DNA from: Camelus ferus
Lineage: Eukaryota
Direction of reading: 5' to 3'
NCBI RefSeq assembly: GCF_009834535.1
Contig: NC_045696.1
Coordinates: forward strand, 40,054,001 to 40,118,000
Length of the DNA stretch: 64,000 bases
Shown here: piece by piece, positions 1 to 64,000 of the stretch
Position numbering within the stretch: position 1 is the first letter of the stretch
How the letters are laid out: the number at the start of each line of letters is the position of its first letter
Translations under genes and position numbers: made by a program
Notes under the pieces: generated by a model
What the model saw: only the letters and a program-made list of their open reading frames with translations
What the model was told of the DNA's origin: nothing
The model's database searches: none

Positions 1-1069
1 AGACAACTGGGTGAGTTAAGAACAATGGTCACAGTTTACTGAACGCATCTGTTTTCTTAAAAAGGCAAAATTGTTACCTGATGGTGTGCAGGGTTCTCTT
101 AAGTCCATCTCCAGGGTATGATTTTTGAAAGAGATCCATAGGTTATTTGGATGCACACTAGAATTGATGACCAATGTCCTGTAATCAAAATCTCCACATA
201 GGTGAACCGTGGCCAACCCTCACTGATCTATCACAGAATGGGTGTGAGTCTTGAATCCACAACACCCTTCACTGTCTTAATGAAATAACTTTTCTCAGTT
301 CTCTTAAATAAAAAGAAAAGGACTGGTGATATCTAGCAAGGGTAATATTATATAAACAAACAAACAAACAAAAAACTCTGAAATTACAGCTAAAAAGAAC
401 TGGAGTAGTAACAAATTATTTTAAATGATCTGATGCTAGAATTTTCTTAAAAGGAGAAAAACAAATGTTCAAGTAGCACTTTTACAAGACAATCCCAACA
501 ATGAGGTCAGCCAAGCAAAGTGGCATTTTTCCTTGGAATTCATTGAGGTATTCAGGTCATAATTGGCTGTGGCATTTGGGAAAATAGGGGGGAAGAAACT
601 TGGCTCTTGGAAAAGAGGGAAACATTATCTCATTGCCCCAGAAGCTTCTTTCAAACTCCAGATTTGCAGTGGGACATTTAGAGTTAGAATTTTCAGTAAA
701 GAAGAAAATATATCGAAGCCTCAGATTTCAAACAAGGGGAAAGATGAAGGAGATGATTAAACAACAAAAAAAGGAAAACTCTGGAACAAAGAGTCGTAGA
801 TAGTTGAATGGTCAAATAATCTAACTGAATCATAGGAAACAATGACGTCGTGTCTAAATGTTAAGTTGGGGGTGGGTGTCTTGTGCCTATGATATCATTG
901 CATATATTTGTTGAACACAGGTGCACTGAAAGGATGTCACTCTCATGAAAAAGCTTCAATTCATCAAGTTTAACATGATAATTCTTTATCATATTCCCTC
1001 CAGGAAATCTGTCTTGTTTTTTATATTTCTTCCTTGAAAAGATGGGAGATTATTACTATCTATAATCCA

Positions 1070-1480
1070 TCACTTGATCATGTATTTCAAGAGTACCCAC
1101 TATATGCCTGGCACTCTGCCAAGGTATATAAGAACCACAAGAGAAATAAAACACAATGTCTATTTGCATGAAACTTAAAATCTAATTGTAGAAATAGAAC
1201 TTATGCAACTTAAGTAACAATTGTCTACCCACTGCCAGTTAGAAGTAAAGTATGATTATCAGAAACAGAAGTGAGCAATGTGGACTAGAGTATTTGGGGA
1301 AAACCTCAGAGGGAGGTTGAAGTTGACTGAGACCTTAATAAGTGGAATGGAGGTGGGAGGCATTAAGTGAGAGAGCACGAAATGAGCTCAGAGGCAGTAA
1401 AAAGTTCAGCAGGTACAAGGAAATGAGTATATCTGCTTGGCCACTGGGCTTGAAACATATATATTTGAGATTTGGGGTAT
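1070..1480 (-). mobile_element. L2 LINE fragment
   Basis: Resembles a reverse-orientation L2 3' end (gagtacccactatatgcctggcact...), followed by purine-rich L2-like sequence. Confidence 0.55.
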
Positions 1481-1871
1481 GAGTCATGGAAAAAGACTGT
1501 GGTCCAGTGGAATGAGCCCAGGTTTTGAGACTGAATTCTGATTTTGCCACTATAACTTCAGCTTCCTTCTGATACGTGCTGAAAAGAGCAGAAATTTTAG
1601 AATTGCTTATTTGAAAATGGCTTCTGACTGATCTCTACTTGAATACTGCTGCTCAGCCTGTGTGCTTCTCAAAACTGCTTCTCCCTCTGGCCTAGGACTA
1701 TTTTCCCTTTCCCTGGTGCAGGTCACTCGCCAGAACTGTTAGACACCCTCTATGGATAGGATGCTGCTTCTTACCTGTGAAGAGTTATGCTGAACAAGAT
1801 GCAGTAGTGTCCGGACCCGTTCTTCCCACAGTGCTGTCAGACAAGGCTGTACAAGCACAGCAGGCTTAGGG

Positions 1872-2036
1872 CAGTGGTCCTCAGGTTGGGCAGCACGTTG
1901 GGATTATCTGGGAAGCTCCTAAAATACTGATATTCAGACCACTGAATGAGAATCTCTACAAGGTGGAACCCAAATATTAGCATTTTTTAAAGCTCCCGGG
2001 TGATTCCAATGTGCAGCTAGGAATGAGAACTACAAC
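1872..2036. mobile_element. MER5A-like hAT-Charlie MITE
   Basis: Starts cagtggtcctc and ends gagaactac (degenerate TIRs). Internal 'aagctcccgggtgattccaatgtgcag' is typical of MER5A. Confidence 0.8.
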
Positions 2037-2894
2037 TCTAAAGTATCATCTGGGAAATTCTGCTAGACAGGAATGACTGTCACATGTCAGGTTCCACAAA
2101 AGGATCTGAAGGAAGAGAGATTTGTTACTCAAGGTTTCACAACCTAGCTTAGGTAGGGTGTGTCCTTCAAGCACAGTTCTCTTTAGGTTCTGTCCATCAG
2201 CATGGGTTTCAGATGAACCTGTTTCCCCCTTTCATTGGCCAGTGAGCAACTGTTGAGCCATGTTAGCATGGTTCCCCCAAATGAATTATTCTCAGAGATA
2301 GTACAGTCTAAACCTATAAAAAGGAGTAGGAATATATTTACACCTGATTTATAAATTTCTCACAATTAAGTCAACATTATACATAATTATGCAAAGGTGT
2401 GTTCATTTCTTTCCTTTCTTTTGTCTCTTCTCATCCATGCCTTTTTCAATTTGTGGCTCACACAAAAGTAAGGAAAAAACTCAATGATGCACTGTATCCA
2501 TTAATGGGACTCTTTCAGTTATACATAGATTAGCTGAAGTGTGAAAATTACCCCAAAAGAATTACATGCTCAAACTTTTTTTTTGGTCTCTGAGGATTAA
2601 GACAATATGGCTGAAATCCTCTAAATAATACCTGAATGAACTTTGGCTGAGTATCTTAGGCTTTCTGAGTCTTAGTCTTCCCATCTAGAAAAAGACAATA
2701 ATTGCACTAAATTGCAGGATCCTTAGGGTACTATACCTCGCTTATGAAATAACATATATGAAGCACAGTGTGTGCAATATTGGAGGGTTTGAAAGTTGGA
2801 CATTTTTAAACCAATTTGAGTAAATAGGTCAGCTTTTCATTTTAAGCAGGGGGAAAAGAAAAAAAAAGGATGGGAAGAGAAGAAAAATAAAAGT

Positions 2895-3130
2895 TGTGTT
2901 ATTTGAATGCTCACCATGTGCCAAACCTTATGTTAAGCTCTTTATAAATATGTTATCTCATTAGTACCTACCCATGCCAATAGTTATTAATATGCTTATT
3001 TTTGTAGATGAGAAAATGAGACCTAGGGAGTTTATTAATAGAGAGAGAAAGCAACTGTGCCAAGATTAGAAAACAGCTTTTAGGCAACTTTTATTTGTGA
3101 ACTTTCCCTGGGCTGCTTTCTCCCCAAACC
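2895..3130 (-). mobile_element. MIR SINE
   Basis: MIR core in reverse (atttgaatgctcaccatgtgcca...ttttgtagatgagaaaatgaga). Confidence 0.65.
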
Positions 3131-3244
3131 TCCATTAGAAGCCTGTAGTTTCCACAAAGGTTTCTGACTCTTGCAACTGTCTTCAGGTGTCTGAGAGCCT
3201 TGAGAGATTATCAGAATTTCTGCCTGTATGCACATATATATGTT

Positions 3245-3262
3245 GTGTGTGTGTGTGTGTGT
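3245..3262. repeat. (TG)n microsatellite
   Basis: Directly visible. Confidence 0.95.
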
Positions 3263-3493
3263 ATTTATATATGTATTGTCTAGGTGGAGAGAGGAATTCA
3301 AGTTGAGTGCATTCTATTCTTTCATAGTATATTGTCTCCACTGGTCCCTGCAAGACCCATCTCATTCCTCATTTTTAAAATGACCATTTATTGTAATTTC
3401 CACTTCTATCACTCATGCCCTTCCAGGGACTCCCATCCAGATATATTCTTGGTTAATTCCACTTGCATTCTTAGAATAGTTATTTTGACTGGC

Positions 3494-3521
3494 GTGTGTG
3501 TGTGTGTGTGTGTGTGTGTGT
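3494..3521. repeat. (GT)n microsatellite inside an old minus-strand L1 fragment
   Basis: Directly visible, ~14 units. Confidence 0.95.
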
Positions 3522-5374
3522 CCATGTGCGTATGCATGGTGTGGTGAATATCTTATATTTCCAATTTTCTTTCACTCAATATACAATATTAATTTTAAAA
3601 ACTTTACTCATATGTACTTCAAGTATTTCTTCATTTGCCGCATATACTCCATAACACGCACTAAATCACAACCTCTAGTGGCAGACGCCAAATTTGGCTG
3701 CAATACCTCAATGCCACAAACAACACCATTCCTCTATAGACTTGCGTGAGGCTTTTTCTGGGGCATACACCTAGATGTGGAATTCCTGGGCCACACATTA
3801 AAGCTATACTTTATAACTGAGTTCTGCTCACTAGCATGGCCTACAGGCAATCTACTTGTACAGAAAGGTTCCTACTTTAATCCCACACAGCCTCCAGCAC
3901 TTGGTACTCTCAGAAGAACATGTTATTTTAAAATAACATTCACCTCTATTAAGTTCAAAATCTAATAAAGAGAGAGATGGTCCAAAGAGGGTCATTTCAT
4001 AAATGAAACCCTGGCTTGATCCCTTCACTCTGAGAGACTGAAAACAGTACAGAGATGTGCTTTGTGTGTCCACGAAAGGAGAGGATGCTGCATGCCCTCC
4101 ATTTGGAAGGATAGTCAGTTCTTTCATTTAATGGGAAGGCTTGAAGCTTTCTTTCGTAACTACTGTGGACTACAAAAATATTTTTCACATGAGTGAGATG
4201 AGCACAAGTGCCTTGGGCCCACGGTCAGCCTGCCAAGGACAAAATGAGGACACCAGAGTTTCACCTCAGGGCACAGACCTGACAAGACTACAAGGCAAGG
4301 AGGGCAAAGAAGACACAGACAGTCTATGACTTCAGGACTCACAGGACAGTGGGGAAGACAGAAGGCAAACAGTAATTACCGAGGATACTTGTGAGTCTGA
4401 GAATTAAGTACTCTCACTGAAGTGGACCTTTGAATCATCTGGACCTCAGAGCCTGGTTACATCGGATTTGTATTTCTTGAGTCCTTATCACCTAATTTAG
4501 AATTTGTCTGGCATGTCCAGATCCATCTTTTTGGCCAGAAAATTATTCAAAGATTAATGGTCCTGAGAGAAATAATGTTCTTCACGCTAGATTTCTGAGG
4601 AGCTACTCAATCTCTTTCTTAATTCGGCAGTGAGAATGACGGGCTGGAACAAAAGTAACTTTGACAGGAATTGTCCTCATCTGTTATTTTTCCTAAATCT
4701 CGAGAGGATTTGGTGGGCTCTTGAACTTTCCCCTTGAGCTAAGTAGTTGGAAAGTATTTTGACTCCTGGCAACTTACCCAGTAGTTTGATAAATGTGACT
4801 TAGCTACCTTAGTTCTGGCTTGTGGAAAACAGCAGAATTTTCTATGGTCATTTTGAACACTGTTACAAAAGAGGAATCTTTTCTTTCCTATGGGTGGGCT
4901 CTGTAGACAGGAAAGATTGTGAAGGAAAAATTATATGGTAGTAACAAATCTGATTGACTCCTGGGATTTTAAATATGACAAGCCAGTGCTTTTCCCTGCA
5001 CATTGTCGATTACACGGTGTTTAGAAGTAACTGCTAGGTTTTCTTTTAAATCTATTAGAAAATATTGGTGTGTGATTTTCTGTTGATATGACATATGGAA
5101 TAAATTTTAGCAAAAGGGCTGCTGTCTCCCTACATGATATGTGGGTTATTATCTGTGTTAAACAAAAAAATACAGAGCTTTTTATTTTACTTTGTAGAAT
5201 TGAAAGTCTACAAGAGGATGTATTGAGATTAAGAGAAATCTAGCATTCTTTTTTTCCACAGTCATCTTAATGGCTAATATAATCGTGCCAATTATGAAGC
5301 TGAGAGGATCCAGTAATGATACCGTTTGTTGGGCGCTTACTTCACTTTAGGCACTGCATCATTTGCTCTTCTGT

Positions 5375-5860
5375 TTATACATTTAACAAATACCTATTGA
5401 GTGCTTAATATATGACAGGTACTCTGCTAAATACTGAGGCTATAATGACAAGACTTAGTCCCTAACCAATGAGGAAGACAGAACCCAAAAAGAAAAGAAG
5501 CAGATAATCATAAGAAAACATTTTGAATGTTAAAGAACAGTGCATTATGAGACAACAGAAGGAGAATCAGGCTAAGGAACATGAAGACAGAGGAAAATTA
5601 TGTTTAAGCTGAGACCTGAAGGATGAATGGGAGTTATGCAGGAGAAGAGAGAAAAGAGGAGTGATTTATAGATATTGGGAACAACCTTTAGGAAGATTAG
5701 AGTCAAATGAAAGATTAGATCATATTCAAGGAATTGGAATGAGTCCTGGTTTCCTTGAGCTGGTGAGCAATGAGAGGAGGTTGTATGCAGTGGCCATATT
5801 ATGATGGTCTTCTTAAAGTACATTTGGGACTTCAGAATTTAACCTAAATCACGTAAGCAG
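5375..5860 (-). mobile_element. L2 LINE fragment flanked by MIR pieces
   Basis: catttaacaaatacctattgagtgct L2 3' terminus and 'tttaagctgagacctgaaggatga' motif. MIR-like sequence at ~5320-5360 and ~5865-5990. Confidence 0.7.
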
Positions 5861-7517
5861 TAGTACCTTCATTTAACAGATAAGAAAATTGGCTTTGAGA
5901 GGTTAAATATGCTCCTATTATCCAGTAAGTAATTGCTCAAGCCAGGTTTTTAAACAAGTAATGCCTCCCTCCAAAATCTGTGACTTCTACCTGTTAATTT
6001 ATGGCCTCTCTTCTAATTTACATAAACTTAGCCACTGAGTGGCCATATCCTGACTGAAGTGTTATATTCTGAGAAACTGTGATCCAACATTCTGACATGA
6101 ATTTTTAAAGATTAAGTATACATTACTGTCACTCAAGAAAATTTCAGGGTGGGAGGAGTTTCTAATCATATACCAAGATAAGGATTTATATCCCTTTTTC
6201 TACCTCTTTTGGTCTCAGTAACCCCCATGCTTTTAAGTTTTTCCCTAAGTCTCTCCTTTTCTTGGGCTCTAAATACAATTGCTCTAAGCTTTGTCCACAT
6301 AAGCACTCACACTCCTTCATTCCTCACCCTGATTGTAACCTTCATTTTTTTCTGCTCATAAATCTCTGCCCATCCCACTGTAAAGTCAGCTATCATCTAC
6401 AGATGCTCCAGTTCTTTCCTCTCTCCTTCCTCCAACTGGCAGAGACAATTAAATTAGAGGACCTCTCCCTGGCGATTCCTGTTGGAGGGGATAATCACCA
6501 AAATGATCTTGGCTGAGAAGAATGCAGATGAATCTTAAGCCTTATATCCTAATGAATGAGGTTTATGTATGGAGAATAAATGAGAGCCCAGTGTCCTAGA
6601 AAAAGGGCTTCTTCTCTGCAAATACAAAACACCAATTCTCCATGTATCCTGGAGTGGGAATCATACTGAAGGTCTGGCCAGCCATTAAGAAATCTATTGG
6701 AGTAGGGGGAAATATGGCTTGCTATGTGCAGCTCTGGGAAAAGCAAGCCATTTCCTTAACACCACTGCCCCAGAGAGAAATTGCAAGCCATTCTCACTTT
6801 AACTAAATTAGAAAAAGGCTTCCTCTGACATGACTCAAAAGAGAAGCTTTAGTTTGCCAAACATATCACCACGAATTACCTGGAGAAAAACTCCTTATGC
6901 CTTCATTTAATGTCCCACCCACACCTATTGATAAGAGCAGGTAAATAGAGTCATTTATGGGGACTTGATTGCTTGTGGGAAGAAGGTGGCATCAAATAAA
7001 CAGAATGGTGGAAGCATAACTAATGGCAGAAACAGAAGGAAACTCTAATCAAAATCTTATTAAAGACATGAATTACAGCATACACACATGAAGAGTTTTT
7101 GGACCAAAAAACAACTTTAAAATTAATTAGATAAATTGAAAATAAGTTGGCTATCACTAAAAATTAAGTTGTGTAATTTAAAATATACATCACAAAATAC
7201 TGAGAAAGGAAAATCATAGGTAAAAACATAAGAGATATAATGAAGAAATAGAAATAGACTTGGTAAAAGTAATAATCAAAGAAATATTAGAATGTAAACT
7301 CCATGAGGACAGGAATCTTTTGCTTCTTTAGCATTACCAATACTTAAAATGGTGCCAAAACCCATAGTCAGTACTCAGTGAATAAATGAAAGAATAAATA
7401 AAGAAAAATTAACCTAAGCTGAAGATTAAAAAGGTACACTACTAGATGAGGTAGAGCTGTTTTTCTCTGCTCCTTTGCAGTAGACATGAAGTGGAACTGG
7501 CAAAAGAGACTCAGCCT

Positions 7518-7744
7518 AATTAGGAGTTTGGGATTAACATATACACATTACTATATATAGATAAACAAGGACCCACTGTATAGCACAGGGAACCATATTT
7601 AATATCTTATAATAATATATAATGAAAAAGAATCTGAAAAAGAACATATATATGTATAATTGAATCACTTTGCTGTACATCTGAAACTAACACCACATTA
7701 TAAATCAACTCTATTTCAATTAAAAAAAAAATAAAAAAAGAGAG
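7518..7744 (+). mobile_element. Severely 5'-truncated artiodactyl-type L1 3' UTR with poly(A) and TSD
   Basis: Typical L1 3' UTR (ctgtatagcacagggaac...gctgtacatctgaaactaacac) and A-tail. 13-bp TSD agagactcagcct at 7505-7517 and 7745-7757. Confidence 0.9.
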
Positions 7745-7757
7745 AGAGACTCAGCCT

Positions 7758-9060
7758 GGTCTGGGAAGCTCATTCTCCCAGACACCTGAAAATCTCCTAT
7801 CCCTTCCCAGAGATATCAGGACAACCAGGAGGTATCAGCCCTCATCTGCTGAGAGACACTCAGCAGATTTATTTAGGGACATCCCTTCTCCACCTTTAGG
7901 CAACACTAGTAGGAGCAACACATGCTCTAGCATCACAAAGTAGACCAAAATAACACCAAGTAGACCAAAGTAACACCACAAAGGCTCTAAATAAAAAAAT
8001 ACCATTGGAGTTACAGACAGAAAGAACACCAAACCTCATGTGATAAACTGAACAGGATACCGCTTGTAAAAATAAAAGATTTAAATAAAATCCTGTGTCC
8101 CTTAATATAGTAGACAAAAAATGTCAAGAATAGAAAATCACCCACCAAACTGAGAACCAAGAAAACTGCAACTTGAACAAGAAAAGACAATCAATCGAAA
8201 CCAAAAAAAAAAAAAAAAAAAAGGATCCAATGTTGGAATTATCTGACAACAATCATTTAAAATTTTCATAAAAAGGCTCAAAAAATCAACTACAAATTTT
8301 CTTAAAACAAAATTTTAAAAGTAGTAAATATTAGCAAAGAGAAGTTATAAAAAATAAAGTAGAAATTATAGGGCTGAAAAATGCCATAACAAAAATAAAT
8401 ACTCACTGAATGGACTCAAAAGTAGAGTGGTGATGATAGAAGACAGACCCGATGAACCTGAGGACAGAGCAATAGATTGGTTGTTTACCTAATCTGAAAA
8501 GCAGAGAGAAAATAGACCAAAAGAAATGCACAGAGTCTGAGGGACCTGGGAGACAATAAGAAAAATCAACACTTATATCACTGGTGTTTCAGAAGAAGAG
8601 GAAGAAAGTGGGACTGAAAGAGTATTTGAATAAATAATGCCTGACTATTTTCCAAATTTGGTGAAAGACATAAATCTATAGCTTCAAAAAGTTGAGCAAC
8701 CCCTCTAGAAGTATAAACTCTATGAATTCCACCCCAAGATATATCAAAAACTTTTGAAAACTAACTACAAATTTAAAAAAATCTTAGAAGCAACTGGACA
8801 GAAACTGCACATTTTCTATAGTGGAATCTCAATTCAAAGTGGATTTCTCATTGGAAATCAGGAGGCCATTTGGCTGTGACACAATATTTTTCAAGTGCTA
8901 AAAGAAAAAAAAACATCGGTTGTGAATTCTATGTCTTTAGAAATTATTATTCAGGGATTAAGGGGAAATAAAAAGCATTCTCAACTGAGAGAAAAGTAAA
9001 AGAATTTGTTACTAGCAAACCTACCGATTAGCTAAAAGAAGTTCTTCAAACAGAAGAGAA
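7758..9060 (+). mobile_element. Old L1 (L1MC/L1M4-like) 5' region and decayed ORF1
   Basis: A-rich ORF1-like sequence (cagagtctgagggacctgggagacaat; ttccaaatttggtgaaagacataaat). Confidence 0.75.
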
Positions 9061-9264
9061 ATAATCAATTGAAAGAAAAAAGAAAAAAGAAAAAGCAGAG
9101 AGGGAGAAAATATAAGGGTACCGTGGTTTTTTCAGTCAGCGTAATTCCTTGAAGAGTCATCTAAGTTGTTTATATCAATTGTCCATTCCTTCTTATCCCT
9201 GAGTGGTATTTTACGGTAGGTATATACCAGAGTTTGTTGAACCATTTGCCTGTAGAAATAAGGA

Positions 9265-9660
9265 TAGATTAGTGATTACCAGGAGTCAGGATTGAGGAGG
9301 GAAGTTGAGACAAGAGGGTTGAAGGTATGGTTATAAAAAGACAAGAGGAGGGGATTCTTGTGGTGTTCAAACTGCTCAGTACCTTGACTGAGGGACACAT
9401 GAACCTGCACATGTGATTTAATTGTATGGAAATTAATACAAACTAACACATACATACACACACAAATTAGTAGAAGTAAAACTGGGAAAGCTGAATAAAA
9501 CTGGTGCATTATATCAATGCCAATGTTGTAACATACTATTTCTGCAAAATGCAAAATAGGGGAAAACTTGGCAAAGGACGCACTACATCTCTCTCTATAG
9601 TCCTTTACAACTGCATGTAAATCTACAATCATATCAATTAAAATCTCAATTAAACAAAAA
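9265..9660 (+). mobile_element. L1MC-like 3' UTR
   Basis: Ends 'ttacaactgcatgtaaatctacaat...', the characteristic L1MC terminus. Confidence 0.75.
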
Positions 9661-9670
9661 GGTCAACTAC

Positions 9671-9800
9671 TGTGGTAGCCTGCCTCCAAGGTGGCTCCTA
9701 TGGAGTCTAGTCCTGGTATTCATCCCTGTAGAGGTCATAAAAGACACTGAGGCTTCCACCTTACTTTCCTCTGGATCACGCACTTCTGGGAAGCCACACG
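9671..9800 (+). mobile_element. MLT1E/F-like MaLR LTR fragment
   Basis: Starts tgtggtagcctgcctccaaggtggctcc; contains ggtcataaaagacactg. Confidence 0.6.
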
Positions 9801-10735
9801 TCAAGCTTCAGATTTCCTATCTACTACACCAGAAGACACAGAGAGAGTTACAGATTTGTTAACAAGACAAAAAATCAATTGTAAAGATTCTTATCTTTTC
9901 CCAAGATATCCTTCATTATCGGATCTCACAAGGATTAAAAAATTACATGCCCTCTCTCTATGTATTCTGGCTGAAGCACCATAACCAAGAAAATGATGTG
10001 TTTACTCTATTGATACAACAAACATTTATTAGAAGATAATTGTGATCAATGAATTTGGTAGTAGTCATAATGAAATCTGAGTAAGTGGTTTTAATGTATT
10101 TGAAAATTATAATGCAGGTAATAAGCAAGAATTTACACAATAAAACATTCTTTGAAGGAAACATATATTAACAAGGAAGCAATATTACTTCAGGAAACCC
10201 AGGAGCTGGAAGACAGGTGAAGGGTTTATTTGGAAAGTATAACCATCCTAAAAGTCTGATTTCCATGAGGATGATGGGCAAGACTGGCCAAATAAATAGT
10301 GATTAGGGATCATAACATTACTTAATTTTGATACGCTCTGTAGATGTAACTATTGCAAATAACCTACTAAAGATAAGAAAGCAACCACTAGTAAATCACT
10401 AGTCATACTTCCCAATTCAGAGGGAGAGAAAAGGAACATTTGAAAAAGAATTTGAGAACGTATTTGCTTTAGATTTCATAGCAAGGCAGAGAGATTAAGT
10501 GTCTACACTCGGTCCATCTGGCTCCAAAACCCACGTATTTTTACACTATTATTTGGCTCTATTTATGATCCCAACAGGTCTATACTGAGGACATTTCAAG
10601 GTAACAAGCATGTATCTTATGTATTCATTATTTCTAAGATCAGAAAACAAAGCAAATGCTAACAACTTACCCTCGGTTCAATCGGCACAGCAAAATAGTA
10701 GGACTGTGCAGCAACAAGAATAAAGGAAGAAGAGA

Positions 10736-10880
10736 GGGGACAGCATAGCTCAAGTGGTACAGCGCAACCTCAGCATGCACTAGGTCCTGGCTTCACTCCC
10801 CAGCACCTTCATTTTAAAAAAGTTAAATAAATAATTAACTCTCCCCCAGAAAATAAACAAACAAAACCCAAATATCTCAG
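10736..10880 (+). mobile_element. tRNA-derived SINE, vic-1-like (camelid)
   Basis: A-box-like tagctcaagtgg, degenerate B box and A-rich tail. 13-bp TSD aagaataaaggaa at 10716-10728 and 10881-10893. Confidence 0.8.
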
Positions 10881-11684
10881 AAGAATAAAGGAAACAGAAA
10901 GAAATGGTAATTATATTTCATGGTAATAGTCACTGATAAAAAAAAATGGATTAGATATGAGAAAATGACATTTGATTCATTCAGTGACCACCCAGGAGAC
11001 CAAGGAGGCAGTGACTCAGAGAACTTGTGATGTTCGGTAATACTCCAGACCTTGGGCCCTTTGATACTTGCTGTTTATTTTTTTTCACATCATCCTTATT
11101 TATGTTGCTGATAATCTAACAGCTATATGGCAGTTCTAAAGAAAGGATCTATTTCTTAAAACATCATATTCAAATATTTTTAGCACTGGCTAGAAAGGAA
11201 CTCTGCCACAAATGAAACTGAAACTCTGAGAGTAGAATGGGTGAGTAAATTAGCTTCGAAAACACTTTTAAAGAAAAATTCTCTTCTTTAGTTAAAATTT
11301 TATTTTTGGAAAAATTATATCCCTCTTTCAGAAGAATAGCACCTCTTTTAGGATGTTTCTAAATGTTCTGTGACAGAAGTATCCTTTTCCCTCAGACAGT
11401 GCAGTATTGGTTCTTCCCCTAAATGGTGCCAAGTGCTGTGAGTGAGGTTTCATGAAAAAGACAGGATTTGAACCAGGAGCATTTGAACCAAGAAGAAGCA
11501 CCAATGCTTGATATTACAACTGAAGCTACAGGTCCATGAAACCCTGAATTATTTCTGTCCTGCGGTGTGTGTGGCTATCACCTTGAAGTTTCTGAGAGAA
11601 GTCTCATGATTGAGATCTGGACCTTTATATTCCAAAGCAGTCAGAACATTTTTTTTTTTAATGATAAGTTTTGAGAACAATACT

Positions 11685-12095
11685 AAAAGACTGAAAAAGC
11701 TAGAGGCACTAGATAACAGGAAAAGATGAAAGACCCAGTTAAAATGGCTGAGCCAAATAATGACTAAGGAGAAATAATAACCATCTGCAAATATTTGAGA
11801 GAATTATGGAACAAGAAGGGGAGAGGAATTTCTTTGAGTTATCCAAAGGGGTAAACTAAGAGAAACAGGATCAAACTGAGCAAAGAAAAATGTAGGCAGA
11901 GAATAAGGGAGAAAATGACCACGTAATGGGATCTGTCAGTCTGTAGAAGAGCCATTCATGGGAAGTGGTGGAAACCCCATCACTTGAATCATTTTCAGCT
12001 AAGTAGAAAAATTGCTCTATTAAAGAGGACTATCCAACCCTGGAAGAAGAGGAATTTGATGAGCAGTATGTCTTTTTCATCTTTAATTTCTATAG
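11685..12095 (+). mobile_element. Ancient CR1/L3-type LINE 3' fragment
   Basis: CR1 hallmarks: 'ataaccatctgcaaatatttga', 'aaactgagcaaagaaaaatgtaggc', 'gggaagtggtggaaaccccatcacttgaatcattt'. Confidence 0.7.
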
Positions 12096-13168
12096 TTTTG
12101 GAAAAGAAAGAAAGAAGAGGAAAACTAAAAAGGGGAGCAACCTGGTAGAGTATCTTGGAGAAAAAAAATTTAATCTAGAAACCACAGAATCGCAATGACG
12201 AGCAAAGGAACAAATGAGAGACACAACCCACTAAAACACACCAGTTTCAATAAATTGGTAAAAATTTAAATCAAGGCCAAAGAGACAATAACTTCAAATA
12301 GACATTGGATATTTATTTTACGACTTTTGTTTTCTATGCACAATAAAATATCAGACTCGTCTTGACATTCCTCTTAAGCAACTGAAGGACTGTCATAATT
12401 ATCCTTGAGTAAGATGAACACAGCTGTGTTTCTCTAAAACCTCAGCAAGCCTAGATCCTTCAGAATGATCTGGGTGATTAAATCAATCATCTGTGGTGGC
12501 TGGACACCAGAAATACTGGTTAAGCAAAGAGCTAGGCTGATTATAATTAAATAATATATAATTAAATCATTAAATATCGTAGAAATTCTATAAACACATA
12601 ATGATCATTGACTATAGGTAAAGTACAAGTCAAATAATGTCAGGAATACAAAGGTGCATAAAATGTGGCTATTTTTCTCCTTGAGCTTTGAGTCTACTGG
12701 ACTGGGAAAGGCAGAGAGACTGGGAAACATCATAGATCTTTGGGTCACTAAGCACCAAGGCTCCTTCTTGGACTGTCTCCTTCTCACTCCTGCTCAAAGT
12801 CTCAGAGACTCAGTCTGATTTTCTTTTCTCCTAGTAGCTGTTTCTGTCCACTCCATTCTCTCCATAAATCCAGCTTCCCCATTTCTTACTGCCATAAAGA
12901 AAAGGAGTCAATCCCTTTTCATTTTTCATATTTAATCAGTACTAGGCTATTAACAGGAACCCATAATAACAACCAATATTTACTGTGCACTTATTCTATG
13001 CCAGGTAGTGTGCTGAGTCCTTAAAATGCACTATTTATTTTAATTCATGTCAAAATCCTATGAGCTGAGTAATTATCCATAGATTACTAAATTTAGGCTA
13101 AGGGATATCTAAAATTTGTCCAGGTTCAAACAGGAAGGAAGTAATGGAGCTATGTTATGAGTCCATGT

Positions 13169-13529
13169 TGCTAGGGACTAAATTATGTGTCCCCAAATCC
13201 ATATTAAAGCTTTAATCCCCAGTGTGACTCAATTTGGAGATAGGACCTTTAGGGAGATAATTAAGGTTAAGTGAAGGTCGTAACAGTGGACCCTAATGTG
13301 ATAGAATTTGTGACATTAGAAAAAAAAGAAAAAGACACCAAGAGATGTCTCTCTCTCAGCAGGCAGAAAGGAAATGCAAAGTGAGAACAGCTGAGGAGGG
13401 GGCCATCAACAAGCCAGGAGGACAGGCCTCACCAGAAACCAACCCTAAAGCATCCTGATCTTAGAGTTTCTGTGTTTAAGCCACCTAGCCTGTGGCATTT
13501 TATTATGGCAGCCTGAGCTGACTAATAGA
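13169..13529 (+). mobile_element. MLT1A-like solo LTR inserted in a minus-strand MIR (~12970-13560)
   Basis: tgctagggactaaattatgtgtcccc...tttggagataggacctttaggga...ggcagcctgagctgactaata. MIR sequence resumes on both sides. Confidence 0.85.
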
Positions 13530-15244
13530 TGTCTCACTCCACAGCCTTTTCTTTAAACCACTCCTCTATTCTATGCATTTTTATTCACTAAGTCTCTGCA
13601 GACATGCTGCTCTTTTGGAAAGAAAAGTCAAAGCACAAAAATATTAATTTCTTAGATGAAGATGAGTTCCCACTTAAAACACTTTTCTCTATTTTATAAT
13701 TGCATTAATCCCTTGCCCATTTTATGAAGCTATCTTATCAGTTCATGGGTGATTATTCAGTCTTGTAAGCTTAAGAAAAAGGTGCTGAAGAATCACAGGT
13801 AATGCTTTTGACAAATAACAACCTGGAAGAGTTAGTACAGTTTAAAGTTGATGAAAATAAAGGCAAGAATGGTACCAGAATTTATACTCTAAAAGGAAAT
13901 GGTTTTGAATAACAAATTGAAAAGGCCATTGGGAAAAACTGATGAAGCTTCGTATTTCTTTGCAAAAATGACAATTTCATGTTCTATAAATGTCAAATGT
14001 AGAACTAAGGATGCCATAACATACTAACAAATGGCTTTGCCTGATTTACCCACAAAAAAGAGAAATTGATTTACACTTTATTTCTTCCTAATATTAGCAC
14101 ATGGTTGAAGAACATTTCATTTAATAACCTAATTATATTACTTGGTTTAATAAATATACTTTTATAATTTTTAGGTTTATTTTTCAATAAAAACTTCAAC
14201 AAATCTTTTATGCACTGTTCAATATGAAATTTTGGTCCCTATTGAAGTGAATTCACTTTGGTCTTTTAACAGAACTAAGTTATAAAGTTTATAAAACTTA
14301 AATAACAAAAGTTACTTCATTTCTAGTTTTCCATTTACTTCTCAGATAATAAAGGGAAGCTTCTTTGGTATGTTGCCTCTTATTTTTATTTCTAAGCATC
14401 AGAGTTAACAATCAATCTCCATATCTCCTCTTCTGGTTTCTGTCACTACACTACAACAGTGATAACAGCCAAAAAAGATAATGTTTTGAGTTTTAGTCCT
14501 AAATTCAATTAGCAATTCTACAACTTTTTTTTGGTTGACTCCCTTGATGAAAATTCAGCTACAAAGACATGCATGCTCTATGTTCTCCAATGGAACAGTT
14601 TGTTCAGGCTAAAATTGAGTCCAACAGGTAGAGAGAAAACAGCTGTAAGAACGAGAGAGAATGTTATTTGCGAGTAGCCAGTCATCATTATTAGAAAGTA
14701 TCCTCTATATGTACATTTATGGAACAAATATATATTCATGATGACAAGTAGGAGAATAAAAATTAATGTCTTAGGAAAATGCTGTTTTGGCAAGGTTCCC
14801 AATTCAATTTAGTATCATGAGTTCTTGAAATACCACCTAAGACTCCTCAAGCCTACCTTTTCTGAGAAGGTATTGTCTTTCAACCAGCAGTCTGAAGCAA
14901 GATGTCTAAGAACCTGAAATATCTTTTCCATTTTTAAAGCTTCAAACCTCTCCACGAGAAGGGATTTATGACTAAGTCTGATATATTCGATCATTTCCCC
15001 TGTATTTTTCCTGGCACTGTGTTGAAAGGGTGACTTAAACGTTAAAAGATTTATGTGTCATATAAAGTAAAGGCAGTCAGTTTGTCATCAGAGGTGTGAT
15101 TTTGGCTGCCATCTGGCTGAAATAATGAGTTCTTTCCTGTTTAGTGACAGGGGGAAAAAGAAAAAGGTGAAGAGGACCAGAGAATAGTATTATGGAATCA
15201 ACTCTGAGCAACAGATTCGGAGAGCCATTCATGTACTCGTGTGA

Positions 15245-15470
15245 CAGCAGAGAAGTAAGAAAGCTTTGGTTTTGGTGTCAGACAGACCTGAGTTCTGAAT
15301 CTGAATCCCGTTAACATTGCATAAACTTTAACTGAATAAATAAGTATTCTGAATCTCAGCTTCCTCATCAGAAAAATGGGAACTAATAATAGGGTTGTTG
15401 TAAGATTAAATGTGGTAATATACACATAGTGGTAAGCAAGCACAGAGTTGACATGTGGCAGATCAATCAA
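15245..15470 (+). mobile_element. MIR SINE, near full length
   Basis: gtcagacagacctgagttctgaat...ctcagcttcctcatcagaaaaatggg...agggttgttgtaagattaaatg. Confidence 0.85.
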
Positions 15471-15689
15471 TAAAACTATAGATTATCATCAAGATATTTT
15501 ATAAGAAATAGGTAAAAGTTATTTTTAAAAATCTCCTAACCACTAAATTACTTTTTCTCAAAATGAGGCATGAGGAAAATTTGCATCAACATCACAGTAT
15601 GGGATGCTCATTTCTGGCTCCCACACAGATCTCCCCAATTTTCCTAATGTATTTATTATTGAATTAAACAGGCTGATAATATAGAACAT

Positions 15690-15950
15690 AATCTAGGAAG
15701 GTCATTTTAGACAAGGTGGTCTGGTAAAACCTGGTCAGAGGAGGTGACAGCTGAACTGAGACTTAAAGGAGGAAATTGAGACCACCACAGAAAGTTGGGG
15801 GGAAAGCATTTCAGGCAGAAAGAATGAAAAAAAAAATTAATGGCCTGGCAGTCTGAAGACTTGGCATGCTGTTAAAAGAGACAAATGTAATTGGAATGTA
15901 GTGAGAGAGAAGAATGGCATGAAATGATACTGGAGGTGTTAGAGAAGAAA
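15690..15950 (-). mobile_element. L2 fragment
   Basis: 'gaggaggtgacagctgaactgagacttaaagga' and 'gcatttcaggcagaaagaa' L2 motifs. Confidence 0.7.
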
Positions 15951-15954
15951 GAAA

Positions 15955-18170
15955 TTGTCCCCCCTTAGGCCACTCACATACATTTTCTTCCCACTGTAAA
16001 TTCTTCCCATCTGGAAGCATCTTTTCCAGAATTAAAGTTGGTCTCTTTTTCTGGGGAACTATATAAGGGTTGGTTAATGGGATAAACTATAGGCCCTACC
16101 ATATTGCTGTCTCGCCAGCAACTGATATTCATCATCTCTCTTCTCTACCAACCATTCTAGATTCCCTTCAGTTAGCATTTCTGCTGGTCTAGGTGGCTTG
16201 CTTGGTGGGTAGCCCACACCATTATTCATGATGAATCTAAGTCCCTGGTCACCATGACATTCTCAGGCCATTACTAATGTACTTTACCATTACCATCAAA
16301 ATTGAGCAGACTTGCAGGGCCATGGCTAAAGATGGCCCACTGGACCGTCTGGTTGCCAAATATATTCTTCCCTGTTCCCACTACATAATAGCCGCTCTAC
16401 TTCCCCCTAGTATTTAGGGTCAGTTATGCTTTCCCTCTAATCTCTTTGCATGAGGAGCCTATAGTAGCTGGAAGACAGCCATTACCTTAAAGTCACATGG
16501 ACATTTACTATATACCCTAATAAAAGCATTACACCCTGTAACCTCTAGCCTCAGAGCATAAAGTTCTTGGATTGGAAAGTACATTATTTCCCCTATGTGG
16601 GTCACTGAAAGTAATGATATGTGGGGCAGTTCTGATTTCCATACCTTGGTTCATGAACCAACTTATTAAACCTATTGGCATAACACTATATGAAGTCACT
16701 GATCTAGAAGTGGTGTCAACACATTTTTTTTTCTGTAAAAGATTTAACAGTAAATATTTTAGGTGTTGCAGATCATATGGTTTTGTCACAACTACTCAAC
16801 TTTGCCACTACAGTGTGAACGCTATCAAAGGCAATATGTAAATGAAAAAAAATGATTGTGTTCTAATTAAACTTTATTAACAACAAAGGTGGCAGGTCAG
16901 ATATGGTGCTTGGACTGCAGTTTGTTGGCCTCTGATTTGGAGTGTACAGTGCATCCTCGAGGATGACACCCACTTCTTGCAGAGCAATATCCTAGCTGAT
17001 GCGAGGGCTGCATAATCAAAAGATCGTTGGATCACCCTTTCAGGTTGGTAGCTTCTGGGCAGTGAGGTGCCATGTGACAAGACCCACTACCACACCCTCT
17101 TTGTTGTAGGTGGGATTTGGGATCTGATTTGATGTTATGTGGGATATCTGATTATCTGGTCATCAGATTAAATATTCTGTAGCCCTCAAATAGTGGTGCT
17201 GGCCAAGGATACGTCAGCAGGAATGACAAAATAAATGCCACTTTCTCCAGGGTAAAAGTGACCCAATGTAACCAATTTATTATCAATTGCCTGGGTATCC
17301 TTTTCAAGCAATTAGGCCTCAGTATTAGTTTCTCTTGCTGATATGTTGGATATTTAGAAGGGATAGTAGCTAGGTAAGTTTTGATAAGTGGGAACAGATG
17401 AGCTGGGCCCAAGAAGAGCCTCTATTCTTGTCATCCTGGCTAATCCATTCATGAGCTCATTGTCCCAGCATTGAGGTGGTGGATGACAGATGCTATCTGA
17501 CATCAGCTGGCCCATAAGTTCAACATGGTAATTTTCCTCACTATAAAAATCTCTAGTAACATAAGGTATGCGGGGTCATATGGTCCATGTATTAGAGCTA
17601 CTTGTATTATGGCCTGATCTTGCTACAGACCTCTTACCTACCTGCTTTGAGCCTCACTAAAAGCAGGTAACATTTATGCCACTTGACAAGTGGATCCAAG
17701 AAGTATTACCAAGTGTAAAATGTTGCCTCCCAATACCTAAGGAGGCATACAAAGTGCTGCGCTACCTTCCTAGTGGTGAGATGTATGAGGTGTAAAAGCT
17801 TTCTGATTATGGAGGTGATATACAGACATGCTCCTGACTACTGTGAAATTCAATTATGTGGCAGTTCATGAATCTTCCTAATGCATATACCCCACCCTCT
17901 GGAGCATATATATCTTATCAAGGCGCTCATATATCTCATCAAGGGCTGCAACATATTCATCACCCATTGCTTAGCTGTTCCAGTTAACAAGAGCTATCAC
18001 TATAAAGGACCAATGTGATACACTATAGAGTATCCAAATGGTTGATGTCTCTTGGAACAATATTATGAGAGAGCTGGAGAGTTTACATAGCCTGAATCAA
18101 GACTGTAATGTTCTGTATTTTCTATTCTATGCGAATGCAGTTTTAACCTCTCTTTTGACAGATGAAAAAT
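15955..18170 (-). mobile_element. Decayed ERVL-class (ERV3-16A3-like) pol region: RT and integrase remnants
   Basis: Reverse complement of ~18000-18120 resembles ERVL RT (PQGY-NSP region). Reverse complement of ~17230-17490 resembles the integrase N-terminus. Many stops and frameshifts. Confidence 0.7.
16709..16935. mobile_element. MER58A-like hAT MITE nested in the ERVL
   Basis: ttttctgtaaa...agtaaatattttagg...caactactcaactttgcc...cagtttgttggcctctg. Confidence 0.85.
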
Positions 18171-18229
18171 ATTACATTTGTCGGATTAATGTCAAATGTT
18201 GACAATAATAAATAATTAAATATGAGCTC

Positions 18230-19010
18230 TGAAAGTCAAGGCCTTCCTGGTAGAACAAAAAGAGACTCTCAATTACTGAAGGAAGAAAATAACTTTACAA
18301 ATACAGTAGAGTTCCAGAAAAAGTTCACTTCTCAACAGTGGCAAATCTGATATACGAAGATCAGAAGTCTAATTTGGAAAGCACAGAATCCTGATTCTAG
18401 GGATGGAGTCATTTGGGTGAATGTATCAAAAATTTTGAATTCCTAGATCCTCCTGACCTCCCTGACCCCACAGAAGTGGCCCAAACATCCCTGTTAAAGG
18501 CTGGTGCTTCCCCTTTCTGCTTTGTGATACAATATGCATTACTCTCAGGATATGTCTCCACTTCCTCTCCTGACCACCAGACCAATATCTAGGGCCCATT
18601 TATAATATCACCCAACCAGGGAAGTGCTAGGTCTGATAAAGGAAAAGGAATATATGCCAAAGATCAGTTAAGACCTGGTTAACACATATTAGTAAAGGTC
18701 AAGAGATTTGTTCCTGAGGTGCTGGATCAGGGGGAGAGAACACAAAGTTCAATAAGTGAGAGTTTATTTGCCACTCTTCTGGGACATAGGAATTAACTCC
18801 CTGGCAAGACTTTAAGGGGAAAAAAAAGAGTTAACATACTGCTAGGATGATCCGTGGAAGTTTGGGAAAAAACAAAAGCCTGTTCTAAGTGAAGTGGAAA
18901 TTCTAGAACCACTGTGGCAAACAGCTGAGATAGTGATCAACAGGCAGAGAGAAGTGAACAGGCTAGAGGAGACACACTATGTATGGCTGGAAAACCCTTC
19001 AGCTGACAAT
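18230..19010 (+). mobile_element. ERVL-class gag remnant, opposite in orientation to the adjacent pol and LTR
   Basis: Plus-strand similarity to recalled ERV3-16A3/ERVL gag (ctgaggtgctggatcaggggga; gaagtggaaattctagaaccactgtggca; gaaaacccttcagctgac). Confidence 0.65.
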
Positions 19011-19014
19011 ATTT

Positions 19015-19367
19015 TGTGGGAGGCAAAGTTGGGACAAGCTGAACTGCAATGTAGTCCTCTAATAAAGGCCTCAGCCAGTCTTCTAGGAAGTTCTGGCACT
19101 AGAAATGGCCCTTCAGTATAGTCCCAAATGGAGGCAATGAGATTGGGCCTTTGTACCCTCCTCAGTAATAAATTATTGGATGCAAGTTGCTCAAGGAAGG
19201 GAGTACAACTTTGGGTGAGGCAGATTCCTTTAGCCAAGGCCAATGCCCAGAGACAGTCTAAGTGAAGAGCTATTAGTAACCAATACTTTTACCAGGTACC
19301 AATACCTGGGGTAATGAGTGCTATGGTTCTGGAAGGGTAGGACTGTGCTCTATAGCATTCTCTATAC
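19015..19367 (-). mobile_element. LTR16A-like LTR lacking its 3' end
   Basis: Reverse complement resembles LTR16A (gcactcattacccc; gcctcacccaa; catccaataa; ttgggactatactgaagggccat; ggctgaggcct). Confidence 0.75.
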
Positions 19368-20789
19368 CATCATTATTGAATCTACTCTTGAGTGAATATA
19401 AGCCTCTAGTTCATCTTTCAAAATTACTCAAGTGGCAAAGAAAATTGGAGCCAGGAGAATTCTTGGACATGTGATCAAGCAGACACTTTGAGAAAAAGGG
19501 ATCTGCACAAGAAATGGCTCATCTCAAGTGTCCAAGAGTTTTACATTACCACAGCTGACTTCAGTGTAATTCACAATTGTTTCTAAAGATCCAAGACAAT
19601 TACTCATTTATTTCTTCCTAAGAAAATCTTTTCCAATTTTATAAGTGAGGAAGAAATGTCATAATATTTAGAATAGAAAGAGTTGGTATGCTTCCAGTAA
19701 AGCAAACCCTACAACTGAGGTTCTTTTTAAACTGATTCTCCTGTGGATGAATAACTAGCGCAGCCAAAGCCCTCCCACCATCTTTTGAGTTTGACCTATG
19801 AGCCTGTACAATATGACTTTTCAGGACAGGGATTTCTGCTAACCCTTTGTAATCAAGACATTATCCAGTCAACCAAAATGTTTGTTAAACTCCTGTGTGG
19901 CCATGACAAGAACTGTAAGATATTGGGCTGCTGCAATATCAGTGACTCCCAAAAATAAAGTATGTGATTTCTTTCACCAACATTTAATGTGCTGGATGTG
20001 ACTAATCTGATTTTTCATGATGCACGTTTTAGTCAGTAAGAACTCCTGTGTTAACCATTGATACATAAATTTCCTAGAACTAAAGAATTAACAAAGTTCA
20101 GAAGCTAATTCCTCAGTCTAACTTCAATATCTGAAATTAGATCCCAATCTCGGGTATCTGGAATCCTCAAAGAGAACTAGTGAGTCCCTGATATCTAGAA
20201 GCACCAAATTTTGCTCTTGCTGATTTCTGATACTTTTAGGACAGCTTTACCCATGGAGGGGAAGAAAGCATTCATGCATTGTTGTTCATCAGTAAACCTT
20301 GAGAACTGGTGAAGGACTGAGTAGAGAACTAAACTTTTTAGCTGTCAGCAATACTTAAATACTTTTCAGAATGCTAAATTTGAAGACTTAATCCAAACAC
20401 TATCTAAATAAACCAATAAATATAAAACACACATAAAGAACTAAATGTAAGAATGTGAGTTCATGTTAACTTGTTTATAAATAATGAACAGCTCAGGGAG
20501 ACTGATTTTATATACAGTGCATTCTTCTCTTGGTGCTTGCCATGTGTTTAGGAAAATTAAAATGTATTACAGCTGGAAAGTCAGTGAACTGCTTCATGCC
20601 AATGCTCCAGACTTTTCTTCTGGATCCTACGTTCAAGGAAACACTTGAGACTATGCAGAACCCTTCCTGGACAAAGCAACCTGGGGATGATCCTGCTTGG
20701 CTTCCTTCTGTGTAGAAAAGGCATTGAGAATTTTTTAGGCTCTAGAATCATGTTCCTCATCACTATGCAAGCCATACTACCACTTGTTA

Positions 20790-20945
20790 AAATCCTACGA
20801 GGGTGACACTATTATTCTCATTTCACAGATGACGAATCTGAGACACAAGAGATGTTAAATGTCCTGTCTGAAGTCACAAGGCTAGTAAAATCGGAGACAT
20901 CATTCAATCTTCAGCAATTTGCTTGGAGAACTTGTGGCTTTAATT
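20790..20945 (-). mobile_element. MIR SINE
   Basis: ctattattctcatttcacagatgacgaatctgagacac...gtcaca core. Confidence 0.75.
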
Positions 20946-22149
20946 AATTGGTGTGCTGACTTCTGCTCTCATTATTTATTAACAATATTAATAAAACCAG
21001 GAGTATTTGAGAATAATAATCAGGAATGAAAATATAAAAATCATATAAATGAAGCTGATTACCCCATTTGATCCTATTTTTTGCCTAGTCAGGTGTGTGC
21101 ATTTGATTTGCAAATCTTCACAAGAATTACGACCCTCAATGGCCCACAAATGTTTCAGACACTTAAAAAGAACTGACTGGATAATTCTTCTGGTCATCTT
21201 GAAAATACTGTTACAAAGACCATTCCTCTCAAAGCTCTGAATTATCCAGGTGGCATATTTGCTTTGCCAGCTAATTAATCTACTAAATAAATTTAAATAA
21301 ATTACTAATACAGTTCTATCTGATGTGATTTTTGGGCTTATTTTTCTCGGCTTTATTTTTCTAAATAAAAGTATGAACCTACATTAGATTATCATATCTC
21401 AACGTTTTCTGATTTTAAAAGAAATATACACTTAATATATGAAATCTAATGAATAGTGAAAGTTGTACAGTTGAAAACAACATTTATTTATACTCCTACC
21501 TGACAAAGACACTAGTAACATTTTCATAGACTTTTCTCCTCCTCTTCTTCCTCCCTCTCTCTCCTCTTCCTCCTTCATTTAGTTTTTCTGTACCGACACT
21601 ATTAGGGTGGATTCTATAAGTATGGCTTTCCATTCTGCTTTATATCATTGCTTACTTGAATTAATCATTAAATATTCTTCAAAAGCAAAGAAGTAATTTT
21701 AGTGGCTGTTTGAATAATATCATATTATATGAATGCAGCTTAATGAATATTTTGACATGTTTGTTTGAAAAATAAAACTGTAAGACTCTTCTGTTCATCT
21801 CATTGCCAAAATACTATCACCACTTTCAGACACCTGCACAAGTCTCTTCAATGAGCTCCTGCAACTTCTAATCCCCACCAATCTAGTCTCCACCTGCAGT
21901 CAACACCATTGGCAAAACTGTATGATCGCTTTTAGAATAAACACCAGATACTTTACTGCAACTACTAATCTCTGGATGGTTTAGCTGCTGCCTCCATCAC
22001 CAGTCTCTTCTTAAACAAACCCCCATTTTATTCCCTGGTCTCCCGCCATAAGATCTTTGCTACGGTTGTTTCCTCTTCCTAGAATTCATGTTATTCAATT
22101 ATTTAACCTTTAATAATTCCTCAAGTTTCTTAGATTTATTGATCTTTTA

Positions 22150-23920
22150 TACTGCCTTTTGATCTCTGTTTTATTTATTTCCCTTCTGATCTTTATTATT
22201 TAATTCTTTCTGCTAACTTTGGGCCTTGTTCTTCTTTTTCTAATTCATTTAGGTGGATGGTTAGATTATTTGAGATTTTTCTTACTTCTTGAGGAAGGCC
22301 TATATCACTATAAATGTCCCTCTTAGAGCTACTTTGCTATATCCTATATATTTTGGGGTATGTTTCCATTTTCAATTTTCTTGAGGTTTTCTGATTTCCT
22401 TTTTGATTTTTTCATTAACCAATCAGTTTTTGGTAGTATGCTGTTCGGTCTTCATGTGTTTATTTTTTTCCCAATTTTCTTTCTGAAAATGATTTCTAAT
22501 TTCATGCTGTTGTGGTCAGAAGAAAATGCTTAGTATACTTTCTATCCTCTTAAATTTGTTGAGATTTGTTTTGTGACTTAGCATGTGATCTAACCTGGAG
22601 AATGATTCATGTGCACTTGAAAAAAATGTGTATTAAGGAATGTAATGTCATATATATATATAAAGTCCAACGGGTACACTGTGTCATTTAAGACCACTGT
22701 TGTTTCATTGATTTTTTTTGGGGGGAGGGGGCCTAGATTTTCTATCTACTCATGTCAGCAGTGTTAAAGTCCCTACTATTAATGTGTAATTGTCAATTTC
22801 TCCTTTTATGTCAGTTAGTATTTGCTTTGTAAATTCAAGTGTTCCTGTAATGGGTGCATGTATGTTAACGAGTGTAGTATCTTCTTCTTGTATTGATCCC
22901 TTTATCATAAGTAATGCCTTTCTTTGTCTTTTGTTATAGCCTTTGTTTTAACATCTATTTTGTGTGATATGAGTATTGCTACTCTCACTTTTTTGTCATT
23001 TCCATGTGCATAAAATACCTTTTTCTATTTTCTTATTTTCAGTCTGTGTATGTCTTCAGCTCTGAAGTGAGCCTCTTGTAGGCCAGCATATAGAAATGTC
23101 TTCTTTTTTAATCCAATCAGCCACCCTATGTCTTTTGATTGGAGCATTTAGTCCATTGACATTTAAAGTAATTATTGATTGGTATGTACTTCCTGCCATT
23201 TTATTACTTGTTTTCCATTTGTTTTTGTAGTTCTTTTTTGTTTGTTTCTTCTTTTTGTTTCTTCCCTTGTGGTTTGATGATTTTCTTTAGTATTGTGTTT
23301 GTTTTCCTTTCTTTCTAGCTTTTGTGTATCTATTGTATGTTTTTGATTTGTGGTTACCATGGGGTTTACATACACTGAACTATATCTACTTGTTTTAAAC
23401 TGGCTGCCATTTTTTTTAAACTCATAAAAGTGTTTTTACTGATTTTAACTCACTTCCTGGAAAGTTAATTTTTAAAACACTTTATGGGAGTTTGTCCATC
23501 CCTTGTGATACATTTTAAAATATCTACATTTTTTACTCCTCTATCCCACATTTTGTTTTTGATTTCATATTTTACATTTTCATGTTTATTCATTAACTGT
23601 TTACTATACTTACAATTGCTTTTATAAATTTTCTTCTACTCTTCTTATTGGCTTATTTAAATGGTTGATCCTTAGTCCTAACTACATATTTGCCTGCCAT
23701 TCCTAGCAGATTTTCACTTTACTATATAATCTTATTTTTATTCCAGTTAAACAAGACCCTTTAATTTTTATTTCAGGGGAGGCTTAGTATTGATGAACTT
23801 TTAGTTTTTGCTTGCCTGAGAAGTTCTTTATCTTTCCTATTCTAAATTATAATCTTATGGAGTAGAGTACCTTAGGTTGCAAGATTTTAGTTTTCAGCAC
23901 TTTGAATATATTATGTCTCT
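22150..23920 (-). mobile_element. L1 fragment (ORF1 C-terminus, inter-ORF, ORF2 endonuclease region)
   Basis: T-rich reverse L1 sequence (ttgtggtcagaagaaaatgctt; ctctgaagtgagcctcttgtagg; cttaggttgcaag). Confidence 0.85.
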
Positions 23921-24299
23921 CCTTTATTATGTTTTACTAATTGTTACTTTTGGAATTAAAGTAAAGAGAACTGGATCAACCATCATTCTTGGTTCATGAC
24001 ACATTATCACCCTTGGTCCATGTACAGCTTACTTGGATTCATTTATTTACTGTTAAATAATACAATGAATCTTGGTTCCAATTACCAATCAAGAAATCTT
24101 CACAAAAATACACCACTTTGAATTGTATATTCATAATGTCTTGCTTTCTTAAAATTTTTTTAATTATATATAATATATATCAGTATGTAAAATACACATT
24201 CACAAATACATGCATAGTTATATGCATATAAATGTCTACATAAGTATATACAAATGTATCTATAAATATGTTTGTCTGTATATAAACATATGTATATGA

Positions 24300-26220
24300 A
24301 TATAAATGTAAGCATACATATATATTGCTTACTTTGAACTTTGTAAAAAAGGCATTTGGCTTTTGTAGTCTTCTGTCACTTTTTTTTTTTTCACTCAGCA
24401 TTTTACCAAGATTTATCCATGCTATTGTACATAGCTTTAATTCAATCATTTTTACTGTTTCATAATGTATTATAGGAATAAGCCAAAATTTATCAATCCA
24501 TTCGCTTGTCAATGAGAAGTTTGTTTATTTTGAATTTTCTATTGTTAGTTTTCTATAAAGCTTCTTACATATGTATGCCTTCTGTATAGTTTAAAGAATT
24601 TCTCTTAAGTATATATACAAGTAATTTATTTGGGATTTCTAGGGTATACATGTGTTCATTTAAAATTACAGGAAACATCATACATCTAGACAAAACCATT
24701 GCCACAGTGTACATTCATCAGCAATGTAAAAGAGTTTCCACTGATCCACATTCTCTCCAACCCTCAGTACTATCACATTTTCTTAGATTCTGCCAAGTAT
24801 ATGCATAAAAAATGGTATCTCATTTAGGTATCCCTTTATCTCATTTTCTTGGTTTGCTTTCCCTGGGTAAGTCTGAATATCTCATGTGTGTTTCCTTCAC
24901 TATAATATGTCTATTCAAATCTTTTAAGTATTTTTCTATTGGCCTTTGTCTTTTTTTTTATTAATTTGTAAGCATTATTGGTATGTTTTTGAGGGTAATT
25001 CTTTGTCCTTTATGTGTGTTACAAACATCTACTATCAGTTTATATTCTGCCCTTTTACTTTAAGAAATCTTTTAATAAATATAAGTTGAAATCTTAATTC
25101 AATTAATTAGTCTTTTCTTTTATAATCAACATGTTATCTTCTCTAGAAAATAAATATTTTGAAGTATTCCTTTTCACATTTAATTCCCTAATCTACTTGA
25201 AGGTGATATGTGTGTGTGTGTGTGTGCGCGCGCGCGCATGTGCACACGTGTATATAGTTTGAGACAGAAATCTAATTTCCTTTTTTGCCATATAGGTAAC
25301 TGACTCTTCAATCTCCACTTACAGGGAAGTCTCTACTTTTGCCAGTGACTTGGCTTTCTACTTTTGTCCTACATGAAAGTGCACATATGTGTGTTAATGG
25401 GCTCTGTATAATATTCTATTGGTTTATTTTTCTATTTCAGCACTAATATTTCACTGCCTTAGTTGCTACAGTTCTATAATAAGTATTGATATCTGGCTAT
25501 TTCATATTCTTTACTTCTCTTATTGAAATATGCAGGGTTACTCACTACTACTTATTTTTCTTATGTAGATATGTATTGGTCATTTGTTATTCCATATAAA
25601 TTTTAGAATAGGCTTGTCATATTCCATAAAAACCTTGTTGGAACTGTGATTGGAATTATATTGAACAGAGAATTGGGGGGAAATTAACACTCCAACAACA
25701 CTGAATATTTCTATCCACGTATATAGGATATATCTCAATTTATTTGTATTTTTCCTATTATTATTCAGTAAAATTTTATTAAATTCTGCCTATAAATCTT
25801 GCAAAACTTTATTGGGTTAATCCCTAAGTTCTTTATAGTTATTTTAGCTACTGTATATATTGCCCCTTGAGTTTTCATTTTCTAAGTATTATTCCTAGGA
25901 TACAGAAATGCAATTGACTTTTGAATACTGAATTTATATCAACCAACCAAATTAAACTCTTATGATTTTTAATAAATTATATCTGATTCTACCACATTTT
26001 TATATAGACACTCATATCATTTGTAAATATCAATTTTATTTCCTCCTTTCAACTTCATGCTTTATTTGCTTATTGCACTATGTAGTACTTCAAATACAAT
26101 TTTTTCATATAAGTGGTATAGTATTACTATACAGTGCTTGGTTCCAAAGGAATGCCTCTTATACTTTCCAATTTTGGATTATGTTAATTTGTTTTTATGG
26201 ATATGTTACCAGATTTAGGT
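24300..26220 (-). mobile_element. Ancient L1ME-like ORF2 3' half and 3' UTR
   Basis: Highly diverged reverse L1 (ttccatataaattttagaataggcttgtc; tacagaaatgcaattgactttt). Confidence 0.75.
25206..25256. repeat. Compound (TG)n(CG)n alternating purine-pyrimidine tract
   Basis: Directly visible; 51 bp of uninterrupted R/Y alternation. Confidence 0.95.
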
Positions 26221-26474
26221 AATACTCTTCCAATCTTACCTTTATTTTTGTTTATTTGATTCCATTTTCACTTTATGTGTTCTTTAAGTTCAGAATTTTT
26301 TAGACCAAAGAATTAATATAGGGACATACTCTAGATACAATCAATCTAAAAACTTCCATCATGGATTTTTTTTTAGTCCTTTCTTTACCTATGGAATATT
26401 ATAATGTATGTGTTTCACTAAACATTTTATTATATTTATATGTAAAAGATTCATAAACAGCGTCACAAACTTAA

Positions 26475-27470
26475 AATGTCTATTCAGGTCTTCAGCCCAT
26501 TTTTAAATCAGGGTTTTGGTGGTTTTTTTTTTTTTTTTGATGCTGAGTTGTATGGCTACTTTGTATAATCTGGCTATTAATCATTATTAGCTGTATCATT
26601 TGCACATATCTTCTCCATTCAGTAAGCAGTCTTTTGGGTTTGTTTTTTTTTTTTTGAGTTTCCTTCATTGTGCATAAACTTTTTAGTCTGATGTAGTCCA
26701 TTTGTTTATTTTTGCTTTTGTTTCCCATTACTTGAGGAGATATATCCAAAAAATATTGCTAAGACCAATGTCAAAAAGTATATTGCCTATATTTTCTTCT
26801 AGAGGTTTCACAGTTTCAGGCCTTATATTTTAGAATTTAATCCATTTTGAGTTTATTTTTGTATATGGTGTATACTGTCTGGTTTGATTCTTTTGCAGGT
26901 AAATGTCCAGTTTTCTGTATACCATATATTGAAGAGGCTGTCTTTTCCCCATTGTATGTTTTTGCCTTCTTTGTCATAATAGATTCACTGACCATATAAG
27001 TGTGGGTTCATTTCTGGACTCTCTCTTCTTTTCCATTGTTCTATGTGTCCATTTTTATGTAAATACCATACTACTTTTGATTACTGATTACTGTAGCTTT
27101 GTAATATAGTTTGTGTCTTCATTATTTTTCACCAGTGTCTTATAGTTTTCTGAAGTACAGGTCATTTACTTCCTTAGTTAGATTTATTCCTAGGTATTTT
27201 ATTTTTTGATACAATTATAAATCAGATTATTTTCTGAATTTTTCTTTCTGATAGTTCATTGTTAATGTACAGAAATGCAATGGGTTTCTGTATATTAATT
27301 TTTGTATCCTGCAACTTTGCTGAATTCATTGATAAGTTCTAACAGTTTTTGGTGACATCCTTAGGATTTTCTATGTATAGTATCATGTTATCTGTAAACA
27401 ATGATACTTTTACTTCTTCCTTTCCAATTTGGATTCTTTTTATTTTTCTTATCTGACTGCTGTGGCTAAA
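26475..27470 (-). mobile_element. L1 ORF2 fragment with an internal deletion near 27115
   Basis: Reverse ORF2 sequence; jumps from 'tttgtaatatagttt' to 'gtgtcttc...ttttcaccagtgtcttatag'. Confidence 0.8.
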
Positions 27471-28672
27471 TTTAAGTATACAATATAGTATTGTTAGCTA
27501 TAGACACTATGCTCTATAGTGGATTTCCAGAACTTATATATCTTGTATACCTGAGGTTTATACCCTTTGAACATCACCTCCCCATTTCCCATTTCATACC
27601 CCTTGGCAATTATTATTCTACTGTTTTTATGAGTTTTACTATTTTAGATTCCATATATAAATGAGATCATATAGTATTTGTCTTTATGTATCTGGCTTAT
27701 TTCACTTAGCATAACGTCCTCCAGGTTTATCATGGTGGCAGGATTTCCTTCTTTTTAAGGCTGAATAATATTCCATTGTATACACATACCACATTTTCTT
27801 TATCCGTTTATCCATCAATGGACATTTAGGTTGTTTTGATTTATCTTCAATATTGTGAATAATGCTACAATAAACATGGGAGTGCAAATATCTTTTTGAG
27901 ATCCTGATTTCAACTTTTTGGAGAAATACCCAGAAGTGGGCCTCCTGGATCATAAGGTAGCTCTAATTTTTTGAGGGATACTGTTTTCCATAATGGCTTT
28001 ACAGCTGCAGTATACAAGAGTTCCTTCTTCTTCACATCCTTGCCAACAATTGCTATCTTTTTCTCTTTTAATAATTGCCATCCTCCTGTGTGCTCAGTAT
28101 GCAGGAGAATGCAGGTTTCTGGCTACAGAGGGGCACATACACAGTGGTGGGTGTGCATATCAGCTCCGTATTAGGGCTACAGATGAGGGGTCCTACAAGG
28201 CTCTAGGTGGGGCTCTTGGTGGAGACCTTGAGCAGATTATAGGATCTGTGGCCTATTGTTAAGATCCACTGGGTACTGTAACCCTATCCTTTTCTCTTTT
28301 CCTAGCCATCCATAGATTTCTTAGCCATGCCAATCCCTTCTGGGTAGAGTTAGATATAAGTGAGTCTCATGGGCAACATCCTACAAGGCTGGAGAAGCTG
28401 GGTGCACATTTTGTTCTCACTATTGCCCCTGGAAGAAATAAAGGACTGAAGCATTCTCTCTTGGTCCTGAGCTGTGCTCCTTGGGAGTGGGGTGACACGA
28501 ATAAAGTAAAATTGTTTCTCAATGCATCTATTTTCAGATTTTATAATCCGCAAAGGTGCTATACCCCCAGTTTCCCATAAAAGTGTTGTCATCTCAGAGT
28601 GGTTGTTAAAATTAATGTTTCTATGGGAGGTATGAGTGCTGGAAACTGCTATATCTCCATTTTGCTGGCATC
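27470..28672 (-). mobile_element. L1MA9-like 3' end (27470-28085) abutting an L1 5' UTR (28085-28672)
   Basis: ORF 27702-27953 includes KQPKCPLMDKRIKKMWYVYTMEYYSALK (ORF2 C-terminus). The right part ends ccattttgctggcatca, like an L1 5' terminus. Confidence 0.75.
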
Positions 28673-28699
28673 ATTATTATTATAATGGATTATAATTTT

Positions 28700-28857
28700 A
28701 TTTTAAATGAGTTAACCTATATTTTGTTTTAATTTTTGAGTTTTAATTTATAGTATACACATATCAGTAGATATAAGCTACTTAACAAAATAACTTCAGG
28801 GTCTTCAATAATTTTTAAAAGTGTAAGAGATCCTGAAATCAAAAAGTTTGAGAGCAA
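28700..28857 (+). mobile_element. Charlie1-like hAT terminal fragment
   Basis: aataatttttaaaagtgtaagagatcctgaaatcaaaaagtttgagagc resembles the Charlie1 end. Confidence 0.6.
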
Positions 28858-28934
28858 GTCATCTCATATAGAATACCCATCACTCAGGTAAAAACTAATA
28901 ATAATCCCATAATATCATTAAATATTCCAGTTAG

Positions 28935-30953
28935 AAATTAGAAGAGAAGAAGTAAAACTGTCACTATTTGCAGATGGCATGATACTATATATAGAAAACC
29001 CTTAAGTCTCCACCAGAAAACTATGAGAACTAATAAATGAATTCAGCAAACTTGCAGGATATAAGAGTAATATACAGAAATTTATAGCTTTTTAATACAC
29101 TAATAATAAACTATCAGATAGAAAAAGCAAGCACACTTTTGTTTATACCTAGGAATAAACTTAAGCTAATCTAAAAACTATAAAATACCGATGAAGTAAA
29201 TTGAAGATGATATAAATAAATGTAAAGATATACCTTATGTTCACAGATTGGAAGAATTAATGTTGTTTAAATGTCCATACTATCCAAAGCAATCTACAGA
29301 GTTAATGTAATCCTTATCAAATATCAAGGACATTTTTCACCAAGCTATAACAGATAATCCTAAAATTTATATGGAAACTCAAAAGTCCATAAATTGCCAA
29401 AGCAATCTTGAGAAAAAAGAACAAAGATGGAAGTATCATATGCCCTGACTTCAGACTATACTACAAAGCTACAGTAATCAAAACAGCATGATACTGTCAT
29501 GAAAACAGACACATAGATCAATGGAACAGACTAGAGAGCCTAGGAATAGACCAACACACTCATGGTCAATTAATATATGACAAATGAGGCAAGAATATAC
29601 AATGAAAAGGACAGTCTCTTCAGTAACTGGTACTATGAAAAGTGGATAATTACATATAGAAGAATGAGATTAGAATATTTTATCACACCATATATAAAAA
29701 TAACTCAAAATGGATTAAAGACTTAAATGTAAGGCCAGAAACCATAAAACACCTAGAAGAAAACATAGGCAGAACATTCTTTGACATAAATTGTAATAGT
29801 ATGTTTTACCATCTGTCTTCTAAGGCAAAGAAAAAAAAAGCAAAAATAAACAAATGTAATCTAGTTAAACTTAAAAGCTTTTGTACAGCAAAGGAAACCA
29901 TCAACAAAACAAAAAGACAACATACTGAATGGGAGAAAATATTCACAAATGATGACTGATAAGGAGTAAATATCCAAAATATATAAACAGCTTACAACTC
30001 AATATTGAAAAACAAACAACCTGACAAAAAAAAAAAAAAAAAGGTAGAAGACCTGAACAGATATGTTTCCAAAGAAAAGATACATATGGCCAATGGACAC
30101 CTGAAAACATGCTCAACATCACTAATCATCACAGAAATGTAAATCAGAACCACAATGAGATGTCACCTCACAGCTTTCTGGATGCCTATCATCATAAAGT
30201 CTACAAATTACAAGTATGGTGAGGACGTAGAACAAAAGGAATCCTAGTACACTGCTGGTAGGAATGTAAATTGGGGCTGCCACTAAGGAAAAGAGTATGG
30301 AGGTTCCTCAGAAAGCTAAAAATAGAACCACTATATAATTCAACAATTCAACTCCTGGATATATAACTAAAAAAAAACACATTAATTTGAAAAGATACAT
30401 GCACCCCAATGTTCACAGCATTATTATTTATGATAGCCAAGATATGGAAGCAACCTAAGTATCAATCAACAATGAATGGATAAAGAAGATATGGTATATA
30501 CAATGGAATATTAGTCTTAAAAAAGATTGAAATTTTGTCATTCACACAATATGGATGGACCTGGAGGATATTATGCTTAGTGAAATAAGTCAGACAGAGA
30601 AAGACAAATACTGTATGATACCACTTATATATGGTATCTAAAAATACAGCAAACTATTGAATAGAACAAAAGAGAAACAGATTCATAGATATTAGAGAAC
30701 AAACTAGTGATTACCAGTGGGGAGCAGGAGGGAGGAAAGGGGCATGGGCATGGCAAAGGTAGGGGATTAAGAGGTACAAACTAATATGTATAAAATAAAT
30801 AAGCTACAAGGATATGTTGTACAGCACAGAGAATATAGCCAATATTTTATAATAATTTTACATGGATTATAATCTATAAAAATATTTCATCACTATGTTG
30901 TACACCTGAAACGAATATGTTGTACATCAAGAATACTTCAATTATTAAAAAAA
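28935..30953 (+). mobile_element. 5'-truncated L1 (ORF2 RT to 3' UTR) inserted in an older minus-strand L1MC fragment
   Basis: Begins near 'gaagtaaaactgtcactatttgcagatggcatgatac' (FADD region) and ends tacttcaattattaaaaaaa. Older L1 3' UTR sequence continues to ~31430. Confidence 0.9.
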
Positions 30954-32803
30954 CACTCTAGACAGTATTCAAATTTCCCCATTTACTATTTTTTTTGCTT
31001 AAATCAGAATCTAAATTAGGTCTAAATGTCACAATATAAGCTTCTTTAGATCTATAAATTCACAATTTTTTTTCAGTTTATTTTTTGAAAAGATTTTTTT
31101 TTTCTGTACAGTTTTTGCAGTTTAGATTCAGTTAATTGCATCCCCACGGTATAATTTAACATGTCCCTCTACTCCATATATTTTTTGTCTAATATTTAGT
31201 TGTAGAAGCTTGAGTACATTCAAATTGAATTTTTTTGGCAAAACATCTCAAAGGTATTGCAATGTAAAGGTTTTTTTTTTTATGATATTACTAGTCATTG
31301 GTGATCATTATCTAGATCTGTTAATTTGCTAGAGGTTGCAAAATGGTGATATAAAAACTCTGTTATTCCTTCTTTGGTTAGTAAATGGAGCACTTCCACA
31401 AAAATAAAGTTTTCCTCTTTATTTCCAAAAGGAATCCAGAATAATTGCAGGAAACTTGCTAATTCTATTTGGTCTCTCGTAGGCCCTCTTGGATCCATGG
31501 CTAAAAGAGAACATTTGTGATAGAAGTGGAGGATAATTCTCACAGCTAGAGTCAGTTAAAACCAATGCTGATGAACTTAACTCTCCTCTTCAGTTCAGTG
31601 ATAGCAAAGTTGACTCCTGCCTCTGTAGTGGAAGGTAAGACAGGCAGGAGACCACAGAAAGAAACATCCTCTCACCAAAACATATGTGAAATGTTTTAAA
31701 ATTAACACACTCTCAGAAAATCTATAAATTAAAAATCATGGTTTATTTGTACTTATGATTTCATTTTGTTGAAAGCTCTCTTTGTCCCTTAGGCACACAA
31801 CTGAAAATCTGACATTACTTCTGTTGGTGTATATCATAATGAATTTTTTAAATTATTCTTTATAAAACCAGCAATTTCTCTGCCAGACCAGAAGAAGACC
31901 ATTAACTTTTAAGAGACTGTTTAGCCCAAAAGCAGCAGAGTAAAAGTGAAATATCCTCAGAGCAGTAGATGCTGTTGGGGTTTCCTGCAAGACACTGGCT
32001 CATGTGACCCACACTGTCAAGCTCTGTCTGGTTGCACATTGCCCACATACCAGTGTACATTCTTCACACAGATGAAGTGTATTTTTCTTTCACTCAGCAT
32101 AAATTGTCAGCATAAACCCAAGGCAGCATTATATATGTTATCAAAATTCTTCATTTCTTGGGAATAAACAACCAAGTATGAAACATGATTTTTTTTTTCT
32201 TTTTTGGCTTTCTCTGGTTTCTGCTGAAAACTTCAGAGAAGCTTAGCGGATATGTGAACTGTCATGATTCAAGGGGCACAGCATGTCAGGTTTATTCAAA
32301 AGCTGGTTGAGAATATTTGGTGGATTGATTCAGAAAAAGAGACTGAAGATGTATACTTCAGAGTAGACTGAGCATGCTTGTCACTAATTCATACCTGTAC
32401 ATCATTTTCTCCAATTCCAAAAAGGTGAACAAAACAATCCAAAGGGATAGCACAAAACATTAATTCAAAATGATAAACTTTAGCTCTTTAATTCTAAACA
32501 TTCTGATTAGAAATGAAAGGATTTCAGACTACAAAGAAAATGGCCCATGTGGCTGAGACAGTCAAGACATTAACATTTGAAATATCGACACTCAAGTGTT
32601 TCATTTCATAAATTTCTGATGCTAAGAATGATTTAGGTGGTACTTTATAAGTTATAAATAATTTTTATACACATTTTCTTAGTGAAAACTCACAAAATCC
32701 CCATGAACTTACTGTCTCCAAGGCCCATGCTCTTTCATTCAATCCCCACCAAGGTTCTATTTTTTTGCTGTTGTTCTTTAAGTATTTTAAGTATATAATC
32801 TCC

Positions 32804-32911
32804 TTGGTCTTGGATTTCCCAGCCTTCAGAACTGTGAGAAATAAATTTCTGTTGTTTGTAATCTACCCAGTCTGTGGCATTTTGTTATAGCAGCCTGAAT
32901 AGACTAAGACA
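32804..32911 (+). mobile_element. MLT1 LTR 3' fragment
   Basis: cagaactgtgagaaataaatttctgttgttt...gttatagcagcctgaatagactaagaca. Confidence 0.85.
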
Positions 32912-33084
32912 TTGGGTAATGAGAAAAATGGCATCGCCGACAGAAAAAAGATGTTAGACTAAGATTTTTTCCACATACAAAACTGTACATATTTTCATTT
33001 GAAGTCCTCTTCATTTAAAATTCAATTAATTAAAAATGATTCCTATAATCTAATCTTCACTAAATCTCACTTAGCCCAACTACA

Positions 33085-34030
33085 TGATTGACATTCTTAC
33101 TTGGATATCTTATAGGCATATCAATTTTATAATTCTGCTTAAGAGAGGCCTTAACTTCCACTCCCTGACAATTCTTCTTTTCTGAATCTTCTTCATCTCA
33201 GTAAATGGCATCCCTGTAGCCAACTGCTCAGGTGAAAAACCTAGAGTCATTCTTGACTCTTCTATTTCCTTCACCCCACTACCATCACTAAAACCACCTA
33301 AATCCATCAACAAATACTTTTGGCTATAACTGAAAAATATATTCTTCCATTTCTGTTTACTTCTTTTTATTTATACTTGTTCAGCCTGATCTAAGTCAAT
33401 GTTATTCCAACTTTCATGACTGCTAAAATCTCCTAGCTGGTTGTTTCTCTTCTACTCATGCTCCTCTATAATCCAAACCAAAACTAGAGTAAAACTAGCT
33501 TTAAAAACATGAAACAGATTTTTTTTCAAACTCTCACATCAAACTCTTCAGTAGATTCCTATTGAATTTTGAATAAAATCTAAATGACCCATTAGGTCTC
33601 AAATGGTCTGACACTGCCCTTATCTATGACTTCTCCCTCTTTTACCCCCTCACTGTCTATGCTTGTAGCACATTACCCTACTAAAATGGGCCAACATCTT
33701 TCCCTCCTTGGGGGCTTTGCTTCTAGATCTCTGTATATCTGGCCCCTTCAAGACTCAGTCTCAGCTCAAATGGCACCTCCCCAACTGACATTCACTTATC
33801 ACTAGTCGTTTCCCCCCATCCTAGCCCAGCACTTTCTATTACAACATTTTATTTCTATTTATTTCATAGCATGCATAACTAAGTTAATGTATTTGGTTAT
33901 TTGTCTGTTTCTGCCTCCTTACCCCAATGTCATCCCATGAAGTGGGGGATCTAGTCTGGTTCACTCCTCTATGCCTTGAGTTGTACCTGTAACACACTCA
34001 GTTCTCACTGAATGTTTGTTAAATGAGTAA
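33085..34030 (+). mobile_element. L2a-like LINE 3' kilobase
   Basis: catctcagtaaatggca...aaacctagagtcattcttgactc; ends aatgtttgttaaatgagt. Confidence 0.85.
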
Positions 34031-35616
34031 AAGAGTAAAATCTCTCCTGTTTGTGTATATCAATATAATTCTGGCTATACAGAATCCCCATTTTGTGCTA
34101 GGCCTGAAGATGGGAAAATATGAGGGGAAATGTACATTTTTCTGTAAGGATAGCTAGAGATCCAGACTTGCATAATGGAAAACTTAATACCACAAAGGAA
34201 AACAAAAAAAAGGCGAATAAATAGTAAGAAATATTTGGAGATATTTGTGGAGAGTTATATCCTCATTTCACAGGCTCTGAGTGTATACACTGTCAGAAGA
34301 AGCCCATGCCACAGCCTGGTTCGTGTGCTACTGCTTCCGACAGAACGAGGAGAAAACCGGGCTTGTGGTCTAATATAGCAGGACTGATGGTTTAAGAGGC
34401 AGTAGGATTAATGCTTCCCATTATGACAGGGCTTCTCACCCTCAGATCCCAGAGGGTAGAGACCAAGGACCACATAACCACCAAGGCCAATGCTCTGACT
34501 TCTGGAGAATATTCAGGCCCCAGAGCGAGTAATGAGTTAGGCCTGGCAGACTGCATGTTACCCTGAGACGAGATGAAGAGAAAGAGAGCAGGGATGGATG
34601 AGTCCCCATGGGAAAAGAAGAGTATCCGCTCTCACACAAACTATTGTGCCCTCCATAACTGGGTTCAACAGAAATCTGGCAGCAAGAAAAGGGAACTGAA
34701 GGAAGCAAAAAAACAGCAGACAATCCCCTCCTCTCCCATTCTTTAACTTTCCAGTGAGGAAATAAAATGCTGCTACCAGATGTACCATGTAATGACATTA
34801 ATTATCTCATTCTGCCATTAACAAGAGAGAATCAATTCATATCATTAGCACTGAGACCACCTAAGAAAAAGTAGCACATTGTAGTGATTATTAATTTAAA
34901 CTCCAGATCCCATGCAAACCTGGACTCAAATGGTTTTATCACTTAGAGTCATGACACCTTTTATAATGGAGATACATTACTAACACTGTGTAAGATTGTG
35001 TAAGGAAAACTTAGATGATTCAAGTGAAAAGTTTAATTCAGCCCCTGGAACATAGAACTTTCAATAAATAATAAAATATAAATAAAATATGAAACTACTA
35101 TTATGCTATCTAATCTTTTTTCTCCCAATGGACAAAGCAAGCAGCCTAAATAACCATACACCTTCTCTACAAAGAGAGTCTATTGGATATCTTGAATTCA
35201 AAAGAAACTGAGGAACTAGAAAAAGTAACTGTTCTATATTTAAAATATGTGTAGGACTAGAAATGCCCCCAACAGTCAAGAATGAGCTGCAGAATTTAAT
35301 TACTAAGAAAAATAACCAGTTATCAAATAAAGAATAAGTAATATAATTTTAGAATTAAAATAGAAACTTTTATCCTAATGCAATGTACTATTACTTTCCA
35401 CTCATCAGTTTGAAAAGGAATAAAATGTTGAATGTTGATGACATTTAGTAATAATAGTGTATAAAGAAATAGGTACCCTTGTACACTGTTGTTGAAAGCA
35501 TAAATAAATATAAATTCTCTGGAGGTCAATTTCTCAATATGTGCCAAACACTCTAAAAATGTTTCCTCTTTGATCCAGTAATCCCATTTCTAGGAGTTTA
35601 TCTTAAGAAAGTAACA

Positions 35617-38600
35617 GAGATGGCGGAGTAGGAAGATATCTGGGTTCACCTCTTCCCATGGGCACACCAAAATTACAGCTATTTATAGAGCAACTATCAA
35701 TGAGAACAACCTAGCAGAAGACTAGCAGAAGAGATCTTCTACAACTGAAGATATAAAAAAGGAACCACAATGAGATGAGTAGGCAGGGCAGAGACATGGT
35801 ATAGTCAAGACCCATACTCCCAGGTAGGCAACCCACAAACAGGAGAATAACCATTTACAGAGATGCTTCCCTAGGAGTGAGGGCTCTGAGTCCCCACATC
35901 GGGCTCTCCAGTCTGGAGGACCTGCACCAAGAAGATGAAGCCCCAGAAAGTTTGGATTTGAATGCCAGTGGGACTTACTTTTCCAGAGGGCTGTGGGAAA
36001 TGCAGATTCCACTCTTAAAGGACCCACACAAACTCTCACATACTCTGAGACCCAGGGCAGAAGCAGTAATTCAAAAGGAGCCTGGCTCAGACATACTTGC
36101 TGATCTTTCAGAGCCTCTCTTAGAGGCAGAAGGAAACTGGGACTCACACAGGGAACATAAACGCTGGCAACAGCCATTTTGGGGAGCTCATCTTACCACA
36201 AGGACGCTGATGCTTACAAGTGCCACTCTGTAATACTCACTTCTAGTAAATAAGCACTAGGACCCAGCCCCACTCACCAATCAGTCAGTACCTTGGGGGA
36301 GGCCTAAGCAGTCACCTGGGTGAGGACACAGCCACACTCACCTGCAGGTGGCTGCCACAGGACTCTTTGAGCACCCTGTCACCCCAAGACCTGACCCTAC
36401 CCACCAGATGGACCAGTATCTGGCTCCATACACCAGTGGGATGGCACCAGCTTTGGGGTGCCCCAAATCCCACAGCAAGCCATGCCAGGAACCAGTCCCA
36501 CCAGCCAGCAGGTTGACATCAGCCTGAGGATGCTCTTACATCATGGCCCCACTAACCAGCAGGCCAACACTAACTCAGAACTCCAGGCCCCACAACCTGC
36601 ACCATGGGATTGTGCTTTGCCCACCAGAGGGTCAGCATTAGCCCTGAGACTACCCAGGGCTCTGTATCCAGCCGACTCAGGACATGGCCCTGTCTACCAG
36701 TGGCCCTGCACCAGGAATGGGATTCCTCTGGTCATACAGCCAGACATGCCAGGACCTGGTCCCATCCACCAGCTGAATCAGGGTCCAGCCACTCCTACCA
36801 AAGCACACACAAAGTCAGCTCACTACAACAGAAGGACCCATGGAGCCCACATAGAGGGCAACCAGAGAGCATATAACTCTGGTGACCAAAGGGAAGTGCA
36901 CTGCTGGGCCCCATAGGCTGTCTCCTATATGTGGCCATATCTCCAAGATCAGGAAATGTAACCAGTCTACCTATACATAGAAACAAAAGTGAATAGGGCA
37001 AAGTGAGGCAACATAGGAGTATGTTCCAAATGATGGGACAAGATAAAACCCCAGAAGGACTAAGTTAAGTGGAGATAATCAATCTACCTAATAAAGAGTC
37101 CAAAGTATGGATCATAAAGATGCTCAAATAACTAAGGGGAAGAATGGATGAACACAGTGACTCTGTGAAGACTTAGAAAATATAAAGAATCAAAGAGTGC
37201 TGAAAATTGTAATAACTGAAATAAAAAATTTATAAGAAGTAATCAACAATAGATAAGGTGATACAAAGGAACAGATCAGTGTACTGGAAGACAGAGTAGT
37301 TCACCTAAGCTGAACAGAAAAAAAGAAAAAATTTTTTAAATGAGGTACATTTAAGAGAACTCTGGGACAACATCAAGTGTACCAACATTCACACTTAAAG
37401 GGCTCAAAGGAGAAGAGAGAAATAAAAGGGGCAGAGAATATATTTGAAGACATAGTAGCTGAAAACTTCCCCAACTTGGGAAAGGAAACAGACATCCGGG
37501 TCCAGGAAACACAGAGAGTCCCAAACAGGATCAACTCGAAGAAGACCATAAGACACACTGTAAATAAAATTGGAAAAAAATAAAGAAAGAGAATATTAGA
37601 AGCTGCAAGGGGAATGCAACAAGTTATGTACAAGAGAACCTTCCCATAAGACTCAGCTGACTTTACAGCAGAAACTGTGCAAGCAAGAAAGTAGTGGTAC
37701 AGTATATTTAAAGTGATGAAAGGGAAAAACCTACAACCAAGAATACTCTATCCAGCAAGGTTATCACTCAGATTTGAAGGAGAAACCTAAAGTTTTACAG
37801 ACAAACAAGAGCTACAAGAGTTAAGCACCACTAAAGCAGCTTTACTAGAAATGTTAAAGCTTTTGAAAAATTCAACATCCATTTATAATATAATCACTTC
37901 ACAAAGTGAGTATAGCAGGAACATACCTCAGCATAATAAAAGTCATATAAGACAAGCCCACAGCTAACATCATACTCAATGGTGAAAAGCTGGAAGCATT
38001 TCCTCTACAATCAGGAACTAGACAAGGATACTACCTCCTGTCACTTCTATTCAACATAGTTTTGGAAGTCCTAACCAAAGCAATCAGATAAGAAAAAGAA
38101 ATAAAAGGAATACAAATTGGAAAGGAAGAAGTAAAACTGTTACTGTTTGTAGATAACATTATATTACAAAAAAAAAAAACAAAAAACAACCTCAAGACAC
38201 CACCAAAAAAGTGCTAGAATTCTTAAATGAATTTGGTAAAGTTGCAGGATGCAAAATTAATATACAGAAATCTGTTGCATTTCTATACACTAACAATGAA
38301 GTATCACAAAGAGAAATTAGGAAAACAACACCATTTACCATCACGTCAAAAATAATAAAATACCTATGACTACATCTAACTAAGGAGGTAAAAGACCTGT
38401 ACTCAGAAAACTGTAAAACACTGATGAAAGAAATTGAAGACTGCACAAACAGATGGAAAGATATGCCATGTTCAAGGATTAGAAGAATGAATATTGTTAA
38501 GGTGACTGCACTACACAAGGCAATCTACAAATTCACTGCAGTCCTTACCAAAATATCAACAGCATTTTTCACAGAAGTAGATAAAATAATCCTAAAATAT

Positions 38601-40570
38601 TTATGAAAACCCAAAAGACATCAAATAGCCAAAATAGTCTTAAGAAAGAAAAACAAAACTCCCTGATCTGAAACTATACCATGAAGCTACAATAATCAAA
38701 ACAATGTGGGACTGGCCTAAAAACAGACACAAAGATCAATGGAACAGAATATAGTGCTTAGCAATGAACCCACACTTACATGGTCAATTAATCTATGACA
38801 AAGGAGGAAAGAACATACAATCCAGTAAATACAGACTCTTCACTAAATGATGTTGGGAAAACTGGACAGCTACATGCAAAAAAAAAATCAATCTACTTTC
38901 TCACATCATATACAAAAATAAACTCAAAATGAGTTAAAGATTTGAATGTAAGACCTGAAACCTTAAAACTTCTAGAAGAAAATATAGTCAGTATACACTT
39001 TAACATCTGTCTTCATAATATTTTTTTTGGATATGCCTCTTCAACAAGGGAAACAAAAGCAAAAAGAAACAAATGGGACTACACTGAATTAACAGTTTTT
39101 TTATATTAATATTTAATATTTAATATTAATTAAACAGTTGGCACAGCAAAGGAAGCCAACAAAATGAAAAGACTACCTACTGAATGGGAGAAAATTATGT
39201 GCAAATGATATATCCAATAATGGATTAAAACCCAAAATATACAAAGAGCTCATACAACTCACCAACAAGAAAACAAACAACCCAATTTAAAAATGAGAAG
39301 AGGATCTGAATAGACATATTTCCAAACAAGACATACAGATGCCCAATGGCAAACACATACAAAGATGCTTTCTAATTACTAATCATCAGGGGAATGCAAA
39401 TAAAGTCACAGTGAGGTATCATCTCACATGTGTTGGAATGGCTATCATCAAAAAGATAAGAAATGATAAGGGTTGATGTGTATATAGATAAAAGGGAATC
39501 CTCAGACACTGTTGGTACGAATATAAAGTGATGCAGCCATACTGCAAAACAGTATGGAAATTCCTCAAAAATTAAAAAAATAGAACTGCTATATGATCCA
39601 GTAATTCCAATTATGGGTATTTATTTGAAGAAAACAAAAACACTAATTCAAGAAGATACATACACCCCTATGTTCATTACAGCATTATTTACAATAGCCA
39701 AGATATGGAAGCAACCCAAGCACTCATCAATAGATGAATGGATAAAGATGTTTATATATACATAAAACAAATGGACCACCTAGAGAATATTATGTTAAGT
39801 GAAATACATCAAAGACAAATATTGTATGACTTCACTTACATGTGGAATATAAAAAACAAATGAGCATATATAAATAAACAGAGTCATAGAAACACAGACA
39901 GATGGTTGCCAGTGGGGAGGGCGTGGGGGGAGGAGAGAAGTAAATGAGGGAGATTAAGAGGTACAAACTTTTAGTTACAAAATAAATGAGTCATAGGTAT
40001 AAAATGTACAGTGTAGGAAATATAGTCAATAACTATGTAATATCTTTGTATGGTGACAGATGGTAACTAAACTTATAATGGTGATCATTTTGAAATGAAT
40101 AGAAATATCAAATCACTGTGTTGTATAACAGGAACTAACACAGTGTTGTAGGTCAATAATACTTACAAAGAAACAAACTCATAGAAAGAGATCAGATTTG
40201 TGGTTACCAGAGGTGGGGAGTGGAGGGAGGTGGAATTGGATGAAGGTAATCAAAAGGTACAAATTTCCACTTATAAAACAAATAAGTACTAAGGATGTAA
40301 TGTACAACATAAGAAATATAATTAACATTGTTTATGTTACACATGAAAGTTGTTAAGAGTAAATTCTAAGAGTTCTCATCACAAAGAAAAAAAATTTTTA
40401 CATTAATTTTTTATCCATATGAGATGACAGATGTTCACTAAACTTACTCTGGTAATCATTTCATAATGTATCTAATTCAAATCACTATGCTGTACACTCT
40501 AAACTTATACAGTACTGTATGTCAATTATATCTCAATAAAAATGGGAAACAACAAAATAAAAATAAATAA
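35617..40570 (+). mobile_element. L1 with intact 5' end, decayed ORF1, internal deletion, ORF2 3' half and long 3' UTR
   Basis: 5' terminus agatggcggagtaggaaga; repetitive GC-richer 5' UTR; ORF1 peptide ENIFEDIVAENFPNLGKETDIRVQETQRVPNRIN; ORF2 peptide MKEIEDCTNRWKDMPCSRIRR; A-rich tail. Confidence 0.93.
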
Positions 40571-40625
40571 GAAGTAAAGAAGACATAAAAGGCATCATGA
40601 TAACATTAAAATCAACATCCTAGTT

Positions 40626-40741
40626 GGGGAGGGTATAGCTAGCAGTAAGAGTGAGCACTTAGAATGCACGAGGTCCTGGGTTCAACCCCTAGTACTTCCA
40701 TTAAAAAATAAATAAATCTAATTACTTCCCCCACCCCCCTC
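40626..40741 (+). mobile_element. tRNA-derived SINE, vic-1-like (camelid)
   Basis: ggggagggtatagct...gcacgaggtcctgggttcaacccc (B box). Perfect 15-bp TSD aaaatcaacatccta at 40608-40622 and 40742-40756. Confidence 0.88.
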
Positions 40742-41959
40742 AAAATCAACATCCTAAAAATGTCAGTGGTTTTTGGATATTCATTTACAGTACTATCAAC
40801 AGTCGTTTGCTTAACCTAGACCAGAACCAATTCTTCCTTTGTCTTATAAGCATAATAATGGCATACTATTAGTTTTTTTAATCCATTATTACTTGACCAA
40901 AATATTAGCTTGACTAAAATAACACATTAGAGAATATGATGTTGCAGCACTAACTGGGAATGATTCTTTGTGTCTCATTTTCAGTGTGTTTGTGAAGAAG
41001 TCACCTAGTCTTCTGAGACCATTTCTTCCCTTGCAAATGATAAAATGAGATACCAATACACTGAAAGTATACAAGTATAAAGCATGATGGTAGTGAGAGT
41101 ATTTTGAAAACTTACCATTTTAACTACAAGATTTAATTTTAAACCAAAGTAGCAAGAAAAACTAGGGCAACTAGTAAATGAACATTTTTAATACTTGATA
41201 TTGAAAATTGAATTCTTTTTTCAAACCAACCAGCAGTTTAAAAAGTGCTGTATTGTTTCCCATTATAATTCATGTCTTCACTAACACCTAGAGCATAAAA
41301 GTCATCTGCCTCTTGCTTGCCTTGGGTTTTAGTGAGGTTGTGGTAGCCACTGAAAGAGAACTCAGAATTTGGCAATAAAAATCACTTTTCACTTGAAGTT
41401 CTTTTCCTCCTTCCTTTCAAGTCAATGTGTGCTTAATGATTTTGATGCCATTTTGGATCAAACAGAATAATCTTTGAGCCAAATGTACAGCTTATTTCAT
41501 AGTATGTTTAGAATCAGGTCTACACTGCCAAAGTGAGGGAGAAAGGTGGATAAATCTGAGTAGTATAGACAGCTCCTTTGGAAACTTCTAAGCATAAAAA
41601 TGTGCCTCATCTGTCTGGAATTACCTGAAATACCAGAAAGTGTTCATCTGTACACAAACATGGTTTCCTTCCTGACAAAGTCTTTGTGTTTCAGGAAATC
41701 AACTGTATCTGCATTCACTACCCACCATCCAGTTGGAATGTGTAGACCAAAATAACACATTAGAGAATATGGTGACATACTGCAGAAGAGTCTTCACTAC
41801 CCCAGATTATGTGAGTTCTATATCTGTTGGAGGAAATGTCAAACAAGGTTTAAATACATTACAAGGCCATGCTTCAAACCAAAGCATACTGGAAAATGTA
41901 CAAGATCTATTCAACAAGTATTTATTAATGTTTCTATGTTAACTATACATACATCATAT

Positions 41960-42190
41960 TAATAACAAGCTAATGTTTATTGTACACTTACATCAAGCCT
42001 CGTGCTAAATGCTTTATTCCATTTACTCCTACACAGTCTGGTGAGAGAGATATTATTATTTCTATGTCGAGTTGAGAAAACTTTGACAAATCAGGAGAGT
42101 CAAACAAGTCCACATTTTCTAATACATGATTGAGCCCAAACTGGAACCCATGCAAACTGACTTCAGAGCCTCAGTTTTAAGCATTACACT
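41960..42190 (-). mobile_element. MIR SINE
   Basis: agctaatgtttattgtacacttac...gtgctaaatgcttt...ctgacttcagagcc. Confidence 0.7.
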
Positions 42191-42464
42191 TTACTACCTG
42201 TAGCAGTAGTAGGCAATGAGTGATCCACAAAGAAGTAAAAGACACAGTCCCACCGCCATGGAATTTGCCTTTTGGAACAAAGCAACTGTTTAGGGAGAAT
42301 AGGCTAATAAGAGCTGGTCCATTTTGGGAAGGATCCAAATTTTCTGTATTTCCACAGTCAGTTTGCTAATAAATAGAAGGGTCACACACTTGTTATTGTT
42401 TGATCCAAAAACTCCCAATGACTGCTACTTTATGCCTCATTTTGAAAGGAAGGAGCATGACTTC

Positions 42465-43200
42465 CAATTTCAGGAAGATGGAATAGATACACTCTTCCTC
42501 ATTCCTGTCACTAAGTACAACTAAAATCCCTGTACATTATATATAAAACAATATAAAAAGACTCTGACAGGTGGAGAGAAGAAGGAAAATGACTAGAACT
42601 TCAGGACAGAAGGAGTAACACAGAAGTTACTGGATTCTCTTTTCATCATATATATCCTATACGTGGAACTAAAGATGCCAGAAACCTAGAAAACCTAGAA
42701 ATGCTGGTGATTACAGAAGGGAAAAAAAAGCTCCAATAAAAGTTCTCTCAGGCCAAAGCCCTGAGGAAGGAGCAAACAGCCAAGGCAAGAAGCTTTTAGA
42801 CAATAACCACTCTATGCTAGATAAACACACAGAAAAACTCTGGCTTCACCCTCACTATGACACAAAAGGCTAAGTGGGGAGCCTAGACTTCTACCCTTAA
42901 CAGTAATTAGGTACCCTTCCCCTACCTCTCAGGGTGGTTTCAGACAAGGCCTGGTGGAAAATCAGGACTTTCACCATCACCCAGAGGTAACAAGTCCACC
43001 CTACAGCTAAGTCAGTGGAGGCCATATGGAAAGGTGAACTCCCTATCCACCCAGGGGTAATAAGTGATGTCCTCTCTCCCAAGTGTCAGTAAAACCCAAG
43101 TGGGGAACACAGACTTCAACCTCCACCTGGCACTAATGAAGAGGTGCAATCCTCCTTTCTTCTACCAAAGTGGTGTCCAAAAATCCTAGTTAAAGCAACA
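42465..43200 (+). mobile_element. L1MC-type 5' UTR
   Basis: caggaagatggaatagatacactcttcc...aagactctgacaggtggagagaagaagg resembles an old L1 5' terminus. Confidence 0.65.
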
Positions 43201-43272
43201 TATATAATCAATCATTTATATCAATAAATGCCTACTTCAAGAAAAAAATCTCAAATAAAAAACTTAACTTTC

Positions 43273-45933
43273 AACTCTTCCAGAAGATTTAAAAGGAGGG
43301 AGTACTCCCAAACTCATTCTATGAAGCCACCATCACCCTGATACCAAAACCAGGCAAAGATACCACCAAAAAAGAGAATTACAGACCAATACCACTGATG
43401 AACATAGATGCAAAAATCCTTACCAAAATATTAGCAAATAGAATCTAACAGCACATAAAACAGATTATACATCATGATCAAGTGGGGTTCATCCCAGGAA
43501 CACAAGGGTGGTTCAACATACACAAATCAATCAATGTAATACATCACATCAACAAAAGAAAGGACAAAAACCACATGAACCTCTCAATAGATGTAGAAAA
43601 AGCATTTGATTAAATTCAACACCCATTCATGATAAAAACTCTCACCAAGGTGGGTGTAGAGGGAGCATATCTCAACATAATAAAAGCTATATATGACAAA
43701 ACTACAGCCAGCATAGTACTCAATGGTGAAAAACTCAAAAGCTTCCCACTAAAATCTGGGACAAGACAAGGATGCCCACTATCACCACTCCTATTTATCA
43801 TAGTCTTGGAAGTCCTAGCTACAGCAATTAGGCAAGAGAGAGAAATAAAAGGAATCCAAACTGGAAAAGAAGAGGTAAAAGTGTCACTACATATATGCCT
43901 ATGACATGTTACTATACACAGAAAACCCTGAAAGGTCCACACAAAAACTACTAGAGCTGATCGAAGAATTCAGCAAGGTAGCAGATTACAAGATTAACGT
44001 TCAAAAATCAGTTGCATTTCTTTACACTAACGATGAATCATTAGAAAAAGAAAGTAAAGAAACAATCCCCTTTAAAATAGAACCCAAAGTAATAAAATAA
44101 CTAGGAATAAATCTAACCAAGGAGGTGAAAGAATTATACACAGAAAACTATAAACTATTGATAAAGGAAATTAAAGAAGACTTTAAAAAATGGAAAGATA
44201 TCCCATGCTCTTGGATTGGAAGAATCAGTATTGTTAAAATGGTCACACTGCCCAAGGCAATCTACAGATTTAATGTAATCCCTATCCAATTACCCAGGAC
44301 ATATTTCACAGAACTAGAACAAATCATAATAAAATTTATATGGAACCATCAAAGACCTAGAATTTCCAAGCATTACTGAAGAAAAAGAAAGAGGCTGGAG
44401 GAATAACTCTCCCAGACTTCAGACAATACTACAGAGCTACAGTAATCAAGACAGCATGGTATTGGTACCAAAACAGGCATATAGACCAACGGAACAGAAT
44501 ACAGAGCCCAGAAATGAACCCACAGACTTTTGGTCAACTAATCTTCGACAAAGGAGGCAAGAATATACAACGGAATAAAGACAGTCTCTTCAGCGAATGG
44601 TGTTGGGAAAATTGGGCAGCAGCATGCAAATCAATGAAGCTAGAACACTCCCTTACACGATACACAAAAATAAACTCAAAATGCATCAAAGACTTAAACA
44701 TAAGACAAGATATGATAAACCTCCTAGAAGAAAACATAGGCAAAACATTATCTGACATACATCTTAAAAATGTTCTCCTAGGGCAGTCTACCCAAGCAAT
44801 AGAAACAAAAGCAAGAAGAAACAAATGGCACCTAATTAAACTTACAAGCTTCTGCACAGCAAAGAAAACCATAAGTAAAACAAAAAGACAACCTACGGAA
44901 TAGGAAAAAATTTTTGCAGATGAAACCGACAAAGGCTTGATCTCCAGAATATATAAGCAGCTCATATGACTTAATAAGAAAAAAAACAAACAACCCAATC
45001 CAAAAATGGGGAAAAGACCTAAACAAGCAATTCTCCAAGAAAGAAATACAATTAATCAATAGGCACATGAAAAAATGTTCAATATTACTAATTATTAGAG
45101 AAATGCAAATCAAAACTACAATGAGGTATCACCTCACACCAGTCAGAATGGCCATCATTCAAAAGTCCACAAATGACAAACGCTGGAGAGGCTGTGGAGA
45201 AAAGGGAACCCTCCTACACTGCTGGTGGGAATGCAGTTTGGTGCAGCCACTGTGGAAAACAGTATGGAAATTCCTCAAAAGACTAGGAATAGACTTACCA
45301 TATGACCCAGGAATCCCGCTCCTGGGCATATATCCAGAAGGAACCCTACTTCAGAATGACACCTGCACCCCAATGTTCATACCAGCACTATTTACAATAG
45401 CCAAAACATGGAGACAGCCTAAATGTCCATCAACAGAGAACTGGATAAAGAAGAGGTGGTATATTTATACAATGGAATACTACCTAGCCATAAAAACCAA
45501 CAACATAACACCATTTGCAGCAACATGGATGTTCCTGGAGAATGTCATTCTAAGTGAAGTAAGCCAGAAGGAGAAAGAAAAATACAATATGAGATCGCTC
45601 ATATGTGGAATCTAAATAAATAAATAAATAAATAAATACAAAACAGAAACAGACTCATAGACATAGAATACAAACTTGTGGTTGCCAAGGGGGAGGGGGG
45701 TGGGAAGGGACAGACTGGGATTTCAAAATATAGAACAGATAAACAGGGTTATACTGTATAGCATGGGGAAATATATACAAGATCTTGTGGTAGCTCACAG
45801 CAAAAAAAAAGTGACAATGAATATATATGTTCATGTATAACTGAAAAATTGTGCTCTACACTGAAATTTGACACAACACTGTAAAATGATTACAACTCAA
45901 TAAAATATGTTTAATAAAAACAAAACAAAAAAA
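43273..45933 (+). mobile_element. Young lineage-specific L1, 5'-truncated (ORF2 RT and C-terminal domain, 3' UTR, tail); ORF2 disrupted
   Basis: ORF track gives [31 protein letters not shown] and HCWWEC. In-frame stops and frameshifts are present, and the FADD motif reads YAYD near 43895. Host L1 resumes after the tail. Confidence 0.95.
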
Positions 45934-48900
45934 CCTTTCCACTACAAGGAGCTAGGGAAAAAAAACCTAAGCCCAAAATTAGCAGAAGGAAGGAAATTTT
46001 AAGATAAAAGCAGAAATCAATGAAATAGAGAGTAGAAAAATGATAGAAAAGACTGACAAAACTAAGATTGGATTTTGAAAATATAGACAAAATTGAAAAA
46101 CCTTTAGCTAGAATAAATCAAAAAAATAAGATAGTACTCAAATAAGTAAAATTACAAATGAGAGAGAAGATATTACAACTGATACCACAGAAATATATTA
46201 TATAGTACATAGTATATAGTATAGGACAATTATACACCAACAAATTGGCAACCTAGAAGAAATGAATAAATTCCTAGAAACACAAAACCTACCAGGACTG
46301 AATGATGAATAAATAGAAGATGTGAACGGAATACTGAATAAGGCTATTTGGTCAATAACCAAAAATCTCCCAACAAGGAAAAGCCCATGACCAGATGGAT
46401 TCACTAGAGAATTCTAGCAAACTTTAAAGAAGAATTAACATCAATCCTTCTCAAACTCTTCCAAAAAATTGAAGAGGAGGGAATGCTTCCAAACTCATCC
46501 CATGAAGCTAGCATTACCCTGATAGCAGAGTCAGATAAGGATATCACAAGAAATGAAAATCACAGGCTAATATTCCTCATAAATATAAATGCAAAAATTC
46601 TCAACAAAACACTAGCAAACTAAATTCAACAGCATATTTGAATGGATCATACAGCATGACCAAGTGGAATTTATCCCTGGGATGCAAGGACATTTCAACA
46701 TTTATGAAAATCAATCAACGTGATGCACTACATTAACTGAATAAAGGATAAAAATTACATAGTCATCTCAGTAAATGCAGATAAAGATTTGGCAAAATTA
46801 ACATTCTCTTATGATAAAAACTCAATAAATTAGGTATAGAAGAAATGTACCTCAAAGTAATAAAAGCCATATATGACAAGCCCACAGCTAACATCTGGCT
46901 CGATGAAAAGTTGAAAGCTTGTTCTCTAAGATCAGAAACAAAGTAAGTGTGCTCACTCCTACCACCTCTATTCAACATAGTACTGAAAGTTTAGCCTGAG
47001 CAATTCAACAAGAAAGGAAACAAAAGGCATCAAAGTTAGAAAGAAAGAAGTAAAACTGTCTCTGTTTGCAGATGACAGGATCTTATGCATATAGAAAATC
47101 CTAAAGATTCTACCAAGACTCTAAGCACTAATAAATTCAGTAAAGTTGCAGGATACATAATCAATCTACAAAAATCAGTTCATTTCTATACACTACAATG
47201 AACTATCCAAAAAAGAATTTAAGAAAACAATTCCATTTACAATAGTACCAAAAAGAATAAAATACCTAGGAATAAACTTAACCAAGAAGGTGAAAAATGT
47301 GTACACTGAAAACTATAAAATACTGATAAAAGAAATTGAAGAAGACACAAATAAATGGGAAAATGTCCTGTACTTATGGTTTGGAAGAATGAGTATTATT
47401 AGAGTACACATAGTCTGAAAAGTCATCTACAGATTTAATATAATCCTTGTTAAAATTCTAATGTTATTTTTCACAGAAATAGAGAAAACAATCCTAAAAT
47501 CCATATGAAACTACAAATGATCCCAAATAGTTAAAACAGTCTTGAATAAGAACTCTGAACAAACTTTTGAACAAGGTCATTGATGGAAGGTCACACTTCC
47601 TGATTTCAAAATATATTAGAAAGCTATAGAAATCAAAACTGGCATAAAAAGAGTATAGGCTAACGGAAGAGAAAAGATAGCCTAGAAATAAATTCATATA
47701 TTTGTGGCCAACTGATTTTCAACAATTGTGCCAAGAATAACACTCTTCAATAAATACTGTTGGGAAAACTGGATATCTACATCCAGAGGAATGAAATTGG
47801 ATCCATATTTCACACCATATACAAAAACAAATTCAAAATGGATTCCAGACTTAAATTTAAGACCCGATAGTATAAAACTCTAGAAGAAAACATAAGGAAA
47901 AAGCTTCTTGACATTGGTCTGTGCAATGATTATTTTTAGATATGCTCCCAAAAGCACAAACGACAAAAGTGAAAATACACGAGTGGGATCACATCTAACT
48001 AAAACGCTTTTGCATAGCAAAGGAAACAGTCAACAGAGTGAAAAGGCAACCTACAGAACGAGGTGGGGGGGACTGCAAGTAACACGTCTGATAAGGAACT
48101 AATATCCAAAATATATAAGCAACTCCTACAACTCAATAGCAAAATATAAAATGAAAGATAAACTGACGAAAATATGGGTAAAAGGCCTGAATAGACATTC
48201 CCCAAAAGAAAACATACAAATGGCCATCAAGTATAGAAAAAGTTGTTGAATATCACTAATCATCAGAGAAATGTGAATAGAAACAACAATGAGATATTAC
48301 TTCAAACCTGTCAAGATGGCAATTACTTAAAAACAAAAAAATAACAAGTGTTGGCAAGGACGTGGAGAAAAGGGAACTCTGGCACAGTGATGGAGGGAAC
48401 GTAAATTGGTACAGCCATTATGGAAAACAACAAGGAGGTTCATCAAAAATTAAAAATAGACTACCTTATAATTTAGCAATCCCACTCTGGGTATATATCT
48501 AAAAGAAGCAAATTCAGTATCTCAAAGAGTATCAGCACTCCCATGTTCATTGTAGCACAATAGCCAAGATATGGAAATGACTTAAGTGTCTGTCAATGGA
48601 TGAATGAATAGAGAAAATGTGATATATGTATATAATAGAATATTATTTAGCCTTAAAAAAAAAAAAAAGAAATTCTACTATTTGTGTCAATGTTAAGTGA
48701 AATAAGCCAGACACACAAAGACAAATACTGCATGGTATCTCTTATATGAACAGCATAAAAAATTTAAACTCTTAAAAACAGAGGGTAGAATGATGATTGC
48801 CAAAGGTTAGGGGTATGGGGGAAACAGGATGTTGGTCAAAGGGTACAAAGTTTCAGTTTGAAAGATGATTAAGTTCTGGCAACCATTATAGCATGGTGAC

Positions 48901-49010
48901 TAGTTAATACTGTAGTGCATGCTTGAAATGTGCCAAACAGAGTAGCGCTTAAGTGTTCTCACCACACCCACAAAAATGCTAAGTGTGAAGTTTATGGACA
49001 TGTTTAATAG
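45934..49010 (+). mobile_element. L1MA-like ORF2 and partial 3' UTR (its 5' stub lies at ~43215-43272)
   Basis: Continuous degenerate ORF2 (ctgtttgcagatgacagg near 47065). 3' UTR 'gcttaagtgttctcaccac' is cut off at ~49010. Confidence 0.9.
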
Positions 49011-49274
49011 TTTCTAGACGTGACACTAAAAGTACAATTCATAAAAGGAAAAAACCGAGAAATTGGATCTCATTAAAAAAAATTTTCCTGTGAAAGACCT
49101 TGTGATAAGGATGTAAAGACAAGTTACAGACTAGGAGAAAACATTTGCAAACCACATATACAACAAAGAACTAGTATCTTTGATATATAGAGAACATCAA
49201 AATCCAGCAGTAAGACAAACAATCTAGTTAGAACAAGGGTAAAGGAGGTAAAGACACATTCACTGAGAATGAAA

Positions 49275-49720
49275 GCCTCCGTCTCCAGGACGCCGGCACC
49301 ACAGCGCGGCCCGGCTGACACAGGGCCTTTTTCTCCCCAGAATCTTGACGCCATCCCTCCCAGCCCAGCCGGGACCATGTTCACCTGTACCTGTCGGTAA
49401 AGGAATGGCTGCTGCTCCTCAGCCCCCTCCTCCTCCTCCATCATCACAGCAAGCGGGCCCTGCGGCTGGAAGGCCCAGTAGGATTTTCCCGCCAGGGCAC
49501 CAGGCCGCGCGGCAAAGTGGGAGACCGGTAGCCAAAGCGAGAAGGTGCCGCCTGCTTGGCGCGTGCTCCCTGGCGGCGGCTGTGGGAAGGGTGCCTCGCG
49601 GCCAGCTGCTCCAGCCCCACCCCGGCGCCCTTGGGGACTCCACACCCAGCTCAGTGCCCCGCTCAGTAGTTAACACAGTTCTTGGAAACGCGCGGGAGGG
49701 CGTGCGTGCGTGTGTCTGTA
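49275..49720. promoter_or_regulatory. Small CpG island with an E2F site (TTTTCCCGCCA, 49484-49494)
   Basis: Roughly 30 or more CpGs by hand count in ~440 bp; the only such cluster in the window. Exact TTTSSCGC match. Confidence 0.75.
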
Positions 49721-49866
49721 GGGACAGCAGTACACAACCCTTTGTAAATTCCATGCTGTTGTAACCTGGGTAGGCCTTGCAAAATGCAATGTGGGTTTTT
49801 ATAATTCTGTCACTGTACAGTCAATAAGTCAGATGGGTAAATGCTTGATTTCTATCCCATTTAGTG

Positions 49867-49902
49867 AATAAACTGCTCACCCCATTAACACTGGGGAAAA
49901 AA
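49867..49902 (+). terminator. Candidate polyadenylation signal and residual A-run
   Basis: AATAAA at 49867-49872; A6 at 49897-49902, at the insert/L1 junction. Confidence 0.4.
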
Positions 49903-51868
49903 CGTACAGATGGCAAGTAAGCACAGGGAAAAAAATCAACATAATTAGTCAGTAGGTAAATGCAAATTAAAGCCACAAGGAGATATTACAATGGCTATTA
50001 GAATGGCTAAAATAAAAGAACAGTGACAACACGAAATGTTACTAAGGATACAAAGAAATTGGATCACTCATATATTGCTGGTAGGAATATAAAATGGTAC
50101 AGCCACTATGGCAAACAGTTTGGCAGTTTCTTCTAAAACTTAAAACACATTCACCACACAACCCAGCAGTTGGACTTTTGGGCATTTATCCCAGAGAAAT
50201 AAACACTTATGCTCACTTGAAATCTCTATCTGAATTTTTATAGATTTATTTGTATTAACCAAAACTGTTAACAGCCTAGATGCCCTTCAATAGGTGAATA
50301 GTTAGACTGTGGTACAATCATACCATGAACTACTCAGGAGAAAAAAAAACCAAACCCGTTGATACACATGACAATCTCTCCAGAGGATTATGCTAAGTGA
50401 AAACGACTCTCCAGGGAATTCTGCTATATGAAAAGATTACATACTGTATGATTCCTTTCATATAACATTCTTGAAATAACAAAACTACAGAAATTAAAAA
50501 CAAATTGTTTGTCAGGGATGCAAGAAGGGCTGGGGATGAGAGAAGTGGGCGTGGCTAAAAAAAGGGCAACATGAAGAATCTTTGTCATGATATACATGTT
50601 CTATATCTTTTCATATCAATTTCAATTTTAATTTCCTGGCTATAATATCACAGTATAGTTTTGTAAGATGTTACCATTGGGGAAAACTGAATACAGGGTA
50701 CATGAGATCTCCCTGATAATTTTTACAACCACTTGTGAATCTATAATTATCACAAAAACAAAAAGTTTAGAAAACAATAATGTTTTTAAAGGAAGGAGCC
50801 CAGCATTGAATTCAGAAGACCTTGTTTTTGTTCAGTATCACTACTCAGGAGCCTATGACTTTGAGTAAGTCTCTTCGACTTTCAGAACCATGGTTTTCTA
50901 ATATGTAAAATGTGTAGATTAGATAAATTGACTTCTGAAATCAAGTTACAATTGTATGATTCTTTGATAGGTTTTTATTTCCTAGTAAAGAATGTATGCA
51001 TAAAATACACCATTCTCCATACAACTGAAATGGAGTAGATGGGGATTATCTCAGATCTGGGAAAACAGGCACACCCAACTGTGGAGATCCTGCACTTGGG
51101 AAAGACCATTTGCTTGCTTATTAATGGACCAATCTCTGAAGTGTCCTCAACCCAGCCCAAGATAGCATTTCCCCATGTTAGAGATGAGAAACCGGTTTAA
51201 GATACAATTAGAAACTCTACCTTCTCAGCCTACCAGAAGATCAAATAAATATTTCCATTACAGAATTTTTTTTTTCACTTTTTCAGAAAGCCAAACTTTT
51301 CCCAAACGCTGTTTCACAGGGAGAGGAGATAACCCCCATATGTATGGCAGGTCCTTTAATTCACTCTAGCTTCTATATTGAGTTTGGCTTAGTTATCAGG
51401 ACTAACATGTTTACATGACATTTGGAGCATGCTTCTACTGGTCTTCTGTCTGTCACCAGTTAATAAGACTCCAAAACAGTCTGGGTATAAATCCACTGCT
51501 CTTGCTGAAAGCTAGTCTATAAATATTATATTCACACAGTGGTTTTTATCAAGTTATTTTTTCTATTAAAATCTAAAAGGTCTTCAAGGAACTTTAAAGA
51601 AACAAAATTATTATTTAAAAACCACACGACTTTTAAATTCACAAAGGTTTTTCTTAAAACAGTTATACTATTATCCTGAGTTCAAGTTGCATTGGTACTG
51701 CTATATACACACAAAATAATAGAGTGACATAATTCTGTGTGTATAATTCACACCTTGTAATACACACAAAACAATGGAATAATGAAAGTTTGGGAGTGTC
51801 CTCTTGTGATTCTAACTAATTAACTATGGAAATTATCCTATATGCTTAAATATAAAGCTGGGGTCCCT

Positions 51869-52594
51869 AAACCCTCCTACACTGCTGTTAGGAATGCAGT
51901 TTGGTGCAGCCACTGTGGAAAACAGTATGGAAATTCCTCAAAAGACTAGGAATAGACTTACCATATGACCCAGGAATCCCACTCCTGGGCATATATCCAG
52001 AAGGAACCCTACTTCAAAATGACACCTGCACTCCAATGTTCATACCAGCACTATTTACAATAGCCAAGACATGGAAACAGCCTAAATGTCCATCAACAGA
52101 GAACTGGATAAAGAAGAGGTGGTATATTTATACAATGGAATACTATTCAGCCATAAAAACTGACAACATAATGCCATTTGCAGCAACATGGATGTTCCTG
52201 GAGAATGTCATTCTAAGTGAAGTAAGCCAGAAAGAGAAAGAAAAATATCCTATGAGATCACTCATATGTAGAATCTAAAAAAAAAAAAAACAAAACATAA
52301 ATACAAAACAGAAACAGACTCACAGACACAGAATACAAACTTGTGGTTGCCAGGGGGGCAGGGGGTGGAAATGGGCAGACTGGGATTTCAAAATGTAGAA
52401 CAGATCAACAGGGTTATACTGTATAGCACAGGGAAATATATACAAGATCTTTGTGGTAGCTCACAGCAAAAAAAAAAAAAAAAGTGACAATGAATATATG
52501 TATGCTCATGTATAACTGAAAAATTGTGCTCTACACTGAAATTTGACACAACACTGTAAAATGACTATAACTCAATAAAAAAATGTTAAAAAAA
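51869..52594 (+). mobile_element. Young L1 3' fragment with TSD, same family as 43273-45933
   Basis: ORF2 C-terminal peptide nearly identical to 45240-45615. TSD ataaagctggggtc(c/t)ct at 51852-51868 and 52595-52611. Confidence 0.95.
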
Positions 52595-54059
52595 ATAAAG
52601 CTGGGGTCTCTAGGCTGTTAAAAAAAAAATACAATAGGTTATGGGAGACATACGAAGATCTTTGAAAGGTATCATGCTTGAGTTCTCCTTGGGAGTTCAA
52701 AGAAAATGTGGAGTTAGAACTGGTTTGCATGCATTTTGGAAGTTATTAACTCACAAATTTTTATTGGAACCCTATTATATCCCAAGTACTGTCTGGATGC
52801 TGGAAGATGGTTTATAGACAAATAGGCAAGGAACGTAAGTCCTATGATAGAGGTAAGGACTAAATGCTAGAGGAGGACATAGGAAATTTTCTAACCCAAA
52901 TTGGGTTAATTTTTATATGCATGTTATTGCTTTTTAAATCCAGAACCCCATACAAACAGGGACATCCACTGCCCCACACTGGGAATATCACATGGGCCCA
53001 AAGGTTTCCAAATGGAAACTGCTCATGTACCCAGAAATCATCTGTAAGTAACTGACAATTCAAATCCAGAGTGATTGGTGCCAAACAGGCTCGCTCACTT
53101 GTCAAGGCTGCTCCTGAGAGAGTAGAGGTGAGAATGGACCCATCACAAAATGGCTGACAGGCATTACAGGCTCAGCAAAAATCTGGCCCCAAAGGCCTCC
53201 CTGTGGAATGTTCTCCTACATAAATGAGCTCCTCCTTCTAGTGAGTCTGCTTTGTGAGTTGCTTTTCTTCTCCAGTAAACCAGGCCACGTGTGTTAAAGA
53301 ATTGATCCTAAACTCTGTCACATGACATTGGAAACCCTACTGCACCTGCCTGCAAAACAGACTTCCTGGGTGATGTTGAAAAGGAAATAATAAGAAAATA
53401 TGTGAAGATTTTCTCCCAAACTTACATAACACAAGAGACCAACCTTGTTGGAGGGAAACCAAGTATCCTCATGGACAGAGTGACCTTAGTTTCCCCATAT
53501 AAACCCAACTTTCCCCACTGCAGACTGCTGGACTGTGTTAGTGTCTGGTTTGTCTGATTTTATTATGAGCCCCCTGGGCAAGAACTTTGTCTAATTCTAT
53601 GTTCTCGACAGCACCTAGCCCATTTTTGGCACCACTAAATGCCAAAGAACACTCAATCTCTGTTAATGAATAATAAGATTGACTTCCCAACTCAACTTGA
53701 TGAGGTTTCTGTCATTTTTATGCCAGTGTTCTTTCTGATTTGTATTTCATATTTGTGTCTGGAGAGCAAGTTCATGTGTTACTGAATCACCTCTGGACTG
53801 ATCTTCTTTTCAGGAAATGTAGGCATGAGGTTGAATGTTTTTCAACCTCAAGTTTTGGGAACACAGACTGCTGAAATATGCTAGGCTACATGAAGGGGAA
53901 ATGTTTCTGAAAGAATCACTTTTTTTTTTTTCAGCAGTCATGGGGATCTCTGTGAGCCAAGGATGCAGACTGGTTAGCAGATGTGACCATAAAACCAGCA
54001 GTTCCCTACAATGCAAATATTTTACTCTATTTTCTCTGTTCCTAAGGAAAACAGTCAGT

Positions 54060-55310
54060 TTTTTGGTCTCTTAATATCTTTTTAACTGTACTTATTTAAT
54101 TGTACTTATTTGCTCTAGTGCTTAATTAGTAATTAAGCTTCTGTTCATATCATGTCACCACATTGATTTATATAGACACAAATCAGGTATTACATATGAG
54201 ATTTCACAACACAAACACAACAAAGGAATTTTCTAGGCAATCCCACCTTAACATAACTCAAGGTCAAAAATTTATCTTTCTAAAGAGAGGATACTTCCAT
54301 TATATGATTTTTTTTCTTGCCATTTAGCATGGTTTGCTATTTTTTGTTAAAAGTTAGACATGATGTATTGAGTAATAGGAACTGAAGTAAATAGATCTTG
54401 AGTGTGAGGTTTTATGTTTAATCTACCTAGAAGTTGGGCTGTGTTCAACATTTTGTGTAGCTGTACATACTATAGGCTTCAAGTACCGCTACTGCCCTTA
54501 CTTTTGCCACCTCTATTGTCTTTGAACTTCCCTAAGAATTCCTCAGAGACAGTCTATGTTTTGCAGCCCTTTTAGCTGTAAACTGTTAGTATTATACTGG
54601 AGCCCTGTTGGTGTCTATATGTGGGGAGGGGTGTAAGGTGTGGGGAAGGAAGAGCATTCCATACCTTAAAATGAAATCTTAGTCTTTCAGTCCACTTGTG
54701 TCACTGGCCTGTGAACTTCACCAATATTTCTTAGCTTTACTCCCCACATTAGGTGCAACAAGATGGCTAGAAAGAGCCAGAGTTAGGTACATGCCCTTCC
54801 CCAGATGGGTTAAGGCTCTTGTACAGTCTTATACCCTGAAGAAAGGGCTTTTGTTATGGTTAATATTCTGAGTGAGTTTTTAATTATTACTTTTTGCCCT
54901 ACCCTGATAGAGGCACAGGGGATCTTTCTTGACTCGTTACCAAGAGGATCTGATGGGATTCCTGGGAGTAAACACCATGAAAGTGTGAGGGCTCCCATAA
55001 GACTGTATCCCCCAGGAGTTCCTCATTCTCATGCTAGTCCACAGTCAGCATCCAACGATTCATTAAAATCACTGTTTAATTTTTGCTTTAAGTTTATCAA
55101 GGTTCTAATGACTTCTGCTCCAGGTAGGCAGATCCTGGTTGTGAAATTCTGAATTTGTTTTGGTTTGGGAGTAGAGTTTGACCTGAGACTTCAGTTTTCT
55201 GCTGTGACCAAGAAAGGTCACTGGTTTTCAGTATGTTCATCTTTTTTCTTGTGAAGATAAGAGTAACAGCTTTCAAGATCTTCACATGTTGAAGCTGAAC
55301 CATTAGATGA
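54060..55310 (-). mobile_element. Old L1 (L1MD/ME-like) 5' region
   Basis: Reverse L1 5' UTR-like motifs (ttttatgtttaatctacctagaagttgggctgtg; cccccaggagttcctcattctcatgctagtccac). Confidence 0.6.
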
Positions 55311-55329
55311 TTTTTTATAGGTAAAAATT

Positions 55330-56400
55330 AATGTGATAAGGGAGTTGAAGTATTGCTACAAATAAGTGGGCTAAAATTATTTTGAATCCTCTCCAAAGTT
55401 TATTTCTATTAATAAAGTTAGGGGAATAAGACAATTGAAACAGGTAACAGTTTAGTGGAGCTTCCACAGATCCAATTTGGAATAATTGATGTGTTTTAAT
55501 AAACAATGAGCAAAATAAATTATAATACATTAAATAAAAAAGAAACCCATTAGTTCATAAACATATCTCAAAATAATAATTTCAAGTGTTGGGGAGAGGG
55601 AGGATGAAAAGCTCTTTACAGAAAAATGATAAGTAATAAGTGTAGAAAATTATAAAATTGGAAAATCACCATTTTGCTGACACTAAGATAATGATTGATT
55701 CAAGCAATATGTATAAATGGATACAAAAACTATTTGAAGAAGAATCATTGGACAACAAATATTTATACACTCTTACAATATTACCCCACAGAGTACTTAT
55801 TAATCACAAAAGAGTACCTACAAAATGAAGAAATCTAAGAGACACCACCTTAACCAAGGGATCAAACTCAATTTCTCAAACTAGGATACACTGACATCAT
55901 CTACTTCCTGATATAAAAATATTCTTTATCAGAATCTAATTATGAGAAAATACTTATTTTAGCAATATTGTGCAAAACAACGATCAAGTCTCTTGAAAAA
56001 TTTTAATGTCATGAAAGATAAAAATAGCTGGGAATTGTTGTACATTAAAGGAGGATGAAGAGATTTAATAACTAAATGCTGTGCATGACTCTTCATTAGA
56101 TCCTGGAAGGCAGAGAATGAATTGTTATAAAGGATTTTACTGGGGCAACTTTGGAAATACGAACATGGACTGTGTTTAGATAAAAGCATCATATCAATGT
56201 TAAATTTTCTTATGACAGTTATATTGTGATTTGTGGGAGAATGTTCTTGTTTTAGGAGAGAACTGTTGAAGTACAGGGCTGAGTGTTATGATGTCTTAAA
56301 TCAACTCTCACACAGGTGAATGTTAATAATGAGTCTGATTGAAGGGTCCTGTTTTGCAACTTTTCCATAGGTTTTATATCTTTCAAAACAAAAAGTAAAT
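55330..56400 (+). mobile_element. L1MC4/5-like 3' UTR
   Basis: gacaccaccttaaccaagggatcaaa; aatgtcatgaaagataaa; catcatatcaatgttaaatttt; ttttgcaacttttc terminus. Confidence 0.75.
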
Positions 56401-59400
56401 AAAATGAATGACAGTAGTAATTGGTATAGAATCAAATGCTATATCTTTGTGGGTGTCAGGCATCATACAGAGAAAAAATGAGACTTACCTTGGATCAGTA
56501 AATATATTGAAAATTTTTTTAGCATGCTATGTGTGAATTAATATTTTGCAAATGAGATCCAAGTTATAGTAAAATAATCAGCCAAATACACAGAAACATA
56601 ATACAGTAAGTAGTCCAAAAACTCGTGGGTGGAAAAACTCTTGCAAAAGACAGAAATTTACAAGGGCTTTGGCAAACAGTGGTAAGAAATTAAAAGTAAA
56701 AGTTTTGGATGCAATAAACTCACATATACTCTATTTATTACTGCTTAAACATAAAAAAGCCAATAAAATGCTAACATCAAATATAAATAATTATACTAAC
56801 ATGCCCTCCTACCTTAATTAAGAGCTTTGCACAAAACTTTTATTCAAAATGCTGTCATTTCACTGTACTGGTTACTTTGACAACATGTGAGATAATGAAA
56901 GCGTACACTTAGTCTTGGCTCTTAAGCTTTCCTTAAACAGGGCACTTTCAAAGACACCGTCTCTCCTGCAAGTGATGGTAAAGTGATTAACATGATGGCA
57001 AAATCCAACATAAAGGTCAGACTGAGTATTGCTAACCGCTAGAAACTTTCATAAAGTGTGTCTGAGTAATGATTTAACATTCCATCATCACCTCCTCTAC
57101 TCCTGCAGTGTGCCAAGGCCCCAGAAAAAGTTAGTCAATGTGCTCAGAGACAGGGCAGGAGAGAAACAAGGGGAGAGGGGGATTAAGTACCTCATCTATC
57201 TGGGATAAAGCAGTGGATGCTCTAGAAAAAGAAAAATCCTCTGTGTTGAGACATGTTTTATAAGTAGCTTCATCCCAATTAGTGTCATTTATAAACTATC
57301 TTTGCCCTGAGGAATTTCAGGGGCTTGATTTAAAAAAAAAAAAAAAAACACCCTTCCTTAATAAGTAGCAAATACCACAGTCAGGACTTCAGTGTAGACA
57401 TCCCTATAGGATATAATTAATGCACCTGACAATGAAATCTGTCCACATTCCCTCTCAAACTTCAAGAACAAGGAGTCTGTTTTTCAAGGGCTATGTCACA
57501 GCCAAAGAAAAGTATAATACATTTCAAGGTCAATTAGGGATACATAGAACAGAAAACAAAGTGGACGGTAAAGAGCCCCTGTCTCCCCAAACCTTGCCCT
57601 CTCTCACATGATCTTTGATGCTGGGAACTAGGAAGTGAGTGAGAGGCTGGGGAAATAGACAGACTAGAGCAGGAGTCATTCTCTTGCCTCGTTAAGACTT
57701 ATTCTCCTTCCAACTCTCATTTTCTTCTTTTGAAACAGAAGTAGGATATTTGCATCTTAGAATTCAGATGAGGGAAAAGAGAAGGGAAGGATGTGAGACT
57801 GGCTACAGGAAGAGCTAAAATTCCAGAATTTTTTTTCAATTCCTGCCCCAGCTAGAGAGGCTGCTACTCTGGGCTGCGTACAGAACCTGAAGACCAAACA
57901 GCATCAAGTTCTCCAGACATTTCTCTGATAGGAGTTACTGTGTCTCAAGACCCTAGGATAAAGCAAGGACTTTGGAGTCTGACAGTGTGAGGGTAAACCT
58001 CAGCTTTACTGTTACTTTTGCTTGCCTTGAAGTCATTTAACAAATCAGTCTCAGTATCTTCCATTAAGAAAAACTGGTGGTCAAGGGAGAGACTGAGGGA
58101 GAGATACTATTGACTGCTCTTAAACTGGTATGAGGACCAAATAAGATGGAGGATTAAGGGTTCATCATCATGTCTGACAGTTTTACGGGCTCAGGGAATG
58201 TTTTCAGTCACCGAGGAAGGGCAAGGATTGGTGTCTTCCTCTTGCAACTCTTCATAGAACCACAACATGGGTAATGGTAGTAGTGACATCCAGTCTATTC
58301 TGACTTCCTTTAATGTTAACCTAGCCACACTATGAACACCAGAAATAGACAAAGTTCCAAAGAAGATACCTGTCCTTAATATTCTTGTCCTGCTCCTTGC
58401 CAAATTAGCTTTCATATCCAGAATGCTTTTTCCATGCCTTCTTTCTAGTATGGGGGTTTCACGTGGCATGCCCCACACAACCCTCTCTGAGTCTTCACTC
58501 CCTTGGCAAACCTGCCTTCTACTTTCCCCAGATTCCCTGTGAAGATGTCACCTCTTACTCCTATAAATCATTCAGTGCTCTGAGGCTAAGTAAGTTCTGT
58601 TCTCTTTCCTTAATCTATTGACAAGATCTTTCAGTAACAAGGGATCACAGACTTGATGTTTAGAGAGCGGAGTTATTTTGCCACCTTAGAATTTTATTGT
58701 CTCACGTATTTTTCAAAATAAGTACAACTTGGTAAATTTTTCATTATTGGAAATAATATATCAAACAGTCTTTAAATACTGGTATATTCTTTGAAAGATA
58801 TAATTGAAATTGTTCTAATTTAAGAAGAAAGAAAATACAGTAATTCAAGATTAAAAATAGGAAAAAAAATGAGCCTTGACCTAATGTAACTTCCAGATTA
58901 ACCATTTCCCTACCACCAATTCATTCTTCCTAATTGTACATGATGATATGATAGCTGATGCTATTCTTATTCTCTGAAGTCCTCAGATTAAAAAAAAAGT
59001 TCTTTGGGTAAGCAGACTATCAGTCCTTGTCAATAAACATGGTGACTTTATAGCTTTCTGAAAATATGTTTCAGTCATACATGTCTGGGCACACAGTTTG
59101 GAAAATTCAAATTAAATTTCCTAGTATTTAGTTCATTACAGAGTCCATGCTAATTGACTTAGGGAAATTGACTTTTCAGTACCTTACCAAGGTGGTCACA
59201 TTCTTATGCTATGAGTTTCTCTTCACTAAAATTCATTAGTTTTCTACAAGTGTAGGGTTTTACAATTAGTGAGATCATAGCATTTTCTTTTTATATAGAG
59301 TTCCTTGGTCACAGTGGGCAATTTGAAGTGGATTTGGAAGACTCATTATTGCCTCTTTATTACCAGGTTTAAATTTATCTCCATTTAATGCTTTTTTCTG

Positions 59401-61607
59401 ATACAGTTACTCTGTCAAACCCCCAGGGATATATCAGTTCATGATAATATCCTTCCTTTGCCCCACACTAAGACAGACATCCCCCCAAAATTATTCAAAC
59501 TTAAATCTGACACATTTTTGTTACCTATAGTTGAGTATAACCTCGAGTGTCAAAATTTAAAACAAAAAGTCTCTGACACCTCTTACTATTTCCCATCTAC
59601 TCCAGCAACAACAACAAAAATGCACAGTAATCTAACTTCTGAATAAAGAACTCAAACTTCAGTTTAAATTGTTGCTGCTGTTTTAATGATATGCTAAGGC
59701 TCTCACAACATTATTTGCTGTCAAGGTGTCTTTGAAACTGCAATGAAACGTCTATTTTCAGAACAGCATATAAAATCTCTTTACAAGATCTTATAAGCTC
59801 ATGACTTTCATCATTTACTCTGACTTTCCTCTTAAGACTGTGTATTAATGCAAAGAGGGGAAAAATGGAGCCTATTTTTTTTTTAATTTCCTGCCTATAC
59901 ACAGACTCAAAGTTTTCAAAGCAAAATGTCATGCAAGAAATAAAAGAAACACAAGAAACGTTCCCCTTGGCAATACTTTTCAGAGGCAAAGACTAAATGA
60001 ATAGTAGCAAAGGTGGAAATAGCATGCCAAATATTTTTACATTTGTTGGAAAGTCTAAATAAAAAGATGGTCCCACAGTGAGCTTTACCACATTGAAATT
60101 CTGGGAGAAATCAGCAGGGAGAACATTCCTGGGGCTGGCACCCCTGGAGAGGACTCCCTTAAATTCTTCACAGCTGGACTCCAGGGACAAGCAGTTGTTC
60201 TGTGTGCCAAGGACATGAAGGGAGAGGGAACTACCAAGCTGATTTCTGCAGAAACTGGTTCCCAATCCAAGTATGAAAATTACAGCCAAGACCCTGATTA
60301 TCTGTCACTTTTCCCCTGTAATTTTGAATCAGTAATCATATTCCTCTGAAGACAGATGTTCATAAAATTATTGCCAACCACATTTTATTCAATCTTTAGT
60401 CATTAATTTGCTTAAATTTTCTAAACTGAGGGTATTTCAGTTATGTGGCAATTACACAAATTCAATAGCACTAAGAGCACTGATCAGTTTCCAAACTTCA
60501 GTCCTTTAGGAGGTGAATGACTACCTTCTTTCTTTAATTCTCCTGTAACTTTATCTTTAAGTCTTTTCGCTTGAAAATAGGGACCTTCTATTTTCAGGTG
60601 AGCTTTTTCTTTCTAATCAATATTTGCATGACCTCTAAATAAGCATTTGCATCCTCTATCTTCAACTCCCTTTGATTACTATTCTATATGAGTGCATTTA
60701 TGCTTAATTACATATCTCTCATGACTTTATTACTTTTTAAATTCCTTAAGAATAGTGAGCATGTTCCTTACTATGAGCCGTAAGTGCCTAGGAACATGAT
60801 ATTTTTTGTAATTTACCCTAAGGTCTATTTGCTATTTAAAAGCTATCTGTGAGAAAGACAAATCACCTTTTGTACTCACTGAATGATGAAAGATTTTAAC
60901 TATTTTAATGAAAAATGGTATCTTTAGTTATTAGGAATACTAGTATCTGTAATACAAAAATTAAGTTTATTAGTCACTACACCTTAATTTTAGGATAAGA
61001 ATTGGTGGGTATTGTTTTGTCACCATCTGGTATTTTAATGTCTGTATGCCACTTTTGGTTTTATGAATGCTCTCATTTTAACATTTCCTCATCTGTGTTG
61101 GCTACTCTACTAAACTAAATTTCTACAAGGCAACCACGTATCACCTACCAGCTAGATGGAAATACTATTTAGAATGATACAGTTCCTGGGTACTACTAGA
61201 ACATACACTCTACCTGATGTTTAAAGAGGAAATAAAAACATAGATACCTTTCACACTTTGCATGCTCTGCTGAGTTAAAGGAATTCCAGGATTGAGCTTC
61301 ACTAACCTGCATGCTTTCCAGCAACATTGAGTATCCTCCTGTCTATCAGCCTCAGGAGCTAACATTCTGACACCTTCTCAGCAGAATTCAACTATAAATC
61401 CAATAAAAAAAAAAACCTAGCTAAGTAGGTCAGACTGCTGAGAGCCCTGGCATTAACTTTATTTCTGACTGGGCAAGGTTTCTCTACCATGGAACAATGA
61501 CAGCGACATAATAAATCTACCTTGTTGCTTATAAAGTGATTTGATGAGAAATTTGGAGTATTTTTGATATCAGTTATTTTAACTTAAGCTCTGTAACTCT
61601 GTTTTCC

Positions 61608-61649
61608 TTCTCTCTCTTTCTGTCTCTCTCTCACATACACACACACACA
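61608..61649. repeat. (CT)n(CA)n compound microsatellite
   Basis: Directly visible. Confidence 0.9.
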
Positions 61650-61812
61650 TTGATATTATTGAGAAATATGCCCATTCTTGATATGGCCTAAAAATGTTCA
61701 GAGTTTCAGTAATTCAGTGTCCTTTATTTTTTGACTAGAAGAGCAAAACTTATCACGTTAAACCTCATCTAAAAAGACAATATTGAAAGAATAGATCAGA
61801 TTAAAAAAAATC

Positions 61813-61898
61813 CCCATCTGTATCCAGTATCTCTATATCTGTATCTAATATCTGTATCTAATATCTAATATCCCATCTGTATCTAATATCTCTATATC
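61813..61898. repeat. Short tandem array of atctgtatctaat-like units
   Basis: Directly visible repeated atctgtatc / atctaat / atctctat units. Confidence 0.85.
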
Positions 61899-62039
61899 AC
61901 CAATTTAAATCTCAAACTTAACTATCTTTCTGCCTCTATTTTAGTTGTCAAGTTGCCACACTCAAAATTTTCAGAAATGTTACCTCTTTCCATACAGTCA
62001 AATCCTATGAATTTCACTTTGAAGCTATAATTTGATTCC

Positions 62040-63280
62040 TTACCTCCTTTCCACTTATATCCCCTATTCCTCCCCAACGAATTGATCAACCCATCTCTAA
62101 CCTCCTTAGTGCCAATATAGTTTTCATCCTGCAACCAGAGTTATGCTTGTAAAGCACAAACCTAATTAAGCTATTTTCTGTTCAAAAGCCTTCAATAGCT
62201 TCCCTCTACAGGCAGAACAGGTTTTTAAATTTTTTTTAACATGAAATTAAGGGCTGGCTCATGATTAACTTCAGTTCATCTCCTTGTTATTTTAAATGAT
62301 GTCCAATATCATAATGTGATTAGGAATGCAGCTTTTAAATTAAAAAAAACCCTGGTTTTAAATTCCAACTCCAACATTTTCTCAGTTACCTTGGGAAATG
62401 GTTCTAAACCTTTCTCAGTCTCACACAAAATGGAAAGAAGAATACCTACCTTGTATATTTGTTGTGAGAATTAAATTAGATAACATATATGAATGCACAG
62501 AATGAATGTACATGGTAGTCATCATTGCTTTTTACTTTTTCAACTTTATTAATATACTCACCTCTGACATATATACCTGAGGTGGCAAACAGATGGCATT
62601 ACCCAAGCCAAACGTGAAAAAGTAGTTTCTCAAGCCCTAAGAAGGATTCTGATGCAAATCAAGATCAATAAGAAAGAATGCTGAACCAGATTAGCCATGG
62701 TGGCCATAGGAGAGTGTCAGTGGCACTGATACTACACACTACATTCTTGCCATTTGGAATGGGTTGTTGTTTCTGTAACTCCTGTCTTCATGAGTTTATC
62801 CTCTTTGTTTCCTCTGCCTGGAGTATTTGATGGTTCTTTTTCTCCTTCTACCTGTCAAAGTCTTAGTTATCATTTAAGATCCCCCCAAAATGCATAACCT
62901 TTGTCATAATCCTGCCCTTCCCATGTACAGCCAATTGCACTCTGCCTCTCTATTGCAGCCTCTTTTGAATTATAATTCACTGCATGCTTCTCAGGTTTCT
63001 GCACCTTGAAGGTAAAGACTATCACTCTTTTACCATCATTTGCCCTCCAGCACCTGGAGCAGTGCTTACAATAGGCCAATAGCAGCAACAACCAAAATTT
63101 ATGGAGTCTTAACCATGTGCCAGACTTTGCTGTAAGTACTTTTTACATATGTTAACTCACTTACACACACATCCTAACAATAACTCTGGGTAGCTACATT
63201 ATTCCTATTTATAAAAAAGGACAATGAGTTATAGAAGGCAAAATGACTTGCCTAAGGTTGTAAAAGTAGTAGCAGTCTAT
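62040..63280. mobile_element. L2 fragments (+) interleaved with MIRs (~62315-62520 on +, ~63090-63280 on -)
   Basis: L2 motifs (aaagccttcaatagcttccc; ttcctctgcctggagt) and MIR cores (gttgtgagaattaaattagataac; aaatgacttgcctaaggt). Confidence 0.65.
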
Positions 63281-64000
63281 CTTCTTAACAACTGTTCTGT
63301 CCACCTTCTTAAAGTATATACTATGTTTACTGAATTGAATTATTAGGAACATTTTCTGTCTTGAACCATTGGAAATACATTTTGATGTCATTTACCTCAT
63401 TTGAATATTCAGTTTGTAGACACAATGCGTGGCCAGTCACATTTTAACGTCCACTCTAAAGGAAAGCCATTTTGCATATACAGAGAAATTGTGCTTGTAA
63501 ATTTTGCAGTAGGGGCTTTGCTTGCTGAAATTCCATATCATCTACATGACATGTACACTTGAGTTCTAGCTGTTAATAGAACTGCTAGTGATGTTTTATT
63601 TCATGTTGACTTTTTTTTTGTCAAATAAAAATTTTAAATCTCTGAAAAAATTTCACACGCACAAAATTTAATGTTGAAATTTTCCACTGTGAGATCACTG
63701 GAACTTGGCCAGAGTAGCAATCACATTGAGATGAAAAACTGTGTTCACAAGTGACAAATTAAGCCAGGGGAAACCAGGGATGTTTTAATCCCTCTGTCAG
63801 TCATGCAGATCCACACATGGGAACCTGAGGGGAGGAAGGGTGTCACATTTAACTTGGACTTTGCAACAACTTTCCCTTTCCTAATACGGGTATTTTCTTC
63901 TACCTATCGTGGGCCAAGTCTCAATAAGAGATCATGCTTTTGCACTTTCCCCCCAGAATTGAATAACCAAAGAAGAAGGTCTAGGTGGGACGTTTGCCAC

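Follow-up and report, generated by a model that had tools for sequence, protein, structure and literature searches.

Introduction

Several described systems bear a resemblance to the locus reported here. Class 1 templated insertions are characterized, in the part of the source that defines them, as LINE-1 ORF2p-mediated copies of transcripts other than mRNAs, which are polyadenylated 10-30 nt behind a 'cryptic' signal, and the same part names 5'-TTTT/A-3' as the consensus site of the L1 endonuclease (PMC5110952). In the promoter retrotransposition set out by Okamura and Nakai in 2008, sense transcripts originating from upstream starts carry the core promoter along with spliced exons, and the passage of that paper in which the word 'antisense' appears concerns insertions on the opposite strand (PMC2386082). 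The extract on PPP1R26P1, a retrocopy located in intron 2 of RB1, portrays a CpG island that was borne by this retrocopy and constitutes an active, imprinted alternative promoter (PMC3839921). Moreover, for 28% of human gene transcription start sites (TSSs), starts of downstream antisense transcription are reported at a distance of no more than 2 kb, the human transcripts concerned being called 'not apparently stable' in the corresponding section (PMC4972320).

The locus to be compared with these systems is a copy of the 5' region of CENPS that splits an L1 remnant in the genome of Camelus ferus. The whole stretch of DNA analysed, comprising 64 kb of the contig designated C1, is referred to as the window.

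Results

A 630-bp insert within an L1 remnant

The features of the insert and of its host element are given below in positions of the window; for the insert, + denotes the orientation of the putative template RNA, which is antisense to CENPS.

49073..49272, +: left half of the host L1 ORF2 remnant; in 13 of 19 intact copies from the genome, its alignment immediately adjoins the right-flank match on the upstream side
49273..49902, +: whole insert, 630 bp; the L1 is broken after 49272 and resumes at 49903
49276..49893, +: block homologous to the 5' region of the real CENPS gene, matching C13:6998976-6999571 on the opposite strand (query positions 5-622, E 4.7e-90)
49276..49388, -: copied start of CENPS intron 1 (~115 bp), by alignment; corresponds to C13:6999458-6999571
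49389..49390, -: copied splice donor GT of exon 1, in the context CAG/GTACAG
49391..49444, -: coding copy of CENPS exon 1, 54 nt, translating as MMEEEEGAEEQQPFLYRQ, which deviates from the real exon at two amino acids
49445..49893, -: copy of ~430 bp before the ATG (5' UTR, CpG-island promoter and upstream DNA), by alignment; corresponds to C13:6998976-6999401
49867..49872, +: AATAAA, at insert position 595 of 630; neither strand of the insert has another canonical polyadenylation hexamer
49894..49902, +: GGGAAAAAA, a short A-run (A6 at 49897-49902), unmatched in the source, 21-24 nt past the hexamer
49903..50250, +: right half of the host L1 ORF2 remnant, with 40 scored matches at 73-78% identity and 15.5% divergence from a 19-copy consensus

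A GC-rich block of about 630 bp that splits an L1, as pointed out in the initial annotation, was thus confirmed. Across 49300-49700, the GC content reaches 0.64-0.70, compared with 0.30-0.39 in the flanks (rise zone ~49270-49720), and the insert as a whole displays a GC content of 0.589 and an observed/expected (o/e) CpG ratio of 0.61, the latter amounting to 0.18-0.20 in the flanks.

The interrupted element, whose right flank yields 5367 first-look candidates genome-wide, is presumably the C-terminal part of L1 ORF2, an assignment made with the help of copy number; in Pfam searches of both L1 flanks, with stops read as X, no family was matched. According to the junction consensus of 19 intact genomic copies, the window is colinear across the break (gaatga/cgtacag). 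Both flanks could be aligned in 12 of these 19 copies, and all eight informative ones, defined by a left alignment reaching to within 12 nt of the junction, project a junction gap of 0 (five copies) or 1 bp (three copies); the remaining four give gaps of -2, -2, -7 and 16, with alignments that end 23-53 nt before the junction. Hence, the insert comprises 49273-49902 without a target-site duplication relative to the intact genomic copies and without any loss of target bases, and the clean rejoining of the L1 halves, which had been noticed at the outset, is borne out. At the site of the insert, the L1 endonuclease sequence 5'-TTTT/A-3' is absent, and the 3' end of the primed strand would read ...CTGTACG, which lacks a T-run.

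Just left of the host fragment, the segment 48700-49000 (+) resembles what we take to be the 3' end of another L1 copy, and the host L1 seems to be one among several nested or abutting L1 pieces. At 43614-43901 (+) of the window, a 96-aa open frame matches RVT_1 (E 9.5e-10) and represents a fragment of a retroelement reverse transcriptase, which was the only family detected by Pfam among the 53 longest of the 92 open frames of at least 75 aa in the window.

Correspondence with the 5' region of CENPS

The minus strand of the insert reads ATGATGGAG... (also given as ATGATGGAGGAG...). On this strand, an ATG and 16 further codons followed by CAG/GTACAG had originally been recognized; this reading was reproduced, the start consisting of two ATGs (ATGATG), which brings the total to 18 codons instead of the 17 counted earlier. 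Past the donor, the frame continues openly into the copied intron, to 106 aa in total, by chance.

The proposed resemblance to CENPS was substantiated within the same genome, where exon 1, on contig C13, has its ATG at 6999402 (+) and the sequence MMEEEEGAEEQQRFSYRQ/GTACAG. The donor motif is identical in both places (C13:6999453-6999461), the alignment extends over the whole 630 bp, and chance is excluded as an explanation of the similarity. A genome search with the insert had been expected to return a match spanning the CENPS promoter, exon 1 and intron 1; it was obtained on C13, and the reciprocal search from C13 in turn retrieved C1:40103276-40103893, which is the block in the window.

Contig C13 harbours the real gene in its proper surroundings. 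Exons encoding CENP-S (PF15630) are located at 7002746-7002871 and 7007279-7007353, all six 6PGD matches lie upstream of CENPS at 6987022-6992359 (+), and all three DFF-C matches lie downstream of it at 7021850-7025508 (-). None of the 33 PF15630 matches falls on C1. With the later exons as well as PGD and DFFA all on C13, the insert is not the real CENPS gene, and the absence of PGD and DFFA around it agrees with the presence of 6PGD and DFF-C exons on C13 only. What the window contains of the gene is limited to ~430 bp before the ATG, the 54 coding nucleotides of exon 1 and ~115 bp from the start of intron 1. Nor does the insert constitute an ordinary processed pseudogene, since exon 1 stands alone, promoter and intron are retained and the tail is antisense; in both respects, the initial annotation had judged correctly.

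Additional PF15630 matches were observed elsewhere in the genome. One of 38.1 bits at C9:44259885-44259980 (-) (locus L008), which covers profile positions 42-73 and includes one TAA, is possibly an ordinary processed pseudogene of the CENPS mRNA, unrelated to the antisense copies. Another, of 31.3 bits, is situated inside a 269-aa open frame at C3:46508922-46509062 (-) (locus L010) and could represent a different gene with a histone fold or a retrogene. On C20 and C21, numerous weaker matches have the appearance of histone clusters.

Sister copies on C9 and C32

A search of the animal's own 2.09-Gb genome with the 631-bp query revealed four loci, namely the window, the source on C13, C32:23500143-23500723 (E 1.2e-90) and C9:36495910-36496361 (three pieces, 81-86% identity). 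When 1380 bp of C13 served as the query instead, these four loci and no others were recovered; all four of the first-look candidates were scored in both genome searches. The insert had at first been regarded as an orphan, a notion that does not survive the finding of further copies on C9 and C32.

The C9 copy spans C9:36495827-36496387 (locus L018:4827-5387), while the copy on C32 is the longest of the three with ~1.3 kb (C32:23500062-23501373, locus L017:4562-5873) and reaches ~820 bp into intron 1. Both extend 83 bp beyond the window copy and lose homology at the same base, C13:6998893, which is located 19 nt past AGTAAA on the antisense strand. At this end, both carry A-runs on the antisense strand, which appear on the CENPS-sense strand as TTTATTTTT in C9 and as T10-A-T4 in C32. 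The C9 copy is flanked by an imperfect direct repeat of 10-13 bp, TCTCCTC..TTT, constituting a target-site duplication; for the C32 copy, no target-site duplication is recognizable. At the 5' side the copies end differently, corresponding to C13:6999571 in the window, 6999597 in C9 and 7000272 in C32, as with 5' truncation or alternative starts, and in the window and C9 copies these ends lie ~115-140 bp inside CENPS intron 1.

All three copies are colinear with unspliced genomic DNA, the C9 copy having an internal gap of 163 bp; spliced-out introns thus furnish no proof of an RNA intermediate. A spliced intron was considered for this gap and rejected, as no GT..AG was seen by eye at its borders. 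In the C32 copy, the ATG has been lost. Both the segment C13:6999930-7000110 of CENPS intron 1 and its counterpart in the C32 copy contain, we assume, a MIR-type SINE fragment, the transfer of which to C32 fits an unspliced template. Moreover, when compared with the window and C32 copies, which are in mutual agreement, the present promoter on C13 (6999100-6999260) exhibits several small deletions (6, 16 and 2 bp); the copies therefore keep older states of a fast-changing promoter.

With regard to the surroundings, the C9 copy is found ~7 kb downstream of exons for 7tm_2 (secretin-family receptor) on the + strand. About 3-10 kb beyond the C32 copy (L017:9103-9998, L041:2558-5721), there are open frames with Pfam matches to Gag_MA, Gag_p30, RNase_H, the C-terminal part of the MLV integrase and TLV_coat; the element adjoining this copy is an endogenous gammaretrovirus-like provirus.

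Polarity of the copies and probable traces of a tail

The initial annotation did not take an antisense polarity into account and missed the AATAAA at 49867-49872 with the subsequent A-run on the + strand of the window. Homology to the source ends at CACTG (49893), 21 nt past this hexamer, and GGGAAAAAA comes next. At the corresponding site, the related loci continue with ACCAAGGAG (C13), ACGAAGGAG (C32) and ATAAAGGAG (C9), and the L1 consensus is devoid of an A-run. From this arrangement of letters, GGGAAAAAA appears to be the remnant of a poly(A) tail. Its location lies within the 10-30 nt past a signal at which such a tail is expected, and with 6 A's it is short; furthermore, the letters up to 'GGGGAA' could derive by divergence from the source (GACGAA), in which case 4 A's would remain.

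At the proximal hexamer, AATAAA is present in the window and C9 copies and AACAAA in present-day C13 and in C32. If the proximal site was used, AATAAA must have been the ancestral state or an allele of the source; alternatively, the window and C9 copies changed in parallel. In each of the three copies, the end is marked by an A-run on the strand antisense to CENPS, at a distance of 19-24 nt from the preceding polyadenylation hexamer. The antisense strand of the 1380-bp source has only three hexamer sites, and by estimate a random end would come to lie 10-30 nt behind one of them in ~5% of cases. Antisense polarity and tail together thus point to an ordinary mechanism for moving promoter and intron DNA, that is, reverse transcription of an antisense RNA.

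Divergence and decay of the CpG island

Over the span of the window copy, its K2P distance amounts to 0.216 from C13 (551 columns), 0.238 from C32 and 0.187 from C9, the distances of C13 from C9 and C32 being 0.149 and 0.195, respectively. In terms of uncorrected differences, the window and C13 deviate at 18.5% of 551 aligned sites. Non-CpG changes private to the window copy were counted at 14 of 280 sites (5.0%) in four-way columns and at 25 of 384 (6.5%) in three-way columns without C9, whereas the host L1 departs from its 19-copy family consensus at 47 of 304 non-CpG sites (15.5%); the insert is therefore clearly younger than its host L1. Under usual mammalian rates, which are uncalibrated here, its age would be tens of millions of years. 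Among 384 four-way columns, 2:2 site patterns unite C13 with C9 in 12 cases, with C32 in 9 and with the window in 1.

Formally, a CpG island is longer than 200 bp and has a GC content above 0.5 and an o/e ratio above 0.6. The window insert passes these thresholds, its 448-bp core having a GC content of 0.665 and an o/e ratio of 0.67, and no other segment of the 64-kb window is CpG-island-like. Ancestral CpGs have been kept at 15 of 39 positions in the window, as opposed to 27 of 36 in C13, 24 of 30 in C9 and 28 of 34 in C32 (75-82% outside the window), so that retention in the window copy falls short of that of the source promoter. Of the 24 lost CpGs, 15 have decayed to TG or CA, which looks like the signature of germline methylation and of a dying CpG island. 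The window copy is probably inert and decaying, embedded in gene-poor and repeat-rich DNA.

The o/e ratio of the C9 copy amounts to 0.98, and within 50 kb there is no second island-like segment. The C32 copy, by comparison, lies among 19 such segments in 50 kb and beside an endogenous retrovirus; its CpG retention was set aside as a sign of function on account of the CpG-rich surroundings and the adjoining retrovirus.

Discussion

Origin of the insert

Taken together, the insert is probably an old and fixed cDNA copy of an unspliced, polyadenylated CENPS-antisense RNA, which was copied at least three times, giving rise to the copies in the window, on C9 and on C32. Such an RNA would start in CENPS intron 1, run back over exon 1 and the CpG-island promoter and be cleaved at polyadenylation signals in the spacer between PGD and CENPS. 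Since this RNA would extend over the promoter, a cDNA made from it would carry the promoter, exon 1, the donor and the start of the intron, a combination that is impossible for an mRNA retrocopy. Reverse transcription of the same antisense RNA would have occurred on at least three independent occasions, one for each of the copies. In the window, the cDNA would have entered an existing L1 remnant, either bluntly or through endonuclease-independent reverse transcription at a break, and the copy would subsequently have lost most of its CpGs and ended inert.

The window copy works like a retrocopy and at the same time lacks two defining features of target-primed insertion by L1; a target-site duplication and a primed strand ending in a T-run, instead of ...CTGTACG, would be expected of the canonical event. 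Since neither a target-site duplication nor a loss of target sequence nor an L1 endonuclease site is found, a blunt or endonuclease-independent variant of integration is the likeliest. Of 154 words sampled from C13:6998775-7000375, a region that includes DNA upstream of the promoter, a share of 0.74-0.90 was represented in four RNA-seq runs belonging to a single study; these shares, which derive from unstranded contigs and possibly from DNA or pre-mRNA, lend weak support to an antisense RNA.

The same junctions raise the question of an event at the DNA level, in which end joining sealed a double-strand break within the L1 by capturing or copying ~620 bp of genomic DNA from the CENPS promoter and no RNA intermediate was involved. 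This scenario, which we hold to be rather unlikely, accords with the rejoining of the L1 without target-site duplication, target loss or a TTTT/A site as well as with the marginal tail of 6 A's, and human Class 2 templated insertions with such junctions exist according to the section that describes them (PMC5110952). It leaves unexplained, however, why the insert ends 21-24 nt past its only AATAAA and is then followed by A's that are foreign to both source and target, and why A-runs that agree in polarity occur in two sister copies at a single shared source base, one of these copies having a target-site duplication. Three independent captures of a single 1.4-kb region, all with the same polarity signature, would be an unlikely coincidence.

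While the reverse-transcribed antisense RNA is thus preferred with respect to origin, the possible activity of the insert is a separate matter. The initial annotation had spoken of a transplanted promoter cassette, which holds for what was copied and fails for activity, given the loss of 24 of 39 ancestral CpGs. That the insert drives a new minus-strand transcript by means of its copied ATG and splice donor is very unlikely. The insert does possess the copied promoter, an ATG, 18 codons that are intact and a GT donor, and the formal CpG-island thresholds are exceeded (GC 0.59-0.67, o/e 0.61-0.67) by this segment alone in 64 kb; the excess of CpG loss over the other three loci, with 15 CpGs converted to TG or CA, the Pfam yield of nothing except the RVT_1 fragment among the longest frames of the window, and the merely accidental openness of the frame beyond the donor all speak against a live promoter. 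An assembly artefact or a real CENPS gene at this position is scarcely conceivable. No point in favour of either was found, the later exons and the PGD/DFFA synteny reside on C13, and the divergence from the source at nearly a fifth of sites, accompanied by directional CpG decay, shows that the window copy is not misplaced source sequence.

Significance of the copies

The apparent paradox that promoter and intron DNA moved without the remaining gene is explained, on the reading of a reverse-transcribed antisense RNA, by an ordinary mechanism: promoter, first exon, donor and intron start would have travelled without the rest of the gene because their carrier was antisense RNA. The three copies would then provide a natural example of an antisense promoter RNA that was copied back into the genome three times, and they imply a polyadenylated CENPS-antisense RNA in the germline. 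In addition, they preserve ancestral states of the fast-evolving CENPS promoter. For the window itself the outcome is mundane, namely a decaying fragment.

The C9 sister copy, which from its CpG content still looks like a protected island, is the more interesting lead. If any of the sister copies were an active promoter, a route of promoter birth beside the one via sense transcripts would be added. That reverse transcription of promoter-crossing antisense RNAs recurrently seeds complete CpG-island promoters, together with first exon and splice donor, at new loci, with the C9 copy maybe as a live orphan promoter, is a speculation that we consider decidedly improbable.

Comparison with known systems

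A processed pseudogene of the CENPS mRNA would share the coding sequence of exon 1 with the insert, which differs by the lack of later exons, by the retention of promoter and intron and by a tail on the opposite strand.

In relation to the templated insertions, the portions of the source that define the two classes permit a comparison with each of them (PMC5110952). Class 1 is resembled in the distant template, in the tail 10-30 nt past a signal and, for C9, in the target-site duplication, whereas the window copy has neither a target-site duplication nor a 5'-TTTT/A-3' site, is old and fixed instead of polymorphic, and stems from an antisense template that crosses a promoter. With the break-repair patches of Class 2, the window copy has in common the absence of a target-site duplication and of an endonuclease site as well as a target rejoined around the patch; it differs in the A-run behind a hexamer, short as this is (A6), and in two sister copies with hallmarks of retroposition.

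The account of PPP1R26P1 provides a parallel in so far as a truncated retrocopy brings a CpG island to a new locus; that island is described as active, while the window copy displays CpG decay and no sign of use (PMC3839921). Downstream antisense and convergent promoter transcription, as outlined in two reports, corresponds to the proposed template in starting downstream of the TSS and proceeding antisense through it (PMC4972320, PMC11735407). The passage on downstream antisense RNAs terms them unstable, in contrast to the template required here, which would have been polyadenylated and present in the germline of this species (PMC4972320).

Among the titles and abstract openings retrieved from the literature, neither an antisense-RNA retrocopy of CENPS nor a promoter transfer by antisense RNA was found, which is not proof of their absence in print. 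A related outcome is that of the promoter retrotransposition of Okamura and Nakai, where, in the part of the 2008 paper that is pertinent here, a CpG-island promoter is likewise relocated through an RNA transcribed over it (PMC2386082). Unlike the sense transcripts dealt with in that part, the carrier at the CENPS locus would be an unspliced antisense RNA that brings along promoter, exon 1 and intron start and nothing of the remaining gene (PMC2386082). The particular point of the present case is hence the antisense RNA as carrier, three times over.

Follow-up and report, generated by a model that had tools for sequence, protein, structure and literature searches.

A copy of the CENPS promoter region within an old L1 fragment of Camelus ferus and its probable origin from an antisense RNA

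The insert, its host L1, and the parent gene

We studied a 64,000-nt stretch of the Camelus ferus genome (the window), in which a GC-rich insert of 630 bp splits an L1 fragment without the loss of any L1 bases. Positions are those of the window unless a contig is named, and the features are listed in Table 1. Between about 49200 and 49800, the G+C content (in 200-nt intervals) climbs from 0.30-0.39 to 0.55-0.70 and then falls back. On the plus strand, the insert is an antisense copy of the 5' region of CENPS: it takes in exon 1, the adjoining first part of intron 1, and about 450 bp of sequence before the start codon. An earlier note on this DNA had described the insert as starting in CENPS intron 1 and crossing exon 1 and the promoter on the plus strand, and alignment to the parent gene agrees with this.

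We defined the limits of the insert by comparing the host L1 with 29 other L1 copies from the same 2.09-Gb assembly, several of which align to both flanks. The longer alignments of the left flank show 67-75% identity to other L1 copies, with short matches of up to 86%, and the right flank is 73-79% identical to them. The right-flank alignments start mostly at 49904-49910, with outliers at 49889-49901 and at 49936-49940. In the five copies whose coordinates we checked (L019, L021, L023, L040, and L035), the L1 sequence that breaks off at 49274 resumes at about 49905, to within 2 nt, and no bases are lost or duplicated. More broadly, the alignment of 27 of the 29 copies is consistent with an uninterrupted L1 between these positions; the two copies that were left out have right-flank matches that start late. 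Because the L1 copies continue from 49274 to about 49905, we place the insert at 49275-49904. The span that had been proposed for it, 49261-49910, does contain the insert, but these limits are narrower.

The genuine CENPS gene lies on contig C13, where exon 1 reads MMEEEEGAEEQQRFSYRQ. A splice acceptor 3.3 kb downstream of exon 1 opens in phase with RLKAAVHYTVGCLCEE... (RLKAAVHY...), and this exon 2 stretch and one further exon match the Pfam family CENP-S (PF15630). The two matching exons, at C13:7002746 and C13:7007279, share the strand and phase of exon 1 and follow it at distances of 3.3 and 7.8 kb. The window copy at 49276-49893 corresponds to C13:6998976-6999571, with 71% identity by BLAST or 81% over 535 gap-free columns, and the exon-1 peptides of the copy and the parent match at 16 of 18 positions. 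Since the window copy holds the promoter and an intron with its GT donor, it did not come from a spliced mRNA. Just four loci in the 2.09-Gb assembly have this CENPS 5' region: the parent on C13, the window copy, and two sister copies on contigs C9 and C32. No further copies were found, including when a longer parent query was compared with the same assembly.

Table 1. Features of the insert and of the L1 fragment around it
Feature	Position	Strand	Basis or remark
Host L1, left part (ORF2-region fragment, old and diverged)	49006..49274	+	Left-flank alignments stop at 49266-49274
Left 14-mer, CACTGAGAATGAAA	49261..49274	+	Belongs to the L1, as alignment to the family shows; unproven as a target-site duplication
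Single G	49275	+	Between the L1 and the first parent-templated base; C13, C32, and C9 all have C in this column
Copy of CENPS intron 1, first 115 nt, with GT donor at 49390-49389	49276..49390	-	Alignment to the parent on C13 and to the other copies; the donor follows the exon-1 ORF
Copy of CENPS exon 1, coding, 18 codons, MMEEEEGAEEQQPFLYRQ	49391..49444	-	ORF translation; the GT donor then follows
Copy of CENPS 5' UTR, core promoter, and upstream region	49445..49893	-	49893 is the last position homologous to C13:6998976-6999401 and to the C32 and C9 copies
AATAAA	49867-49872	+	21 nt before the end of parent homology
GGGAAAAAACG, 11 nt, with A6 at 49897-49902	49894..49904	+	Templated by neither the parent nor the sister copies; not needed for L1 continuity
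Host L1, right part	49905..50769	+	In L1 coordinates, follows directly on 49274; aligned to 29 L1 copies

Ends of the three copies

Identity between the window copy and the parent ends at 49893 (...TTAACACTG; ...CACTG), 21 nt after AATAAA. Aligned to the 11 nt that follow in the window, the parent reads ACCAAGGAG and the two sister copies read ACGAAGGAG and ATAAAGGAG. Because the parent and the sister copies read otherwise after 49893, the A-run is non-templated, and GGGAAAAAA at the 3' end of the window copy has no template in the parent on C13; three of the six A's do coincide with a parental A. The A-run, a candidate remnant of a poly(A) tail, is just 6 nt long, with GGG between the last templated base and A6 and with CG between A6 and the L1. 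The earlier note had placed AATAAA and, 24 nt after it, A6 at these same positions. It had also put A6 exactly at the junction, which does not hold because CG stands between A6 and the L1. It had suggested that an end of parental identity here, followed by a non-templated A-run, would favor retroposition, and that an A-run belonging to the parent or to the host L1 would speak against it: identity does stop at ...CACTG, the A-run is absent from the parent, and neither the parent nor L1 continuity accounts for it.

A poly(A) signal 10-30 nt before the tail is expected of an L1-mediated retrocopy, and the hexamer of the window copy falls within this range. The antisense strand of the parent has three hexamers (AATAAA, ATTAAA, or AGTAAA) in 1.8 kb, and 3.5% of its positions lie 10-30 nt behind one of them. 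At the site of the window's AATAAA, the C9 copy also reads AATAAA. Since the parent and the C32 copy read AACAAA there, the hexamer in the window may have arisen after insertion.

We also considered whether the window copy is flanked by a target-site duplication. The left 14-mer and the right 14-mer (49889-49902) match at 10 of 14 positions. With the same search slack, this match has P = 0.074 against 5000 random window positions and P = 0.21 against 3000 purine-rich positions, and five of the 10 matching positions (CACTG) are also templated by the parent. Because the match is no better than chance, there is no demonstrable target-site duplication at the window copy: the 14-mer search with slack found no significant one, and nothing is duplicated in L1 coordinates. 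This agrees with the original description, which gave these 14-mers, their 10 matches, and the lack of a clean duplication. The window target, ...GAATGAAA/TACAG, is not a TTTT/A site, and no T-run that could serve as a primer stands beside the A-run. At the other end, the G at 49275 could be a mutated C or, more speculatively, an extra G derived from a cap. The intron end, which in the window abuts the L1, carries no T- or A-run. There is no junctional microhomology at the window copy either: the CACTG of the L1 lies 9 nt inside the left breakpoint, and the parental bases just before the start of the copy, GCGC or CACG, differ from the GAAA of the L1.

The case for an RNA origin rests mainly on the sister copies. 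The C9 copy corresponds to C13:6998893-6999597, with 86-91% identity and an internal deletion of about 165 bp, and the C32 copy corresponds to C13:6998893-7000272, with 71% identity. Both have the same polarity as the window copy, and both have an A-rich 3' end in the antisense reading. Their antisense ends fall on one parent nucleotide, C13:6998893 (...ACTCAA), which is 19 nt after AGTAAA and 83 nt beyond the end of the window copy on the parent. Past this shared end, the C9 copy reads AAATAAAGAGGAG (starting with AAATAAAGAGG) and the C32 copy reads AATAAAAAAAAAAC, with 12 A's in 13 nt; the parent reads CGTCGGATC (CGTCGG). The A-rich tails of C9 and C32 have a T early on in common, which could point to a shared intermediate. 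Because the A-rich ends are promoter-upstream in all of the copies, the polarity of the template was antisense to CENPS.

The C9 copy also has a target-site duplication. Its flanks, AAGAAAAAGAGGAG and AAAATAAAGAGGAG, match at 12 of 14 positions (P = 0.0018 for random positions and P = 0.03 for purine-rich positions). The duplication begins at CAAT/AAGAAAAAG, or TTCTT/A on the other strand, which resembles the TTTT/A-type sites that the L1 endonuclease prefers (PMC5110952). The left flank of C9 is a dispersed repeat with at least 300 candidates, and the repeat homology stops at the junction. The 290-bp piece that adjoins the C9 copy has no other copy in the genome, and a local alignment of the right flank to the L1 set scored 23.5, which is barely above the shuffled sequences (null maximum of 22). 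At C32, no 13-mer with two or fewer mismatches was found near the border as a duplication. A younger repeat of about 400 bp (more than 1235 candidates with 89-92% identity) hides the 5' border of this copy, and there is no second matching repeat within 19 kb. We rejected a continuation of the C32 copy past this younger repeat: in local alignment, the homology score to the parent (12) was the same as the mean for shuffled sequences (12).

Could the insert have been captured as DNA? A double-strand break in the L1 might have taken up promoter DNA from CENPS, by copying or by ligation, either as filler DNA or through switching of a replication template, with no RNA step. A clean patch repair would leave the L1 with no base lost or gained, as is seen here, and GGG and CG beside the A-run could be non-templated additions; the lack of a significant target-site duplication and of a TTTT/A site at the window copy also fits. 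However, capture of DNA gives no reason for an end 21 nt after AATAAA, and it leaves unexplained both the target-site duplication of C9 and the common end of C9 and C32, 19 nt after AGTAAA and with A-rich continuations. The earlier note had offered capture at a break by microhomology as its alternative, and the ends of the copy show no junctional microhomology. We consider a DNA-level origin to be quite unlikely. The other reading in that note, the retro-capture of an antisense promoter transcript, is supported by the non-templated A-run and by two sister copies of the same polarity.

The 5' ends of the window and C9 copies are about 26 nt apart in intron 1 (C13:6999571 and about C13:6999597), both inside the CpG island. 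That two of the three 5' ends lie within about 26 nt suggests a start site rather than random truncation. The 5' end of the C32 copy falls in the last 36 nt or so of an L1-type repeat in CENPS intron 1. This repeat is an L1-type 3' end in antisense orientation, a fragment of about 440 bp that is mostly 66-81% identical to its copies, and up to 89% identical over short stretches. Such a repeat raises the question of an orphan L1 3' transduction or read-through, in which the RNA of a retroelement, or of another gene inside or beyond CENPS, ran antisense through the promoter and was truncated at its 5' end. Transductions typically vary at the 5' end and share a fixed 3' end, and the position of the C32 end, within the repeat, also fits. 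On the other hand, the repeat has no promoter of its own because it is an old fragment of about 440 bp, we found no L1 ORF2-3' homology within 10 kb on either side in the parent (using the L1 copies from this analysis as queries), and two of the three 5' ends cluster. With an old fragment as the source and no other L1 ORF2-3' homology nearby, we rejected a 3' transduction from the intron-1 repeat, and we regard this family of explanations as very improbable.

A sense-strand route is hardly credible. It would have a CENPS pre-mRNA from a far-upstream start site retro-copied together with the promoter, and carry-over of promoters through upstream start sites is indeed described (PMC2386082). But the RNA would have to end, and carry its tail, in intron 1, where the intron end abuts the L1 with no A- or T-run, and the route is contradicted by the polarity, as the A-rich end is promoter-upstream in all three copies.

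Age, relationships, and CpG content

Distances at non-CpG positions among the parent and the window, C9, and C32 copies are nearly equal (Jukes-Cantor [JC] distances of 0.12-0.17 over 276 columns). From this near-equality we conclude that the three copies are of similar age, roughly 0.07 substitutions per site old. The tree of the four sequences has conflicting support: 10 informative sites and a 9-bp indel group the window copy with C32 against the parent with C9; eight sites, including AATAAA versus AACAAA, group the window copy with C9 against C13 with C32; and one site groups the window copy with the parent.

These relationships bear on a variant of the RNA route, in which the window copy was reverse transcribed from the RNA of an earlier retrocopy (C9 or a lost intermediate). 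At both ends, the C9 copy extends beyond the window copy; the two share the eight sites just mentioned, including the hexamer; and of the six pairs, they have the lowest non-CpG distance (0.117). However, the 10 sites and the 9-bp indel join the window copy with C32 and C9 with the parent, and three of the eight shared sites reflect the decay of CpGs, a kind of change that recurs in parallel. In addition, all four sequences are about equally far apart, and the window copy lacks the internal deletion of about 165 bp seen in C9. We view a secondary copy as unlikely.

The copies differ in their CpG content. Counted against CpGs that are common to at least two of the other sequences, the parent retains 29 of 37, the C32 copy 27 of 33, and the C9 copy 23 of 30 (77-82% for the two sister copies). 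The window copy retains just 13 of 44 (30%), and 18 of the 31 CpGs that it lost have become TG or CA. Similarly, the ratio of observed to expected CpGs is 0.91 in the core of C32 and 0.99 in C9, so that these two have ratios of 0.9-1.0, like the parent; it is 0.61 in the window copy and 0.13-0.44 in the flanks. At a similar age, then, the promoter copies on C9 and C32 look as if they remain CpG-island-like, and the window copy looks methylated and decaying, as judged from base composition.

A proposed antisense RNA and its relation to known systems

In the reading that we favor, with a probability of roughly 0.65, the window insert arose by reverse transcription of an antisense RNA of CENPS that was polyadenylated but not spliced. 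Transcription would start some 115-145 nt into intron 1, within the CpG island, and the RNA would run back over exon 1 and the core promoter and on into the upstream DNA for about 450 bp; the plus-strand reading of 49445-49893 would be its 3' part. After cleavage 21 nt beyond AATAAA and addition of a poly(A) tail, an L1 reverse transcriptase acting in trans would have copied this RNA into the old L1 fragment on another chromosome. The C9 and C32 copies would have come from the same transcription unit, using the next poly(A) site 83 nt further on. The borders, the A-run, the sister copies with their shared end, and the C9 duplication are observed directly; from these we infer an antisense RNA, its start site, and the L1 machinery. 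If the variant with a secondary copy is included, an RNA route for the window copy is quite likely.

RNA-labelled sequencing runs were examined for words from C13:6998850-6999650. Four runs from one study (X1-X4) contained 0.80-0.87 of the sampled words, and one run from a second study (X7) contained 0.50, with counts that are strand-blind and that could also stem from DNA. The word content of these runs lends slight support to the antisense RNA.

Integration in the window could have taken either of two forms: classical target-primed reverse transcription (TPRT), with a duplication that has since eroded, or the patching of a break by a polyadenylated cDNA. Both are RNA routes.

Retrocopies are usually thought to arrive without promoters. 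If our reading is correct, an antisense RNA that starts just inside a gene carries the complete promoter to new places, and orphan CpG islands and alternative promoters would have a simple origin. It is possible, and we suggest it tentatively, that promoter-crossing antisense RNAs duplicate whole CpG-island promoters, that a single RNA of this kind gave rise to the three loci here in a short time, and that copies kept themselves unmethylated at their ectopic sites and could serve as new promoters. The parent and its three copies of similar age form a natural series, in which one copy has decayed and two are CpG-island-like. Short-lived promoter RNAs may reach the L1 machinery of the germline often enough to leave fossils.

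Like processed pseudogenes and other L1 retrocopies of mRNAs, these are dispersed single copies, and the L1 reverse transcriptase presumably acted in trans. Unlike processed pseudogenes, they retain an intron, include the promoter, and have the opposite polarity to the gene.

Upstream antisense RNAs of CpG-island promoters terminate at proximal poly(A) signals. The proposed RNA resembles these upstream antisense RNAs (PROMPTs) in that it would end where the first poly(A)-type hexamers occur upstream of the promoter. Its putative start in the first intron resembles that of downstream antisense (convergent) RNAs, a likeness of location and not of distance from the host start; for these RNAs, the host and antisense start sites are 2-2301 bp apart (median of 413 bp), according to a 2025 Nature Genetics study (PMC11735407). 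Both kinds are normally short-lived nuclear RNAs, whereas the RNA proposed here would have left retrocopies. Within the limited collection of literature that we searched, we found no report of retrocopies of promoter-crossing antisense RNAs.

It has been proposed that promoters can be retrotransposed when a sense RNA starts upstream of them (Okamura and Nakai 2008, PMC2386082). As in the case set out there, a core promoter would have been moved to a new locus via RNA. In that case, the RNA was a sense, spliced mRNA and part of the promoter was carried; here, it would be an antisense, unspliced RNA that includes the promoter in full, with about 450 bp of sequence before the start codon.

The closest relatives are templated sequence insertions. 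As outlined by Onozawa and Aplan (2016, PMC5110952), those of class 1 arise when L1 ORF2p acts in trans on polyadenylated intronic or intergenic RNA, and those of class 2 are RNA-derived patches at breaks. Nongenic retrocopies are thus already known, and the window insert is a variant in which a promoter was crossed in antisense. Like the insertions outlined there, it has a nongenic, unspliced donor on another chromosome and stops 10-30 nt past a cryptic poly(A) signal. The C9 copy resembles class 1, with a target-site duplication at a TTTT/A-like site, and the window copy resembles class 2, with no duplication and a few untemplated bases. In contrast to the donors in that outline, the donor here is a CpG-island promoter that was crossed in antisense and used three times. 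The window copy also differs in that it mixes the two classes: the signal-proximal end and the short untemplated A-run are like class 1; the lack of a duplication and of a TTTT/A site, and the stray G, GGG, and CG, are like class 2, yet there is no deletion and no microhomology. Thus, at this locus a signal-proximal end and a short A-run occur together without a target-site duplication.

Insertion sites of the window and C9 copies, and nearby L1 fragments

Both the window copy of the CENPS promoter region and its sister copy on contig C9 apparently lie inside L1 ORF2-type fragments, although the flanks of the C9 copy can be assigned to L1 only weakly. Subject to that weak assignment, both copies have the orientation of the L1, and in its coordinates their sites are separated by only some 60 bp. 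This closeness could be due to chance or to an A-rich hot spot.

The window also contains a second L1 fragment, and the two fragments share one ORF2 region. This second fragment precedes the host L1 by about 500 bp on the upstream side and has an identical orientation; an A-run lies between the two. At the parent locus, intron 1 of CENPS holds an old L1-type 3' end fragment, antisense to CENPS.

Coordinates of the features discussed
Feature	Sequence	Position
Window copy, insertion site	window	49274/49905
Second L1 fragment	window	47810-48507
A-run	window	~48655-48669
C9 copy, insertion site	C9	36496394
Piece adjoining C9 copy (L011/L012)	C9	36495479-36495826
L1-type 3' end fragment (L047)	C13	7000237-7000674
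C32 copy (L069)	C32	23500062-23501373
Young repeat (L069)	C32	23501374-23501770

A piece adjoining the C9 copy

A piece of about 290 bp directly adjoins the C9 copy and also interrupts the repeat that this copy splits. The junction between the repeat and the piece is spanned by the C9 duplication. No visible duplication or tail of the piece's own was seen, and no further copies were found in the genome.

Borders and composition of the C32 copy

The C32 copy starts within the last ~36 nt of the L1-type fragment in CENPS intron 1. Its 5' border (in the direction of the inferred antisense RNA) is the exact end of a young, roughly 400-bp repeat, which has over 1235 candidates at 89-92% identity; at this border, the repeat shows no visible duplication that would belong to it.

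This 1.3-kb copy is a strong CpG island amid CpG-poor flanks: its core has a GC content of 0.75 and a CpG observed/expected ratio of 0.91. The CENPS start codon is gone (GTGGTGACG). The C32 copy is a candidate that might be a working orphan promoter.
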